The notes: a model not told the origin generated them from the sequence alone. A stretch of DNA of 64,000 bases from Candidatus Nanoarchaeia archaeon (GCA_041653395.1 JBAZFK010000002.1:33215-97214); one strand, 5' to 3'; shown: positions 1 to 64,000, numbered from the stretch's first letter. A program made the numbers and translations.

Positions 1-199
1 GTGTTGGATTGGAATATGAATCCTTGCTTTTAGGGTCAAATCTGCTTTTTCCGGATAGCACTATTTTATTATTTGAAAATGTTTTAATATGGGAATTTTT
101 TGACGAAACTCCAGAATAATAACCTATTAAAATAAGCTTTTTTAAATATCTTTTAATATCTTCAGGATCATTTTTATGTTTTCCCCTAACTAGTGACAT
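1..199 (-). CDS. possible 5' portion of a hypothetical protein. The open frame runs off the window start and begins at the ATG at 199
   Basis: 66 stop-free codons from ATG (plus-strand CAT at 197-199) to position 1. No recognisable motif. Confidence 0.2.
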   Translation of the reverse strand, partial: MSLVRGKHKNDPEDIKRYLKKLILIGYYSGVSSKNSHIKTFSNNKIVLSGKSRFDPKSKDSYSNPT

Positions 200-311
200 G
201 CCAATTTTTTTTCCCTGCTCAAAATTAAGGTCAGAAGAAGCATTTTCGCCAATAACTCTTTTAAGCTCTTTGCTAAGAAACTCATGCACTTTTATTGGAA
301 TTATAACCATT

Positions 312-836
312 TCAATTTTGTTTTTTGATTCTGAACTCACAGCAATCATCACCTCTTGCCAAGCATTTTACTTCATTGCATAAAAACCCCTTATATTCCG
401 AATAGCTTAGTATTTTTTTAATAAACCCTTCAATAAAGCTGCATACACAATAATTTTTTATTGAATGGTTTTTTGATTGCAATGTCCACTCACAAGTCAA
501 TATTGCAGAATCCTCACTCAATTTCAGACTTTTCATTTTAATCCATTTTCTTTGCTCTGCAAATTCTGTAAATTCCTTTATTATTCCTACATAGTTCTTG
601 TTTCTTATTTTTCTTTCTTTTGCCATTAATTCAGCGCTCATTTCTCCATAATTAAAAAAAAGTAAAAGCGCAGCTTTTCCAGTATATTTTTCTAGTATTT
701 CCTGACTCAATGAAAATGTTTCAACTCTCATGATTCTTGAATTCTTGAATTTGTTAAAACTGTTTTTTAAAACAGCTGTGGAAGCATCCAAGAAAAAATC
801 TAAACTTATGACTTTTTCAACAAAATCCAAATTCAT
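312..836 (-). CDS. hypothetical protein, possibly V4R-like with a C-terminal Cys cluster
   Basis: 174-aa ORF. C-terminal CxxxxxC...CC pattern. Weak resemblance only. Confidence 0.35.
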   Translation of the reverse strand: MNLDFVEKVISLDFFLDASTAVLKNSFNKFKNSRIMRVETFSLSQEILEKYTGKAALLLFFNYGEMSAELMAKERKIRNKNYVGIIKEFTEFAEQRKWIKMKSLKLSEDSAILTCEWTLQSKNHSIKNYCVCSFIEGFIKKILSYSEYKGFLCNEVKCLARGDDCCEFRIKKQN

Positions 837-869
837 ACATTAATTTAATGTTACTAATAAATTATAAAC

Positions 870-2114
870 TTATTGAAAAAAATTGCTTAAAACCAAATTT
901 CTAACCTCAATATGCCTGTTAATATTTTTTAAATATAATTTATCATCATAACCTTTGAATTCTTCAAGGTATCCTTTTTCATAAGATTTATACAAATATT
1001 CATCATGATATTTTAATATTTTGCTTGAAATTATTTTATCAATAAAATTAATTCTTTTGTGTCTTGAATAAGTAATTGAATCTATTCCATTTCCTGCTCC
1101 GCCAGGTATAAAAATTATTGGCTTAAAACCTTTCTCAATCAATATTTTTTGCCTATACAAATTTTCGGCATTTTGTGGCATTTTTGTTTGAAGCATTCTA
1201 GTGTTTTTATTAGATTTAAGGATTGATTCAAGTAGGCTTTTAAAGAATGAATCCTTGGTACAGTTTGAAAAATCCAAATAAGATGAATTGTCATTAATGT
1301 TTTTTAATGCATAAGCCCACTCATTTTCTTGGGTTCTAAATGCCTGCTTTGTTTGGTAAAACAATGCATCAACCGGTTCGGCTTTTAAAATCTGAACATG
1401 GCTTTTTATTTCTTTATATTCTTGAGGCATTTTAACTTTTGGAGGACTTATTCCCGCAAATGATGAAACCCTTTCAGCCAAAGGAAAGACTTCAGCCAAA
1501 GAACAATTATCCTTTCTCAAAGGCCTATTGTCTTCACAAGTTATTTCATCTTTTCTGTAATAATGATTCCTGTCAAACATGCATGCATCCAAATCCCCTT
1601 TAAATTCCTTAAACTTGAATTTTGGAGTCTGTATAAGTATATGATTTGGAGCATATCCTATTGGAAAAGCATCTGTTGCAGCAGTATGGGATAAAACTTG
1701 GGGAGAAAATATTATTGGCTCAGCAATAACTCTATAAATCTTAGGATTATTCAAAAACTCCAAAACAGCATTGCTTAAATAATCCCCCATTGATAAAGTA
1801 TAATTTTTTTTCTCTTTTCTTGCGCTAATTGTATTTACCAAGGCTTTGATTTCAAGTTCATTTCCTTCTAAATATCCCATTAATGAAGAAAGAGGAGTGT
1901 TATTTTTTTCTATATAATCCCAAAAAACGGATTTGGAATGGTTTTTGGTTGAGTTGATAATTTCTTTAGGATGATATACAAAATCATGAGGATAAAACCC
2001 TCTCCCTTTTTTAGGATTAAAAAAATATCCATCTCTATAGATTTCTGAAACTCGCAAGGAATATTCATTGACATTATTTTCATCTAATCTAGTTACCTTA
2101 ATAACATCTTTCAC
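870..2114 (-). CDS. hypothetical protein
   Basis: 414-aa ORF with coding-like composition. No confident motif. Confidence 0.45.
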   Translation of the reverse strand: MKDVIKVTRLDENNVNEYSLRVSEIYRDGYFFNPKKGRGFYPHDFVYHPKEIINSTKNHSKSVFWDYIEKNNTPLSSLMGYLEGNELEIKALVNTISARKEKKNYTLSMGDYLSNAVLEFLNNPKIYRVIAEPIIFSPQVLSHTAATDAFPIGYAPNHILIQTPKFKFKEFKGDLDACMFDRNHYYRKDEITCEDNRPLRKDNCSLAEVFPLAERVSSFAGISPPKVKMPQEYKEIKSHVQILKAEPVDALFYQTKQAFRTQENEWAYALKNINDNSSYLDFSNCTKDSFFKSLLESILKSNKNTRMLQTKMPQNAENLYRQKILIEKGFKPIIFIPGGAGNGIDSITYSRHKRINFIDKIISSKILKYHDEYLYKSYEKGYLEEFKGYDDKLYLKNINRHIEVRNLVLSNFFQ

Positions 2115-2260
2115 TTATAATATGTATATAATTCTATTTAAATATTCTTTTATTTTTGGACTTTTTAAAAACGAACAAAAAAAACAGAAAAGAATTTTAC
2201 AAGTTTATTCTTAAAGATTCATAAAAAACTATAAAAACCAAGAGATAATTAGTTTAATTC

Positions 2261-2659
2261 ATGGCAACAATACTAATTGTTGATGATGACGAAAAAATAA
2301 GGGCAGTATTGGAGATTTTTTTGAAATCAAAAAATCACAAAATATTAAGCGCTGATAATGGAAAAATTGCAATAAATGTTTTAAAAAAAATGCAGCAAAT
2401 GCCTGATTTAATAATTATGGATGTAATGATGCCCGAACTTGATGGATATAGCACAAGTAGAATAATAAGAAAAGAGATAACAAAAACAGTTCCAATATTA
2501 TTCTTAACAGTTAGGGATTCAAGTAATGATTTAGTGACCGGCTTTGATGCAGGTGGCACTGAATTCATGACAAAGCCTTTTGAATATGAAAAACTTGAAG
2601 CAGTAATTAAAAAGCTTTTATCCTCACCATCCAGCCAAAAAAGAATAATGAGATATTAA
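2261..2659 (+). CDS. response regulator receiver (CheY-like REC) protein
   Basis: LIVDDDE acidic pocket, phospho-acceptor context IIMDVMMPELDG, downstream T (LTVRD) and K (MTKPF) of the REC fold. Stop overlaps the start of the kinase gene (TAAATG). Confidence 0.85.
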   Translation: MATILIVDDDEKIRAVLEIFLKSKNHKILSADNGKIAINVLKKMQQMPDLIIMDVMMPELDGYSTSRIIRKEITKTVPILFLTVRDSSNDLVTGFDAGGTEFMTKPFEYEKLEAVIKKLLSSPSSQKRIMRY

Positions 2660-4348
2660 ATGAAAAATGATTCCGACTTTGAAAAAGTAAATAAGATACT
2701 AAAATCTTTAATTCAAGGAAAAGATATAAAAATTGAAGACACCAAAAATGAAATATATTTTAATCTTAATATAATATCTAAAAAACTTCAGGAAAATAAA
2801 GAAAATCTCAACAAGATAGTTAATTTTAATGAAAAAATAGTTGAAAATGCATTAACAGAATCAAAAGAAAAATTAGCAATAGTTTTCGAATCTTCAAGAG
2901 ATGGAATAGTAATACTTAATAAAAATTCTGAAATAATTGAAATAAACAACAGGCTTACTGAAATAATGGAATACAAAAAAAATGAAATATTAGGCAAAAA
3001 AATCTCACAACTCAAGTCTTTCAAAAAAAATGATTTAAATGAAATGAAGAAAGATTTTTTGGAAATACTCTCAGGGAAAAAATATATTGTAAAAGAATAT
3101 GTAATACACACAAAAAACGGAAAAGAATTAAGCGTTGAAATCCACTCTTCTTCAATAAAAAAAGGGGATGAAGTAACTGGGGTTGCAAGCATTTTAAGGG
3201 ACATAACTGAACAAAAAACTGCAGAAATTGCGCTTAAAAAAAGTGAAGAAAAATTTAAAAACCAATTTCTTTACTATAAAGAAATTGATGATATAAAAAA
3301 TGATTTTATAAGTTTACTGAGTCATGAATTAAAAAGCCCATTAGTTCCAATAATAAGCTATTCTGATTTATTCTTAACAAAAATACTTGGGCCTATAAAC
3401 ACTGAGCAAAAAAAAGCAATATTATCAATTAAAGAAAGTGCTCAAGAATTGCTTAATATGATTGAAGAAATACTTGATATAAGTAGAATAGAAAGAGACA
3501 CAATGAAATATTATTATTCAGATGTTGAAATCAACCAATTAATAAATGAAATTATTAATTCAGAAAAAGGATTTGCTTCAAGTAAAGGATTAAAAATAAT
3601 ATACAAACAAACAAGTAAAAACTTAGTCATTAATACTGACAAGACAAAATTATCAAGAGTTATACATAATTTGTTAAATAATGCCATTAAATTCACAGAA
3701 AAAGGGGGCATAGAAATAAATGTTTTAAAAGAAAAAAATGATTTAATAATAAAAGTAAAAGATTCAGGTATTGGTATTTCTGAGGATAAAAAAGATAAGA
3801 TATTTACAAAATTTTTTCAAATAGATTCATCATTATCAAGAAAATATAAAGGAACAGGAATAGGATTATACAATACTAAAATAGTTGTTGAAAATTTAAA
3901 CGGAAAAATTTCTTTTGAAAGCAAAAAAAACAAGGGAACAACTTTTATTGTCAAACTTCCAATAAAACCAGCCCCCGAAAACAACGTTATTGCAATAATA
4001 GGCGCAAGCCCAAACAAAAGCAGAATGAGCAATAAAGCCATAAGAGCTTATTTAAAAAAAGGATTCAAGGTTTTTCCAATAAACCCCAAATATTCAGAGA
4101 TTGAAGGGCTAAAAGTTTACCCTTCACTTAAAGCCCTTAGCATAAAACCTAAAATAATAAGCGTTTATACAAACCCTGAAATCACTGAAACTTTAATTGA
4201 GGATATTGTAAAAATTGGGCCAAAAAAAGTGTTTTTCAATCCAGGCTCAACAGACAAGCAACTCCTGCAGGAGCTTGACAAAACAAAGCTTAACTATGAA
4301 AGATTATGCAGCATAATGGCATTAGGGGAAAATCCTCAAGATTACTAA
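2660..4348 (+). CDS. sensor histidine kinase (PAS, HisKA, HATPase) with a C-terminal CoA-binding (CoA_binding_2/YccU-like) domain
   Basis: H-box LSHELKSPL, N-box LLNNAIKFT, G1 DSGIGI, G2 GTGIGL. C-terminal ~125 aa IGASPNKSRMSNKAIRAYLKKGFKVFPINPK...GSTD is a typical small CoA-binding Rossmann domain. Confidence 0.8.
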   Translation: MKNDSDFEKVNKILKSLIQGKDIKIEDTKNEIYFNLNIISKKLQENKENLNKIVNFNEKIVENALTESKEKLAIVFESSRDGIVILNKNSEIIEINNRLTEIMEYKKNEILGKKISQLKSFKKNDLNEMKKDFLEILSGKKYIVKEYVIHTKNGKELSVEIHSSSIKKGDEVTGVASILRDITEQKTAEIALKKSEEKFKNQFLYYKEIDDIKNDFISLLSHELKSPLVPIISYSDLFLTKILGPINTEQKKAILSIKESAQELLNMIEEILDISRIERDTMKYYYSDVEINQLINEIINSEKGFASSKGLKIIYKQTSKNLVINTDKTKLSRVIHNLLNNAIKFTEKGGIEINVLKEKNDLIIKVKDSGIGISEDKKDKIFTKFFQIDSSLSRKYKGTGIGLYNTKIVVENLNGKISFESKKNKGTTFIVKLPIKPAPENNVIAIIGASPNKSRMSNKAIRAYLKKGFKVFPINPKYSEIEGLKVYPSLKALSIKPKIISVYTNPEITETLIEDIVKIGPKKVFFNPGSTDKQLLQELDKTKLNYERLCSIMALGENPQDY

Positions 4349-4382
4349 ACAATTTTAAATTATAATAAATACTATAATACTT

Positions 4383-5156
4383 ATGAATAAGGAGCTGGAA
4401 AACAAAATAAAAGAAGATATAAAAAAATCAGGATTTCCGCTGGAAATTGATTCCTCAATTGAGCTAAACAAAAAAGGCTGGAGTGTTGTAAACAGCTCAA
4501 GATATTATGATGAGAACAAGAAAGATTACTCTGAAATAGACATTGTTGCCACAAAAGACCAGGGAATAAAAGGAGTAAAAAATATTCTAATAATTGAATG
4601 CAAAAAATTTAGTGAAGGCCAATGGGTTTTTTTCAAGCAAGAGATAAGCAAGCCAAGCGTTTATAACCTAAACATTGTTGAAAATGGCAGGAATATCTCT
4701 TCATACAGCTGGTTTGACAAGAACTTGATGGCAAATCATCATTATTCAAAAAATCCAGTATGCACATACTCAATAGTTCCCCACACTAAAGGCAAAGGTG
4801 AAGTGAATGAGAAAAAGCAAAGAATGATTTATAATGCAGTAAGCCAAGTTGTCAATGCATTAATGTTTTATTTGATCAGGGACAACAAAATGCTTAATCA
4901 GAACAACATTAATGATATTTACTTATTGTATCCAGTTATTATTTTTGACGGCCCATTATTTTCAGCCCAAATGAAAGATGATGAGATTATATTAAAGGAG
5001 GAGAATCATGTGCAATTGCTTTTCTCGCTGCAGCTGAATACTCCATTTCAGATACAATGGGACTATAAAAGCAGGAAAGTAATAAAACAAAAAAACATCA
5101 TAATAGACATTGTCAAAAAAGAATACTTGAACGAATATCTAAAAAATTTTAATTGA
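4383..5156 (+). CDS. hypothetical protein with a PD-(D/E)xK nuclease-like motif
   Basis: EIDIV...IIECKK arrangement (D...ExK) resembles the restriction-endonuclease-like fold. Confidence 0.4.
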   Translation: MNKELENKIKEDIKKSGFPLEIDSSIELNKKGWSVVNSSRYYDENKKDYSEIDIVATKDQGIKGVKNILIIECKKFSEGQWVFFKQEISKPSVYNLNIVENGRNISSYSWFDKNLMANHHYSKNPVCTYSIVPHTKGKGEVNEKKQRMIYNAVSQVVNALMFYLIRDNKMLNQNNINDIYLLYPVIIFDGPLFSAQMKDDEIILKEENHVQLLFSLQLNTPFQIQWDYKSRKVIKQKNIIIDIVKKEYLNEYLKNFN

Positions 5157-5164
5157 TGATTTTT

Positions 5165-5497
5165 TCAGGCATTAAGCGCTGAAATGTTTGCCACTTTTTC
5201 TTTTTTAGAAACAGTGATAGTGCTTTGCTTTTCAAGGAACCTGTAATATTCTTCAGTTTTTTTGTCGGACAAGTCATATTTTAGCTTAATCCATATTTTT
5301 ATGATTTCGCTAGTTGGCATCATTCCTTGGGTTTCATAATATTTTTGAATGTCAGCTTTAACAATGTTTATTCTTTCAACCTTATTTTCAGCAGGGTTTC
5401 TTCTGCAGAAAATGCAGGTCTTAATTCTGCTGACATTTTTTGGAATATAAGGTATTTTGCATCTTTTGCATCTGACTAAATAATCCCGAAAAACCAT
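5165..5497 (-). CDS. zinc-ribbon hypothetical protein
   Basis: N-terminal CKRCK...CIFC pattern. Confidence 0.4.
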   Translation of the reverse strand: MVFRDYLVRCKRCKIPYIPKNVSRIKTCIFCRRNPAENKVERINIVKADIQKYYETQGMMPTSEIIKIWIKLKYDLSDKKTEEYYRFLEKQSTITVSKKEKVANISALNA

Positions 5498-5558
5498 ACT
5501 TAAAGATTACAGAATTCTTTATAAAAAGCTTTCGCAAAAAATTGTTACTCCTTAACAA

Positions 5559-6128
5559 TTAATATATGCCTTTTATGGAAATATCCTTTAAAGTGTATTT
5601 ATTTATTAAATGTTTAACCCTATTTACAATCTCTTTATTTGCCAACTCCCCTTTTGAGACATTAATAGTTATGCGCACTTTTTTTGAAAACAATAAAGAA
5701 ACTTTGTTCGAAAAATCCTGCACTGAAAAAAATTTATCAAAATTATTGATCTTAAGAAATACTGAAGCAAATAAGTCTGATGAATAACTCGCTTTTTGAT
5801 TCTTAATGATAAAAATGGATGCATCTATAACCTCTTTCCATTCAATCAAGCCGAATTTGCTGAAAATTCCACTGCTGTTTATAACTAATGCAGGAACCTT
5901 TTTTTTCATATTATTTAATGCTTTAATACTTGTAATAAAAAGAGGCAAGCCTCCAAGTATTAACATTATTGAAAATACATACTCTGCAATTGCAATTGGC
6001 AAACTATAAACTATTGAATTACACTTTGAAATTATCAAAAAACTTCCTAGAACTATTAACATTATAGAGGCTAAAAAATAAAAAAAACTGTTTATATTAT
6101 ACTCAATAATTAATTCATCATTATCCAT
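5559..6128 (-). CDS. hypothetical membrane protein
   Basis: multiple hydrophobic helices. Confidence 0.4.
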   Translation of the reverse strand: MDNDELIIEYNINSFFYFLASIMLIVLGSFLIISKCNSIVYSLPIAIAEYVFSIMLILGGLPLFITSIKALNNMKKKVPALVINSSGIFSKFGLIEWKEVIDASIFIIKNQKASYSSDLFASVFLKINNFDKFFSVQDFSNKVSLLFSKKVRITINVSKGELANKEIVNRVKHLINKYTLKDISIKGIY

Positions 6129-6235
6129 TCATTTTTTTAATTACTAATAATATATAAATAAGTATTGCAAAAAATGTTACCACTCACTAATTAAACAACA
6201 CCTTTTTTAAAAAAATAAATGCTAATATATTTATA

Positions 6236-6916
6236 ATGAATCATTATTACGAAAAAGTTTTGCATTCAATGAAAAATACTAAAAGATATGAATCAAGAAT
6301 AGGATGCCTTCACGAAGCCCTGCCATGCCACTGCTTTTCATTAATAGAGCTAGCTGAGCTTTATCACTCAAAATATGAGCTTAATTTAGATGTTAATGTC
6401 GCAAAAAACATTGCGCAAAATCATGATTTAGGTGAGTATTTGAAAGGAGACATTGATGCTGGAAAAATAGCTCATGGCAAAGTTTCTGAAAAAGAAAAGC
6501 ATGAACAAGAACTAGCTGCATGGGCTGAGATTAAAAAATTAGTTCCTGAAAAATTATACGAACAAAAATATGCTTATTGGGAAATGTTTGAAAAATTAGA
6601 CACATTAGAAGCAAAATATGTGAAATCACTTGACAAATTAGAAGCAATCTTATACATGTGCGAGATTGGAGCTGAAGGTTTTATCAATAAAGAAATTGAC
6701 AACGCTTGCGGAATGGATGAAAAAGACTATGATTTAACTGCCAAGTATATGGATGAAGCTTTTAATAATTTTTTATTAGCAATTAAAATTAAAGAAAATC
6801 CAGGTGATTTGAATGGCTTTTTAGGAGAGTTAAAACATGTCAAAGAAAAATTAAAACTAATCTATGAAAAAGTCAAAGCTCCATGGAAAGAAGAATACAA
6901 TTATGGAATGGAATAA
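6236..6916 (+). CDS. HD-domain phosphohydrolase (YfbR-like)
   Basis: H...HD...D spacing: LHEALPCH ... AQNHDLGE ... D. Confidence 0.55.
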   Translation: MNHYYEKVLHSMKNTKRYESRIGCLHEALPCHCFSLIELAELYHSKYELNLDVNVAKNIAQNHDLGEYLKGDIDAGKIAHGKVSEKEKHEQELAAWAEIKKLVPEKLYEQKYAYWEMFEKLDTLEAKYVKSLDKLEAILYMCEIGAEGFINKEIDNACGMDEKDYDLTAKYMDEAFNNFLLAIKIKENPGDLNGFLGELKHVKEKLKLIYEKVKAPWKEEYNYGME

Positions 6917-7109
6917 ATTATTAAATATCTCCTAATTAATCTAAACATATGGCAATAAACAAGGAATGGCATCTAAAGAATAAGATGCCTGATAAAGCAA
7001 CATTTGAGCAAAGGCTGAAATGGCATATTGAGCACAACAATAATTGCTCATGCCACCCAGGGCTGCCGAAAAAACTAGTGCAAGAGGCAAAAAAGAAAGG
7101 TGTAAAGAT

Positions 7110-7460
7110 ATGAATAATTTAGTTGATGAATACATTGGCAAGCAAAACTCCATGCAAAAAAAGATACTGAAAGAATTAAGAGAATTAATCAAGAAATCTT
7201 TGCCTACTATTAGTGAAGAAATGAAAGGTGGTGTACCATGTTATGGAGTCAGCCCAAAAACACCCTATGGCATTTGCTACATTGTGGGATTAAAAGACCA
7301 TGTTAACATTGGATTCTTAACAATCAATTTGAACTCTGAAGAGCTTAAATTATTAAAAGGCAACGGCAAAACAATGAGACCTATAGAAATTAACTCCTTA
7401 AAAGAGCTAAATAAGGAAGAGATTACAAAATTATTACAATCTGTAAATAAAAAAAATTAA
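7110..7460 (+). CDS. DUF1801 (YdhG-like) domain protein
   Basis: Start adjusted to the internal ATG at 7110 (MNNLVDEY) preceded by aaaggtg. Matches the conserved YdhG-like core. The longer 7044 start overlaps an antisense ORF. Confidence 0.5.
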   Translation: MNNLVDEYIGKQNSMQKKILKELRELIKKSLPTISEEMKGGVPCYGVSPKTPYGICYIVGLKDHVNIGFLTINLNSEELKLLKGNGKTMRPIEINSLKELNKEEITKLLQSVNKKN

Positions 7461-7469
7461 TTAACCAAA

Positions 7470-7742
7470 TTACTTGGTTAATTTTTTAGCGCTATTTTCA
7501 AGCAACAAAGCCATTTTTTTCAAATTATTAGAAACATCTGACTTGATTTTTTTAATAGCCTTTCCTTCAGAGTACTTAATCTTGATTTTTCCAAACTGGG
7601 TTGTCAAATTATTCTTTAAGATATTATATTCTTTCTCTAATTTTTTTATATTATTCTTAATTTCTGCTTCTTTAGGATTTGGCTTAATTGTTTTTTTGCC
7701 TAAAACTTTTTTTTTAATCATTGTTTTCTTTTTAGTAACCAT
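7470..7742 (-). CDS. lysine-rich small hypothetical protein
   Basis: 90 aa, about 30% Lys, coiled-coil like. Confidence 0.35.
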   Translation of the reverse strand: MVTKKKTMIKKKVLGKKTIKPNPKEAEIKNNIKKLEKEYNILKNNLTTQFGKIKIKYSEGKAIKKIKSDVSNNLKKMALLLENSAKKLTK

Positions 7743-7781
7743 AGATAAAATAAGCAGTTGTTAATATTTAAATTTAATTAA

Positions 7782-8156
7782 TTATTTTATTTTATCTGAA
7801 AAATCAAGTTGATAATCAGGAATGCCTAAAGATAATCCATACTTAATGACATTATTATACTCATTTTTAGTTCTATTAATTTTGAAGACTTTATTTTTAA
7901 AAATAATAAAATGAATTAAGTCATTTTTGAAATCACTATACCAGTTGTGCTCATAATCTAATGACTCGCTTAATTTTTTAGCAACTAAATCAGCAAATTT
8001 TTCTTTAACAAGTATTGTGTGCAGAGTCCACTTTTTAATCCAAGGAGTCTTGTGCTCACTAGTAACTTTTTCAACTTTAGTGTCAATAATTTTAATTAAT
8101 TTAAGGACTCCTTTATTATCTAAGCTTTCTTCAATAATTACTCCAATAAAATCCAT
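7782..8156 (-). CDS. hypothetical protein
   Basis: 124-aa ORF immediately downstream of radA, 2-nt gap. Confidence 0.4.
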   Translation of the reverse strand: MDFIGVIIEESLDNKGVLKLIKIIDTKVEKVTSEHKTPWIKKWTLHTILVKEKFADLVAKKLSESLDYEHNWYSDFKNDLIHFIIFKNKVFKINRTKNEYNNVIKYGLSLGIPDYQLDFSDKIK

Positions 8157-8158
8157 TA

Positions 8159-9193
8159 TTAATCCCTTATGCCTTCAGGAGTTACTCTAAAGACGCATTC
8201 AGCTTCTGGCAAGCAGGGTGAGTCTATCATTCTTGCAACCCTTTTGTCGCCCTTGCTTTTTCTTAAATATACTCTAAAAGTGCTAGCATGGCCCACAATA
8301 TTTCCTCCAATAGCAGCAGTTGGGTCACCAAAGAAAACATCAGGCCTGCTCATAACCTGATTAGTAATATAAACAGCTAGATTATACCTATCTGATAATC
8401 TTTGTAAATCATGCAAGTGTCTGTTAAGCTTTTGCTGCCTGTCTGCCAGTGTGCCTCGTCCAGCGTACTCGCTTCTAAATAAGCCCATTAGGCTGTCAAC
8501 AATAACCAATTTTACTGGAACTTTTTCCTTTTCAATTAAATCGCTGACTCTTTCAACTAACAGCATTTGATGATCAGAAGAGTAAGCTCTTGCAACTTTA
8601 ATTTTGCTTAGTGCAGTTTTAACATCCATTCCTAAGCTCTCAGCTAATTGCACTATTCTTTCAGGCCTGAAAGTATTTTCAGTGTCAATGATTACAGCAT
8701 AACCATCTAACCCTCCCTTATCTTTAGGCAGCTGAACATTTAATGCCAATTGAAGAGCTATCTGTGTCTTTCCTGAGCCGAATTGGCCAAAACACTCAGT
8801 TAAAGCTTGGGTTTCAATTCCTCCTCCAAATAAATTATTCAGCTCAACGCTCTGGAATTTAATCTTTCCAATTTCATCCCTTCTTGCAAGCAAAGTGTCC
8901 CCTCCAATGAAACCCATTTTAAGAGCGCTTCTTGCAGCAGTTATAATCTTAGTAGCAGTAGCTGAGCCTAGCTCTGTTGCTTCAGCAATTAATGAAGCTG
9001 GAGTTACAGCTATGCTCATTAAATCATTAAATCCTGCTTCCCTTAGTTTTTCAGCAGTTTTTTCGCCAACACCAGGCAGTTCTTCAATGCATTTAATGTC
9101 TGATTTTACCTCATCGCTTCTTTCATCAAGCTCTTTTTCAATGCATTCAGGATCATTTTCTTCAATTACTTCAGCAGTATCTTTTTTTTTCAT
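8159..9193 (-). CDS. radA: DNA repair and recombination protein RadA
   Basis: N-terminal HhH LPGVGEKTAEKLREAGF, Walker A GQFGSGKTQ, and RadA/Rad51-type core through C-terminal FRVTPEGI. Confidence 0.95.
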   Translation of the reverse strand: MKKKDTAEVIEENDPECIEKELDERSDEVKSDIKCIEELPGVGEKTAEKLREAGFNDLMSIAVTPASLIAEATELGSATATKIITAARSALKMGFIGGDTLLARRDEIGKIKFQSVELNNLFGGGIETQALTECFGQFGSGKTQIALQLALNVQLPKDKGGLDGYAVIIDTENTFRPERIVQLAESLGMDVKTALSKIKVARAYSSDHQMLLVERVSDLIEKEKVPVKLVIVDSLMGLFRSEYAGRGTLADRQQKLNRHLHDLQRLSDRYNLAVYITNQVMSRPDVFFGDPTAAIGGNIVGHASTFRVYLRKSKGDKRVARMIDSPCLPEAECVFRVTPEGIRD

Positions 9194-9313
9194 AAAAGAA
9201 TAGTATCAGATGTTTATTAAAATCCTTTTGGATAACCTTTCCCCTAATATTTTAAGGAGATTTAAGGAATCTTTATCTTAAATATTATTTAAATAAGATT
9301 TATTCAATATATT

Positions 9314-10432
9314 ATGAGTACTTTAGAAAAATTAAGAATCTTAGGCGAGGCTGGAAAATATGATATTTGCGCAAGCAGCTCAAGCAAAAGAGCAACATCC
9401 ACCACAGGAATAGGCAATCCATCAAGCCCAGGAATATGCAATAGTTTCACTCCGGACGGCAGGTGCATAACATTATTTAAAGTTTTATTTTCCAATTCTT
9501 GCACGCATGACTGCAAATATTGCCAAAATAGCAATAATTGCAATAAGCAAAAAGCCATATTTGAACCTGAAGAATTAGCAAAAATTTTCATGAACTTATA
9601 TGTTAAAAATTATGTTGAAGGATTTTTTTTAAGCAGCGGAATAATAAAAAATGCAGATTATACAATGGAATTAATGCTAGATTGCGTCAGATTACTTCGA
9701 AGTAAATACTTATACAATGGATATATTCATCTTAAAATTATTCCAGGAGCAAGCAGGGAAAAAATCAAGCAAGCAGCAGAATTAGCAGATAGATTAAGCC
9801 TTAACCTAGAAGTTCCAAACAAATCAAGCATGAGAGAGATAAGCACTGTAAAAGACTACAAATTAGACATAATCAAAAGGTTCAGATACATGAAAAAATT
9901 AGACTTGCCCAGTGGCTCAACAACACAATTTGTTGTAGGAAGCGCTGATGACACTGATTATAGAATAATGAAAAGGGTTAACTGGATGTATAGCAATATG
10001 AACCTAAAAAGAGCATATTTTAGCGCTTTTATCCCAATAAAAAACACAGCTTTTGAAAATAAGATAAAAGAGAAATTAGACAGGGAGCATAGGCTTTACC
10101 AGACTGATTTCTTGATGAGAAAATATAATATTGGATTCTCAGAGATAAAGCAAATTTTTGAAGATGAAATGATGCCTCATGAGGACCCTAAAATATTGCT
10201 AGCAAATAAGCTTTTAAAAAAAGCTGTCAATATAAACTCAGACAATTATGATTTACTCTTGAAAGTTCCAGGTATTGGTCCAATCAGCGCAAAAAGAATT
10301 ATTGATTGCAGAAAAAATGCAAAAATAAAAAGCATTGATGCTTTGAAGCAATTAGGGGTTATTGTAAAAAGAGCAAGAAACTATATTGAAATCAATAATA
10401 ATTACCAGTCAAAAATAGGTGAATATAATTGA
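9314..10432 (+). CDS. radical SAM protein with C-terminal HhH, putative DNA modification/repair radical-SAM family (TIGR03916-like)
   Basis: CTHDCKYC (Cx3Cx2C) cluster. C-terminal VPGIGPISAKRII helix-hairpin-helix. Paired with a DUF4130-like gene. Confidence 0.65.
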   Translation: MSTLEKLRILGEAGKYDICASSSSKRATSTTGIGNPSSPGICNSFTPDGRCITLFKVLFSNSCTHDCKYCQNSNNCNKQKAIFEPEELAKIFMNLYVKNYVEGFFLSSGIIKNADYTMELMLDCVRLLRSKYLYNGYIHLKIIPGASREKIKQAAELADRLSLNLEVPNKSSMREISTVKDYKLDIIKRFRYMKKLDLPSGSTTQFVVGSADDTDYRIMKRVNWMYSNMNLKRAYFSAFIPIKNTAFENKIKEKLDREHRLYQTDFLMRKYNIGFSEIKQIFEDEMMPHEDPKILLANKLLKKAVNINSDNYDLLLKVPGIGPISAKRIIDCRKNAKIKSIDALKQLGVIVKRARNYIEINNNYQSKIGEYN

Positions 10433-10863
10433 TAATGTATCATCACATGATTGCATATACAAGACTAGAATATTCAAGCAAAGAAATACTTTATGCTAAG
10501 CTTCCCGATGAGTTTAATCCATTAATCATTAATCATTTTTCAAACAAATTTCCTTTATTTTACATAATGCTTGAGCATAAAAACAAAACTTATGTCTTAA
10601 AAAATAATGAAAATCTCAAAGTGTACAGTGAAAAAGTTGAAAACATTTTAAAAAAATATAATTCTTTCTTGCCTGACTCTTTTGAATTATCAGAGGATTC
10701 AAAAGAAGTTTGGAGCACTTTTTATGATTCCCAATATATTAAGCAAAGAAGGAATGTTAAATTATTCCATCATTTCATCCCAAAAAAGCTCAAAAATCTG
10801 GGAATATTAAATAAGGAGTTTGAAAGCATTAAAAAAAACAAGAAATTGAATGAGTTAATTTAA
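10429..10863 (+). CDS. DUF4130-like protein (partner of the DNA-modification radical SAM protein)
   Basis: 4-nt overlap with upstream gene. C-terminal W..FY.S..I..RRN.KL....IP signature resembles TIGR03915/DUF4130. Confidence 0.5.
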   Translation: MIMYHHMIAYTRLEYSSKEILYAKLPDEFNPLIINHFSNKFPLFYIMLEHKNKTYVLKNNENLKVYSEKVENILKKYNSFLPDSFELSEDSKEVWSTFYDSQYIKQRRNVKLFHHFIPKKLKNLGILNKEFESIKKNKKLNELI

Positions 10864-10897
10864 AAAAAAATAAAATAAAAAACAATTTTAAATATTT

Positions 10898-11371
10898 TTA
10901 AATAGATACAGTACAATATTCTGATTGCACTATTCCGTTTACATCAGTTTTAAGCTGGTATCTAGTTCCATTCATTATTGATGGAAACTCTGTGTCTGCA
11001 TCAAAAGTTATAGTTCCAATGCTGCTCATTCCACTAGTTCCTAAAGCTGTTGATAAACTTTTTATAGTACTATCTAATTCTACTCCAGTTGAATCTAACA
11101 ACTTAATTAAGAATATTTCAGTAGTTGAAATATCTGATAATCCATTGTTTCTTAATTGTATAGTAATGTTCGCACTTTTGTTACAAGTTAAACTTACTAT
11201 GCTGTATTGTATATTACCCATTTGTGTTGTTGATTCGATTCCTTGAGCTGAACTTGCTTCTAAATTAGCTTGTAGTCCGTTAACCCAGTACCATGCTGTT
11301 GCACTTACTGCAATTGTAAGCATGATAAGCAGAATTACAGAAATTACAGGCGTAATAGTTTTATTCATCAT
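10898..11371 (-). CDS. archaeal type IV pilin-like protein (class III signal peptide)
   Basis: N-terminus MMNKTITPVISVILLIMLTIAVSATAWYW matches the archaeal pilin/DUF1628 N-terminal motif. Ser/Thr-rich remainder. Confidence 0.55.
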   Translation of the reverse strand: MMNKTITPVISVILLIMLTIAVSATAWYWVNGLQANLEASSAQGIESTTQMGNIQYSIVSLTCNKSANITIQLRNNGLSDISTTEIFLIKLLDSTGVELDSTIKSLSTALGTSGMSSIGTITFDADTEFPSIMNGTRYQLKTDVNGIVQSEYCTVSI

Positions 11372-11421
11372 ATTTTAAAAAAAGATGTTCATGATTTATA
11401 AAGATTTTTCTAGAAAACAAT

Positions 11422-11574
11422 TTAAGGCTTAAATACTCCGCAATGACATTTTTTATTAAAAACGAACTCATAGCAAGGGCATTTAGTGTTTAATTTGCAT
11501 AAACAATTTCCATCATTGTCAAAAACATCTTTTAACAGCTTGAAATTAATCTTAAAACCTTCATACTCTTCCAT
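11422..11574 (-). CDS. small Cys-rich protein (three CxC pairs), putative metal-binding
   Basis: 50-aa ORF not in the track. Start overlaps the stop of the upstream methyltransferase gene (TAATG). CLC..CPC..CHC. Confidence 0.3.
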   Translation of the reverse strand: MEEYEGFKINFKLLKDVFDNDGNCLCKLNTKCPCYEFVFNKKCHCGVFKP

Positions 11575-12317
11575 TAATCAGTCACCTCTATTTTCCTAAA
11601 GCACATAATGAATCCAGTATGGCCAAGCATGTCAAACTTTGGATGGCACACCAAATCATTAACATCCCACTCCCTTAATATTAGCTCAAAAACATGGTCT
11701 AATTTAAATTTTTTTGTTGAGAACTCTTTTTGGCTAAGAGTCAATTGAGTTGTATTAGGCACATAAACAGTCAATCTTGAGCCGTTCTTTAACAAGCTAC
11801 TAATTTTGTCAGAGTAATCCCAAGGGTTAGGCAAGTCAATATTTATAGCATCAAATAACTTCCTTGAAGAATACTCCTTTAACTCTTTGTTAATGACTTC
11901 AATGTTTTCAAAACCGAACAAACTAGCATTATTTTTTATTATATTGCAAAACTTTTCATTCTTTTCAACGCTAACAATCCTGCCTTTTGCTCCAACGATG
12001 TTGGCAAAAAAGCAGCTAATAGAGCCGCTGCCTCCTCCACAGTCAAGAACCCTGAAACCTTGCATTAAACCTAGCTGCGATGCAATGAATCCTGCATCTT
12101 TTAAAGTGATTATTTGAGGGCCTCTTTTAATGCTGAACAATAAATCCTTAAAATCAGGTTTTTTAATCAAAAAACTTTTGCCTTTATGAGTCCTAATTAA
12201 ACCTTCATTAATGGAATTATATTCCTCCTTTTTTATCAATCCATAATTAATGTTTAAATCCTGATCAATCTTATCAGAATAGATTTTCTTGTACTCATCA
12301 TTCAATAAAAGTTTCAT
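11574..12317 (-). CDS. class I SAM-dependent methyltransferase, TrmI (tRNA m1A) family-like
   Basis: GFRVLDCGGGSGSIS motif I. Size and layout resemble TrmI/Gcd14. Confidence 0.55.
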   Translation of the reverse strand: MKLLLNDEYKKIYSDKIDQDLNINYGLIKKEEYNSINEGLIRTHKGKSFLIKKPDFKDLLFSIKRGPQIITLKDAGFIASQLGLMQGFRVLDCGGGSGSISCFFANIVGAKGRIVSVEKNEKFCNIIKNNASLFGFENIEVINKELKEYSSRKLFDAINIDLPNPWDYSDKISSLLKNGSRLTVYVPNTTQLTLSQKEFSTKKFKLDHVFELILREWDVNDLVCHPKFDMLGHTGFIMCFRKIEVTD

Positions 12318-12547
12318 TTCATTAAACCTATAATATACAGTATTAGCAAGAATAATGCAGCCAAGCCTAAAGTAATATAAGAGATTAAATTAATAATTCC
12401 AAATACATTAATTTCTTTTTTTGGAATAATCAAATCTTCAGGCAAAGAAGTGATTGCTTTAGGAGCAGAGTTAACTGTACTCTCTTGTGAACTCATAGGC
12501 TCAATAGAGGGATTCTCAATGCTGTCAATTAAATCATCCTGTTGCAT
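12314..12547 (-). CDS. small tail-anchored membrane protein
   Basis: 77 aa with a C-terminal TM helix. ATGA overlap with the downstream gene. Confidence 0.3.
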   Translation of the reverse strand: MQQDDLIDSIENPSIEPMSSQESTVNSAPKAITSLPEDLIIPKKEINVFGIINLISYITLGLAALFLLILYIIGLMK

Positions 12548-12581
12548 AACTATTTTAATCCCTCGCTTCTTTTTAATATTT

Positions 12582-13205
12582 ATGAAAATAATTTACGAGC
12601 CGGTGAAATTTAAAGTTAATACAAAAAAATTGCTGGAAGCATTGAAAAACCACAAAAACTGCTTTATAACTTATACTGCGCAGTACGCGCACTTATTCAA
12701 GGAGTTGAGAAATTCGGCATTAGTTCTAGGGTGCAATGTCAAAAAAACAAAGAGTTTCAAAGGCAAAACAATCATATTTGTTGGAGATGGAGTGTTTCAT
12801 GCATTAATGATTAAAAAGGAAAATTTAAGCAAGAAAGTCATAATACTTAACCCTAAAGACTTGACTGAAAAAGAAGTGCTTGAAAGCGATGTTAAAAACT
12901 TCATTAACAGGGAATTCATTGCTTTGGAAAGATTAAAGCATGCAAAAAACGTCGGAATAATTGCAAGCACTAAGCCTGGGCAGGAAAGGATAAAAGCCTG
13001 CGAGCTTATTAAAAAAAAGCTTGAAGCTCAAGGAAAAATCGTATACTTATTCATTGCTGACTCAATCAACCCTGAAGAATTCATGAATTATTCAGGATTG
13101 GATATTTTAATCAATACTGCATGCCCAAGAATTGGCTTAGATGACTATTCTAAATTCAATAAGCCAGTAATTAACTATGAATTAGTCTTATCCAAGTATT
13201 TTTAA
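12582..13205 (+). CDS. diphthamide synthase Dph2-like protein (short)
   Basis: FVGDGVFHAL and NTACPRIG motifs are typical of Dph2. Start moved to the internal ATG (MKIIYEPVKF) to avoid overlap with the divergent gene. The protein is short for Dph2, so it may be partial or degenerate. Confidence 0.4.
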   Translation: MKIIYEPVKFKVNTKKLLEALKNHKNCFITYTAQYAHLFKELRNSALVLGCNVKKTKSFKGKTIIFVGDGVFHALMIKKENLSKKVIILNPKDLTEKEVLESDVKNFINREFIALERLKHAKNVGIIASTKPGQERIKACELIKKKLEAQGKIVYLFIADSINPEEFMNYSGLDILINTACPRIGLDDYSKFNKPVINYELVLSKYF

Positions 13206-13745
13206 TATTAATGAAAACACTGGAGGGATTATTAAATTGTCATTAATATCAGTGAATAATTCAACAGCTGTAAGAAGAATTCCAGTCAATAAAGCAACAA
13301 GTTTTCCATAACCTGACAGGTAAACAATCAAAAAGCATGAAAATAAAAAAGCGCTTGAGCCTTCAACAGTCTTTTTCTTATACAGCTTGTTCTTTCCATG
13401 AACTCCAAAAATTGTGGCAAGCCCATCGCAAACCCCTAAAACCAAAGCTGATAATGCAACTATCTGCTGCTCAAAAAAAATGCTGGACAAGAATATGCTT
13501 AAAACATAATAAAAAGATGCTTCAATTCCTTCACCTTCCCTGCCAATAGTTTTAATCAAATACTCAATCCAGCCAATTTGTATCTTCTTTCTCCTTATGA
13601 TTATTATGCAAACTCCAAAAATCAGCATTGAAATCATTACTAATTGGTAAAAATTTTTATAACTAAACATGATAAGCATATAAAAAAATACTCCCCACAA
13701 GATATGCCAAACTTTCCTTTTAATTTCAATCCAGTTGATTTTCAT
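13188..13745 (-). CDS. CdsA-family CTP transferase membrane protein (CarS or dolichol-kinase-like)
   Basis: CDGLATIFGVHGKNKLYKKKTVEGS matches the CdsA motif DxxAyfvG..GK.KL...KTwEG. Multi-TM. Confidence 0.55.
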   Translation of the reverse strand: MKINWIEIKRKVWHILWGVFFYMLIMFSYKNFYQLVMISMLIFGVCIIIIRRKKIQIGWIEYLIKTIGREGEGIEASFYYVLSIFLSSIFFEQQIVALSALVLGVCDGLATIFGVHGKNKLYKKKTVEGSSAFLFSCFLIVYLSGYGKLVALLTGILLTAVELFTDINDNLIIPPVFSLILKILG

Positions 13746-13796
13746 ACTTGTAAAAATTATTAATCCATTGTTTTTAAATCTTTTTTAGCTTAAGCC

Positions 13797-14369
13797 TTAA
13801 ATTAGCTTAACAAAAGAGATTAAAAGAGTTCCAGCAGTAGGTATTAATAAGTTGTCATCTATTGGGCTGAAAAGCTCAAGAGCTGTTAAAACTAGCGAAA
13901 CCCCTAAAGATGACATTATTGAATTCATTCCAATAATCAAAATCAGGTAGCTAGTTGTGAAAAAGGCAATAGTGCCTGAAAAAGTCTTGTTTTTATAAAT
14001 TTTATACCTAGAGTTTATCCCTATTATTGTTGCCAAGCCATCGCTTACCCCTAATATTAACACGCTAATTGCTGAATATTCCCTTGGAAATGGAAAAATT
14101 AGTGATAACAACATTCCAATAAAATAATTCATTGCACCCATTCCAACCTCCATTGGCCTTCCGAAATTAAGCAAGAATGATTCAATTAACCTGAACTTGA
14201 AACCCTTGAGAATTAAGAGCCTTATGATAATTCCTATGCAAATGATTCCAGTCAAAAAAGTCACCAAATAAATTTTTCTGATGTTAAAAATCATAACAGA
14301 CATGGCTATTCCAAGAAGCATGTGAAATATTTTCCTTTTATACTCAAATTGCATAAAATTAAAAAACAA
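13797..14369 (-). CDS. CdsA-family CTP transferase membrane protein, paralog of the upstream gene
   Basis: SDGLATIIGINSRYKIYKNKTFSGT. Paralogous to 13188..13745. Confidence 0.55.
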   Translation of the reverse strand: MFFNFMQFEYKRKIFHMLLGIAMSVMIFNIRKIYLVTFLTGIICIGIIIRLLILKGFKFRLIESFLLNFGRPMEVGMGAMNYFIGMLLSLIFPFPREYSAISVLILGVSDGLATIIGINSRYKIYKNKTFSGTIAFFTTSYLILIIGMNSIMSSLGVSLVLTALELFSPIDDNLLIPTAGTLLISFVKLI

Positions 14370-14388
14370 AGCAAGTTTTTATAAAATT

Positions 14389-15369
14389 ATGTTATTAATA
14401 GTTCAGTTCAAAAAAGAGCTTAAAGAATTCGTAAAAAAAGAGATTCAGCCCTTCTGCAAATCAATCAAAGACTTGGATGGCTCCAGATTGCTCGTTGATT
14501 CAGACTATAAAGAGCTAATTATTAATTCATTCTTGCCTGAAAAGATATGCTTATTAGTACTGGAATTTTTAAGCATAAAAAACATTAATGCTAATTTTAA
14601 GAATTACCTGAAAAGCGATGAATCATTCAAAGTGAAATGCAGCGAAAAGCAAATTTGCATAGAATTAGGCCAAATCATAAAGGATTCAGCAAATGCCCAG
14701 GTTTCATTGGACAATCCTGACAAAACTTTTTTTGTTGAAAAAATAAGCGAAAACTATTACTGCTATTTGGACATTGCCGGGGCTGACAACTTAATCAAAA
14801 GAGGTTACTCAACAAACAACAATGAATTCATAACAGCAGATTACTGCAAAGCAATGGTTGATTACTCAGGATACAGTGACAATGGAAACCTGCTAGATGC
14901 TTTCAGCCATGAAGGTTACATAATAATAGAATGCGCATTAAAGCTGCTTAAAGTTGGGCCAGCTTATTTCAATTCAAAAAATTATGATTTTGAAATTTTA
15001 GAGCCAAAAGTCAAGCCGCTGAAGAATAAACTATTCTGCTATTCTGATTCAATGGCTGACTTGAAATTTGCAAAGCAAAATGCGAAGCTGTCAAAAACAT
15101 CCAAATTCATAGAATTCGGTTTCAGCACACTAAATGACATTGACTATACTTTAAAGGAAGATAAATTTGACTATTTTGTTTCAGCGCTCCCAAAAAACAT
15201 TGACATGGAAAAGTTTTTCTTCCAAATGGATTATATAATGAAAAAGAAATGCACAATAGTAATATTAACAAATCAGGAGATAGCCGGCAAATTTGAAGAA
15301 TTCAGCTTTAAAATAACAGGAAGCATAAAATGCAATGATAAAATCATGATTAAGCTAGTGAGACAATGA
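14389..15369 (+). CDS. hypothetical protein, possibly a degenerate THUMP/methyltransferase-like protein
   Basis: The layout resembles Trm11-type enzymes, but motifs I and IV are degenerate (LLDAFSHEGYIIIE). Low-confidence product. Confidence 0.35.
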   Translation: MLLIVQFKKELKEFVKKEIQPFCKSIKDLDGSRLLVDSDYKELIINSFLPEKICLLVLEFLSIKNINANFKNYLKSDESFKVKCSEKQICIELGQIIKDSANAQVSLDNPDKTFFVEKISENYYCYLDIAGADNLIKRGYSTNNNEFITADYCKAMVDYSGYSDNGNLLDAFSHEGYIIIECALKLLKVGPAYFNSKNYDFEILEPKVKPLKNKLFCYSDSMADLKFAKQNAKLSKTSKFIEFGFSTLNDIDYTLKEDKFDYFVSALPKNIDMEKFFFQMDYIMKKKCTIVILTNQEIAGKFEEFSFKITGSIKCNDKIMIKLVRQ

Positions 15370-16103
15370 AACCTAAATTAAGCCAAATATTCCTGAAAGA
15401 TGAATCAGTCCTGAAAAAAATTGCAGAGACTATAAATGCAACAAAAAAAGACACTGTGTTTGAAATAGGCCCAGGAAAGGGAGCTTTGACAAAATACCTT
15501 GTAAACAATGCAAGAAAAGTTATTGCCTGCGAGATAGACAAATCATTAATCCCATATATTAATGGTTTAGGAGCAGAGATAATAAATAAAGACTTCTTAG
15601 ATTTAGCAATACCTAATAAAGTGACTCTTATAGTTGGAAATATTCCATATCATCTTAGCGGCAAGATTACTGAGAAAATTTTAAGGGAGAAAAAAAGATG
15701 CGTTATACTTTACCAAAAAGAGTTCGCCCAAAGAATAATAGGAAAACCAGGCACCAAGGATTACTCAAGATTAACAGTTCTTGCGAATCACTTGTCAACC
15801 CCAAAGATTAAGCTAATAGTTTCAAAGCAAAGCTTTAATCCTAAGCCTAAAGTTGACAGCGCATTAGTAGAATTTTTGCCAACAGGCAATGATTATAATG
15901 AAGGCTTTTTCAGATTCATAAAAACTTTGTTCGAGTTCAAAAATAAGAGCGTCAAGAATGCGCTTATCTATGGAAGAAGGGAATGGACTAATGAATTAGA
16001 CAAGAGAAAATTGAAAGACAAAGTCAGCAAGTGCACTGACAAGAAAGTAGTGACTTTAAGCATACCTGAACTATTAAAAGAATATGAGAACTTCAGAAAT
16101 TAA
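15366..16103 (+). CDS. ksgA: 16S rRNA (adenine1518/1519-N6) dimethyltransferase KsgA/Dim1
   Basis: QIFLKD, EIGPGKGALT motif I, GNIPYHLS motif IV. Confidence 0.9.
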   Translation: MKPKLSQIFLKDESVLKKIAETINATKKDTVFEIGPGKGALTKYLVNNARKVIACEIDKSLIPYINGLGAEIINKDFLDLAIPNKVTLIVGNIPYHLSGKITEKILREKKRCVILYQKEFAQRIIGKPGTKDYSRLTVLANHLSTPKIKLIVSKQSFNPKPKVDSALVEFLPTGNDYNEGFFRFIKTLFEFKNKSVKNALIYGRREWTNELDKRKLKDKVSKCTDKKVVTLSIPELLKEYENFRN

Positions 16104-16454
16104 TCCTGGTATCCAGTCCTTGCATTGTCATGGTTGAACGTATTCCAAATATTGTTAGAAGCGCTCATCATTCCCTGCCTGATATTGGCAATTTCTTCAT
16201 TGTCAATGTTAATTATCTCAATTAATCCGTCATAGTCAATATCATCAATTATGAACATCTGCCCAGGGCAATACCCTGTGTAGTCAAAATATAACTCTTC
16301 TCCCGAATAGTTTAACACCTGGAAAGTGTCAAGATTAATAATATTACACTGATGACTGGAGTGATAGACTTCATTAAGAGTGAATAATAATTAGATTATT
16401 TATAAAATTACTCAAAAAAAAGGTTTTTATACTCTTAAATAATAATTTATAGCT

Positions 16455-17309
16455 ATGAATATTTTTAATAATAAAACAAATGTTGAGAAAATAGAGAAGA
16501 ATTTTGAAACCAAAAAAATGGAAAATCATGAAGTATTTCATGAATTAAACATAAGAGGCCAGGATCCTGAATTGCTTAGAACACAGGTTTTAGAGCTGCT
16601 TGAAGCAATGGATTATGATATTACTATTAATAAATTCGCAAAGTTCGAGGATTCGGAATTTGAGAATATTTTCCAGGCAGGAAGGTTAAAGCCTTTAAGA
16701 GCAGTGCTTCATGCGCAAAAAAGAGTGCAAACAGGCTCAAAATATCCATGGTTATGGAAGCTGATAGGTATAATAGGGCTAGTTTCATTGACAATATTTT
16801 TCCTACCAAATGAATCAATAAGTGCCTTGAATGTAACTTTAAACAAAACTTATTTTCTTATCTTAAGTATAATATTACTTTTAATCAGCATTTTAATCTG
16901 GATAACCAGAAAGTTTGACACAATAAATATTTGGTTCAAATCCAGCGGAATCTACAATGTTGAGGATAAAACAAGCGATTTTAAAATAATACTAAGCGGA
17001 GAATCAACAAGCAAGATTTTAAAATCAAAGCTAGACAATGAAATAACCCAAGTTTTCAGCCTGATAAGCTCAAAATATGTTAAGTCAAGGGACAATGAAG
17101 AAAGGTCATTGCTTGATTTGCCAAGAAGCTCCAAAAACTTGGATGTTAAAATAATAAAAGAGATAAATCAGATAGAAAATGATTCAAAAAATTTGGACTC
17201 AAGGCTTGCAAACAAGGACATTACTGAAAAAACTTATGTTGAACTGAAGGAAAAATTCAGCCAAAGAAAGCTTAAGCTTGAAACAATACTTGATTTAATA
17301 AACGCTTAA
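16455..17309 (+). CDS. hypothetical membrane/coiled-coil protein
   Basis: two central TM helices and a C-terminal coiled coil. Confidence 0.4.
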   Translation: MNIFNNKTNVEKIEKNFETKKMENHEVFHELNIRGQDPELLRTQVLELLEAMDYDITINKFAKFEDSEFENIFQAGRLKPLRAVLHAQKRVQTGSKYPWLWKLIGIIGLVSLTIFFLPNESISALNVTLNKTYFLILSIILLLISILIWITRKFDTINIWFKSSGIYNVEDKTSDFKIILSGESTSKILKSKLDNEITQVFSLISSKYVKSRDNEERSLLDLPRSSKNLDVKIIKEINQIENDSKNLDSRLANKDITEKTYVELKEKFSQRKLKLETILDLINA

Positions 17310-17312
17310 GCC

Positions 17313-17750
17313 ATGAACAAAAAAACCCAAGTTCAAGCAATCAGGGAAGTTTTTCAATTCGGAATAGGGGTAATATTTTTGGTTTCAATTTTTTATTTCT
17401 TGTACAACTTCTTAATACCACAAATTCAAGATTATGCCCTTGGATTGCAGCTTAATAATGTTGCAGAGCATGCGAATTATCTCATTTCAGAATTTTATCA
17501 ATCAAGCAGCCAATCATTAAGCTCATTTGCTGAAGGCAAATACTTAATGCCTGAAAAACTAGGGGACTATTCTTATTCAGTATTTTTCAGCGGCAATGAA
17601 ATCTGCTCTTTAATACAAGACTTAAACATTGAAAGATGCGTTTTTATGCTTATTGATTCCTCCTATCAAGGTTTTTTTTATAGTGGAGGAGAAATGAAAA
17701 TCAGCATTAACTACACTGAAAGCAGTTCAAATATTATGATTGGAAACTAA
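17313..17750 (+). CDS. hypothetical membrane protein
   Basis: N-terminal TM helix. Confidence 0.4.
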   Translation: MNKKTQVQAIREVFQFGIGVIFLVSIFYFLYNFLIPQIQDYALGLQLNNVAEHANYLISEFYQSSSQSLSSFAEGKYLMPEKLGDYSYSVFFSGNEICSLIQDLNIERCVFMLIDSSYQGFFYSGGEMKISINYTESSSNIMIGN

Positions 17751-18025
17751 AAAATAATACGAAGCAGCAGCGCTATCAATAACAAAATTATTGCCAATTT
17801 TATGAATTTGAAAGCGAATTTTCCGATAAAATAACCAAGGCTTAAGCCTATTATCACTGCAATCAAGCCTGAATTATCAGAGCTTAAAAACTTGTCAGCA
17901 TAATTAGAATACCATGGCTTAATTATAGAATCATTCACTAATGTTTCATTGTATGAATAATTTAATTCATCGCAAAAAGCAATGCTGCTTAAAAAAATGA
18001 ATGAAAAAAGAATCAAACGCTTCAT
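17747..18025 (-). CDS. small secreted/membrane hypothetical protein
   Basis: signal peptide plus a C-terminal TM helix. Confidence 0.35.
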   Translation of the reverse strand: MKRLILFSFIFLSSIAFCDELNYSYNETLVNDSIIKPWYSNYADKFLSSDNSGLIAVIIGLSLGYFIGKFAFKFIKLAIILLLIALLLRIIF

Positions 18026-18588
18026 ATTACAAATAACCTATATTTATCCTCCTCATTAAGCTCTATTTTTATTCGTTTTATTATAAGCTCTTTAGGGTTA
18101 GGAATTGAAGGAACTCTTGAAGAGATATCCTCAAAGCTTTTAAATAAAGCTTCCTGCCTGGCATCTAAGATTGCCCACATGTGCTTGTTTCCAATCCCTG
18201 GCAATAACTCTAACTGGTGCAATCTCTTGCTAATAGGCCCTGATTTGTTAAAAAAATTAATCCATTTCTCGCTGCTTTCTTCAATGATTTTATTAATAGC
18301 CAAATCCAGATTCATTCTTGCAGTGCTTGTGAGCTTTGAATAAGGAATCTTTCCTGAAACATGATGAATCTCATCCCTTTTGTCATTCCCAATATAAACA
18401 TTGCTTAATGGAGCTAAACTGACATCTTTTTTAGGTATTACTTCAAGCAAAAACAAATGGCTCTTTCCAATCACTTGCCCAACAGGCATTCTTCTGTTTT
18501 CCATAGGATAACCATTTGATAAATAATCAAGAACTATTGCATAGTCCTCTTTTAATACAGGTTTTTGGAAATTGTTTGGTGGAATCAT
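18022..18588 (-). CDS. DUF655 family protein (OB fold plus HhH)
   Basis: C-terminal LPGIGNKHMWAILDAR HhH. Conserved archaeal position downstream of L21e-RpoF. Confidence 0.55.
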   Translation of the reverse strand: MIPPNNFQKPVLKEDYAIVLDYLSNGYPMENRRMPVGQVIGKSHLFLLEVIPKKDVSLAPLSNVYIGNDKRDEIHHVSGKIPYSKLTSTARMNLDLAINKIIEESSEKWINFFNKSGPISKRLHQLELLPGIGNKHMWAILDARQEALFKSFEDISSRVPSIPNPKELIIKRIKIELNEEDKYRLFVI

Positions 18589-18625
18589 AGTTAATCAGCT
18601 CTCCTTATTAAAGGAATTATTTGTA

Positions 18626-18961
18626 TTATAAATTAGGTTTTACTACTTCAAATACTTTTTCAATTTCCTCATCACTGAAAGGAATTAAACTCATCTGCAA
18701 AACAACCCTTAATTCATCAATGCTTGCAGGAAGAATATCAATAATTTTAACAATTAAGTCATCTTGCAGTTTAATATTATTCAAATTTTTCAAATCCTCT
18801 TTTAATTTCAAAGCCTTATCTGCCTTAAGCTTTTTATAATTGCCAGTATGCTCTTTTGTAAGCTTTTGCTCCATTTCCAAATCCTTCCTTTCGCTAAGGA
18901 TTTTTTTAATCTCAGCTTTAGTCACATACTCTTCGTTTATTAATTTATAATTCATAATCAA
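18626..18961 (-). CDS. rpoF: DNA-directed RNA polymerase subunit F (Rpo4)
   Basis: Size, the LP.SIDELRVV...SDEEIEKV C-terminal pattern, and the conserved position after L21e. Confidence 0.55.
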   Translation of the reverse strand: MIMNYKLINEEYVTKAEIKKILSERKDLEMEQKLTKEHTGNYKKLKADKALKLKEDLKNLNNIKLQDDLIVKIIDILPASIDELRVVLQMSLIPFSDEEIEKVFEVVKPNL

Positions 18962-19252
18962 TCACAACTTTTTCAGATGAACTGGCAAAACCATCACATC
19001 TTTTTCCTTATTCATATCTTTTACCCTAACCCTATAAGCGTTTCCTCTTTTTTCAACAATTATTCCAGTCTTATTCAAGAACCTTTTATGGATAAGATTC
19101 TTTTTAACCATTGGCTCAATCTTAACCAAAACATTGTCCCCAATTTCATAGTTTTTTAACTGCTTAACAATGCTAACTTTTCCCTTATTTCTAGGAGTTC
19201 TGGTTAATATTTTTCTGCATCCAGACTGCTTTCCATGGCTTCTTTTTGGCAT
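18962..19252 (-). CDS. rpl21e: 50S ribosomal protein L21e
   Basis: MPKRSHGKQSGCRKILTRTPRNKG...N-terminus typical of L21e. Confidence 0.85.
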   Translation of the reverse strand: MPKRSHGKQSGCRKILTRTPRNKGKVSIVKQLKNYEIGDNVLVKIEPMVKKNLIHKRFLNKTGIIVEKRGNAYRVRVKDMNKEKDVMVLPVHLKKL

Positions 19253-19253
19253 C

Positions 19254-19409
19254 TCATTTCACCTTTTTTTTCAATTCATCAATAGTATGTATCTTTTGAC
19301 AATTACAGCATATTTTAAATACTTTTTTGCCAACCCTTAAGTAAGTGCCGTTAATCTTGCCAATCAAACCCTCTTTGATTTCTTTTTTGCAAAGATCGCA
19401 CTTGCTCAT
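19254..19409 (-). CDS. small zinc-ribbon protein (CxxC...CxxC), hypothetical
   Basis: 51-aa ORF not in the track, MSKCDLCKKEI...KICCNCQK. Ends 2 nt before the L21e start. Confidence 0.3.
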   Translation of the reverse strand: MSKCDLCKKEIKEGLIGKINGTYLRVGKKVFKICCNCQKIHTIDELKKKVK

Positions 19410-19724
19410 TTAAAATTAAAAATAAAACCCAGCCCTTTAAAAAGATTTACATAACTTGACTTTGGACAATCGGCATAAACATTGCGCCAAATTAAAAACG
19501 TAGCTGCTGTTTAGTAATATTTTTAAACAGATTTTTTTCTATTATTAATTATGAAAGAAACTCAAGATAATCAAGACTTAAGCAAATTAGAGGCAATAAT
19601 TCTTGATGAAAAACTTGAGATACAAGCAAAGGATTAAGCAAAAATTTCATTTAAACCCCAGCCAAATAAATTACTACTATAAAATAGTAATATTTATAAA
19701 AAGATTTTTTTCTAATAATTTTTT

Positions 19725-20828
19725 ATGAGTGGACTACTTGAATCAATAATTAAATCAAAAAGTGTCAAATTAACATATGAATTTGTTTCTTCTGAAGGAT
19801 TTCCCATGAAAGTAAATAATGAATGGGTTCTTGAATACTTGCCTGATTCTGAAGTGTTTTGCTTTCATGATGGAGGAAGATACTATTTTGATGCCAAAAA
19901 TGGAAATTATTTAGGGCAAACAACACCAAAATTAAACAAAAAAACAAATACTTATTTTAAAACTCCGCAAAAGCTTAATGGAGATGCAGCAAATAAATTC
20001 ATACAAATCTATGATACATTGCTGAAATCAATAGTTGATGTTGGGATAAAAGCAAAAAAAGCAGGATATTTTAAAAATGATATCAGCAATGAATGCGGAG
20101 AATTTTTGGGAAAAATGAGAGAAGAAAGAAGCAATATCTTTTACTATCTTTTAGAGAATGCATACAATGATTACAGCAAAGGGATTGAATGGAATAAATC
20201 TTCACTTTCCGGAAATGAAGAGATAAATTTGTATAAAGGATTCAAAGATGACGAGCAAGTATTCGGAATCAAGCTATCAGGGAAACATTTTGATAACAGA
20301 AAAAAATCAGTAATTCCATTATTTGCTTCAAACCAAACAAGGTATAATTTAGAGGATATAAAAACTATTACAGAGGATGTTTTAGGTCCTGAATGCGATG
20401 ATGTAAAAAATGCATCATTACTTTCAATAGTGAACTTAGAAAAAATACTTTCAAGCTTTAAGCCAAGCATTAAAGAAGAAGATAAAAAACAGCTATTAAT
20501 AAATAAATTATCAAAAATGTATAAGCAAAACAAAGCCTATTCTAAAGAGCTTTTAAGCGAAACTCCAACACTCACACAAAACGAAATGGCTGAATACAAA
20601 ACAAGCTATGAGTTTTATAAGCAAAGAGCTTCATTAAGTTTATTAAAAAGTGTTTTAGTAATAGATAATTGCCGTGAAATAGTTGACGAAAAAGTTGAAA
20701 AAAAATCCACCTCTGCATCTTCAAAAAAAGGTGGAATTAAAGGCCCTGCATTAAATGGCGCGCAGAAAAACTTTAAAGAATGCCTAAATGAATTGAAAGG
20801 AGTATTAGGGAAAATAAAAGTTGACTAA
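19725..20828 (+). CDS. hypothetical protein
   Basis: 367 aa, no recognisable motif. Confidence 0.45.
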   Translation: MSGLLESIIKSKSVKLTYEFVSSEGFPMKVNNEWVLEYLPDSEVFCFHDGGRYYFDAKNGNYLGQTTPKLNKKTNTYFKTPQKLNGDAANKFIQIYDTLLKSIVDVGIKAKKAGYFKNDISNECGEFLGKMREERSNIFYYLLENAYNDYSKGIEWNKSSLSGNEEINLYKGFKDDEQVFGIKLSGKHFDNRKKSVIPLFASNQTRYNLEDIKTITEDVLGPECDDVKNASLLSIVNLEKILSSFKPSIKEEDKKQLLINKLSKMYKQNKAYSKELLSETPTLTQNEMAEYKTSYEFYKQRASLSLLKSVLVIDNCREIVDEKVEKKSTSASSKKGGIKGPALNGAQKNFKECLNELKGVLGKIKVD

Positions 20829-20836
20829 TCAAAGTT

Positions 20837-22171
20837 TTACATTAATCCCTTGAATTTTGACAAGTCAAAATTCTTTTCAAGCATCTTAAGCTTTCTGGGA
20901 TTAATTTTACTGCTTAACTTGCCAATCTGCCTGAAACTGTCAAGCAACGCCTTGACATCAGCTTCGCTAACACCTGCTCCGAAAGCAATTCTTTGAATCC
21001 TGGTTCCTGAAATCATCTTAGGATTAGTCAACTCCTTATAAGTCATGCTTGAAAGTATTGGCTCAAACTTTTTCAGCTTACTTTCCTGCATGCCTAATAA
21101 TTCATTTGACACTTTTCCGGAAACTCCTGGAATAAGATTAACAACGCTTGAAAGGCTTCCCATCTTCTTAATGCCTTTTAATTGGTCATAAAAATCAATC
21201 AAGTTAAACTCTCCGCTAAAAAACTTCTCAGAAGCTTTCTTTGCATCCTCTTCGCTGAAAGCCTCCTGCGCTTTTTTTAATAATGCATTCAAATCTCCTA
21301 AACCCAATAATCTGCTGATAAAACCTTTATTGTCAAACTCCTCAAAATCATCAACTTTTTCACCAGTTCCAATAAAAACAATAGGAGAATCAGACTCAAA
21401 GCAAGCTGTAAGAACGCCGCCACCTTTTGCAGTGCCATCCATCCTAGTGATAATAACGTTTTTGACATTAACTAATTCCTTAAAGGTTTTAGCCTGAAGC
21501 TTTGCACTTTGCCCAATATCAGCAGGAAGAACTAAAATGCTTTCAGTAGGCCTAAACTCCCTTTTAATCTCCTTAATTTCCTTAGCTAATTCCTTGTCCA
21601 AAGCGTCCCTTCCTGCGCTGTCAGCAATAATGATATCAAACTTATTCAATTCTTTGTCAAATTTTTTAATAACATCACTAGGATTCTTCAAAGACTCATC
21701 AACAAAAACTGGAACCTGAATCCTGTCACCTAACTGCCTTAACTGCTCCCTTGCAGCAGCCCTGAAAGTGTCAAGGCCAAGCAAAGCAACCTTGAAACCC
21801 CTTTTTTTGTAATACTTTGCCAATTTAGCGCTAGTAGTAGTTTTTCCAGAACCAAATAGTCCAACTAATAAAATCTTGTAAGGCTTCTCATTAATATTCA
21901 AAGACTTGCCTTTTCCAACAATCTTGGTTAGCTCATCATAAATAACATAAATGAACTGCTCTTTTACAGTGAACTTTAATCCTTTCTCTTCCTTAACCCT
22001 TTTTTTAACATGCTCAATGAACGAGAAAGCTAAGATTGGCTCAACATCGCTAGCAATCAAAGTCTTAGACAAATCCCTTAAAATGCTGTCTAATAACTCG
22101 TCATCAAAATGGCTAGTGCCTTCAATTCTCTTAATAATGCTTTTCAAAGCATTCTCAAAACCGCCAAGCAT
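20837..22171 (-). CDS. srp54: signal recognition particle protein SRP54
   Basis: GLFGSGKTTT, DSAGRD, C-terminal Met-rich M domain. Confidence 0.95.
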   Translation of the reverse strand: MLGGFENALKSIIKRIEGTSHFDDELLDSILRDLSKTLIASDVEPILAFSFIEHVKKRVKEEKGLKFTVKEQFIYVIYDELTKIVGKGKSLNINEKPYKILLVGLFGSGKTTTSAKLAKYYKKRGFKVALLGLDTFRAAAREQLRQLGDRIQVPVFVDESLKNPSDVIKKFDKELNKFDIIIADSAGRDALDKELAKEIKEIKREFRPTESILVLPADIGQSAKLQAKTFKELVNVKNVIITRMDGTAKGGGVLTACFESDSPIVFIGTGEKVDDFEEFDNKGFISRLLGLGDLNALLKKAQEAFSEEDAKKASEKFFSGEFNLIDFYDQLKGIKKMGSLSSVVNLIPGVSGKVSNELLGMQESKLKKFEPILSSMTYKELTNPKMISGTRIQRIAFGAGVSEADVKALLDSFRQIGKLSSKINPRKLKMLEKNFDLSKFKGLM

Positions 22172-22276
22172 GACTTAGATTAACAAATCATTTTTTTTAA
22201 AACTTGCTTAACAAAGAAATAACCCCTGAGCAGAGACAAAAAGGTTTTTAAAGAGAATATATTCTTATAAGGAACT

Positions 22277-22888
22277 ATGGCTAATGAATATTTTAAATTA
22301 AATGATTCAACTAAAGAAAAATCAAAAAATCTAGCTTACGGAGTAGTTGGCTCAGCACTGTCAACAATTCTGCTATTCGGAGTTAACCCAATATTAGGAT
22401 TAATAAGCTATGCTTTAACAGGGGGAGTGACTTTAGGGAAATACGTAAAAGACAAATCCTCAACCAAAGATATAGTGAATGAATATTTTTCAAGCGTTGA
22501 AGCAGATGATGATCTTGAATTAATAATTGACAAAAAAGGAAGACTGCAAACAGACCTTCCTAATTATCTATCAAAACCCATACAAAATTACATAAACACT
22601 AACGGGCTCACATCAGACTATAACTTAATAATAAGAAAAAATAATAACGGAAAATATAATATAGGTCACAAGCACTCAACCTGCTTAGGGAATTATATTT
22701 TATCCCCCGACTTTGACATAAAAACTGTGAAAAATTACTCTAACACTCGCCAGAACACTCAAGCAAACAGCGGGCAAAATAATCAAAGCGCAACAAACAC
22801 AAAAAGAAGGGAAGCGCTAAGAAGAATGAGACACAAACTTATACCTGCTCATAGAGATCCAGCAGGTGATGCAGCAAGAGATTTTTAA
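22277..22888 (+). CDS. hypothetical membrane protein
   Basis: two N-terminal TM helices, Asn/Gln-rich middle, basic C-terminus. Confidence 0.4.
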   Translation: MANEYFKLNDSTKEKSKNLAYGVVGSALSTILLFGVNPILGLISYALTGGVTLGKYVKDKSSTKDIVNEYFSSVEADDDLELIIDKKGRLQTDLPNYLSKPIQNYINTNGLTSDYNLIIRKNNNGKYNIGHKHSTCLGNYILSPDFDIKTVKNYSNTRQNTQANSGQNNQSATNTKRREALRRMRHKLIPAHRDPAGDAARDF

Positions 22889-22903
22889 AGAGGTGAAAAA
22901 AAA

Positions 22904-23365
22904 ATGGTTTTAAACTATAAAGGAAGTGATTTAGAAACAGCACTTATAGAAGGTGAATATACCTATGGTGTGGGTAATACTGTTCCTGATAAAGTTTATG
23001 GAGCTATTCCAGATCCAGCACCAGGAATTAACGGAGGAGGCGTATTTACTCCATTAACTTACGGGCTAGCAGATGCTAATGCAAACACAGTTCTTAAAGT
23101 TACATTAGAAGGCGCAACTTACATAAACGCAGCAACTTTAATGTATCAAATGTCCTATATTGCCAAGTATATAACCTTTAATGAAAAGTTACCAACTGAC
23201 GGTGAAATAACTTCAGCAACAAATAAATATACTTTAGATATTCAAAAGAAATCAAAAGAATTATTTGATGAGTTTTCAAAACAAAGTACTGAAAACAAAT
23301 CAGAACAAATTGAAAAGGATATTGAAAAAATAAAACAAGTTATTACAGAAAGTCCACACTTTTAA
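22904..23365 (+). CDS. hypothetical protein, family A short form
   Basis: Its N-terminal ~115 aa are paralogous to 23403..24638: shared GGVFTP, YGL..ANA, NAATLM.QMS. Confidence 0.45.
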   Translation: MVLNYKGSDLETALIEGEYTYGVGNTVPDKVYGAIPDPAPGINGGGVFTPLTYGLADANANTVLKVTLEGATYINAATLMYQMSYIAKYITFNEKLPTDGEITSATNKYTLDIQKKSKELFDEFSKQSTENKSEQIEKDIEKIKQVITESPHF

Positions 23366-23402
23366 TTTTTTTTAATTTTTAATTTTTTTTTAGGTAAAGA
23401 TA

Positions 23403-24638
23403 ATGGTATATATTCATAAAAATACGGATTTGGAACAGGCTTTAATACAAGGTTTTAATACTTTGGGTCCTGGCAATGCTATTCCAAATAAGGTTTATGG
23501 AATTATTCCTAATCCATCTCCAAGAATTAGGAGTGGAGGAGTATTTACTCCAGGGTTATACGGATTAGTAAGTGCTAATGCAGGCACTATTCTTCAAGTT
23601 GTATTGGAGAATCAGACTTATTTAAATGCAGCAACTTTAATGAATCAAATGTCTTTTATTAATAAATATCTTATATTTAGAGAAGAATTGCCAAATGATA
23701 ATGATATAGCCTCTAATCAAAATAATAATACAGTTTTTATACATAAACAAGCATGTGATTTATTTGATATCTATGGACCTCAGATTGTTGCACCTGTGCC
23801 TGTTCCAATTCCTGCACCCATCCCTGCTCCAGTTTTAATTAACAGATGTAATAGAACTGCATTAAATACTTATATTTTTGATCCTTTAAATCAAGCAGTA
23901 GTTGGAAATCCTATTCAAGGAAATTTAAGGGTTCATTTAAATGCTATTGGAACTCCAGTAGATTTTGGAATAATTCGCGGATCTAAAAAAATTAATTATT
24001 TAGAAAATAATTTAATAATCTATGATCAATTAAGAGGTGCAGCTGCTGTTCCAGTTAATACTGCTCTTGAAAATTCAGGAAGATTTGATGCTTATTTCTT
24101 TAATGGAATTATAAGTATTGATGGAAGAGTTCTTCCAGCAGGAAATGATTTTAGGCAAAATTTCTGCCCACAAAACAACCCATTTAACATGACTAATTTA
24201 GGGCAAATTCAAAATTTATTTAATACTGTTTATACTCCACTTAGAATTGCAGGAGTAAAAGTTCAAGATATAGCTCAAACAATCAGGGCTGTAACTAATC
24301 CAGTAATTACAACACATGCAAGAAAAATTTCAGCTAACTTATTTAGTGTACCAACTATTAACCCTAATGAATATAACCAATATTATTGCATTTTTTCAGA
24401 AGACAGAGCACTACCAAATAATGCTGCAATTTTGAATAACTTACAAGTTGTTAATGCAGGAAGAAAAGTAAGGCATGACATTTTAAGAAATCTTAATACT
24501 CCTAATTTAATATTTAACCATAAAGAAGACCCTTATTCAAGTACTGCAATTACAACATATTATCATCATATTTTAAATACTTTTGAAACAATGTACCAAT
24601 ATGAAAGAATTAATGGATTTAATAGCATTGTTTGGTAA
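23403..24638 (+). CDS. hypothetical protein, family A long form with Pro-rich linker and an Asn/Thr-rich C-terminal domain
   Basis: N-terminal domain paralogous to 22904..23365. APVPVPIPAPIPAPV linker. C-terminal ~260 aa beta-rich. Confidence 0.45.
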   Translation: MVYIHKNTDLEQALIQGFNTLGPGNAIPNKVYGIIPNPSPRIRSGGVFTPGLYGLVSANAGTILQVVLENQTYLNAATLMNQMSFINKYLIFREELPNDNDIASNQNNNTVFIHKQACDLFDIYGPQIVAPVPVPIPAPIPAPVLINRCNRTALNTYIFDPLNQAVVGNPIQGNLRVHLNAIGTPVDFGIIRGSKKINYLENNLIIYDQLRGAAAVPVNTALENSGRFDAYFFNGIISIDGRVLPAGNDFRQNFCPQNNPFNMTNLGQIQNLFNTVYTPLRIAGVKVQDIAQTIRAVTNPVITTHARKISANLFSVPTINPNEYNQYYCIFSEDRALPNNAAILNNLQVVNAGRKVRHDILRNLNTPNLIFNHKEDPYSSTAITTYYHHILNTFETMYQYERINGFNSIVW

Positions 24639-24643
24639 AATTT

Positions 24644-25546
24644 TTATTTGGTGATTATTTTCTCAATTATTTCAGCTTTATTAAATTCTTTCAAATCCTT
24701 ATATTCTTGGCCTGTGCCTAAGAATAGTATTGGTTTTTTGACGCTGTAGCTTGCTGAAATTATAGCCCCACCCTTGGTGTCAACATCAGCTTTTGATAAT
24801 ATTAAGTAATCAATGCCTATTTCAGCGTTGAACTTGTCAACTTGAAGTGTAACATCAGCTCCAGTGATTGAGTCAGCAACGAAGATGCATGAATCAGGCA
24901 TTATAACGCGCTTCATTTTTTTTAATTCATCCATTAAATTAGAGTTGGACTGAAGCCTTCCTGCAGTGTCAATGATTACTACATCAATATTGTTCTTTTC
25001 TGCATGCTTTTTTGCATCATATGCAATGCTGGTTGAGTCAGAGCCGTACTCAGAGCTTATTAGCTCAACACCTAATTTGTCAGCATGAGCCCTTAATTGC
25101 TCAATGCTTGCAGCCCTGAAAGTGTCGCAAGCTGCAAGCAAAACGCTTAATTTTTTTGCCTTGAAATAATTAACAAGCTTCCCTATAGTGGTTGTTTTGC
25201 CGCTGCCGTTGACTCCAATAATCATTATTATATATGGCTTTTTTGCCTTGATTTTTTTCAAAAACTCGCCAGGAACTTCCTCAATCAATACATTATCAAG
25301 CGTGCTTTTCAATGAGTCATTGATGACTTTTTTCAAATCTTTTTTAACGCTTTTTCCAACTAGCTCCAGCTTCAAATTCTTCTTGATTTTACTAACCACT
25401 TCCGAGCTGACATTGCTTTGTAGAAGATTAAGCTCTATATCAAAGAAGATTTTTTCAAAATCTTTCTCATTCATCACTTTTTGTGTAAAAACTTTCTCAA
25501 CTTTGTTGATTGCTTCGCTTATCTTTTTTTTAAAAAACTCAAACAC
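24644..25546 (-). CDS. ftsY: signal recognition particle receptor FtsY
   Basis: GVNGSGKTTTIGKL, DTAGRLQ, NG-domain layout. Confidence 0.9.
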   Translation of the reverse strand: MFEFFKKKISEAINKVEKVFTQKVMNEKDFEKIFFDIELNLLQSNVSSEVVSKIKKNLKLELVGKSVKKDLKKVINDSLKSTLDNVLIEEVPGEFLKKIKAKKPYIIMIIGVNGSGKTTTIGKLVNYFKAKKLSVLLAACDTFRAASIEQLRAHADKLGVELISSEYGSDSTSIAYDAKKHAEKNNIDVVIIDTAGRLQSNSNLMDELKKMKRVIMPDSCIFVADSITGADVTLQVDKFNAEIGIDYLILSKADVDTKGGAIISASYSVKKPILFLGTGQEYKDLKEFNKAEIIEKIITK

Positions 25547-25553
25547 TTCAGAT

Positions 25554-26033
25554 TCACTTCTTGCTTCTTTTTTCTTTCTTTTGAAGCTCTTCTAGTTCAT
25601 CTTTTTTTTCATTTTCTTCTTCATTAGTCAATCCGATTAGTTCATGCTCAAGCTTCTTCAATTTGTCAGTAATCTTACCTGCTTCCTCATTGAATCTGGC
25701 TAATAATGAATCAGCTTCATCAATCCTTTCCTTGATGTATTTGTCGCACTCCTCTGAATTCTTTTCAATGATTATTTTATTGCCTATGCCTATCAAGGCC
25801 TTGTCAGGATCTTTAATGTAAACTTTAAGCATTAATCCTTCGCTTAAAGGCATGACCATTTCCTGATTAGGCTTGGCTTTTTTAACCTGGCTTATTATTT
25901 CAAGAGCTGATTTGAATTCAGCCATTCTGGAATTAACCTCCTGATTCTGGGCATCAATACTTTCAAGCTCCTGCCTAAGCATCTCGAATTCGGATGATTT
26001 TTCTTCAATTATTTCTCTTCTGTTATTTTTCAT
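25554..26033 (-). CDS. pfdA: prefoldin alpha subunit
   Basis: coiled-coil / beta hairpin / coiled-coil layout and the conserved position next to ftsY. Confidence 0.55.
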   Translation of the reverse strand: MKNNRREIIEEKSSEFEMLRQELESIDAQNQEVNSRMAEFKSALEIISQVKKAKPNQEMVMPLSEGLMLKVYIKDPDKALIGIGNKIIIEKNSEECDKYIKERIDEADSLLARFNEEAGKITDKLKKLEHELIGLTNEEENEKKDELEELQKKEKRSKK

Positions 26034-26680
26034 TTCATTAATTCCTCCAAAGCCATTATTTCACTTCCATTCATCTCTTTTGAAATAATTATTCCATGCT
26101 TATTTTTTACAAAACCAGCCTTAATAATCGGGCTGCTGCCATTAACAGTGCCTAATTCTAACTCGATTTTAAAAAACTCCTTGATTTTTTCAATCTCATT
26201 GTCCCTTGCCTGCTTATTAATAAGCCCTTTTTTGCTAAAAACAATCAAGTTTGCTCCAACAGTTTCTATGCTTGCAATCTTTGATTTCATAACCTCTAAT
26301 CCTAAATCTTCCAATTGTTTTAGTGCTGAATCCTCAAAGTTAGGGTTAACAAGAGCTTTATTTTTATAAACAACAATATTATTGCCTAAAGCATTGGATT
26401 TAGTGTCAATTATTGCAATTTTTAGCTTCATCTTTTCAAGCTCCTTAAGGGAGTCTTTGCTTATCCCTTTAGGCACTAATAATAATTCCTCATTTCCTGC
26501 CAAGAATATGCCGTTAACGCTGGAGTTCATAACATCCGCTTTAATAATTTCTGTCTTAAGCTCATTCTTTATTGTTTTAATGACCTCATCGCTGGTTATT
26601 CTTGGAACAACAGTGAACTTATCTGTTGAATAAAAAAACAGTCCAATATTGGGGTTTCCTAAAAAATTAATTATTTGCAT
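26030..26680 (-). CDS. eif6: translation initiation factor 6 (aIF6)
   Basis: MQIINFLGNPNIGLF and the pentameric-repeat pattern. Confidence 0.85.
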   Translation of the reverse strand: MQIINFLGNPNIGLFFYSTDKFTVVPRITSDEVIKTIKNELKTEIIKADVMNSSVNGIFLAGNEELLLVPKGISKDSLKELEKMKLKIAIIDTKSNALGNNIVVYKNKALVNPNFEDSALKQLEDLGLEVMKSKIASIETVGANLIVFSKKGLINKQARDNEIEKIKEFFKIELELGTVNGSSPIIKAGFVKNKHGIIISKEMNGSEIMALEELMK

Positions 26681-26682
26681 AA

Positions 26683-27162
26683 TTATAACTTGTTTAAATT
26701 TTTATCAAATTTAGCCACTGGTTTTTTTATAGCTTCATCTTTGACTTTTTTTGTTGAATTTATTTCTTCTTTTTTATCAGCTTTAATATTATCCTCTTTT
26801 TTTGATTCAGCAGTTAACTCCTCAAGAGATTTTTCTTTTTCCTTATCTTTCTTATCAGCCTTTTTTTCAACTTCAATCCTTAAAGGCTTTCCTTCAAGGT
26901 TAACAAAGGCTTTTCCGCTTTTTAATTTTTGAACAAAAACGCTTACTTTAGTTGGAGGATTCTTGATGCCTCTATTCCATACTGCATTGTTTAACTCTTC
27001 GCCAATTAAAACATCGCCTTTTTTAGCCCTTGTATTCTTTTCAATGAATTGCTTAATAGTGACAATAGCCCTTTTGCTTCTTTCATCACTAGGGGCTTTA
27101 AGCCCGTTCTTTTTTAGCCTTATTACATATTTTCTTGTTTCAAAATCCTTCATTATACTCAC
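26683..27162 (-). CDS. rpl31e: 50S ribosomal protein L31e
   Basis: YVIRLKK...APSDERSKRAI...LNNAVWNRGIKNPP. Confidence 0.8.
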   Translation of the reverse strand: MSIMKDFETRKYVIRLKKNGLKAPSDERSKRAIVTIKQFIEKNTRAKKGDVLIGEELNNAVWNRGIKNPPTKVSVFVQKLKSGKAFVNLEGKPLRIEVEKKADKKDKEKEKSLEELTAESKKEDNIKADKKEEINSTKKVKDEAIKKPVAKFDKNLNKL

Positions 27163-27347
27163 CTATTGATTCCTATCTTAGTTTTTCTCCAGTTCCTTCT
27201 CATCTTAGGGTTAAGAGTCCAGCTGCTGACATGAACCCCTCTTTTTAAGCCGTATTTTTTAACAATAATCCATCTAGGAGCAACTCTGTTCTTTTTCATT
27301 GCGCTTTCTAGCTTAGCTTTTAATGAGCCGAATTTATTTTTTGTCAT
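27159..27347 (-). CDS. rpl39e: 50S ribosomal protein L39e
   Basis: KKNRVAPRWIIVK...RRNWRKTKI. Confidence 0.8.
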   Translation of the reverse strand: MTKNKFGSLKAKLESAMKKNRVAPRWIIVKKYGLKRGVHVSSWTLNPKMRRNWRKTKIGINR

Positions 27348-27771
27348 TTTTTATCACTTTATAAGCAGTATTATCCATTAATTTCATTGCTTTAGGGGTT
27401 AATTCTCTTCCTTTTCTTTTTCCTCTCATAACTTTTTTAAGCAACCCCTCATCCTCTAATTGCTGCATAATAACCCTAATAATTTTTCCAGAGCCTTTAA
27501 AGGCTTTTTCTTGCCTTGTTCCCCTGTTTTTTCTTGAACCATACTTAGTTCTTAGCCTTGAAACTCCTTTTGGTCCGTGAACATAAATATACCTTAAAAT
27601 GCTGGCAGTTCTTATATGCCAAAAATCCTCTTGAGTTGGAGATTTTTCCTTGCTAACTGAAGTCTTAACAAACATTGCCCACTGGGGAGCAGCAATCTTT
27701 GGAAACTCCTTTAATTCAACCTTTAAAGCATCAATAAATTTGTTCGCATCCGCATCAAATACATTAACCAT
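27334..27771 (-). CDS. rps19e: 30S ribosomal protein S19e
   Basis: PQWA..VKT...DFWHIRTASILRYIY...GV..LRTKYG. Confidence 0.8.
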   Translation of the reverse strand: MVNVFDADANKFIDALKVELKEFPKIAAPQWAMFVKTSVSKEKSPTQEDFWHIRTASILRYIYVHGPKGVSRLRTKYGSRKNRGTRQEKAFKGSGKIIRVIMQQLEDEGLLKKVMRGKRKGRELTPKAMKLMDNTAYKVIKNDKK

Positions 27772-27895
27772 ATTAACACAAAAAACTATTATTATTTTAA
27801 AAACTTTCCTATTAACAAGCTAAAATAATGTTTTTAACAGGCATAAGACTTCATTTTTAAAAACTTTTTTAAATCAAAACTTGCTTGTAATTGTT

Positions 27896-28057
27896 ATGTC
27901 TGAAAAAAGGTTGCCTTCCAGTTCTGGAGGAATAATGCAATATTATGATGATTATAAGACTAATTTTTCAGTAACTCCTATGCATGTAATAATAGCTACA
28001 GGAGTGCTTGTTGTTTTAGTCATACTGTTTAATTTCATAAACCCTTTCGGTTTTTAA
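27896..28057 (+). CDS. preprotein translocase Sec61-beta (archaeal SecG) subunit
   Basis: 53-aa ORF not in the track. SSSGGIMQYYDD motif followed by a single C-terminal TM helix. Confidence 0.6.
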   Translation: MSEKRLPSSSGGIMQYYDDYKTNFSVTPMHVIIATGVLVVLVILFNFINPFGF

Positions 28058-28102
28058 GAGACTCTTAAAAGTTTTTAAAATATTAAGTAATTATTTTAGT
28101 TA

Positions 28103-29419
28103 ATGGAATCATTTTTCAGCCCGAAAACAATTGCGCTAATAGGGGCAAGCAACAAGAAAGGAAAGATTGGAAATGATATATTCAATAATCTTAAAGTTTC
28201 TAAATCAAAAATTATTCCTGTTAATATCAATAAAGAAAAGATTATGGGCCAAAAATCTTACGAGAAAGTGAGTGATTATTCTGGAAAAATTGACTTGGCA
28301 ATAATTGTCATACCTGCAAAATTTGTTTTGGAGGTTTTAAAAGAATGCGGTGAAAAAAAAATAAAGTCAGCAATTATAATAAGCGCTGGTTTTGGAGAAG
28401 TGGGCAATAAAGAGCTTGAAGCTCAGGTTTTTGACCTTTGCAAAAACTATAATATTAAGCTTTTAGGCCCCAATTGCTTAGGCATACTTAATATAAACAA
28501 TAACTTAAATGCCAGTTTTTACAAAGGAAGAATACTTAAGGGAGGTATTTCATTCGTTTCGCAGTCGGGAGCAATAGGTGTTTCAGTTTTGGATAAGTCA
28601 GCAAGTGAAAATATTGGTTTCAGCAAATTCATCAGTGTTGGAAACATGCTTAACACTGATTTTTCTGACTGCATAAAATATTTGAGCAAGGATAAGGATA
28701 CAAAAGTTATTTGTTTATATATTGAAGGGATTAAGGATGGTGAAAGCTTCATTAAAGCAGTAAAAAGCTGCAAAAAGCCAATAATTACCCTGAAAGCAGG
28801 ATTTACAATTACTGCAATGAAAGCGATTTCCAGCCATACTGGAAGCTTGGCGGGAAATAGCAGGATTTATGACAGCATATTCAGGCAATTCGGAATAATT
28901 AAGGTTAATAACCTTAGTGAAATGTTTAATCTTGCAAAATATTTAAGCAATAATCCTATGCCAAAATCAAGAAATGTTTGCATAATAACTAATGCTGGAG
29001 GAATGGGAGTTCTTTGCAGCGATGCCTGCGAAAGCAACGGCTTAACAGTTGCAAAATTGCCTGATGCGGTTGAAAAAGAAATAAGCACATTTCTTCCAAA
29101 TCACTGGAACAAAAGCAACCCTATTGATATTTTAGGCGATGCTTTAGCTGACAGGTATGCTTTGGCATTAAAAACTTTGTCAGGCAAAAAATTTTATGAC
29201 ATATTATTGGTTATTCTTACTCCTCAAAGCAACACTGAAGTTGAAAAAAGCATGAAAGCATTGATTAATTTCAAAGCAAAGAATCATAGCATAGCCATTT
29301 TTTCATGCTTTGTTGGCGGAGAAAAAATTGATAAAGCATTAAAATTGGCTAATAGGCACAATATTATCAATTTTGATGAGCCTTATTTTTTTGCAAAATC
29401 CGTATCAAAATTATTCTAA
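28103..29419 (+). CDS. acetyl-CoA synthetase (ADP-forming) alpha subunit, CoA-binding plus CoA-ligase domains
   Basis: KTIALIGASNKKGKIG CoA-binding start, GPNCLGI, QSGA, phospho-His context SHTGSLAG. Confidence 0.75.
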   Translation: MESFFSPKTIALIGASNKKGKIGNDIFNNLKVSKSKIIPVNINKEKIMGQKSYEKVSDYSGKIDLAIIVIPAKFVLEVLKECGEKKIKSAIIISAGFGEVGNKELEAQVFDLCKNYNIKLLGPNCLGILNINNNLNASFYKGRILKGGISFVSQSGAIGVSVLDKSASENIGFSKFISVGNMLNTDFSDCIKYLSKDKDTKVICLYIEGIKDGESFIKAVKSCKKPIITLKAGFTITAMKAISSHTGSLAGNSRIYDSIFRQFGIIKVNNLSEMFNLAKYLSNNPMPKSRNVCIITNAGGMGVLCSDACESNGLTVAKLPDAVEKEISTFLPNHWNKSNPIDILGDALADRYALALKTLSGKKFYDILLVILTPQSNTEVEKSMKALINFKAKNHSIAIFSCFVGGEKIDKALKLANRHNIINFDEPYFFAKSVSKLF

Positions 29420-30022
29420 ATTTATCCTTGCATCAACCAAGAAATAAGCATTGCCTGAAAAAATCACAGGGTTTAAGTCCATCTCCAAAATTTTTTCTGC
29501 AATTGCTAAATCTCCTATTTTTATCAGTAATTCAGCTAATTTTTCCTTATCAATGCCAGAATTTCCCCTAAAGCCTTCCAGTATTTTTTTGAACTTTAAT
29601 TCATCAATCATGCCATAAGCATCTTTCTTGTTTAATGGAGCCTTTCTGAAGCTCACATCCTTAATTAATTCAACAAAGACTCCGCCTATGCCAAGCATCA
29701 CCATCCTGCCAAAAACTTCATCATTGCTGATTCCTAAAATTAATTCTGTTCCTTTTTTTTGCTCCTGCAGCACAATAGTTTTTGACAGTTTCTTAAGGGA
29801 ATTATAAGCTTTTAGCAGGTCTTTTTTGTCAAGTATGTTCAAAAACAAGCCTCCAACATCACTTTTATGCGAGTATTTTTCGCTGCTAATCTTGATAACC
29901 ACAGGCTTAGTTAGCCTGTCAAATGCTGAAAGCAATTCGTTCTTGTTTGAGCATTCGTAAAATTCAGCCAGGTCAAAATTCCTTGTTTTCATGAACCTCA
30001 ATGAATCGCTTAAGTTTAGCAT
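29411..30022 (-). CDS. acetyl-CoA synthetase (ADP-forming) beta subunit, ATP-grasp domain
   Basis: ATP-grasp fold motifs, convergent with the alpha subunit gene. Confidence 0.65.
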   Translation of the reverse strand: MLNLSDSLRFMKTRNFDLAEFYECSNKNELLSAFDRLTKPVVIKISSEKYSHKSDVGGLFLNILDKKDLLKAYNSLKKLSKTIVLQEQKKGTELILGISNDEVFGRMVMLGIGGVFVELIKDVSFRKAPLNKKDAYGMIDELKFKKILEGFRGNSGIDKEKLAELLIKIGDLAIAEKILEMDLNPVIFSGNAYFLVDARINLE

Positions 30023-30095
30023 AATAGATAAATTAATTATTTAATCATTTTAAAACATTACTTTTAAAAATAAATACTAATCTAATTATTCTTAT

Positions 30096-30170
30096 GGTCC
30101 GTTAGCTCAGCTTGGATAGAGCGCCTGCCTTCTAAGCAGGAGGTCGTGGGTTCAAATCCCATACGGACCA
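30096..30170 (+). tRNA. tRNA-Arg (anticodon TCT)
   Basis: Cloverleaf: acceptor ggtccgt/acggacc, anticodon stem cctgc/gcagg, loop cTTCTaa, T-loop ttcaaat. Confidence 0.85.
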
Positions 30171-30646
30171 ATAGTTGACAATCTGGGGAATAAATACCAA
30201 GAAATTTCTTCAACTGTTTTATGAGTTCTTGATTCAATGTTTTTTATTAAAGATTCAATATCTTCCCATTTCCATCCGGTTCTAAAATTAATTTTATCTA
30301 GATTCAAATTAGGTGATGTGCTGATTAGATAATTATTTGCATAGTTGTGGGGGTCTTGTATAAAAAAGCTTTGATGGGCTTCAATCACTTCATGGGCAAG
30401 CATAGGCTTTCTGAATTCCGTAAAATAAATATTGCCTTCTTTCAGCAAATCAACGCATTTTTTTGAATAAATTATGGATAAGCATGTGATTTTTTCATTA
30501 AAATCATAAGTTGCAACATAATTCATGTTTACCTTATCTGAAATGTTCATAGGACCTAGTTCTATTGTTTTAAAATAAGAATTCGCATATTTTTTGTTAA
30601 ACTCATTCAATAATTCTAGCTCAGAGTCTATTAAACAGGATTCCAT
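30152..30646 (-). CDS. hypothetical protein (its 3' end overlaps the tRNA by about 19 nt)
   Basis: 164-aa ORF. The overlap with the tRNA lowers confidence in the exact stop. Confidence 0.35.
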   Translation of the reverse strand: MESCLIDSELELLNEFNKKYANSYFKTIELGPMNISDKVNMNYVATYDFNEKITCLSIIYSKKCVDLLKEGNIYFTEFRKPMLAHEVIEAHQSFFIQDPHNYANNYLISTSPNLNLDKINFRTGWKWEDIESLIKNIESRTHKTVEEISWYLFPRLSTIGPYGI

Positions 30647-30691
30647 GAGTTATTCTTTAAATCTTTATTTTTTTAAAGCTTTACTTTATCA

Positions 30692-30934
30692 TTATTCTGG
30701 AATATATACTATTGTTTTATCATTGTCTTGTTTAATAGCATAGTTTATTGAAAATTCATCATTTTCAGTATAAAACTTTACTTTTAGCAAGGAGTCTGTA
30801 TGAATTCCATCTGTGCTTCCAATATTTTGTATTTTATATGAAACTTCACAACCTTTTTCTTTAGCTGCATGTTTCATGAATCCGATTGTCTCTTCTAAAG
30901 ACAATTCTTTTATTTTAATTTCATTGGTGTTCAT
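30692..30934 (-). CDS. small hypothetical protein
   Basis: 80-aa ORF. Confidence 0.3.
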   Translation of the reverse strand: MNTNEIKIKELSLEETIGFMKHAAKEKGCEVSYKIQNIGSTDGIHTDSLLKVKFYTENDEFSINYAIKQDNDKTIVYIPE

Positions 30935-31004
30935 GAGTAATAACTGAAGAAATTCTCTTTAAAAATGTTACTATCTATTAGTGACAAATACTTGCAACTG
31001 TTAA

Positions 31005-31517
31005 TCAATCATAAACATTCATGTTCAGCCTTTCCATTAATTTCTCTTTTATTGAATTAAGCTCTTCCATATAAAGTGCAGCATAAGTCAAAAGCTTTGA
31101 CTGATAATTAGTCCTTAAATAGATTGGCAGAATCATTTTAGTAAAAGAATTTCTTCTCCAAGTTTTAGTGTAGTCAAGTTCAATATTATATTTTATTACA
31201 AATATACCCATTACAGTGTCTCCAGCAATTCTGTAAGCATTTGTTGACAAAATAAAGGAGATTCTTGCAAAATCATCAATGTTTTTATAGGCAACCCAAT
31301 CCCATAACATAGTCTTGGCTGTCTGGTCTATATCTGTCTGAGTGAATGAGGTTTCAGTGCATTTTAATCCCCATTTTTCAATCAAATCATTGTAAAAATT
31401 TATATAAAAATCACTTATTTTCATTATGCTTCCTTTATTTTTAATTGTAAGCCAGTTAATATTGATTATTATTGGCTCATCTGGTTTTGCATCCTCAACC
31501 ATTTGCTTAAAATTCAT
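31005..31517 (-). CDS. hypothetical protein
   Basis: 170-aa ORF. Confidence 0.4.
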   Translation of the reverse strand: MNFKQMVEDAKPDEPIIININWLTIKNKGSIMKISDFYINFYNDLIEKWGLKCTETSFTQTDIDQTAKTMLWDWVAYKNIDDFARISFILSTNAYRIAGDTVMGIFVIKYNIELDYTKTWRRNSFTKMILPIYLRTNYQSKLLTYAALYMEELNSIKEKLMERLNMNVYD

Positions 31518-31596
31518 AGATTAAATATTGTCATCCTTTAATTAAAAAAGTTATGAATAAATAATTCTTATAAAACCTAGAATATTAAAAATTTGT

Positions 31597-32133
31597 ATGG
31601 TTTATGAGGTTGAAATCAGAAGCTTTATCTCTAAAGACGAATATTCAGAGCTGATTAATTTTTTTGATAAGCACGCCAACTTTTTAAGCGAGAGCGACCA
31701 AGAAACCCATTACTTTGACTGCAATAAGGATTTAAGGATTCAAAAAAATAACAATTACTCAAAGATTTGGCTTAAATTAGGAAAAATGCATGATGAAAAA
31801 AGAAAAGAGATAGAGCTCATGCTAAAAAAAGAGGATTTTTCTAAAGCTCAGGAATTGTTTAATGAGTTAGGGTTTAATGTTAAAATAAAATGGTTAAGGA
31901 AAAGGCGCGAATATGAATGGGGAGAATTCAGCGTCTGCATAGATTACACAAAAGGATATGGTTACATTATTGAGGTTGAAAAGCTCTGCGAAGAAAAAGA
32001 CAAGGATTATTATGAAAACCTGATCAAATCAAAGTTTGATGAGCTTAATGTAAAAATTACTTCTAAGGAAGAGTTTAGCCAAAAGTTCAATGATTATGAA
32101 AAGAATTGGAAATCATTAATTAACAAGAATTAG
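31597..32133 (+). CDS. CYTH-domain protein (CyaB / thiamine-triphosphatase-like)
   Basis: N-terminal YEVEIR..F and alternating acidic pattern typical of CYTH. Size about 178 aa. Confidence 0.45.
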   Translation: MVYEVEIRSFISKDEYSELINFFDKHANFLSESDQETHYFDCNKDLRIQKNNNYSKIWLKLGKMHDEKRKEIELMLKKEDFSKAQELFNELGFNVKIKWLRKRREYEWGEFSVCIDYTKGYGYIIEVEKLCEEKDKDYYENLIKSKFDELNVKITSKEEFSQKFNDYEKNWKSLINKN

Positions 32134-32174
32134 TTAAGTTTTAAAAAACCTGATTTTCTATTTTTATTTGTCAA

Positions 32175-32321
32175 GAGTCCGTGGCTCAGCTTGGATAGAG
32201 CGACTGCCTCCTAAAAAATTGTGATGATGAGAAGGTCAACTGAAAATTATGTGATGAGACTGACCTACCCTGAGTTTTTGGAGATAGCAGTAGGTCGGGG
32301 GTTCAAATCCCCTCGGGCTCG
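32175..32321 (+). tRNA. tRNA-Arg (anticodon CCT) with a ~72-nt intron at the canonical 37/38 position (exon 1 about 32175-32213, exon 2 about 32286-32321)
   Basis: acceptor gagtccg/cgggctc, D-arm gctc/gagc, anticodon stem actgc...gcagt split by the intron, loop cuCCUaa, T-arm ggggg ttcaaat cccct. Confidence 0.8.
32221..32273 (+). ncRNA. box C/D sRNA embedded in the tRNA-Arg(CCT) intron
   Basis: C gtgatga (32221-27), 12-nt guide, D' ctga (32240-43), 7-nt spacer, C' gtgatga (32251-57), 12-nt guide, D ctga (32270-73). Confidence 0.6.
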
Positions 32322-32344
32322 CTTATTAATATTATAAGTTTTAG

Positions 32345-32400
32345 TTTCCCCCAGGGCTTTGCCTTGCAAAGGGCTGGTTCTAAATCCCCTCGGGCTCGCT
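32345..32400 (+). other. tRNA-trailer element A: conserved hairpin with GG/GG internal loop plus a degenerate copy of the tRNA 3' T-arm/acceptor strand
   Basis: tttcccc CAGggctttgc ctt gcaaagggCTGg ttctaaatcccctcgggctcgct. One of three copies in the window. Confidence 0.6.
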
Positions 32401-32591
32401 TATTATTAAATTAATTCATTAACATAAGTTGTCAATATTTGAGTTGTCTTGAAGGATTTTCCAAAGTACTGCTCGATATTAAAAGCTGCATATTTTTGCA
32501 TAATTTATTTATAATGATTTATTTTTAAAAAACTATATGACATCTTTTGAGTAGTGAAATATTTAAATTGCAGCCAATTAATTATTAAACA

Positions 32592-32954
32592 ATGGAAAAG
32601 AAGAATTATTTGATGATAATAATAGCAATCGTTATTTTTGGGATAATAATGTCTTTGGCTTACAGCGGAATTTTAGGATTTATCAACATAATCCCCTCCA
32701 ATGATGAGATTTCCACAAGCCAGCTTTTGGCAGAATGCGGAAGAGCTGCTTCTTTATATACCACCATAAAAACAGAGGCCAATAGGAAGAATTTTTGCTG
32801 CACAACTCTTGATTTAAACGGCAATGATATGATTGACAGCAATGAATATTGCGCAAAAATTTATGACAAAAACATTGAAGGAAACAGTGCTGCAATGCTG
32901 TGCAGCAGCCCAGTAAATTATTACAGTAATTATTCGGAGTGTGAAAACAAATGA
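32592..32954 (+). CDS. secreted Cys-rich small protein
   Basis: N-terminal TM/signal helix and 8 Cys in the mature part. Confidence 0.4.
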   Translation: MEKKNYLMIIIAIVIFGIIMSLAYSGILGFINIIPSNDEISTSQLLAECGRAASLYTTIKTEANRKNFCCTTLDLNGNDMIDSNEYCAKIYDKNIEGNSAAMLCSSPVNYYSNYSECENK

Positions 32955-33100
32955 TTGATGGAGTTATATTATTAATGGTTTTTGTGTTCATATTCTCATT
33001 CATTGCAGCATATTTTTTTCTAGATGACAGGAATTCGAATCGCGTGCTTTTAAAATCCTTTTTTTCAAGCTTGGTGATATTTTTAGCAATACTTTTTTTT

Positions 33101-33748
33101 CTAATAATTAGCTAATAGCAATGAAGCACTAAATGGCAGTGTGAAATCGTCTATTTTGCTAGGGCTTATTAGTTCAACAACTGAAATTATGAAGCTTATT
33201 GCCAAAGCTTTCATTGAAAATCCGAAAAATGATGATATTATCATTAAGTTTGATATTAGCATTGCAAGCGAGCCTTCAAAAGTCCTGTTATTTCCCAATA
33301 TTGAAAAAACGTTTTTTCCGTAGTTTTTACCTATAATTGCAGCCAAAGGGTCCGATACTATTAATACTAATGCGCTTATTAATGGAACAATATTGTCATT
33401 GGTTACTATTGAAAAAAGTATCAGGTAAGTTATGGAGACTCCGTAAAGCGCTGGGCCTTGCAGGTAATTTTTTTCAAACTCATCATTCATTGAATAAAAC
33501 ACATGTTTTAGCAAAGGGGTTGATTTTCTTGACAAAAAAACTATCAATGTGATTATTGATGAGGCAATAAAATAAAGCCATTTATTGCTAGCAAAAAACA
33601 ATGAGATTATGCTTAATCCTGAGAAGAAATGAATAATCATTCTTGCAGTTCTTTTCCCTATCTTCTTTTTTTTGTACAAAACTATCGGGACTGCATAAAC
33701 AATTGCTATATATATTGAAACTAATAATATAATGATTAAGTCATTCAT
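33101..33748 (-). CDS. CdsA-family CTP transferase membrane protein (third paralog)
   Basis: SDPLAAIIGKNYGKNVFSILGNNRTFEGS motif. Multi-TM. Confidence 0.5.
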   Translation of the reverse strand: MNDLIIILLVSIYIAIVYAVPIVLYKKKKIGKRTARMIIHFFSGLSIISLFFASNKWLYFIASSIITLIVFLSRKSTPLLKHVFYSMNDEFEKNYLQGPALYGVSITYLILFSIVTNDNIVPLISALVLIVSDPLAAIIGKNYGKNVFSILGNNRTFEGSLAMLISNLMIISSFFGFSMKALAISFIISVVELISPSKIDDFTLPFSASLLLANY

Positions 33749-33812
33749 AGGTTATTCTGTGAACTTAGGGAATTATAAAATTTTTTAATGAGCAATTGTT
33801 CAATTATTTAAT

Positions 33813-33886
33813 GGGCTTATAGTATAACTTGGATAGTACAGTGGCCTTCGGAGCCGAAAATCAGGGTTCAAATCCCTGTAAGCCCT
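33813..33886 (+). tRNA. tRNA-Arg (anticodon TCG)
   Basis: acceptor gggctta/taagccc, anticodon arm gtggc cTTCGga gccga (one mismatch), T-arm caggg ttcaaat ccctg. Confidence 0.75.
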
Positions 33887-33907
33887 TTAGAGTTTTTTTT
33901 GTTTAAA

Positions 33908-33961
33908 TTTCCCCTGGGGCTTTGCTTACAGCAAAGGGCCAGTTCTAAATCCCTGTAAGCC
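33908..33961 (+). other. tRNA-trailer element B (same family as 32345..32400)
   Basis: tttcccc TGGggctttgc ttaca gcaaagggCCAg ttctaaatccctgtaagcc. The outer stem covaries with elements A and C. Confidence 0.6.
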
Positions 33962-34022
33962 TTCAGACTCCAAGATTTTTTAGAAAAATTATTTAAATAA
34001 AAAGATTGAATAGATTACTATA

Positions 34023-34496
34023 ATGGGCAAAAAAAATGATGAATGCAAGGATTGCATTGAAAACATGAAAAAGTTTGAAGAGCTGAAAAAGGATTACGTT
34101 TTGCTTAATAATCAATTAAGGCTGCTTCAGGCAGATTTTGACAACTACAAAAAAAGGGTTATTAAAGAAAAAATTGACTTGTCTGATTTGTCAAAAACAG
34201 AATTAATACTTGATTTATTGCCTGATTTGGAGGCTTTCAAAAAAGCCAGCGAGTTAAGCAAGGAAGAGGGTTTTAAATTATTATATAAAAATTTCATGAA
34301 AGTGCTGGCAAAAGCAGGGCTAAAAGAGATTAAATGCGTTGGCGAAAAATTTGACATTAATTTGCATGAGGCAATGCTTTCTGTTAGGGATGAAACCAAA
34401 GAGGATGGAATAATAATTGATGAAATAGAAAAAGGCTACACTTTCAATGATAAATTAATCAAGCCAAGCAAAGTGATTGTGAATAAGAAACAATAA
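34023..34496 (+). CDS. grpE: nucleotide exchange factor GrpE
   Basis: LRLLQADFDNYKKR, LLPDLEAF, FD...HEAM, C-terminal beta domain. Confidence 0.85.
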   Translation: MGKKNDECKDCIENMKKFEELKKDYVLLNNQLRLLQADFDNYKKRVIKEKIDLSDLSKTELILDLLPDLEAFKKASELSKEEGFKLLYKNFMKVLAKAGLKEIKCVGEKFDINLHEAMLSVRDETKEDGIIIDEIEKGYTFNDKLIKPSKVIVNKKQ

Positions 34497-34528
34497 CTTT
34501 ATTAATATCACTCCTTTATGTTATTTTT

Positions 34529-35008
34529 ATGATTTTTGAAGATTTTAAAAAGAAGCATTCTGATTTAGGGCTTACTGACAAGGATTTCAAGGAGTTTTAT
34601 TGCTTAATTTCTAATTACATACTTTTGAGGATTTTTCCAAATGAGAATGATTTTTATATGGTGACTGGGGAGGATGCTGACTCTTACTTTGACTATTTTG
34701 CCAGAGGGCTGCTTATAATAAAGGACAAATTTCATGTCAAGTTCAACAAGAAATTTTACGAGGCTTTGAACTTCATAATCTCTTATAATCAAACTTTTCA
34801 TTATACAGTTCTTTTTAATGAATTGGATGTTGATATCAAAAAAGAGATTATTAACTATGTGTCTATTAACAAGAAGAAATACAGGATGCCTTATTTGGTC
34901 AGGAATTTCTTGACCGAGCTAATCTATTGCTTTGAGCCTGAAAGGCTTGTAAAAATAGAGATGTACAAAAGCTTTGTAAATTCAAACGGGAAATACTTGT
35001 TTGATTGA
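34529..35008 (+). CDS. hypothetical protein between grpE and dnaK
   Basis: 159-aa ORF. Confidence 0.4.
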   Translation: MIFEDFKKKHSDLGLTDKDFKEFYCLISNYILLRIFPNENDFYMVTGEDADSYFDYFARGLLIIKDKFHVKFNKKFYEALNFIISYNQTFHYTVLFNELDVDIKKEIINYVSINKKKYRMPYLVRNFLTELIYCFEPERLVKIEMYKSFVNSNGKYLFD

Positions 35009-35143
35009 GCTACAACAAGTTTTATAAAAACATTTTATTCTTATATCTGCTACATGGGAAAGTACTCTGAAAGCCTTGATGAGATAATTACTAAGGAAGA
35101 TGAAACTCATAAATAATATATGGGCTTGCCTATAATTTAATCT

Positions 35144-35236
35144 ATGTTGGCATTTTACCACAACATTTATAAATAACTATTGTTGGTATATTACACTAAC
35201 AATAAATGTTGGTGTCAAACACTAACAATAAATGGT
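35144..35236 (+). promoter_or_regulatory. dnaK upstream region: TATA-like box tttataaata and alternating inverted repeats ttgttggt / cactaacaa / tgttggtg / cactaacaa
   Basis: Repeated half-sites, 8-9 nt with 4-6 nt spacers, within 100 nt of the dnaK start. Candidate operator for a heat-shock regulator. Confidence 0.4.
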
Positions 35237-35244
35237 GATAATTA

Positions 35245-37161
35245 ATGGCAAGAACAATAGGTATTGATTTAGGAACAACAAAATGCTGTATGGCATATAT
35301 TGAAGGCGGAAGGCCTCAAGTAATTCCAACCTCAGAAGGAGACAGAATAATGCCTTCAATGGTTGCGTTCACAAAAGAAGGGGAAAGATTAATCGGAACA
35401 CCTGCAAAAAGGCAGGCAGTTGTAAATGCTGAAAACACAGTATTTCACATTAAAAGATTCATGGGAAGAAAATATAATGACCCAGCAATCAAATTCGACT
35501 TAACTCATGCCCCTTATAAAATAGTTAAAGCTCCAAATGGAGATGTAAGGGTTGAGCTTAAAGGAAAGCAATACTCACCACCAGAGATAAGCGCAATGCT
35601 TCTCAGCAAATTAAAAAAAGACGCTGAAGCCTTCTTAGCTGAAGAGGTTGACAGCGCAGTAATAACTGTTCCAGCATATTTTAATGACTCCCAAAGGCAA
35701 GCAACAAAGCAGGCAGGAGAGATAGCAGGGCTTAAAGTTTTAAGAATAATAAATGAACCAACAAGCGCAAGCTTAGCCTACGGATTAGACAAAAAAGGAA
35801 GCAAAAAAATAGCAGTCTATGACTTAGGAGGAGGAACCTTTGATATAAGCATACTAGAATTAAGCGACGGAATCTTCGAAGTCAAATCAACAAACGGAGA
35901 CACCCACTTAGGAGGAGCTGACTGGGACCAAAGAATAATGGACTACATTGTTGAAGAATACAAAAAAAAGCACAATATTGACTTATCAAAAGACAAAACA
36001 GCCATTCAAAGGCTAAAAGAAGCTGCTGAAAAAGCAAAAATAGAGCTTTCAACAACAACTAACACTGAGATTAATATTCCATATATTACAATGGTGGATG
36101 GCAATCCAATTCATGTGAATATGCAGCTATCAAGAGCTAAATTTGAGGATTTGGTGAAAGATTTGCTTGAAAAAACAGTAAGCCCTTGCGAAAAAGCAAT
36201 CAAGGATGCAGGAATAACAAAATCGCAAATTGATGAAATAATATTAGTTGGTGGACCAACAAGAACCCCATCAATCTATGAAAAAGTCAAGAAATTTTTC
36301 GGAAAAGAGCCTAACAAAGGAGTTAACCCTGATGAAGTTGTTGCAGTAGGAGCAGCAATACAAGCAGGAGTGCTAGGAGGAGAAATAAAAGATGTATTAT
36401 TGTTAGATGTTACTCCATTAAGCTTAGGAATTGAAACCTTAGGAGGAATATTTACAAAAATGATTGACAGAAACACCACTGTTCCAATCAAAAAAAGCCA
36501 AGTCTACAGTACTGCAGCTGACAACCAGCCAGCAGTAAGCATACACGTGCTTCAAGGAGAAAGGCCAATGTCAGCAGACAACCATTCTCTTGGAAGATTT
36601 GACTTAGTCGGAATACCTCCAGCCCCAAGAGGAATACCACAAATAGAGGTAACCTTTGACATTGATGCAAATGGAATAATCAATGTCAGCGCGAAAGACT
36701 TAGGAACCGGAAAACAGCAGGCAATAAGCATCAAATCCTCAACAGGACTTAGTGACTCAGAGATTGAAAGAATGAAAGAACAGGCAAAGCAATACGAAGA
36801 GGATGACAGGAAAAAAGCTGAGCAAGTTGAAATATTAAACAAAGCTGAAACAATGACTTACACTGTTGAAAAAACCATAAAAGAAATGGGAGACAAAATG
36901 GACGCTGACACAAAGAAGAATTTGGAAGAAAAATCCGCAGAATTAAAAGCAGTTATTCCAAGCGAGAATCTTGAAGATATAAAGAAAAAAATGGAAGAAC
37001 TAGAAACAATGATTCAGGAATTCACAACAAAACTTTACCAAAAAGCTGCAGCTGAACAGCAAGCCCAACAACCTAATGAAGAAAAGGCAAAGAAACCAAA
37101 AAAAGACAACAAGAACTCAGAAGATGAAGTAGTTGATGGAGACTTTGAGGAAAAGAAATAA
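35245..37161 (+). CDS. dnaK: molecular chaperone DnaK (Hsp70)
   Basis: [10 protein letters not shown]-type start, DLGGGTFD, full Hsp70 NBD and SBD. Confidence 0.97.
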
Positions 37162-37231
37162 AAATTTCTTTTCTTTTTTCTTATTTTTTTTATTAACTTT
37201 TTTAAATAAAGGAAGAGTGAACTGAATTATT

Positions 37232-38365
37232 ATGCCTAAAAATTATTATGAAACATTAGGAGTTAGCAAGGATGCAAGCCAAGAAGAGATAAAAAAAGCT
37301 TACAGAAAAATGGCAATGAAATACCACCCTGATGTCAATAAAGAGAAAGGTGCAGAGGATAAGTTCAAGGAACTAAACGAAGCTTTCAGCGTGATAGGTG
37401 ATGAATCTAAAAGGCAGCAATATGACATGTTCGGCACCACTAGGGACCAGCAAAACCAGGGAGGATTCCAGCAAGGAGCTCAAGGAGGATTTAATGGAGC
37501 AGGATTTGAGGACATGTTCGGAGGCTTTGAAGATATCTTCGGCAGCTTCTTTGGCCAAAGAAGCCATAGGCAAGAAGATGAATCAGGCGAAGATTTAAGG
37601 TACGACTTAGAGATAGAGTTAGAGGAGGTTTACTTTGGGGCAGAAAAAGAGATAAGCTATTATGCTTATGTTGAATGCAGCAAGTGCGACGGCTCAGGAG
37701 CGAGCAATAAATCAAAAATACATGTTTGCAGCACTTGCCACGGCAAAGGATTTATAACCCAAATGGTGAATTTAGGGCCAATAAGAATGCAAAACCAAGG
37801 AGTATGCCCAACCTGCAGAGGAAAAGGTAAAACAATAAAAGATCCTTGCAGCCAATGCGATGGAAAAGGCAGAATAAAAGATAAAGTAAAAATTAAGGTA
37901 AAAATACCCAAAGGGATAAACGAAGGGCAAAGAATAAAGATTAAAGGAAAAGGAAACGCCGCAAAAAACAACAATGCTCCAGGAGACTTATATGTATTTA
38001 TCAGCATTAAGGAGCATTCCAGATTTGAAAGATACAATGAAAACCTTCTAACAACTGTTGATATAAATTTCACGCAAGCAGTGCTTGGAGACAAAGTAAG
38101 CATTAAAACTTTTGACTCAGAAGTCATGCTAAAAATACCTGCAGGCACTCAGCCAAACACTGTATTCAGGTTAAGAGATAAAGGACTTCCAATACTTAAT
38201 CATGATGATTTCGGAGACTTGCTTGTAAAAGTGAACATTGTAGTCCCGACAAAACTAAGCAGCAAAGAAAAGGAGTTGATACAAGAATTGTCAGAGCTTG
38301 AAGGCAAAAAAAACAATACAAGAAAAGGATTCTTTGAACGCTTAAAGGAAGAGTTCAACAAATAA
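37232..38365 (+). CDS. dnaJ: molecular chaperone DnaJ
   Basis: J domain with HPD (KYHPDVN), Gly/Phe-rich region, four CxxCxGxG zinc-finger repeats. Confidence 0.95.
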
Positions 38366-38398
38366 AAATATAAAACCTAATAATTTATTAAATTATTA

Positions 38399-39028
38399 AT
38401 GATTAAGGAATTCTGCATGTACAATAAATCAATAAATGATTTAAAAAAAGCGATTAGTTTAGACAAAAAATTAGTGATTACTGATATCTGGAGCGATTTA
38501 AAAAATTATAAAGAGATAGAATCTTTACTGTTAAGCAATGGATTTAAGCTGAACTATAAAAGGCCTGTTTTTTACAAAAAAGTCAGCGTTCCTGAAAAAT
38601 CAAAGCTGATTTTTAAGACTGAAAAAAAAATAATCAAAGGATTGTTTTTTGAAATGCTTAAAAAAACTGAAAATGCTGACTTTTTAAGCTGGAAAGAAAC
38701 CCCTGCCAAAGGATTTAGGGAGATTTATTCACCTGTCAAGGAATGGAACTTATGCGCTTACAATGAATCAAATAAGCTAATAGGTTTTTTCACTTTAGAA
38801 CATAATAAAATAGGGTATGGAACTTTTTTATTAATTTATATTAAGGATGAATTCAGGGGAAAAAATTATGCAATTGAATTGCTAAAAAAAGCTGAGGAGT
38901 TGTTCATGAAATCAGGAATAAGGGACTGGTATGAATCATCCCATGAATCAAACACTGCAATGATTAAAACATTTATTAGATATGGTTTTATTCACAAACG
39001 AGACTTAATGTTTTTTATAAGAAATTAA
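38399..39028 (+). CDS. GNAT-family N-acetyltransferase-like protein
   Basis: C-terminal GYGTFLL...RGKNYAIELLKKAEE acetyl-CoA-binding-like core. Confidence 0.4.
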   Translation: MIKEFCMYNKSINDLKKAISLDKKLVITDIWSDLKNYKEIESLLLSNGFKLNYKRPVFYKKVSVPEKSKLIFKTEKKIIKGLFFEMLKKTENADFLSWKETPAKGFREIYSPVKEWNLCAYNESNKLIGFFTLEHNKIGYGTFLLIYIKDEFRGKNYAIELLKKAEELFMKSGIRDWYESSHESNTAMIKTFIRYGFIHKRDLMFFIRN

Positions 39029-39528
39029 TCAGTTTCATCAGTCTTGCCTTTTAACAGCTCAAACTTTTTCTTTAATTCATTCATCAAATCATTATGGGAA
39101 GGCTTATCATTAATAGGCAATTCAGTGTTATTTTGGATAATTGGAGCTTTTGGAGGGGGAGGTGGCAAGGGAGGATTATTTGCTGGTTTAACTGGATTAT
39201 ATAAATCAGTCAATAATCCAATAGCCATGCTTCTTACCGAGTCCTTTTCAGCAGCATTTGAAAGACTCTCTTTTGGCAAAACAGTCTCTAAATTATTAAT
39301 TTGAGTTTCAATAAGAGCATATTTATTCTCCAATGAATAAACTCTCTGGTCTAATGAGTTAACTTGAGTGTATAAGTCGCTGAATTTTTCATCAAGGTAT
39401 CCTGCCATGCTTATTATGTTTTTAGCAATCAACTCTATTGTTTCTTCAAGATAAACAAGTTTTATGCGAGTCTCATCATCATTAGAGCTGGAATTCAAAG
39501 CATCAATTAAACCAGAACCTTCTCCCAT
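39025..39528 (-). CDS. hypothetical coiled-coil protein with PPLPPPPPK tract
   Basis: 167-aa ORF. Confidence 0.4.
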   Translation of the reverse strand: MGEGSGLIDALNSSSNDDETRIKLVYLEETIELIAKNIISMAGYLDEKFSDLYTQVNSLDQRVYSLENKYALIETQINNLETVLPKESLSNAAEKDSVRSMAIGLLTDLYNPVKPANNPPLPPPPPKAPIIQNNTELPINDKPSHNDLMNELKKKFELLKGKTDETD

Positions 39529-39718
39529 AATAACTTATAATGTCTCTGAAAACTTATATACTTTTTTCAAACAAAAAATTATATAAATATAACAGGCTAA
39601 TTTAAATCTATAAACATGAAGCCAAGTACTATTTTAATAAGAGAAAGCAAAGCTTTAGTCTTATTAGTCAAGTATTAGGTTTCACTTTTTTAAAAATTTT
39701 TTTGCAGGTGAAACAATA

Positions 39719-40027
39719 ATGAACAGTGATAACTATAAAAAAAATAAGATAAAAAACTTGGAAGAGCAATTAATCAATAAAGGTATAAACGAGTGTTTCA
39801 TAACTTCGGTTTACGAAGTGAACAATAATCCAATACAAACTTTCAGGAATATCTACCTTGAACTTAAAAAAAATGAGCAATCTGTGCAGAGCTATAATTC
39901 ATTAGAGCTTGAGCTTATTAAAAAAGGTGTTAAAGAAAATACAATAAATGTTTTAAAGAGAGCTTTAAAAGACTACATTAAATATATGGGCCTTTTGAAA
40001 AAAATTTATGAAAAATACAAGAGTTAG
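39719..40027 (+). CDS. small hypothetical protein
   Basis: 102-aa ORF. Confidence 0.35.
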   Translation: MNSDNYKKNKIKNLEEQLINKGINECFITSVYEVNNNPIQTFRNIYLELKKNEQSVQSYNSLELELIKKGVKENTINVLKRALKDYIKYMGLLKKIYEKYKS

Positions 40028-40028
40028 A

Positions 40029-40361
40029 TTATTGTTTTTTTGATTCTATTTTTTTTATCTGCTTAACACATTTTTTAAGGCTTTGTGTGTAAACATTGAA
40101 AGTTTCATGGAAATAGTTGAATGAAATCAAAGGATTTGTTTGGCTTAGCACATAAAAGACTGCAGCATTTGCAACAGTATTGTATTGCCTTTGATGAGTA
40201 ATGCTTGCGTAATAATCAGAGATTATGCCTTTAATTTTAGATAATTGAGCCTCGTCTTTCAGGTTAAAATCCTCACAAGTAACCAAAGCAATTTCGTAGG
40301 TTTTTTTAATGTGATTGTTCAATAATTCACCCAAATCCTTTAAAATTGCATCTTTTACCAT
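40029..40361 (-). CDS. small hypothetical protein
   Basis: 110-aa ORF. Confidence 0.35.
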   Translation of the reverse strand: MVKDAILKDLGELLNNHIKKTYEIALVTCEDFNLKDEAQLSKIKGIISDYYASITHQRQYNTVANAAVFYVLSQTNPLISFNYFHETFNVYTQSLKKCVKQIKKIESKKQ

Positions 40362-40425
40362 AATTTAATAGTAAATTATTCTATTTAAAAAACTTATTAA
40401 AAACCCAAATCTCATTAATATTTAT

Positions 40426-40499
40426 GCCCCTGTAGTATAGCTTGGATAGAACAAGAGATTGCGGATCTTTAGACCCGGGTTCAAATCCCGGCAGGGGCA
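40426..40499 (+). tRNA. tRNA-Arg (anticodon GCG)
   Basis: acceptor gcccctg/caggggc, anticodon arm agaga uuGCGga ucuuu (one G-U), T-arm ccggg ttcaaat cccgg. Confidence 0.7.
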
Positions 40500-40550
40500 T
40501 TGGAAGAAAGGTGTAACACCCTAGTCTTTGCTTTATAAATAACTTTGGAG
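40487..40550 (+). repeat. att-like direct repeat copy 1: tRNA-Arg(GCG) 3' end plus 51 nt of trailer
   Basis: 64 nt nearly identical to 43029..43092 (1 mismatch). The first 14 nt are also at 49753..49766. Confidence 0.6.
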
Positions 40551-40600
40551 ATAAATTAATTTAAATTATAAATATATTGTAACTAAAGAAGTATTAATTA

Positions 40601-40681
40601 AATACTAATATCTACTAAAATGTACTAAATTAGTAGATACTTTTATAAATACTAATTTGCATTAAATTAGTAGATAACTAT
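40601..40681 (+). promoter_or_regulatory. Fic promoter/operator: perfect TATA box tttataaata flanked by palindromes (t)cTACTAAaTTAGTAga
   Basis: Palindrome copies at about 40621-40639 and 40661-40679. Related copy downstream of the gene at 42020-42044. Confidence 0.45.
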
Positions 40682-41990
40682 GAATATTCCTGAATTTCCA
40701 AAAGAAAAATTAGTATCTCCCAATGAAATAATGCCTTTTCTAAGTGATAAAAAATTAATGGAAATTATAAAAAAATTTAATGAAGAATACATCCCTTTTG
40801 AAAAACTAAAAAGAAAAGTTTTGCCTAAGGAAGTAAATGTTGAGCAATTGTGGACTATAATGAAAATCTTCAGAAGAAGCAATTATAAAACTGTTAAAAT
40901 AAAAAGTTATGAATTTAATTATTCCTTAAATGATGATTTTCAAAGCAAAATTCATAATTTAGACATGAGCTGCGGAGGAAAATCATTAAACATTAATTTT
41001 CCGCATATAAGCAGCCAAGAGAAAGAAAGATACATTATTAGCTCTTTAATGGAGGAAGCCATTGCATCAAGTCAGCTTGAAGGAGCATCAACAACCAGGA
41101 AAGTGGCAAAAGAAATGCTTAGAAGCAACGCAAAACCAAAATCTTATTCAGATAAAATGATACTCAATAATTATAATACTATGCAAGAAATAGTCAAAAT
41201 GAAGGATGAAAATCTCACAATGAATATGATTTTAAAAATTCATAAATTAATAACTAAAGGCACATTAGAAAGTGAAAAAATGGAAGGTTCTTTTAGGGAT
41301 ACCGATGAAATTGTGGTGGGTGACCCTATAAATATTGAAATAATTTATCATCATCCGCCTAAAAATAGTGAAATAAAAGAGCTTATTGAAGTATTATGTT
41401 ATTTTATAAACAATGATTCAGAATTTATTCATCCGATAATAAAAGCAATAATGCTTCATTTTTTTATAGGTTATATACATCCTTTTTATGACGGAAATGG
41501 AAGAACAGCAAGGGCCTTATTTTATTGGTATATCATAAAGAAAGGATATTGGTTATTTGAATACATGTCTGTTTCAAGGATAATATTAAGGTCAAAAGTT
41601 GATTATGGTATGGCTTATTTATATACTGAACATGATGAAAATGACTTGAATTATTTTATAAAATATAATATTGACTGCATAGAAGAAGCTGTAAAAAATA
41701 CGGAAGAATATATATTAAAAAAACAAAGAGAACAAAGAGAACTTCTTAATATAATACAGCAAACAAAGGGGCTGAATTTAAGGCAAGCTGAAATAATTAA
41801 GGATGCAGCAAAAAATAAAAAACCAATAATAATAAATGAAGTAATAAACACTTTTGGAGTAACTTATCAGACAGCAAGAACTGATCTTTTAGGTTTAGAA
41901 AAAAAAGGATTTTTATCAAAAATTAAGATACAAAAAATGTTCATTTTTAAACTAAATGAAGATAAATTTAAAGAAATAATAAATAAATAG
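40680..41990 (+). CDS. Fic/Doc family protein (AMPylase), class II with N-terminal inhibitory helix motif, C-terminal wHTH
   Basis: Fic motif HPFYDGNGRTARAL. Inhibitory S-x-x-x-E-G (SSQLEG) motif about 120 aa upstream. C-terminal HTH-like segment. Confidence 0.85.
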   Translation: MNIPEFPKEKLVSPNEIMPFLSDKKLMEIIKKFNEEYIPFEKLKRKVLPKEVNVEQLWTIMKIFRRSNYKTVKIKSYEFNYSLNDDFQSKIHNLDMSCGGKSLNINFPHISSQEKERYIISSLMEEAIASSQLEGASTTRKVAKEMLRSNAKPKSYSDKMILNNYNTMQEIVKMKDENLTMNMILKIHKLITKGTLESEKMEGSFRDTDEIVVGDPINIEIIYHHPPKNSEIKELIEVLCYFINNDSEFIHPIIKAIMLHFFIGYIHPFYDGNGRTARALFYWYIIKKGYWLFEYMSVSRIILRSKVDYGMAYLYTEHDENDLNYFIKYNIDCIEEAVKNTEEYILKKQREQRELLNIIQQTKGLNLRQAEIIKDAAKNKKPIIINEVINTFGVTYQTARTDLLGLEKKGFLSKIKIQKMFIFKLNEDKFKEIINK

Positions 41991-42148
41991 TTTATAAGCC
42001 TCATTCAAATACTAATATTTACTAATATCTACTAAATTAGTATTTAAGCATCATTTCTCTTTTCATGTGCCCTAAGGCTTTGAAAAGCAGTTTTTCTTTA
42101 TGGTTTATCTTTGTAGCAATTATGAAAGACTCTCGGGAACTAGCATCT

Positions 42149-42880
42149 TTATTGTGAAGATTTTTTTATAAGAGATTTTAAAAAAGAATATTCTTTTTGT
42201 AATTCACTAATATAATCCTTATTTTCAAAGGGAATCACACTCTCAATTATTGTTGGAATATTAGGGACTAAATGAGAAATCATCTCTTTTTGCTGTGTTA
42301 TATAAATAGGATAATGCTGTTGTTCATCTTTGCCATGTTTTTTATAACCGCTAACATGAATTTCTTTTATTGAATTATTATAATTTTTTAACAAATTATT
42401 AGATAAATTCATATTTTTATCAACAATATAATCATGAGTTAAGTCAAGGACTAGCTTATGATTATTTTCTATTATCTTAATAATTTCATCTAATTTATAA
42501 CCAAAACCATCTTTTCTTCCAATATTTTCAAATAAAAATGGCAGGTCATAATCTTTGAATATGTTCCAATCATCCACAATATCAGAATGAATTATAATAT
42601 TATCAAATTTGAAAATCTTATTGTATTTAACAATAGTATTTAATAATTTTCTTGTTTCAACATTATTTGCATATCTTAATTCTTCAGATGAATGCAATGA
42701 AACATAATTAAACTTTTTAAGCTTATTAATATCTAAAATATTTAATAATTCAATTCTGTAATTAAAAAGTGCGCATAATTCAATGGCATTGCAACCCGTT
42801 GAACTTATTGCATCAACCGCTTCATTGGACAAAGGTTCCAAATGTTTATATAAACTTCCAGTGCTAAAACCCAAAATCAT
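42149..42880 (-). CDS. sugar phosphate isomerase/epimerase (xylose isomerase-like TIM barrel) family protein
   Basis: N-terminus MILGFSTGSL...AIEL matches the family start. Length 243 aa. Confidence 0.45.
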   Translation of the reverse strand: MILGFSTGSLYKHLEPLSNEAVDAISSTGCNAIELCALFNYRIELLNILDINKLKKFNYVSLHSSEELRYANNVETRKLLNTIVKYNKIFKFDNIIIHSDIVDDWNIFKDYDLPFLFENIGRKDGFGYKLDEIIKIIENNHKLVLDLTHDYIVDKNMNLSNNLLKNYNNSIKEIHVSGYKKHGKDEQQHYPIYITQQKEMISHLVPNIPTIIESVIPFENKDYISELQKEYSFLKSLIKKSSQ

Positions 42881-43010
42881 TTAAAATAAGAATAAATCGG
42901 TATTTAAATATTTATTTAATATTGCTTTAGGGAGTAATAATAATTATTTAAATAAGGAGTTATAAATAATAAAATTGTTTTTATTTATATTTAATAAAAA
43001 ATAGGGGCAG

Positions 43011-43092
43011 TTAACCTTTTCTTTGTCGCCCGGCAGGGGCATTGGAAGAAAGGTGTAACGCCCTAGTCTTTGCTTTATAAATAACTTTGGAG
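43011..43092 (+). repeat. att-like direct repeat copy 2, with element-side arm ttaaccttttct
   Basis: cccggcaggggcattggaagaaaggtgtaacGccctagtctttgctttataaataactttggag. Arm motif shared with copy 3. Confidence 0.6.
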
Positions 43093-43470
43093 GTATTTAA
43101 ATTTATGAAAGACGCATGGGAATTGCACCATTACTATGAAGACTTAGAAAGAAAAGTAAAAAGCAGTTATTATTCAAAATATTATTTAACAATGTTTGGA
43201 GTAGTAAACGAATTCATTTTTTTATTAAGTAAATTTGTTGCACTTATTAATAAAGAAAATTTAAAGGGCTGGTTTAGTTCTGTTAAAAAATGCTCATCAA
43301 TGAAAAAAACAATAAAAGAGTTTTTACCTTTAACTGAATTAATATTAAATAGTAGAACTCCTGAAATTATGTTTGATTCATGCGAAAAATTATGGAAAAA
43401 CTGCAATGAATTAGCTAATAATAAACAAGTAGAAATAAAAAATGTAAATAATTTAAAAGAAATAATTTAA
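43087..43470 (+). CDS. hypothetical protein
   Basis: 127-aa ORF starting inside att copy 2. Confidence 0.35.
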   Translation: MEVFKFMKDAWELHHYYEDLERKVKSSYYSKYYLTMFGVVNEFIFLLSKFVALINKENLKGWFSSVKKCSSMKKTIKEFLPLTELILNSRTPEIMFDSCEKLWKNCNELANNKQVEIKNVNNLKEII

Positions 43471-43519
43471 TTAAAACACAATAAATAGTTTTTTAAAAAG
43501 AATTTTTTCAAGTTAATTT

Positions 43520-44800
43520 ATGGGAAAACATAAAACTTTGGATTTTAAGTATTATACTTTAGATAATGGTTTAATAGTTGCTTATAAAAAAACAGGGAAT
43601 AATACTGTTTCAATAGACTTAAATGTTGGAAGCGGTTCATTAACTGAAAAAGATAATGAAAAAGGATTATGCCATTTGTTGGAGCATTGTTTATATAATG
43701 GAGCAACTGCAAAATATGATGTCTCCCAATTAAGTGAAATTAAGTCAAATTTTGGATACACTAATGCTTTTACTGCAGTTAAACCAATATGTTTTTCAGG
43801 AGAAATGCTAAAAGAAGATGCTGAAATTTATTTAGATTTTATATCTCAGGTCGCTTTTAATTCAAGATTTGATGAATCTACTTTAAATCAGGAGAAAGAA
43901 AGAGTTTTAAGGGAGATTTCAGACAGAAAAATAAACATTTCATCTGAGCATATTCAATTATTTGATAAGGCTTTTTTTGGAGATTTGAAGAATGCTTACA
44001 ATGTTTTAGGAGATGAAGAAACTGTAAAAAATGCTTCAGTTATTGATTTAAACAATATATATGGTAGAAATTTTAATGCAAGCAATATGGGTTTGTTTCT
44101 TTATGGAGGATTGCCAGATAATATAGAAAATCTTATTAAAACCTATTTTGGAGGATATCCTAAAGGAAAAAGATTTATGTTTAATACCCAAAAATATACA
44201 CCTAATCCTACTGAATCATTTCTTTATTTTAAAGTGCCTTATTTTTTAAATAAAGAAAATCCTAAATTAAGCAGCGCTGAACTAAATTTAAGAGTTATTG
44301 CCCCAAATTCAGATGAAAAATATTTCTATGAAATGCAAATACTAAATGATATACTTGGAAATTCTTATAATTGCCTTCTTTTTAATGAAATAAGCAAAAA
44401 AAAAGGATTGGCATATAACATAAATTCAAAATTTATTGAGTCCCAATATAATTTTATAAGCATATCTGGCATGGTTTCTGCAATGAAATATGAAGAAGCA
44501 ACCTCTTCAATATTTGATATATTTTCAAAGTTAAGAAGTGAATTAATACCTGAAGATTTATTAATAAAAAATATAAAGAGCAACAAGTTTCAGCTTTCAA
44601 AAATTTACGAATCAAACCAAGGCAATATTAATATGATGAAGGCAAATATTTATGATAATTTTGACATAAATGATGTATTTGATATTATGAAAAATATTAA
44701 TTCAGAAAGCATAAGGGAAGCCGCCAATATTTATTTGCCTGAAAATATTAATGACAAAAAGTATACCTTAATGATAAGAAGCCCATTTGATGAAAAATAA
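43520..44800 (+). CDS. M16-family (pitrilysin/insulinase-like) zinc peptidase-like protein
   Basis: Inverted zinc motif HLLEH near the N-terminus and a downstream Glu region. Two-domain size. Confidence 0.55.
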   Translation: MGKHKTLDFKYYTLDNGLIVAYKKTGNNTVSIDLNVGSGSLTEKDNEKGLCHLLEHCLYNGATAKYDVSQLSEIKSNFGYTNAFTAVKPICFSGEMLKEDAEIYLDFISQVAFNSRFDESTLNQEKERVLREISDRKINISSEHIQLFDKAFFGDLKNAYNVLGDEETVKNASVIDLNNIYGRNFNASNMGLFLYGGLPDNIENLIKTYFGGYPKGKRFMFNTQKYTPNPTESFLYFKVPYFLNKENPKLSSAELNLRVIAPNSDEKYFYEMQILNDILGNSYNCLLFNEISKKKGLAYNINSKFIESQYNFISISGMVSAMKYEEATSSIFDIFSKLRSELIPEDLLIKNIKSNKFQLSKIYESNQGNINMMKANIYDNFDINDVFDIMKNINSESIREAANIYLPENINDKKYTLMIRSPFDEK

Positions 44801-44825
44801 AATTTTTATTTTAAAAAAACTTATT

Positions 44826-45080
44826 TTATAACTTTTTTTCTTGCATTTTTTCTAAAAATATTTGCCCTTCTCTTTCTATATCATAATCATTAATTCCATC
44901 ACTAAATTTTCTATATTCGATAAAATGTATATTTTCTAATTTTTTTAAAATGTTTTTTAATTCAATTTCATTAAATTTTGATTTATTTAATAATTCATTA
45001 AAAGTAATACCTTTGCATGCTTTTTTATTAATAATTTTTAAAATTCTTATTTCTTTAACATTTAACTTTAAAAGTTCCAT
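44826..45080 (-). CDS. small hypothetical protein, possibly wHTH
   Basis: 84-aa ORF. Confidence 0.3.
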   Translation of the reverse strand: MELLKLNVKEIRILKIINKKACKGITFNELLNKSKFNEIELKNILKKLENIHFIEYRKFSDGINDYDIEREGQIFLEKMQEKKL

Positions 45081-45101
45081 AAAATTATGATTACTTCAAT
45101 A

Positions 45102-45380
45102 TTAATATTTCTTTCTTTTCATCTTAAATTCTTCATTTTTTCTTTTTACATATTCTATTATTTCAATAGGCACTCTTTTGTCTATGTATCTGATGATTTC
45201 AGGCCTGACTTTGCCGTTTACTCTTATGCTCATTGCTACATAGTAGTAGACTCCGAGTTTTCCGTTTTTTAGTGTGACTATTTTCTTTTTTATATACATA
45301 AAAAATATTGGGATTAAAGAAATATTTAAGCAACTATTTTTTGCAAATAAAGAATAAGAATGTTTCTTTAAAATTGTCAA
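45102..45380 (-). CDS. small basic hypothetical protein
   Basis: 92-aa ORF overlapping the 3' end of the methyltransferase gene. Uncertain. Confidence 0.25.
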   Translation of the reverse strand: MTILKKHSYSLFAKNSCLNISLIPIFFMYIKKKIVTLKNGKLGVYYYVAMSIRVNGKVRPEIIRYIDKRVPIEIIEYVKRKNEEFKMKRKKY

Positions 45381-46074
45381 AAAATGAATATTTTTTATTG
45401 TGTATTATTTTATTTTTTGGAATTAGGGTTATTTCACTAAATCCTGCTTTTTTTAATTTATTAATGTAATAATTAGGCATTGCAAAATGAGCATATAAAT
45501 CTTTGCCGTAATCATTCCAGTGCAAGTCACCAAAATATTTCTCGTTATTTTTTACTCCAAATATTTTTTTTAAGTAAAATGAAAAAAGCTTTTTAATCCA
45601 AATATTCCAATATTTAAACCCTTTACCTGGATATAAAAAAGTGTGGGTTGTGAAGACAAAATATCCTCCTTTTTTCAATGATTTTGACACATTATTTAAA
45701 GACTTTTGAATATCATCTGGAGAGATATGTTCAATACCATTAAAAGAGAATAAAGCATTATCAAAAAAGTTTTCAGGATAATCTATTTCAGTTAAACTAA
45801 TTGTTTCAAATTCAATATTTATTTTATTCTTTTTAGCATTATTCTTAGCAATTTTAATCATTGAAGGAGTAATATCAATTGCATAAACTTTATTGCCTTT
45901 TTTTGCCAATGGAATTGAGGTTCTTCCTCCACCGCAACCAATATCAAGTATTTTGGACCCTTTTTTAAATAATTTATTAAATAATTTCTCTTCTTCGGGC
46001 CATAAACCTATTTTAGAATAAATATCTTGTGCCTTCTTCGTACTATAACCTTCAGTGATTTCCTTTGAGTCCAT
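45334..46074 (-). CDS. class I SAM-dependent methyltransferase (small-molecule/UbiE-like)
   Basis: ILDIGCGGGRTSIPLAKKG motif I, acidic loop, FSFNGIEH. Confidence 0.7.
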   Translation of the reverse strand: MDSKEITEGYSTKKAQDIYSKIGLWPEEEKLFNKLFKKGSKILDIGCGGGRTSIPLAKKGNKVYAIDITPSMIKIAKNNAKKNKINIEFETISLTEIDYPENFFDNALFSFNGIEHISPDDIQKSLNNVSKSLKKGGYFVFTTHTFLYPGKGFKYWNIWIKKLFSFYLKKIFGVKNNEKYFGDLHWNDYGKDLYAHFAMPNYYINKLKKAGFSEITLIPKNKIIHNKKYSFFDNFKETFLFFICKK

Positions 46075-46110
46075 ATTAGTTATTTAATTAAAAGTAATTT
46101 ATAACTGTTT

Positions 46111-46251
46111 CTTTGTATTCTTATTGTTCTAAATTGCGGATTTACGGATTTGCTAAATTGAAGGCTTGCTGTTTAATTTTGTTCGCTTTTAACAAATTCG
46201 CGACTCGCGAATTTCTTATTTTTGCATAAAATAAACAATCAAGCCTTACTG
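46111..46251. repeat. about 140-bp nested long inverted repeat, MITE-like or large hairpin
   Basis: Arms ttgcggattt / aaatccgcaa and aaggcttg / caagcctt, plus a central perfect palindrome aaattcgcgaCtcgcgaattt (46174-46194). Confidence 0.5.
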
Positions 46252-46362
46252 CTAAGAAATCCGCAAATACGAGAAAATAAAGTGTAAGATTTGTAAAAAA
46301 TTAATTAATAAATATTTTCCATAGCATTCTATACTCCATAGGATGTTGGATAATATTTTTAA

Positions 46363-46539
46363 TTATTCATTCTTTTTTTCAATGCTCATTATTTCTTCAG
46401 GAGCATTTGTGAATACTATTATACTATTGCATTTTGAGCATTGCATCACATAAGTTGCACATATCAATTTAGCATTTGAGGTTAATGCTTTGTTGCTTAT
46501 ATTTATTTCATTTCCGCAATTGTTGCATTTTATTGGCAT
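46363..46539 (-). CDS. small zinc-ribbon protein
   Basis: 58-aa ORF not in the track. CNNC ... CSKC. 7 nt downstream of the 46530..46940 gene. Confidence 0.35.
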   Translation of the reverse strand: MPIKCNNCGNEINISNKALTSNAKLICATYVMQCSKCNSIIVFTNAPEEIMSIEKKNE

Positions 46540-46940
46540 GATTTTTCACCTGAACAATATTGTACTTCTTTTTTTCTGTAAGGAATAGTTATAACTGATT
46601 TTATTACTGTTTCTTTTTTTGTTTCTTCATTAAATCTTGCCATATTAAGAGAATAATCAAGATTTATTAAAAATTTTACAAATTCATTTTTAGTATTTAA
46701 CTTATAAAGTATCATGTTTCCTTTTTTTTCACTAATTAATACTTTTTGTTTTACTAAATCATCACATATTTGTTGTAATGTTGTTCTTGATACTTTAGTT
46801 TCGTTGTTAATTTCTACTTTTGAGTAGCTTCCAAAAAGGTTTTCTATAAAGAAATCAATAACTTTAATTTTTGGAGATTCTCCTAAATATTCTAATAATA
46901 AACTTGCCATAATATCAACCTTAACTAATAAATAAGACAA
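46530..46940 (-). CDS. winged-helix DNA-binding protein (putative transcriptional regulator)
   Basis: N-terminal wHTH-like segment. Start possibly at an internal Met. Confidence 0.4.
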   Translation of the reverse strand: MSYLLVKVDIMASLLLEYLGESPKIKVIDFFIENLFGSYSKVEINNETKVSRTTLQQICDDLVKQKVLISEKKGNMILYKLNTKNEFVKFLINLDYSLNMARFNEETKKETVIKSVITIPYRKKEVQYCSGEKSCQ

Positions 46941-46966
46941 AGGTATTTATAAAAGTATGGTCATAT

Positions 46967-47296
46967 TTGTCCAATTATTGGACAATGTTTTTAAATAATC
47001 TCTTTTTTAAAAAACATATGGAATTATCAAAAGATGACCTTGAAGCGCAGATAGTGTGGAAATTATTTCACAATGGAAAATTTGGAAAAGGCCATTTTAC
47101 TGAAGAAACTATTCTGAAAGGTATTCCCAAGAATATGTGGGGAGATGCAAGAGCAACAATAAAAGACTTAATAAAAAAAGATATTATTCAATACAAAGAC
47201 CATGATCATGGAGGAGCATATTCACTAAACAATCAAAACAAAATTTTATGGAAAGATATAATTGACAAGAAAATGAAAGAATTGGGAATAATTTAA
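46967..47296 (+). CDS. small hypothetical protein
   Basis: 109-aa ORF. Confidence 0.4.
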   Translation: MSNYWTMFLNNLFFKKHMELSKDDLEAQIVWKLFHNGKFGKGHFTEETILKGIPKNMWGDARATIKDLIKKDIIQYKDHDHGGAYSLNNQNKILWKDIIDKKMKELGII

Positions 47297-47366
47297 TACC
47301 TCATTTATATATTTCTTTGTTCCTAATCTTTTCATGCTTTCAGTTAATAATGAGCAATTGACTGAA

Positions 47367-48317
47367 TTATTGGATTTTTTCAAAAGTTTCTACGAATTTA
47401 TCAGGACCTGATTTTATTAATTCTTTTACTTTTTCATTTCCCAATTTTTCGCTTATATCTTTCCACATAACATACCCTACATGATATATTGGGCCGTTTC
47501 CATTGTAAAGAACATTATTAAGATTCTTTGAAAAATTAGAGCTAGGATCATTTAATGCTGATTCAAGGTTTATAAAAAGATTTTTAGCGCTCTCTTTTGA
47601 CATTATGTAGTCGCTTTTTTTAATTTTATCAACTATTTCGAAATTTGTTAATTCATCCTTGATTAATCCAAGAATTATCTCTTGCCATAATTTTTTTTCT
47701 TTAAGAACCTCATAATATGCATCGTAATGCTCTGATTCTATGAATGTTGCCAAGCCTTCGCCAAAAAGCGTTTCTTTAAAATGATTTTCTGATTTAGTGT
47801 ATCCAATCTGATCCAAGTATAAATGGCTTGCTTCATGTGAAACCATGGATTCTAATGATTTTAAAGCCTGCTCTATTCCTTTCTTTTTTAATTCCTGCAT
47901 AGTTATTTCTTTAGGTTTAGGCATTTTCATTATTTGATGGTATAAGTGTGTGAAGTTTATTCCAAAAGAATTATCTCCAATTATTCTTGCAGAAGTTCCT
48001 ATATCTGCTAAGAATACTATTTCAGGAGATTTATAGTTCATATTAGGCATTGCTGATTTAGCAGTGTTTAATCCTTTAATTATTGCTTTTTCATATTTGC
48101 TTTCCAATATGTCTCTAAAAATGTATCCTTGAATCATTCTTTTTTCAGGGTTTAATTCTGATAAATATTTATAAAATTCGCAGTCAACAGTTTTATCTAA
48201 AAAACCGATTCTGCCTTCAGATTTAAGCTTTTTTTCAAGAACTGGCAAAACATTTGAAATATCTGAATGGTAAGCCTCTAAAATGCTGCTTATTTCATCT
48301 TTTATTACAAATTCCAT
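47367..48317 (-). CDS. HExxH-motif protein, putative zinc-dependent peptidase
   Basis: MVSHEASHLYLD plus downstream GEGLATFIESE. Possible third ligand. Confidence 0.45.
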   Translation of the reverse strand: MEFVIKDEISSILEAYHSDISNVLPVLEKKLKSEGRIGFLDKTVDCEFYKYLSELNPEKRMIQGYIFRDILESKYEKAIIKGLNTAKSAMPNMNYKSPEIVFLADIGTSARIIGDNSFGINFTHLYHQIMKMPKPKEITMQELKKKGIEQALKSLESMVSHEASHLYLDQIGYTKSENHFKETLFGEGLATFIESEHYDAYYEVLKEKKLWQEIILGLIKDELTNFEIVDKIKKSDYIMSKESAKNLFINLESALNDPSSNFSKNLNNVLYNGNGPIYHVGYVMWKDISEKLGNEKVKELIKSGPDKFVETFEKIQ

Positions 48318-48567
48318 AATAATTAACAGGAAAAAATCTCTTTAAATATGTTTCTTAATTTTTAAAATAATAAAAAAAAGTTTATAAATAGATTATTTTC
48401 ATTTAGTTTATTATGGATAATGATATTGTTTCTAAAAAAATAAAGAATGCTCTTTTAAAGCTAGGGATTAATGAAGAGGATAAGATTGAAAATATATTAA
48501 AAGATTATAATTCTTGCGCAAATAAAAAATTTTTTAGGGATATTCAAAGGATTCTTATATTGGCGCT

Positions 48568-48981
48568 TTGATTTATAATTATTATAAACCTTTAATTAAT
48601 ATGGAATCAGTGTCAAGTGCAGTTAATTGTAGCGTTTTTTATTTAAAAAATGCATATTCCAGGTATTTAAGGGAAGAATATGTAATTCGAAAACCTAGAA
48701 ATAATTCTCTGGATGAAGTAATAAATTTTTACTCAAAAGATTTTTCAATCAATAAAGAATCTTTTATAAAAAAGCTTGAAAGTTTCACTAAGCCAAAATA
48801 TGAATTGGCAGTAAAAAGCATAAATAATGGCAATAAAGGAGCTATAGCTGCCTCCATTTATTTATTCACTGAAGACAAAATTCATGATAACCAAACAAAA
48901 ATATCCAGGCTTGTAGGAGTCACGGAAGTAACATTAAAAAATTGGGTGAAAAAAATAAAACCTAAATATTATAAAAGATAA
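48568..48981 (+). CDS. HTH DNA-binding protein
   Basis: C-terminal ISRLVGVTEVTLKNWVKK helix-turn-helix. Start may be an internal Met. Confidence 0.4.
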   Translation: MIYNYYKPLINMESVSSAVNCSVFYLKNAYSRYLREEYVIRKPRNNSLDEVINFYSKDFSINKESFIKKLESFTKPKYELAVKSINNGNKGAIAASIYLFTEDKIHDNQTKISRLVGVTEVTLKNWVKKIKPKYYKR

Positions 48982-49148
48982 TTCTAATAAAAAAAATACT
49001 AGATTATTACCTTATGAATGAAAAATTAAAGCAATTTTTCCAACCCTGGGAACTAAAACTAATAGAGATAATAGAAGAAGCTAAGAAAGAGAAGACAAAA
49101 AAGATAAAATTGAAATTAAAAATACATTATTGGAATAAATTAAATTAA

Positions 49149-49586
49149 TTATTTTTTAGCTAAGCTTTCACTTAAAGTTTCGTTTGGAAAGTATATTAAT
49201 ACTTTTTCGGTTTTGAATTCAATCATTTCATATTCTTTTCTAATTATTACTTTTAAATTATTATATTTTTTTTTGAAAAATTCATAATTATTCACTTTAA
49301 AATCTGGTGCACCCCTTTGTGTGCGTGTTTCATCATAAATTCTTATTTTTATTAAATTTAAAGGTCCATAAATAGTTTTAATTGGAATATTTAACCTAAA
49401 TATTTCTCCAGTTTTAACAGAGTCTATTAATTTACTAACTTTTTTTATTTCTTCTAGTAGTTTTTTTCTTTCAACTTCATCTTTTGGAAAAATATCAACA
49501 AAATCAATTAATAATTTTTCGGATATTACATTTTTAATTGCATTATTTGTTTCTTTAACAATTTCATTAACAATCTCATTTATCAT
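49149..49586 (-). CDS. hypothetical protein
   Basis: 145-aa ORF. Confidence 0.4.
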   Translation of the reverse strand: MINEIVNEIVKETNNAIKNVISEKLLIDFVDIFPKDEVERKKLLEEIKKVSKLIDSVKTGEIFRLNIPIKTIYGPLNLIKIRIYDETRTQRGAPDFKVNNYEFFKKKYNNLKVIIRKEYEMIEFKTEKVLIYFPNETLSESLAKK

Positions 49587-49734
49587 TCTTTAAACTATTA
49601 ATAGTTACTATAAAATTTTTTCTTTTTAACAAAAAATAAGTATTCTATTAATAGAAAATTCGGGAAAAGTTTATATAAAATCTCTGCCTCACTTAATCTT
49701 TGTAAATAAAAAAACGAGCAAAAATTAAGGGTGA

Positions 49735-49766
49735 TTGACCTTTTCTCAGACTCCCGGCAGGGGCAT
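49735..49766 (+). repeat. att-like repeat copy 3: element-side arm plus 14-nt tRNA-Arg(GCG) 3' core
   Basis: ttgaccttttctcagactcccggcaggggcat vs copy 2 ttaaccttttctttgtcgcccggcaggggcat. Confidence 0.55.
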
Positions 49767-49801
49767 AGAATCTTTATTAAAATATAAGAGTAACTTGAAT
49801 A

Positions 49802-49972
49802 ATGATGAATTTGCTTAAGAGTTTGATACTTGAAGAGGAGCGTAAAGGAAAATGCATTGTTTGCTACAGGGTTTTGGAGAATGAAGACTTATTCTGCATT
49901 GATAATGATAAGAAAGCCTGTTTTTGCTGCAATAATTGCAGGATTGAATGGCTAATGAAAAATAATAAATAA
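49802..49972 (+). CDS. small Cys-rich (TRASH/zinc-ribbon-like) protein
   Basis: 56-aa ORF not in the track. CIVC...C...CFCCNNC. Confidence 0.3.
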   Translation: MMNLLKSLILEEERKGKCIVCYRVLENEDLFCIDNDKKACFCCNNCRIEWLMKNNK

Positions 49973-50020
49973 TGCTGATTTAAGCAGATTTTTAAATAAA
50001 AAATCTTCAATATATTAATT

Positions 50021-50539
50021 ATGAATTTAAGCAATTATTGCGCTGAATTATCCAGATGGCTGCCTACAAAATATCATCCTGAAGTATATTTTGTTGGAGG
50101 AGTATTATTAAACAGGCAAATAACTGATGTTGATATCTTTGTTTATGGAAAACATGCTTCAGCTATAGAGATGAAGCTTTATGGTAAGTTTTTTTCAGAC
50201 AATAAGGAGCTTGAAGTCTTAACTTCTTTGTCAACAGATGATTTTGAAGACTCAAAGGGTAATAATTTAACTGAGTATATCCTTACTCAAGGACTAACCA
50301 AAAATATTTCAAGCTTCGGATTTAATAGATTAACTGTTGAGGGCTTGTTTTTGTCAAAGCTTGCAGCTTTTGAGCAGAGAGGGGATGAAACCTTAAAGGA
50401 TTTGGCTGATATTGAGTTTCTTCTTAAAAGATTTGAGAATAAAATTCCAGAAACTCTTATAACTATTATGAATGATTTTGATTTACATGAAACTTACTTA
50501 AGGATTGAAGAGTATGGCCAAAGATTCGACTATTATTAA
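50021..50539 (+). CDS. hypothetical protein
   Basis: 172-aa ORF. Confidence 0.4.
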   Translation: MNLSNYCAELSRWLPTKYHPEVYFVGGVLLNRQITDVDIFVYGKHASAIEMKLYGKFFSDNKELEVLTSLSTDDFEDSKGNNLTEYILTQGLTKNISSFGFNRLTVEGLFLSKLAAFEQRGDETLKDLADIEFLLKRFENKIPETLITIMNDFDLHETYLRIEEYGQRFDYY

Positions 50540-50605
50540 CACCCTTAATATATGTTTAAATAAGTATAATAAACTATATAAATCATAAGTTTTTATAATT
50601 ACACC

Positions 50606-50893
50606 ATGGGGGAAGAGAAAAGGAATAATCTAGTTAACTTATTTTTAAGAAATAAACCAGCATTTATTCTTATGAAAATACATGCTTGCTCAAGCAAATG
50701 CTACGCAAGCAACATCGCAAAAGAAGTTGACTGCACTTACTCCCATACAGTTAGGATTATCCAGCAATTAGAAAAGGAAGGGCTATTGACATTTGACAAA
50801 GCAGGAAGAATAAAGACTATAATTTTAACAAAGAAAGGAAAAGATATTTCAGAGAACTTAAAAAAACTAATGACTTTGTTTCACTTGGAATAA
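50606..50893 (+). CDS. winged-helix transcriptional regulator
   Basis: IAKEVDCTYSHTVRIIQQLEKEGLL recognition-helix plus wing pattern. Confidence 0.5.
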   Translation: MGEEKRNNLVNLFLRNKPAFILMKIHACSSKCYASNIAKEVDCTYSHTVRIIQQLEKEGLLTFDKAGRIKTIILTKKGKDISENLKKLMTLFHLE

Positions 50894-50896
50894 GAC

Positions 50897-51334
50897 TTAC
50901 CTAATTTCATCAATTTTTTCGCAGTATTCAAGTATCCTGTTAATTGAAGGCTCAATGAACTCTTGGATTATCTCTTTTTTGAACAACTCCTTTAAGCTCA
51001 TGAATTCAAAAATTCTGTAGCCGTAATCAGTTCTTTCAATCAAACCATAATCCTTAAGCCTTAATAAGTGCCTTCTTATATTATTAGGAGTCCCTCCGTC
51101 ATAATCTTTAAATGTTTTAATTATTAAATCAATGGGCAAATATTCATTGTTTTTGGCTGAAACAACGAAACTGTAAAATATCTCACTTATTATATCCCTT
51201 CCGTCTCCTGTTTGCAAAAGCCCTGTTGATATCAAGAATTTTCTGCATAGTTCCTTTAAATTTTCATCGCTTGGTTTTTCAAATCGCCTTAGAGTAATTT
51301 CGCTTAAAGGCTTATCATTGAACACCTTTTTCAT
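50897..51334 (-). CDS. winged-helix transcriptional regulator
   Basis: NNIRRHLLRLKDYGLIERTDYGYRI wHTH pattern. Confidence 0.45.
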   Translation of the reverse strand: MKKVFNDKPLSEITLRRFEKPSDENLKELCRKFLISTGLLQTGDGRDIISEIFYSFVVSAKNNEYLPIDLIIKTFKDYDGGTPNNIRRHLLRLKDYGLIERTDYGYRIFEFMSLKELFKKEIIQEFIEPSINRILEYCEKIDEIR

Positions 51335-51368
51335 AATCTTTTAATATAACACAGTATTATTTAATATT

Positions 51369-51719
51369 ATGGCTCAAGTGTCAACTGATAAGCTAATTAT
51401 AGGAGCTTCACTGATTTTCTTTGTAGGAATCTTTGTATTCGCAATAATTTTCAAGGCATTGACATTAATAGGCAGCGTGGAGGATTCAATAAGCGTGCTG
51501 GTTGGAAATGACCCTGAATCAATAGGTTACTATGTTGAAGTTTTCAGGATTTTGCCATGGATACTTGGATTTTTGTATGTTATTTTTGTAGGGGGAATAA
51601 TCTATGTGGTTGTTGCCAAAGGAAAGAAAGAGGAAGAGCCTCAAGAGATTGGGTTATTTGGAGAGAATCCCTCAGAAACAGTGGATGAGACTTTTGAGGA
51701 TATTTTTTATAAGAATTAA
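51369..51719 (+). CDS. small membrane protein
   Basis: two TM helices, acidic C-terminus. Confidence 0.4.
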   Translation: MAQVSTDKLIIGASLIFFVGIFVFAIIFKALTLIGSVEDSISVLVGNDPESIGYYVEVFRILPWILGFLYVIFVGGIIYVVVAKGKKEEEPQEIGLFGENPSETVDETFEDIFYKN

Positions 51720-52762
51720 GCGCAATAATAATAGCTTAGCCATTCAATCATTAGTATATAGATTGGGGATAAAATTATGTCGTTTCTTTTGCCTTCTTTG
51801 CTGAAAGTGATGAAACTTGAAGGATCAATAACTATTATCCTGTTTTTGTCAAATTTTTCAGAGATCATTAAATGCATTTCATTAAACCTGTTCATTGCTT
51901 GAACGCTTACAAATTGTTCAATTGGTTTTAAAAGAATCCACATTTGGTTTAAATTCTTAACCAAATACTCTTCAAGTATTAAGTTAATGAATTCTTCAGA
52001 CTGGACAGCGCAGCTTACTAATTTGCACTGCTCTAAAAACTGTATTTGGGCAGCTTTCTTGCATGAAGGGTACCTTGGGCCGTCACCTATAAAAAAAAGC
52101 ATTGGGATGTTTAATTCTTTAATCTTTTTAGAGGATTCAATGCACCACTCATGAAAGCTTTTGCTTTTGCTTAAGGCATTGAAATAAACAGGCAAATCAA
52201 CTAATTGGGACATTAATAAGGGTTCAATATTGATTTTATCCTCTAGTGAGTAAATAATAATAGTATTTAATACTGATAGGAAAGTGTTTGATGTTGTAGT
52301 GCTAGGAATAGTGATTGTTTCATTCTTTACTGGAATAAAAATCTCGTAGTTCTTATAGCCTTTAAGGCTTGAATAGATGCTGTCTTTGTCTCTGCTTTCA
52401 AGCTGAGTAATAATGATTATTGTTGCATTCTTTTTCTTTACCTCCTTAATTGCGTCAAGGATGTCAATATTTTTTCCCCTAACAGTTAAAAAAATCACTA
52501 AGGACTCCTTGCTTATTGATTCTGGAGTGTAATTCGCAAGAACTCTAGCATTGTAAACCTCGAATTTTTTGTCAGAATAAGCGTCAATTAAGTATTTTGA
52601 AATCAGTGGAATTATGAACTTATCCCCTTCTCCGCTGACTATGACATTGCTTGCAGAGTTAAGCATTCCAGCTAATTTTTTTAATTGCTCCTCATTTTCA
52701 GTGGAAATTCTTATTTTTTCATCCTGCATTTCCAGCAGTTTTTTCAAATCAGCAGATTTCAT
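51716..52762 (-). CDS. SIS-domain protein (sugar isomerase/aminotransferase-like)
   Basis: two SIS-like Rossmann segments (VIVSGEGDKFI..., LFFIGDGPRYP). Confidence 0.45.
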   Translation of the reverse strand: MKSADLKKLLEMQDEKIRISTENEEQLKKLAGMLNSASNVIVSGEGDKFIIPLISKYLIDAYSDKKFEVYNARVLANYTPESISKESLVIFLTVRGKNIDILDAIKEVKKKNATIIIITQLESRDKDSIYSSLKGYKNYEIFIPVKNETITIPSTTTSNTFLSVLNTIIIYSLEDKINIEPLLMSQLVDLPVYFNALSKSKSFHEWCIESSKKIKELNIPMLFFIGDGPRYPSCKKAAQIQFLEQCKLVSCAVQSEEFINLILEEYLVKNLNQMWILLKPIEQFVSVQAMNRFNEMHLMISEKFDKNRIIVIDPSSFITFSKEGKRNDIILSPIYILMIEWLSYYYCA

Positions 52763-52793
52763 AATTTAACATTATAAATCTATTATTAATAAA

Positions 52794-54092
52794 TTATTCT
52801 TTTTTCTTTTTTTGCTCTTTCTTCTTGGAATAAACCCTGAAATGATAATTTATTGGGTTCTTTATAGTTTCGCAAATGCTGTCTTTTTTGCACACTCCCA
52901 AATCCTGATAATACATTAAGTTGTCGCAATTAGGAGCTAAATATTCAGTTGATTTAAGGTTCCAATTAATTTGAGTTTTAACATATGATTCTTTTAAGGG
53001 CTCAGAGTTTTTGCTGTTCCATTCATTAATTATTTGCTCAATCTCTTCCTTTGAATAATTAGCGCTTTTGAAATAATTAATAAGTATAAACAATGCTCTT
53101 TTTTTGCCGTCTTCTAAGCCTTTCAATATTATCTTAATGCAAGGAGGGTACTTCTCAGGAGGTATTTTTTCATAATTTTTTTCAAAAACCTTTCTTTTGA
53201 AAACAGGCTCTGAAATTTTTTCTTCAATTTTTTTGGAAAAATCAAAGGCTTGCATGAATAATTCATTTGCTTCATTGGCAAAAGCTTTATCTCTTTGTAT
53301 AAAAGGCAGTATTTTTTTCACATTCTTAGGCTTAGCTTTTTCAGTTTCAAACCCCTCTATTTCATCTTTTTTTATTGGAACAGAAACCAGCCCTTTTTTT
53401 TCATTAATGCTGTAAGGCATTCTTATCAAATGCCTTGAAGATAAAGCTGCTGCATCAATTTCAAGAACAGAGTATGGATTAAATTCCTCCCCTTCAAATA
53501 ACTCTTTTTCGGATTTCGAAGTTTTGTCCATTATTTGCTCTACTGAATTGAGCTCAAGAATCATTTCTGACAGCTTTTTTCGCACAAAGGCTCTCAGATA
53601 AGACGCTATTTTTTGCGCAGCTTCAGGGAAAAGCTTTTCAACACCTAAGCCGTTCACTGTTTTTGGAAAGCATTCATAAGGAACTGCTATATGAAACCCT
53701 GAGCCTCCGCTGTATTTTACTGCATAATTTTTTATGCCATGATATTCTAATGCGTGGCATAATAGCTTTGCGCAAATTTTTGCATAATCAAACACTTTTG
53801 TGTCAATATCTATTATTAAGTCCCACCCTATTCTTAGCTCATCCATTTCAATCTTCGTGTTTGTTGCATTAAGGCTCATTGGATTTTTCCATCTTTCAAC
53901 GCTCATATGAAAGCTTACTGCACCATTCCTGACTTGGTCAATTATTTCCTGCTTATACATTAGAATTGACGGCCTCTGCCCGAAGAATCCTTTAAAAAAC
54001 ATTGTTGCAACTTCCCTGTCCTTTCCCTGGCTGATAAGCTCTGCCAAGATGTCATCATTATTGTAATATTTAAGCAGTTCGGCAATATTCAT
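52794..54092 (-). CDS. priS: DNA primase small subunit PriS (archaeo-eukaryotic primase)
   Basis: AEP motif I LIIDIDTK, motif II YSGGSGFHIAVP, PriS-like N-terminus, C-terminal Cys cluster. Confidence 0.7.
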   Translation of the reverse strand: MNIAELLKYYNNDDILAELISQGKDREVATMFFKGFFGQRPSILMYKQEIIDQVRNGAVSFHMSVERWKNPMSLNATNTKIEMDELRIGWDLIIDIDTKVFDYAKICAKLLCHALEYHGIKNYAVKYSGGSGFHIAVPYECFPKTVNGLGVEKLFPEAAQKIASYLRAFVRKKLSEMILELNSVEQIMDKTSKSEKELFEGEEFNPYSVLEIDAAALSSRHLIRMPYSINEKKGLVSVPIKKDEIEGFETEKAKPKNVKKILPFIQRDKAFANEANELFMQAFDFSKKIEEKISEPVFKRKVFEKNYEKIPPEKYPPCIKIILKGLEDGKKRALFILINYFKSANYSKEEIEQIINEWNSKNSEPLKESYVKTQINWNLKSTEYLAPNCDNLMYYQDLGVCKKDSICETIKNPINYHFRVYSKKKEQKKKKE

Positions 54093-54191
54093 TAAGTAGT
54101 TTGTTATAAGTTATTGAGTTAAAAGTTTTTATTTACTCAAAGTAGTAGTGATTTTAAGCGAAAAGAGCAATAAAAACAAAGGTTTTGCCAA

Positions 54192-56264
54192 TTACCTTAA
54201 ATACACTTTTTTTATAGCAGAAACTGATAAATTAAGGTTTTCTAAGAATTTTTTCGCATTTTTTGAATTATCAATGTCTTTTGAGAAAATTTTAGAGTCA
54301 ACTTCATTAATCTCAAGAGGCAGTTTGAAGTCAAATGCAGAATAATCATATAATGGCAATATTTTTCCATTCACTATACTAATGTAACCTTTATTTGTCA
54401 AATCCTTTAGTATAAAATCAAGGTCTTGGAATGAATAATTAAGGGCATTGAATAAGTAGGCAATGTTTGTCTGGCCTTTAGACATTATTAAATCAATCAC
54501 TGATTTAGATTTAGGACTAAAATTTGCATAAAATTCAGCTTCTTTTATTTTATTGTTTTCAATGTTTAATATTTTGCTTGCGTTTTCATTGATTAATAAA
54601 GAATATTCTTTGCTTGCCTGCATCACTTTTGCCAAATAAGCAGGAGTTAATTTATTTGAATTGTTAAGGTTTATTATTTCAATCTTCATTAAGTTTTTAG
54701 ATTCTTCTTCTTTTTCAATTATTTTTTTCTCAGCCACAACCTCATTTTTTTCAATTATTTGCTTTTCTGGCTTTATTTGCTTAATTGGCTCAATTATTTT
54801 TCTCTCTGCCTTTAACTTTTTTTCAGCAATGTATTCAGCTTCAGCCTTGAATGACACGCTTTTCCCTCCATGCAATGATTTTTTCACCCTAATGCGAGCA
54901 ATTAAAGGCCTTGGGCTTGCGCCAATTATTAATGCAGTTCCTATTGCAATGTTAGGTATATCATTTATTACATTAATATTAAGGTTTTCTGCACTGCTGC
55001 TTATTGCCTTAATATCATTAGGGTTTGTTACTTTATGGATTATTTGGGTATTACATTGGCTTAAAACATTCTTGTCAATTCTTGCAGGCCTTTGGGTTAC
55101 AACCCCTAAACCTAAGCCGAATTTTCTTCCTTCGCTTGCAATATTTCTTAAAATATAACTTGAGGGGCTTTCTCCGAAGCTTCTTTCAGGGCAGAAATTA
55201 TGAGCTTCTTCAACTATTAAAAAAAGAGGCGGAATCAACGATTTCTTCCTTTTTTCGAATAAGTCGCTGCATAATTTTGCAACTATTATTTTCTGAATCT
55301 CAGGATCAACGCCTTTAAGGTTAATAAGCGAAGCTTTTCCTGGAGTAACAAGGGATTCAACATTTACTGGATGCTTTGAAAAAATGCCTAAATTTTCCAA
55401 AAAATCAATGCAAGAATAAAGCCCATATTTGGCATTAGAATTAACCTCATCAATGCTTGCTTTAATATCAGCTAAATCATATTCCAAATTGTCCTTTTTT
55501 GCCTCAGAAATAGCATTGTATAGTATTCCTAGCTGCGTGCCTCCTATTTTGATAGGGGTAAGCATTGAGATTTCATGTGCTGACAAGCTGCTTATGTTTA
55601 TGGATAAGGGTATTGCTTCAGGATTAACAATAATATCTGGACTGTATTCAATAATCTTATCCTTGAAGCCTTTGGCTGAAACATCAAAATCCTTCATTTT
55701 ATCAAGCTCTGCAGGGTTATCATTAGGATATTTAAGGCTTGAATATTCTCCATGAGGGTCAATTATTACTATTGGTATGCCTTGCTCTAATAATTCTTCA
55801 ACAATTACTCCTAAAGTATAGCTTTTTCCAGCTCCTGTTTTTGCTAAAACTGCCAAATGCTTTGTTATTAATTTTTTTGCATCAATTTTCACTTTTATAG
55901 AGTTATAATTGTCAAGCATTCCTAAATACAAGCCTTCATTTTTGTCAAGCTCTAAGATTTTCTTAATAAATTCATCATCTGCTTTATAAATCTCAATGCC
56001 ACTGCTAATAGTTGTTTTTGGAACTTTAAGCAATCCTTCATTGTCTTTATAACCAATTACTTCGCAAGTGCAGGTGATTACATTGTTTTCATTGCTTAAA
56101 TCATTAACTTGGCATAATACAAAGCCAACTTCATCATGGTATAATTTTATATAATCAAACTTTTTCACTTTTCCTTGGGCTGTGAATGAAAAATTATTAG
56201 TGCTTATTTTTCCGCTTACAACTCCTAAGAAATCAACCATGTCATTAATGTTAAAATCCAACAT
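54192..56264 (-). CDS. HerA-like (FtsK/HerA superfamily) ATPase with N-terminal HAS-barrel and a ~200-aa C-terminal extension
   Basis: Walker A LAKTGAGKS, Walker B IVEEAH, VVTQRPARIDKNVLSQCNTQIIHKVTN motif. The extra C-terminal domain after the Lys-rich linker is not typical of canonical HerA. Confidence 0.7.
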   Translation of the reverse strand: MLDFNINDMVDFLGVVSGKISTNNFSFTAQGKVKKFDYIKLYHDEVGFVLCQVNDLSNENNVITCTCEVIGYKDNEGLLKVPKTTISSGIEIYKADDEFIKKILELDKNEGLYLGMLDNYNSIKVKIDAKKLITKHLAVLAKTGAGKSYTLGVIVEELLEQGIPIVIIDPHGEYSSLKYPNDNPAELDKMKDFDVSAKGFKDKIIEYSPDIIVNPEAIPLSINISSLSAHEISMLTPIKIGGTQLGILYNAISEAKKDNLEYDLADIKASIDEVNSNAKYGLYSCIDFLENLGIFSKHPVNVESLVTPGKASLINLKGVDPEIQKIIVAKLCSDLFEKRKKSLIPPLFLIVEEAHNFCPERSFGESPSSYILRNIASEGRKFGLGLGVVTQRPARIDKNVLSQCNTQIIHKVTNPNDIKAISSSAENLNINVINDIPNIAIGTALIIGASPRPLIARIRVKKSLHGGKSVSFKAEAEYIAEKKLKAERKIIEPIKQIKPEKQIIEKNEVVAEKKIIEKEEESKNLMKIEIINLNNSNKLTPAYLAKVMQASKEYSLLINENASKILNIENNKIKEAEFYANFSPKSKSVIDLIMSKGQTNIAYLFNALNYSFQDLDFILKDLTNKGYISIVNGKILPLYDYSAFDFKLPLEINEVDSKIFSKDIDNSKNAKKFLENLNLSVSAIKKVYLR

Positions 56265-56276
56265 TTTTAAGTTTTA

Positions 56277-56960
56277 TTAGTACTCTATTATTTTGGTTGC
56301 TACAGTGTCTTTAACCTGGTTTTTCAAAGGAGAGCTTATTGAAATCACTCTTTTAATTTTCAAAGCATCAAATCTTGATAAATTAACCAACTCTTCGCTA
56401 AATCCTGCTTTTCTCGCATTCAACAACACTGCATCATTATTGTTTAATACTACAAAAGGCTCTGAGCATTTTTTTAAAAAAGATTTGGAATAAAGCAAGG
56501 TTATGTTATGAATAGGGTTTATTTCATAGTAAATTATTCCATTCTTTGAGTAGCTTTTTTTGAACCTTTTAAAGATGCCTAACTCATTTATTACCTGCAA
56601 TGCATTGTCTTTAAACATAACAGTCTTGTCTAAAGAGCTGTAGAATAATTTCTCAGGCTCAAATAAGTACTGGGCTAAGTGATTAATAAAGGAGTAAATA
56701 TTAGTATTTTTATTAGCTATCACTAATTCAATAAACCTTAGTTTGGAATCATCCTTCATCCAATCAGGAAAATCATACTGGTTAATTATTGCTAATTTAT
56801 AATCTTTTATTCTGAAAAAATTAGGCTCATCATACATTTTAGCAATTAATAAAATATCTTCATTGCTTTCATACTGCCTTAATATTGCAGAAGGGTTAAA
56901 ATGCTTAATTACAGCGCTAAGCATAACCTCTTCAGCATTATCTGTGAAAAATACAATCAT
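56277..56960 (-). CDS. hypothetical protein co-oriented with the HerA-like gene
   Basis: 227-aa ORF, 12-nt gap to the HerA-like start. No NurA motifs seen. Confidence 0.4.
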   Translation of the reverse strand: MIVFFTDNAEEVMLSAVIKHFNPSAILRQYESNEDILLIAKMYDEPNFFRIKDYKLAIINQYDFPDWMKDDSKLRFIELVIANKNTNIYSFINHLAQYLFEPEKLFYSSLDKTVMFKDNALQVINELGIFKRFKKSYSKNGIIYYEINPIHNITLLYSKSFLKKCSEPFVVLNNNDAVLLNARKAGFSEELVNLSRFDALKIKRVISISSPLKNQVKDTVATKIIEY

Positions 56961-57064
56961 TAAATTAATAAAGGAAGTTTATTTATAAAGAGAATTGGAT
57001 AAAACTTCCCCTAATGCTCTATTAAAAATAAATATTTATATCTTATTAATCAAAATTAAGTATA

Positions 57065-57472
57065 TTAGTATCCTGTTTGTATATAAATTAATTCACCGCA
57101 AACACCACAAAAATGATATGTTCCTTTATAATCATCTGTAACTTTACTCATGTTAACAAGAGATTCAGTGTGCCCTTTTATGATACCGCAATTACTACAT
57201 TCATAAATATCCCATCGAAAATGTTTAAAATCCTGGATTCCATTATTATCTATAGTATAATAAATAAAACGATAAGTGCCAATATCTAAACAATCTTTTT
57301 TTAAGAATCCAATACCATTATATTCCTTTTTTATTAAATCGTCAAGTGATTTAAAAATAGTGCAGTTATTCCTGCTACATTCGAGCTTGTTTTTAACATT
57401 AATAATAACTATTTTAACTTCATTATCAATATGATCAAAAACATTCATCAGATTGTTGAATGTATTAATCAT
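57065..57472 (-). CDS. zinc-ribbon hypothetical protein
   Basis: CSNC ... CGVC pairs. Confidence 0.4.
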   Translation of the reverse strand: MINTFNNLMNVFDHIDNEVKIVIINVKNKLECSRNNCTIFKSLDDLIKKEYNGIGFLKKDCLDIGTYRFIYYTIDNNGIQDFKHFRWDIYECSNCGIIKGHTESLVNMSKVTDDYKGTYHFCGVCGELIYIQTGY

Positions 57473-57528
57473 TTAAATAGATTAACAAAAATAAATTTTC
57501 CCCAATCATTTAATAAAAAAATTGATTT

Positions 57529-57574
57529 GAGTCTGCCCGGATGAGCCCTTTGCTTCGCAAAGCCCTCGGGGAAA
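57529..57574 (-). other. tRNA-trailer element C (same family as 32345 and 33908), downstream of tRNA-Pro on the minus strand
   Basis: tRNA-sense: tttcccc GAGggctttgc gaa gcaaagggCTC atccgggcagactc. Outer stem gag/ctc covaries. Confidence 0.6.
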
Positions 57575-57590
57575 CTCAATTAAATTTATT

Positions 57591-57664
57591 TGAGTCTGCC
57601 CGGATTTGAACCGGGGCCACAAGGTCCCAAACCTCGAATCCTAACCAAGCTAGACTACAGACCC
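57591..57664 (-). tRNA. tRNA-Pro (anticodon TGG)
   Basis: Reverse complement gives acceptor gggtctg/cagactc, anticodon arm cgagg uuUGGga ccuug, T-arm ccggt ttcaaat ccggg. Confidence 0.8.
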
Positions 57665-57751
57665 AAATAATATTTTATATCAATTTTAGTGCTTTTAAAT
57701 ATTACTTTTTTATGATAATAAAAAAGATTAAAAAACAAGCAGTTTATATAA

Positions 57752-58402
57752 TTGGTTATGGGGGATGATTTAATTACTTACCAGAAGATTCGTGAGATTC
57801 AAAGGGATGAAAGAAGCAACACAACATTATGCAAATTGCCAGAAAACCTCCTAGAAATGATTCAATCTTATTTGACTGAAAAAAAGAACTTTTTAGAAAA
57901 GAATTCGGATGAGCACAACATTTTTTCAATGGACAAATTTTCAAGAGCTGAATATGAATTCAAAAACACTAAAGTAAGCATACAAAACATTTTTGACATA
58001 AGGCATAAAAAAATAATAGAAAAAGCCTTCCAAGTCTCAAAAAATAACATGAAAATGAAAGACACAACAAACATGCTTTATTTTGAAACAAGAATCTTTT
58101 TGCAATTAATAGATTTATTTGATAACTATAATAATAACTGCATAAATGCCCTAATAACCAATAAAAAGCCCATATTTGAGTTTTTTAGCACTAAAGATGA
58201 AGGGCAATCTTTAAAAATAGACAAAGATTTTTTAAATAAAGAAAAAGATAAAAAGCTTATAAAAATAATAAATGATGTTCCCTTATTCATATGGGAAGAT
58301 AACAGCAAATTCGGTCCATATAAACCAGAAGATATGGTATTTTTGCCTGATAAAATAAGCGAATTATTAGTTAAGCAAAAAATGGCCCAAGAAGTAGAGT
58401 GA
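57752..58402 (+). CDS. hypothetical protein, possibly a GINS subunit (Gins51-like)
   Basis: N-terminal YQKIREIQRDERSNTTLCKLPENLLEMIQSYL resembles the GINS A-domain start. Unverified. Confidence 0.35.
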   Translation: MVMGDDLITYQKIREIQRDERSNTTLCKLPENLLEMIQSYLTEKKNFLEKNSDEHNIFSMDKFSRAEYEFKNTKVSIQNIFDIRHKKIIEKAFQVSKNNMKMKDTTNMLYFETRIFLQLIDLFDNYNNNCINALITNKKPIFEFFSTKDEGQSLKIDKDFLNKEKDKKLIKIINDVPLFIWEDNSKFGPYKPEDMVFLPDKISELLVKQKMAQEVE

Positions 58403-58409
58403 AAAAAAA

Positions 58410-58721
58410 ATGAAAATACCAAAAAGCATAATGCATTATTGCCCCACATGCAAAAAGCATACTTTACAGAATATTATTCAAAATAAAAGCGGAAAAAAAA
58501 GAGGTTCAATGACCCAAGGTGCAAGAAGGCATGAAAGAAGGGGAGGAATACATGGATATGGAGGATTCCCAAGACCTCAGCCGGAAAAAAGCCCAAGGCA
58601 CAGGAAGAAAACCACTAAAAGGATTGACATGAGGCTTGAATGCTTAACCTGCAAGAAGAAATCAACATTAGTGAATACTTTCAGGATTAAAAAGTTTGAA
58701 ATAGTAAAAACAGGTGTATAA
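58410..58721 (+). CDS. rpl44e: 50S ribosomal protein L44e
   Basis: YCPTCKKHT ... CLTCKK zinc ribbon and Arg/Lys-rich core. Confidence 0.85.
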   Translation: MKIPKSIMHYCPTCKKHTLQNIIQNKSGKKRGSMTQGARRHERRGGIHGYGGFPRPQPEKSPRHRKKTTKRIDMRLECLTCKKKSTLVNTFRIKKFEIVKTGV

Positions 58722-58899
58722 AAATATGAAAAAGAATTCGTCTAATTTTTTAAAAGTGAAATGCAATAAATGCAAAAATGAGCAAATAATCTTCAATAAG
58801 CCCAGTACTCAAGTGAAATGCTTGGTGTGCGGCGAAGAGCTAGGCAAACTATCTGGCGGAAAAATAAAGCTTAACTCAAAGCCTTTGAGCAATTATTGA
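58714..58899 (+). CDS. rps27e: 30S ribosomal protein S27e
   Basis: FLKVKCNKCKNEQIIFNKPSTQVKCLVCGEEL. Confidence 0.85.
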   Translation: MYKNMKKNSSNFLKVKCNKCKNEQIIFNKPSTQVKCLVCGEELGKLSGGKIKLNSKPLSNY

Positions 58900-58910
58900 A
58901 AAATTAAAAA

Positions 58911-59690
58911 ATGGTTTATTACAAAAAATCCGGATTCCCTGGAATAAAAGACATAGTATTATGCAAAGTTAAAAAAATTCTCCCCCATAGCGTTTTTGTT
59001 GAATTAGTTGAATATGAAAATAAGGAAGGCATGATTCACATAAGCGAACTGTCAAACAGGTGGACAAGAAACATAAACGAAATAGTTACACTGAACAGCA
59101 TTATTGTTTGCAGAGTTGAAAAAATTGACCAATTAAAAGGCTATATTGATTTAAGCAAAAAAAGAGTGACAAGCGGGGAAGAGAAAGCAAAAAAAGATGA
59201 GATGCAAAACGAAATCCACATTGAGAAAATCATAGAGCATGCGCTGAAAAAAAACAGCATGACTTTAAAAGAATTTTACGAAAAGCAAGGATACAAATTA
59301 ATCGAAGAATACGGCTCACTTCATAACTTTTATGAATACTATTTAGAAGACCCTAAAACATTAAATGAGCTTGAATTCAGCAAGAAAATAATAGAAAGCA
59401 TCAAGGAATCTTTCGAGTCTTTGATTCAAAAAAACAGGGTTAATCAAAAAAAAAAAATAAAAATCTATGCAAATGGAGAAAAAGGGCTTAAAAATTTAAA
59501 AGAATTCGTAGCTGAATTGCTTAAAATACCGGATGAAGACAGCAAAATGAGCATAAAATATATGAATTCTCCTGAATACTTAGTTTCAATAAACAGCAGT
59601 TCTTACAAAAAAGCTGACATTTTCTTTGACAAAGTACTGGCAAAAATGAAAGAATTAAGCAAAAAATTAGATATAAGCGTGCTGCCATGA
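58911..59690 (+). CDS. eif2a: translation initiation factor 2 alpha subunit (aIF2-alpha)
   Basis: S1 domain GMIHISELS..RW, helical and alpha-beta domains. Confidence 0.85.
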   Translation: MVYYKKSGFPGIKDIVLCKVKKILPHSVFVELVEYENKEGMIHISELSNRWTRNINEIVTLNSIIVCRVEKIDQLKGYIDLSKKRVTSGEEKAKKDEMQNEIHIEKIIEHALKKNSMTLKEFYEKQGYKLIEEYGSLHNFYEYYLEDPKTLNELEFSKKIIESIKESFESLIQKNRVNQKKKIKIYANGEKGLKNLKEFVAELLKIPDEDSKMSIKYMNSPEYLVSINSSSYKKADIFFDKVLAKMKELSKKLDISVLP

Positions 59691-59836
59691 TTCATTATTG
59701 CCTAAAATGCAAAGAATACACTTTGCTTGACACCTGCAGCATCTGCAGTGCAAAAACAACAGTAAAAAAGCCAGCAAAATTCAGCATAAGCAAGGATTAT
59801 TCAAAGCAAAGGCTTAAATCAAAGGGATACTTATGA
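59687..59836 (+). CDS. nop10: H/ACA RNP protein Nop10
   Basis: 49-aa ORF not in the track: MIHYCLKCKEYTLLDTCSICS. ATGA overlaps with both neighbours. Conserved position. Confidence 0.7.
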   Translation: MIHYCLKCKEYTLLDTCSICSAKTTVKKPAKFSISKDYSKQRLKSKGYL

Positions 59837-60594
59837 ATGAGTGCAGCATAAAATGGATAAAAAGGGCTGATTTGGCAGGAGCTAATGTTATTTTAGGCAT
59901 TCCTGGAATCGGAAACGTCTCCAATTTAACTGTTGATTACTTGATTAAGAAATTAAACGCTGAATTAATATGCAAGATTGAATCGATTTATTTGCCAAAT
60001 ATTGCATTAATAACTCCTGAGTCTACGCTTTTGCTTCCGTCTTATGAATTATATTTAAAAAAAATTAAGTCAAAAAAAATAGTTTTTTTAAAAAGCAATT
60101 ATGCTCCAATCAATGAGTATTATAATTATAAATTAACTGATTTTTTAAGCGCTTTTTTAAAAAAGCAAAAAATAAGCCAGGTTTTGACTATTGCAGGAAT
60201 AGCTTACAAGGAAATGCCTAAAACCATTAAGCTTCATGCTGCAACTAATGATTTAAGGCTAAGGAAAAAATTGGAAAAAACAGGGCTGATATTTGATGGA
60301 AACAAAAGCGTTAATTTAATAATAGGCTCAGCAGGATTACTATTAACGTCTTGCAGCAATTTTAAAATCCCAGGTGCCTGCATCTTGGCTTCAACTTTCG
60401 GCCACCCCCAGCATTTAGGAATTAAAGAGAGCAGGGAAGTGATTAATTTCCTAAACAACTATTTTGATTTAAAAATGGACATCTCTGATTTAGATAAAGA
60501 AATAAAGAAAATAAATGCTGAAATCAAAAAAATTGAATTAAGCAATAAAATTGATGAAGAATCAAGCCAAAGAATGAGCAGATATATTGGATAA
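59833..60594 (+). CDS. PAC2 (proteasome assembly chaperone) family protein
   Basis: ILGIPGIGNVSNLTVDYLI N-terminal motif. Conserved position after nop10. Confidence 0.55.
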   Translation: MNECSIKWIKRADLAGANVILGIPGIGNVSNLTVDYLIKKLNAELICKIESIYLPNIALITPESTLLLPSYELYLKKIKSKKIVFLKSNYAPINEYYNYKLTDFLSAFLKKQKISQVLTIAGIAYKEMPKTIKLHAATNDLRLRKKLEKTGLIFDGNKSVNLIIGSAGLLLTSCSNFKIPGACILASTFGHPQHLGIKESREVINFLNNYFDLKMDISDLDKEIKKINAEIKKIELSNKIDEESSQRMSRYIG

Positions 60595-60597
60595 ACC

Positions 60598-61695
60598 TTA
60601 ACCTGTTCCGTAAACTACTGCTCCAAAGCCGTTTCCGCCAAAATCCTGAGAATAAGAATAATCAATTCTTGCCTGAATATTAAGCTCAGTGTCATACTCA
60701 ACAGTTCTTGCGCCGAACCTTAAAACATTAATCTTTGTGAAACCCTTAGTCATCCATAATACTCTTTTTTGCATAGTAGTCTGATCAATCAAGGAGTTAA
60801 TATTAGCTGATGTTGATCCTTGCTGAGTTTCTAATAAAAGCCCGCATAAATCATTAAAGCCGTACTCATTTCCATAATTCTCAATTTTCTTGAATTCCAC
60901 ATAGTAATAGTCATAAAAATCCATTGAACCTGGTTGAATATCAAACCTTTCAGGATTCAAAGTTTCAGAGGTTACTTTAATCCAAGGAGAATTAGGCTCT
61001 AAGGCATCATAAAATATTAATTCTTTAGGGACTCCTAAGACTAATGACTTAATGTAGTTGTCCGAATAGTATGAGTTATCATAATAATCAACTACTCCTG
61101 TGTATTCATTGTAAAGAACTAAATTGACTGTGAAATTCTTAGTCTGATTGTTAGGTAAAGTGGTTACTGATTCATAGCTAGTGTCAAAGTATAGTTTAAT
61201 AGGGCTTTTTGAAGACTCAGAATAGGTGGGAATATAAGTCCTGTCACCCGGAGTTTTTAACAAAATAGTTTTAAGGGCAGTTGAATAAGTTTCATAATAA
61301 GTCCTTACTTTTATATCATTTAATACCAATACTTCTCCAACCCCTAATCTTGGAGCTGTTAATTCCCATTCAAAAGTATTGCTCCTGTTAGGCTGAATGA
61401 ATTCAATATAATCATAGTCTATTGTTGGATTCAAATCATCAGCATTGATTAAAACAGCCATTATATTGTTAAAATAAACCTCAGCAAGATTAATTAAATT
61501 AAGAGTTAGCTTAGTCATTTCACCGCTAAAAATAGTGCTTCTTCTTATTGCTAGATTATCAGTAACCATTATGCTAAGGTTCAAAATTTGGGCAGTTTCT
61601 AAATCATTAGCTGACTGCCTTTGAGTAGTTGTTTGAGTGCATCCTGAAGCTATAATAATTAGTAAAAAAAAAAATGAATAAAGACTCTTATTCAT
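60598..61695 (-). CDS. putative lipoprotein / cell-surface protein
   Basis: signal peptide plus lipobox-like IIASGC. Thr/Asn/Tyr-rich. Confidence 0.5.
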   Translation of the reverse strand: MNKSLYSFFFLLIIIASGCTQTTTQRQSANDLETAQILNLSIMVTDNLAIRRSTIFSGEMTKLTLNLINLAEVYFNNIMAVLINADDLNPTIDYDYIEFIQPNRSNTFEWELTAPRLGVGEVLVLNDIKVRTYYETYSTALKTILLKTPGDRTYIPTYSESSKSPIKLYFDTSYESVTTLPNNQTKNFTVNLVLYNEYTGVVDYYDNSYYSDNYIKSLVLGVPKELIFYDALEPNSPWIKVTSETLNPERFDIQPGSMDFYDYYYVEFKKIENYGNEYGFNDLCGLLLETQQGSTSANINSLIDQTTMQKRVLWMTKGFTKINVLRFGARTVEYDTELNIQARIDYSYSQDFGGNGFGAVVYGTG

Positions 61696-62591
61696 TGCGC
61701 TTTCACCACTGTTAACACTAGATCAGAAACAGGCTTTAAGCAAATAGTGTAATTAATAGTATTAAGGAAATAAGTCTCTAATTCTGATTCAAGAGTCTTT
61801 GATACATTTATTCTGAAACCAAATTGGGAATTAGCATAAACTGTTGTTCCAGTTGCTGGAAACTCGCAAGCGCTTATTCCGCTAGACCTGGCCCTGCAAT
61901 AATTATCTAACCCTATTGTTGTGTTTTTAATCCTTGTTGAACCCTGCAAAGCCCTTAAATTTAAGTCTGTTGAATCAATTTCAAATAATCCATAGCTTAA
62001 AGATTGATCATCTATTGATGTATAATTAGTTAATCCCTGGAAATTATTGTTATAATCATAAGTAATAGTTATATCTAATGAATTAAAGTCTTGCTTTGCA
62101 TTAATCCCCCTTAAATTGCTGAAAGTTATTATCATAGGCCCTACATCAGATGTTGAATAGTCAACTTCGCTGGTTGAAGGAGTCTCTGGAGCAACCCTAA
62201 AATATGCTTTTTTATCCTGGGAGTAATCAAAACAAATGACTGGCCTAAAAACATAGTTTTTTGCAGCAACCCCTGGAGAGGATAATACATCAATAATCCA
62301 TGTTCCTGTTGCTGTAGGGCTAATTTCACTAGGCCCATCTATTCTGAAATCAACTCCTGAAAAAGTCGGCTCAAGCCTCACTTGAAGATTTTCCAAAGAT
62401 TTTTCATAATAATTAGTAATGCTCATTGTAAGCACTGCAGAATCTCCCTGCCTGATAGATAAAGGATTAAGATTATAAGCAAAATTTATTACCCCTGTTG
62501 GAATCACTGGCTCATTAGTAGCTCCATCATCAGTGCATCCGCTTAAAAGAATTATTGCTCCTATTAAAAAAATTATTTTATTCTTCATCAT
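61692..62591 (-). CDS. putative lipoprotein / cell-surface protein
   Basis: signal peptide ILLSGC lipobox. 4-nt overlap with the downstream gene. Confidence 0.5.
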   Translation of the reverse strand: MMKNKIIFLIGAIILLSGCTDDGATNEPVIPTGVINFAYNLNPLSIRQGDSAVLTMSITNYYEKSLENLQVRLEPTFSGVDFRIDGPSEISPTATGTWIIDVLSSPGVAAKNYVFRPVICFDYSQDKKAYFRVAPETPSTSEVDYSTSDVGPMIITFSNLRGINAKQDFNSLDITITYDYNNNFQGLTNYTSIDDQSLSYGLFEIDSTDLNLRALQGSTRIKNTTIGLDNYCRARSSGISACEFPATGTTVYANSQFGFRINVSKTLESELETYFLNTINYTICLKPVSDLVLTVVKAQ

Positions 62592-62628
62592 TTTTTCACC
62601 ATAGTAATTTTATATTTATCAAACTTTT

Positions 62629-63996
62629 TTAAACTTTGCATATGCTAACAACTCCTTTTACAAAATTAGCTGAAGTGTCTAGTGAGGTTCCTAAAGCTGA
62701 ATTAGCTTCTGCAATGCTATTATAGTCACCAACAATGATTGTTCCCCTTAAGCTGTCCAGGCTTGAAATCTCAATGGCTTGGCCATACTTTATTTCATAA
62801 TCAATTTTCATTACAGGTTTTTTATCAACTTCTTGGTAAAATTGATTATAGTTTTTTGAGCAATCATTAACTCCTGAAACAGATTTAAGATTCATTAAGG
62901 TTGAGATTTGCTCATAATCATCCTTTCTTATTGCTGTTATTTGAGATAATGTGCTGTTTAGCTTAATCATCTCTGAAGTTATCTTACTTCCAGTCAATAA
63001 ACTAATGTTGAAATAATCAGAGCGAACAGGGTTGTTTGGCCCAATATTATTGTCAATTATATAAAACATTAATCTGTCAGTTGAAAGTGTAAGCTGGTCA
63101 GAATAAAGCATAATGAGTGAAAATGCGTTATCCCCTATGTCAAATCTTCTTAAAAATACTGATTCATCCTGATCATAATTCATTAATTTCATATCATAAG
63201 GCATTGTATTAGTGTAAGATGCAGTCAAATAATCATAGTCTTTTAATTGGAAACCTATTAAATCAGAGTCTGAGAAAACATTCACTAATCCTTTTTCAGA
63301 ATCTAAGATGTTAATTTCATTCAATTCTATGAAACTTTTATAATCAATGAATTTGTTAATCTTGTCCACTTTTGTCATAACATCATCCCCTTCTGTTATT
63401 AACTCATGGTTGCTTGAAGCGCTTCTGTCCGAAACGCTTGCTTTTACAGAATAAGGCAAATGATTAACATAATAAGTTTCAGTACTCAAAAGTATATTTA
63501 TAGGGTTATCATAAACTTTTTTCAAAAATCCATCTCTAGGGCTGTATCCTATTTTAATGTTATAAAAATAAGGCTCATAAAATGATTCATTTCTGTAAGT
63601 GATTATTGAGCGGTTCAAAGAATTGAAATTTGAAACAGCAGAATCATTTGTTGAAAAATAAACCACTGCATCTTTTTGCATAGCATCATTGTTTTTGAAA
63701 GTTAAAATAACATTATCCATGTCCGAAGTTGCAGTATAAGTGGAGACTAAATACTGCCAATTAATTGAATTAAGATGATTGTTGGTGGCGTTTAAAGAGC
63801 AATAAATATTGTCTCCGAAAACTATTTTGTATTTTATGTAATGATTGAATACATCCCCTGACTTAAAGCCTACGCTTGAATCAGTCCCAAGAGAATAATA
63901 ATCATGCGAGCCATCCAAATTTAGTTTAAAATAGCCACTTGGTGAGGATTCTCCCCTTGTTAAAAAGTCATCTTTTAGTATTCTTGAATCATTCAA
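62629..63996 (-). CDS. secreted/surface protein, probably 5'-truncated by the window edge
   Basis: No signal peptide at the annotated Met. The frame stays open to the window end. Composition resembles the two downstream genes. Confidence 0.4.
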   Translation of the reverse strand: MNDSRILKDDFLTRGESSPSGYFKLNLDGSHDYYSLGTDSSVGFKSGDVFNHYIKYKIVFGDNIYCSLNATNNHLNSINWQYLVSTYTATSDMDNVILTFKNNDAMQKDAVVYFSTNDSAVSNFNSLNRSIITYRNESFYEPYFYNIKIGYSPRDGFLKKVYDNPINILLSTETYYVNHLPYSVKASVSDRSASSNHELITEGDDVMTKVDKINKFIDYKSFIELNEINILDSEKGLVNVFSDSDLIGFQLKDYDYLTASYTNTMPYDMKLMNYDQDESVFLRRFDIGDNAFSLIMLYSDQLTLSTDRLMFYIIDNNIGPNNPVRSDYFNISLLTGSKITSEMIKLNSTLSQITAIRKDDYEQISTLMNLKSVSGVNDCSKNYNQFYQEVDKKPVMKIDYEIKYGQAIEISSLDSLRGTIIVGDYNSIAEANSALGTSLDTSANFVKGVVSICKV

Positions 63997-64000
63997 AATC

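Follow-up and report, generated by a model that had tools for sequence, protein, structure and literature searches.

Why should the 3' end of a tRNA gene stand in the chromosome a second time, a short distance beyond the intact gene and directly behind a small hairpin? The question is posed by tRNA-Pro(TGG) on the minus strand of the window, by which we mean the whole 64,000-nucleotide stretch of a Candidatus Nanoarchaeia genome analysed here. We call the segment behind this gene copy C, its siblings in the window being copies A and B; related loci and contigs are given by their L numbers. The features at the tRNA-Pro locus, with the basis for each in brackets, are the following.

57590-57665, minus strand: tRNA-Pro(TGG), the host gene, intact and without an encoded CCA (ARAGORN; Rfam RF00005, 57.3 bits)
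57588-57605, minus strand: DR1, first copy of the direct repeat, comprising tRNA positions ~59-73 (ATCC GGG CAGACTC A) and trailer AAT (exact 18-nt match)
57575-57587, minus strand: AT-rich left arm of the copy C insert, AAATTTAATTGAG (reading of the sequence)
57568-57574, minus strand: TTTCCCC box of copy C, abutting the 5' side of the hairpin (alignment of 14 copies)
57543-57567, minus strand: copy C hairpin, with GAG/CTC outer stem, GG/GG 2x2 internal loop, CTTTGC/GCAAAG inner stem and GAA loop (motif count, folds, covariation)
57525-57542, minus strand: DR2, second copy of the direct repeat, a partial tRNA-Pro 3' end (exact 18-nt match)

The ends of the tRNA gene given above are those of ARAGORN, and Rfam places them at 57591-57664. 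Read in the sense of the tRNA, the locus runs from tRNA-Pro ...GGTTCAAATCCGGGCAGACTCA through AATAAATTTAATTGAG, TTTCCCC and the hairpin to ATCCGGGCAGACTCAAAT and CAATTTTTTT...; with longer flanks shown, the end of tRNA-Pro is CCCCGGTTCAAATCCGGGCAGACTCA, and CAATTTTTTTATT lies downstream of ATCCGGGCAGACTCAAAT. The insert between the two repeats is 45 nt long (57543-57587), in which no ORF fits and there is no integrase gene. The 18-nt repeat itself, ATTTGAGTCTGCCCGGAT, is found at two places in the window and no others, 57525-57542 and 57588-57605 (2 nt higher than the positions 57523-57540 and 57586-57603 that a first-pass annotation had assigned to it), and 100 shuffles yielded a chance expectation of none, even with 2 mismatches allowed. 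That annotation had taken the tail of copy C for a copy of the 3' strand of its own tRNA, and the match is indeed exact over 18 nt and reaches past the acceptor into the T-loop and the trailer. It takes in T-loop A59 and T60, the 3' strand of the T-stem, the 3' strand of the acceptor, the discriminator and the trailer, that is, the 15 last bases of the tRNA and 3 trailer bases, and so exceeds the acceptor strand alone. A T7 run follows DR2, which is similar to the native post-tRNA trailer in L129. The arm of copy C with the AAT that precedes it (AATAAATTTAATTGAG) is in turn similar to AATAAATTAAATTAG, the left arm of the copies behind tRNA-Gln in L016 and L128.

Three copies in the window

The core of the hairpin, GGCTTTGC-N3-7-GCAAAGGG, is found three times in the 64 kb against an expectation of 0.00, at 32355-32373 (plus strand), 33918-33938 (plus strand) and 57546-57564 (minus strand). 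The first two of these belong to the siblings of copy C.

32345-32405, plus strand: copy A, downstream of the intron-bearing tRNA-Arg(CCT) at 32175-32321 (motif, flank alignment)
33908-33975, plus strand: copy B, downstream of tRNA-Arg(TCG) at 33813-33886 (motif, flank alignment)

Copy A is made up of TTTCCCC, CCAG/GG/CTTTGC-CTT-GCAAAG/GG/CTGG and TTCT, after which the tRNA is repeated from T-loop position 57 through to +7. Copy B is made up of TTTCCCC, CTGG/GG/CTTTGCT-TAC-AGCAAAG/GG/CCAG and TTCT, followed by an imperfect repeat of the tRNA 3' part, and the start of grpE lies downstream of it at 34023. A covariance model built on 14 copies (the other 11 are described below) gives the three copies of the window scores of 60-71 bits and matches nothing else there. 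This bears out the earlier proposal that copy C is the third member of a single family; the accompanying description, with a GG/GG loop and inner stem the same as in the siblings, was exact apart from the repeat coordinates. Five tRNA genes are present in the window, four of them found by ARAGORN and the fifth, tRNA-Arg(CCT) with its 72-74-nt intron, by Rfam only. Three of the five (Arg(CCT), Arg(TCG) and Pro(TGG)) carry the element, which in these three copies lies 27-34 nt past the tRNA 3' end and always has the same orientation with respect to the tRNA; no element lies behind the window's Arg(TCT) or Arg(GCG).

Anatomy of the unit and covariation of its hairpin

In tRNA sense a unit consists of the tRNA with some of its trailer (DR1), an AT-rich arm of about 3-25 nt that frequently ends in ...AAATTAG or ...TTGAG, TTTCCCC, an outer stem strand C-NN-G, GG, CTTTGC..., a loop of 3-7 nt, GCAAAG, GG, C-N'N'-G, in most copies TTCT with 0-1 extra base, and finally DR2. 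The element is about 45-60 nt in size and non-coding, and its hosts, the Nanoarchaeia, are DPANN archaea. The TTTCCCC box is present in 11 of the 14 aligned copies, the variants being TTTCCCT (L091), ATTCCCC (L079) and TTTCCGC (L142). Copy C belongs to a subfamily with L120 and L129/L123, on tRNA-Pro and tRNA-Val, which have ATCCGGGCA in common; in this subfamily GAG/CTC is followed directly by ATCC....

The variable pairs of the outer stem are complementary in 14 of 14 copies and occur in four combinations (CA/TG, TG/CA, GA/TC and CT/AG), which upholds the suggestion that the outer stem covaries and that GAG/CUC is one of its versions. The alignment columns concerned, 20/48 and 21/47, contain the pair types CG/GC/UA and AU/GC/UA; none of 500 column shuffles reaches the observed covariation score, which collapses when the register is slid. 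Apart from GCG in place of GGG in L142, neither the inner stem nor the GG/GG loop varies, and this invariance is in part a matter of ascertainment, since 12 of the 14 copies, copy C included, were found with the exact-arm pattern or match it. Both RNA and DNA folding return the described hairpin, with an inner stem of 6-7 bp, as the minimum-energy fold of all three window copies, and the energies of the core hairpins are unremarkable against shuffled sequences (z from -1.9 to +0.3 for the three copies). Since the fold energies are ordinary, support for the structure comes from covariation and not from thermodynamics.

Several other readings of the unit were considered and set aside. A stable RNA fold of the whole element is suggested by copy C (z=-3.3), where it arises through an incidental GAGTTT/AGACTC pairing with tRNA-Pro sequence; this extra pairing is not conserved, and A and B fold no better than shuffles. 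TTTCCCC...GGGGAAAA could be taken for terminal inverted repeats in copy C only, the match being absent at A and B, and the 14-copy alignment contains no terminal inverted repeats, its left end (AT-rich, then TTTCCCC) and its right end (GGGC-NN-G(TTCT)) being non-complementary. Read antisense (...GGGGAAAC), the unit might be taken for a CRISPR repeat; it has no Rfam CRISPR-DR match at E<=10, and what would be the 'spacer' is in each case the 3' end of the adjacent tRNA itself. Nor is the element obviously a promoter or leader of the downstream gene: the orientation of that gene differs from locus to locus, and a consistently spaced TATA box is missing from the AT-rich arm.

Runs of T separate the tRNA from the hairpin in a number of copies: T7 in L126, T8 in B and L129, and T9 in L128. 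A run of T7-T9 would act as an archaeal terminator, and for this reason co-transcription of tRNA and hairpin is doubtful in several copies.

Copies behind other tRNA genes

A loose pattern run against species-representative genomes gave 119 matches, mostly chance bacterial terminator-like hairpins; the true copies among them are L016, L031 and L091, from two Candidatus Nanoarchaeia MAGs, and L079, from a MAG labelled only 'archaeon'. A stricter pattern matched nine metagenome contigs, all of them true copies, and a divergent copy behind tRNA-Arg(TCG) in L142/L143 was located via synteny and not by pattern. In all, 11 further distinct copies were recovered from other Nanoarchaeia MAGs and metagenome contigs, which brings the total to 14. 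Their host tRNAs have nine identities, namely Arg(CCT), Arg(TCG), Pro(TGG), Lys(CTT), Asn(GTT), Val(GAC), Ala(TGC), Ser(CGA, with an intron) and Gln(TTG), and the family is therefore limited neither to tRNA-Arg nor to one strand, as the first-pass annotation had concluded from the window.

Wherever sequence is available, each hairpin found lies at most about 100 nt from its tRNA, and a search of 366 kb of related DNA with the covariance model detected no copy standing on its own. The L079 copy, which has no tRNA in its vicinity, is in frame within a pilin-like ORF of 188 aa; an imperfect 14-nt repeat, GGCTCAnGCnGAAG, flanks it, and its junction shows GGCTCA homology. Units can also be multiplied or broken: the sequences of L016 and L121 open within a tandem array that comprises two or more units, tandem units carry identical 'spacers', and L091 has one full unit and a second that breaks off in the hairpin loop. 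Carriage varies within a genome as well, the JAQVLH01 MAG having the element behind tRNA-Lys (L031) and none behind tRNA-Pro (L135).

Three patterns run against the IMG/VR viral contigs found no full element, and the half-pattern matches there are attributable to chance; phage and plasmid collections likewise contained no match to the element. In Rfam, a gathering-threshold scan of the window and a scan of the element at E<=10 returned only tRNAs and noise. Full-text literature searches gave no description of the element, only background on tRNA fragments and integration.

Gain and loss among relatives

Orthologues of the tRNA-Pro locus in eight other populations were located via homologues of the adjacent GINS gene (78-99% identity). 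Only the window and a 96-99% identical group (L129, L130, L131 = L123) have the element. It is absent at seven orthologous loci, L132 (92%), L135 (89%), L133/L134 (87%), L137 (86%) and L138-L140 (80%), and at such element-free loci a T-run and then the next gene come directly after the tRNA. Since these seven loci, at 80-92% GINS identity, are without the element, copy C is a recent gain. An association between the element and the cargo found behind tRNA-Pro was also considered and rejected, as ParE/GrpB cargo occurs in L132, which lacks the element, and different cargo accompanies the element in the window.

The region with three tRNA-Arg genes was reached in four other genomes via GrpE homologues. 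Copies A and B are absent from L141 (the closest sampled relative, dnaK 89% identical in nucleotides), L144 and L145, in the last of which the empty site is visible, and L142 (dnaK 85%) has its own divergent copy behind tRNA-Arg(TCG). The window lineage has thus gained three elements, of three outer-stem subfamilies, that are absent from its nearest sampled relative, and each of these subfamilies is also found in other genomes. The two lineages with a copy behind tRNA-Arg(TCG), those of the window and L142, are not each other's closest relatives; these copies represent either two gains at one site or an old element with losses, and the latter would fit a maintained function.

These observations indicate that copy C very probably belongs to a repeat family targeted to tRNA genes and was inserted recently. 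The element had been named earlier as a tRNA-trailer element, with the implication of an RNA. The element and its sequence are real, and the evidence points to an inserted segment of DNA that is gained and lost rather than to a conserved part of the tRNA transcript.

The host duplication and its junctions

Local alignment of the flanks gives repeat lengths of ~18-24 nt for copy C, 33 nt for A (with one inserted T) and 27 nt for B, and elsewhere of 45-47 nt (L031), 34 nt (L120), 30 nt (L122 and L129), 19 nt (L126), 42 nt (L128) and at least 47 nt (L091). Overall the lengths are variable, at about 18-47 nt, with the reservation that repeat ends are hard to place in AT-rich trailers and that decayed duplications of a fixed length could lie behind them. 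The start of the repeat is at T-loop position 57 (53 if GTTC is counted) in copies of the TTCT type and at position 59 in the CTC type (copy C, L120 and L129), and it lies deeper in the T-arm in L091 (in the T-stem) and L126. The repeat ends 3-25 nt past the tRNA, and many of these ends fall within the first T-run or close to it. In every case DR2 matches the copy's own tRNA, non-conserved trailer bases included; thus the DR2 of L142 carries the T-stem CCCGG of its own genome, where the window has CCCTG.

The junctions are not clean. After TTC at the T-loop junction there is an extra T (A, B, L122 and L124), TG (L031) or TT (L142), and the T-loop in the copy exceeds the genuine one by 1-2 nt (TTCTAAAT versus TTCAAAT). 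One extra C is present at the junction in L128 and one C is lost in B, the junction of L091 has an overlap of CTG, and that of L126 contains the filler CCCAC. Comparison of L129 with the empty sites L132 and L135 shows that ~80 nt of the target beside DR2 is missing, which has removed the N-terminus of an antitoxin; in its place stands a 47-aa chimeric ORF, which crosses the hairpin and continues as the C-terminal half of the antitoxin, the partner of ParE. The tRNA gene itself stays intact, and insertion is therefore tolerated.

Splicing, host benefit, integrase or transposase?

If the DNA from DR1 to DR2 were removed, the tRNA would be restored unchanged, and so the segment between the repeats might be sought as a non-canonical T-loop intron (DR2 being the real 3' exon), or DR2 might be the 3' piece of a split tRNA; the same organism does have a genuine BHB intron, in tRNA-Arg(CCT). 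We consider such a splicing origin extremely improbable, as a BHB scan that recovers this true 72-nt intron finds no motif whose excision would equal the repeat period (77, 77 and 63 nt), tRNA-Pro is complete without DR2, and relatives do without the segment. A split or permuted tRNA 3' half was rejected as a candidate in its own right, the tRNA-Pro gene being complete and relatives having the tRNA without the fragment. The element could on the other hand benefit its host, either as an RNA, with the hairpin and the tRNA 3' fragment acting in tRNA maturation or as a decoy for factors that bind tRNA, or as a DNA signal such as a decoy att site that would shield the genuine tRNA from integrating elements, or an insulator or terminator behind strongly transcribed tRNA genes. 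Its patchy occurrence among close relatives and at three of five window tRNAs makes this unlikely, and so do the T7-T9 run that often stands between tRNA and hairpin and renders co-transcription doubtful, the lack of a consistent promoter-like box upstream, the varying orientation of the downstream gene between loci, the absence of an Rfam family and the whole-element folds of A and B, which are no better than those of shuffles. What a benefit would explain is a hairpin with compensatory changes and an invariant GG/GG loop, a DR2 that tracks the sequence of its own tRNA and a tRNA-Arg(TCG) copy in two separated lineages; tRNA genes here also clearly serve as integration sites.

The last point leads to integrases, for integrated archaeal elements are classically recognised by partial duplications of tRNA 3' ends on either side of an insert (PMC9897764, PMC3218864). 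Copy C would on this account be a miniature integrative element, or the attR-side remnant of a larger one, with its crossover in the T-loop and its repeats as attL and attR. Behind tRNA-Arg(GCG) this genome carries cargo islands of kb size; the tRNA 3' fragments at their boundaries likewise begin at the T-loop/T-stem border and have a 33-nt conserved end in common. The empty site of L145 and the status of the tRNA-Pro 3' flank as a cargo hot spot in relatives also fit. However, the insert and one repeat together make only 63-82 bp, too small for a double-stranded circle, and there is no integrase; the junctions vary (57, 59, T-arm) and have extra bases and indels, unlike those of a conservative recombinase; with the longer copied T-loop the overlap regions would not match; the repeats run into host-specific trailer; no hairpin was found at the far end of a large island; and ParE cargo is found both with the element (L129) and without it (L132). 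We therefore doubt an integrase origin. A hairpin-recognising DNA transposase acting in trans (HUH/IS200-IS605/RAYT-like or other), with a preference for the T-loop and with the element as its REP-, PATE- or MITE-like partner, would account for the short, conserved and imperfect hairpin with its asymmetric internal loop and conserved 5' box, the strict orientation, the several subfamilies within one genome, the insertion polymorphism and the in-frame copy in an ORF (L079), which we liken to the Rickettsia palindromic elements, for which in-frame copies inside ORFs have been reported. Such an enzyme would have to act on a single hairpin without terminal inverted repeats and leave variable duplications of ~18-47 nt, whereas target sequence is not duplicated on IS200/IS605-type insertion, and the duplications left by cut-and-paste transposases are short and of fixed length. 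No transposase is found in the ten Pfam-scanned ORFs of the window or in the Pfam annotations of related loci, and we judge this origin, too, to be improbable.

Proposed insertion by copy-choice

A polymerase-made insertion fits the data better than the action of a recombinase or a transposase, because the duplication has a fixed start and a variable end, the junctions contain extra bases and microhomologies, a deletion is adjacent to one of them, and tandem and partial units occur. In our best reading the element is selfish and apparently mobile. Copy C, we suggest tentatively, may be an insertion of a non-autonomous mini-element that spreads through copy-choice by a polymerase or through target-primed synthesis, with homology to the T-loop as the anchor, a mode of origin that is quite possible though short of probable. 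A DNA strand running through the tRNA gene into its trailer would switch to an existing copy of the element, either the DNA or its transcript, and would copy the arm, TTTCCCC and the hairpin. It would then re-enter the recipient tRNA at the T-loop, the tail of the element (G-GTTC-T..., or ...CTCA-TCC in the copy C subfamily) providing the short homology, and the 3' part of the tRNA would be copied for a second time. GGTTCRAATCC is a near-universal tRNA stretch, the most conserved of any tRNA gene.

The covarying hairpin might serve in this scheme as a structure for stalling or switching, or as a handle for a putative polymerase. A passively copied sequence needs neither a covarying hairpin nor an invariant GG/GG loop, an observation that speaks against copy-choice; these two features speak for a function or for a protein that recognises them. 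In the 64 kb of genome examined we identified no partner enzyme, be it a polymerase, a reverse transcriptase or a nuclease; ten uncharacterised ORFs of the window (226-562 aa) have no Pfam match to an integrase, a transposase or a reverse transcriptase, and the Pfam annotations of related loci include no transposase. No donor-recipient pair or intermediate was observed among the copies.

The template might also be RNA. On a retro-element reading, which we think unlikely, the second tRNA copy would be a cDNA of the mature or precursor tRNA: synthesis would be primed at a nick in the tRNA trailer, would run back along the tRNA transcript, would halt at modified nucleotides of the T-loop and would then jump onto the hairpin RNA. 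Archaeal tRNAs usually carry Cm56 and m1A58, both of which block reverse transcription. The two main classes of junction lie directly 3' of tRNA positions 56 and 58, and the window encodes a GCD14/TrmI-type m1A58 methyltransferase (11574-12317). Reverse transcriptases of the DGR type have been reported in DPANN archaea and Nanoarchaeota (PMC5006420, PMC8632793). The junction positions, the methyltransferase and these reverse transcriptases are circumstantial evidence, and as such fit an RNA route.

Comparison with known systems

The element shares features with each of the systems to which we compared it, yet fails at least one defining feature of each. Like the attL/attR sites of integrative elements, it places a second tRNA 3' part, in sense orientation, beyond an intact tRNA, so that foreign DNA is enclosed and the boundary falls in the T-loop (PMC9897764), and a classical large version of this arrangement lies behind tRNA-Arg(GCG) in the same genome. 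Unlike them, it has an insert of 45-60 nt without an integrase, junctions that gain and lose bases, and repeats that enter the trailer and vary in length.

In being tiny, non-coding and multi-copy, with a conserved stem-loop, subfamilies, presence/absence polymorphism and an in-frame copy (L079), the element is like MITEs, REPs and Rickettsia palindromic elements. It differs from these in its lack of terminal inverted repeats, its one asymmetric hairpin, its strict tRNA 3' target and orientation, and its long and variable duplications. As expected of a MITE, there are multiple copies (14 distinct ones) and insertion polymorphism, with empty orthologous sites; the target duplication, at ~18-47 nt and variable, is not the short, fixed one of a MITE. 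Of the traits of an IS200/IS605-derived PATE or REP/RAYT system, a hairpin is present; the target duplication does not fit, and no cognate HUH transposase was found among the ten window ORFs scanned.

Target-primed reverse transcription by SINEs and LINEs, and templated insertions at breaks, are eukaryotic paradigms for variable duplication, ragged junctions, untemplated bases and microhomologies. The element is like them in these respects, with one precise and one ragged junction and an adjacent deletion, and also in being a short, structured, non-coding unit that would rely on an enzyme supplied in trans. It is unlike a SINE in that it has no A-rich tail, is 5-10 times smaller, and has no reverse transcriptase identified with it. 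To our knowledge, target-primed or templated insertion of the SINE/LINE type has not been described in archaea.

Finally, the attC sites of integrons are also imperfect hairpins of two stems with an unpaired central spacer and a variable loop, with the recombination point at the 3' foot by GTT.... The stems of the element, at 4 and 6 bp versus 7-8 bp, are shorter, its foot GTTCTAA (with C at position 4) misfits GTTRRRY, no IntI gene was seen in the scanned ORFs, there is no cassette ORF, and target duplication is not a feature of integrons.

Implications

Archaeal tRNA genes are known as landing sites of large integrating elements. A non-coding hairpin unit of ~50 nt that lands again and again behind many different tRNA genes, reconstitutes the tRNA 3' end through a long duplication of variable length and turns over between ~90% identical genomes would rank among the smallest target-specific mobile sequences known, and would indicate a copy-choice or target-primed mode of insertion that we did not find described for archaea in the literature searched. 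If the retro-element reading were true, there would be a SINE-like system of tRNA-targeted retroposons in DPANN archaea, together with a genomic record of tRNA modification. The partial tRNA copies risk being mis-annotated as tRNA fragments or pseudogenes, and arrays of the element break assemblies, L016 and L121 both starting inside one. Neighbouring genes can be remodelled, as by the chimeric ORF that replaces the antitoxin N-terminus in L129 and the in-frame copy in the pilin-like ORF of L079. The elements also provide fine-scale strain markers for the uncultivated Nanoarchaeia.

Cargo genes behind tRNA-Pro

The interval from tRNA-Pro to a conserved 227-aa gene is a hot spot for cargo, both in the window and at orthologous loci of other Nanoarchaeia genomes and metagenomes.

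57014-57508 (window; orthologous in L129, L132, L133, L135, L137 and L138): cargo hot spot

The window carries here a 135-aa ORF with a CxxC pair; L129, L130 and L132 carry ParE, an antitoxin and GrpB, and L135 retains GrpB and the antitoxin reading frame. The cargo is a 1038-aa BNR-repeat protein in L133, ParE/VapB with an S41 peptidase in L137, and a 294-aa ORF in L138. Copy C, the hairpin element behind the window's tRNA-Pro(TGG), is followed 19 nt past DR2, its partial tRNA copy, by an inverse box.

57499-57506 (window): GGGGAAAA

This is the TTTTCCCC/TTTCCCC box in inverse-complement form; since no box of this type follows the window's other two hairpin elements (copies A and B, behind tRNA-Arg(CCT) and tRNA-Arg(TCG)), its presence beyond copy C is probably due to chance.

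Hairpin elements in reading frames and in tandem

Two hairpin elements overlap ORFs, and two tRNA genes are followed by tandem units.

L129 9661-9804 (the same as L127 1108-1251), minus strand: 47-aa ORF crossing a hairpin element
L079 5946-6003, minus strand: in-frame hairpin element
L016 1-125 and L121 1-125: tandem array behind tRNA-Gln
L091 7252-7386: tandem units behind tRNA-Asn

The 47-aa ORF starts in the left arm of the element, crosses its TTTCCCC box, hairpin and partial tRNA copy in turn, and extends into what is left of a ParE-paired antitoxin, its C-terminal half; the antitoxin is intact in L132 (40 aa). L079, from an unclassified archaeal MAG (34% GC across the 8-kb locus), has its element in frame close to the N-terminus of a pilin-like ORF of 188 aa; a 14-nt imperfect repeat flanks this copy, and no tRNA lies close to it. 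The tRNA-Gln array comprises at least two units of 82 nt each, both contigs start inside it, and tRNA-Asn is followed by one and a half 70-nt units, the second of which stops in the hairpin loop.

The tRNA-Arg(CCT) intron and a tRNA methyltransferase gene

32175-32321 (window), plus strand: intron-containing tRNA-Arg(CCT) (Rfam match, BHB motif)
11574-12317 (window), minus strand: ORF matching GCD14 (Pfam, E=5e-16)

The tRNA-Arg(CCT) gene, which ARAGORN did not detect when run without its intron option, is interrupted at the canonical position by an intron of 72-74 nt, with the BHB motif CTCC/TAA...GGAG/ATA. Judged from its two GTGATGA...CTGA box pairs, the intron is a C/D-box sRNA-like insert; its top Rfam match is sR3 (E=6e-4, under the family threshold), and relatives L141-L146 keep it at 71-74 nt. 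GCD14 is the family to which the catalytic subunit of tRNA m1A58 methyltransferase belongs, and the window's ORF bears only on a speculative reading of the hairpin-element junctions as reverse-transcription stops.

Islands behind tRNA-Arg(GCG)

40487-40563 and 43029-43105 (window): 77-nt repeat pair, 94% identical
42996-43042 and 49720-49766 (window): repeat pair with a ~33-nt common end, at tRNA-Arg(GCG) fragments
40608-40676 and 42015-42046 (window): 32-nt palindromic motif (..TCTACTAA..TTAGTAGA..), three copies

The 77-nt repeat consists of the last 13 nt of tRNA-Arg(GCG) and ~52-64 nt of trailer, and its second copy lies 2.5 kb downstream. Between the copies are a putative Fic-motif ORF, read from a HPFYDGNGRTARAL stretch, and one other ORF; in the relative L145, tRNA-Arg(GCG) has the same trailer and next gene, and the insert is absent. 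The palindromes, located at the start of and within the island, upstream of the Fic-motif ORF, may be operator sites. The 13-nt tRNA end is found again at ~49753, and both tRNA fragments are preceded by the ~33-nt end (..GTTRACCTTTTCT..). These segments look like cassette-like islands that share the T-arm boundary of the hairpin element.
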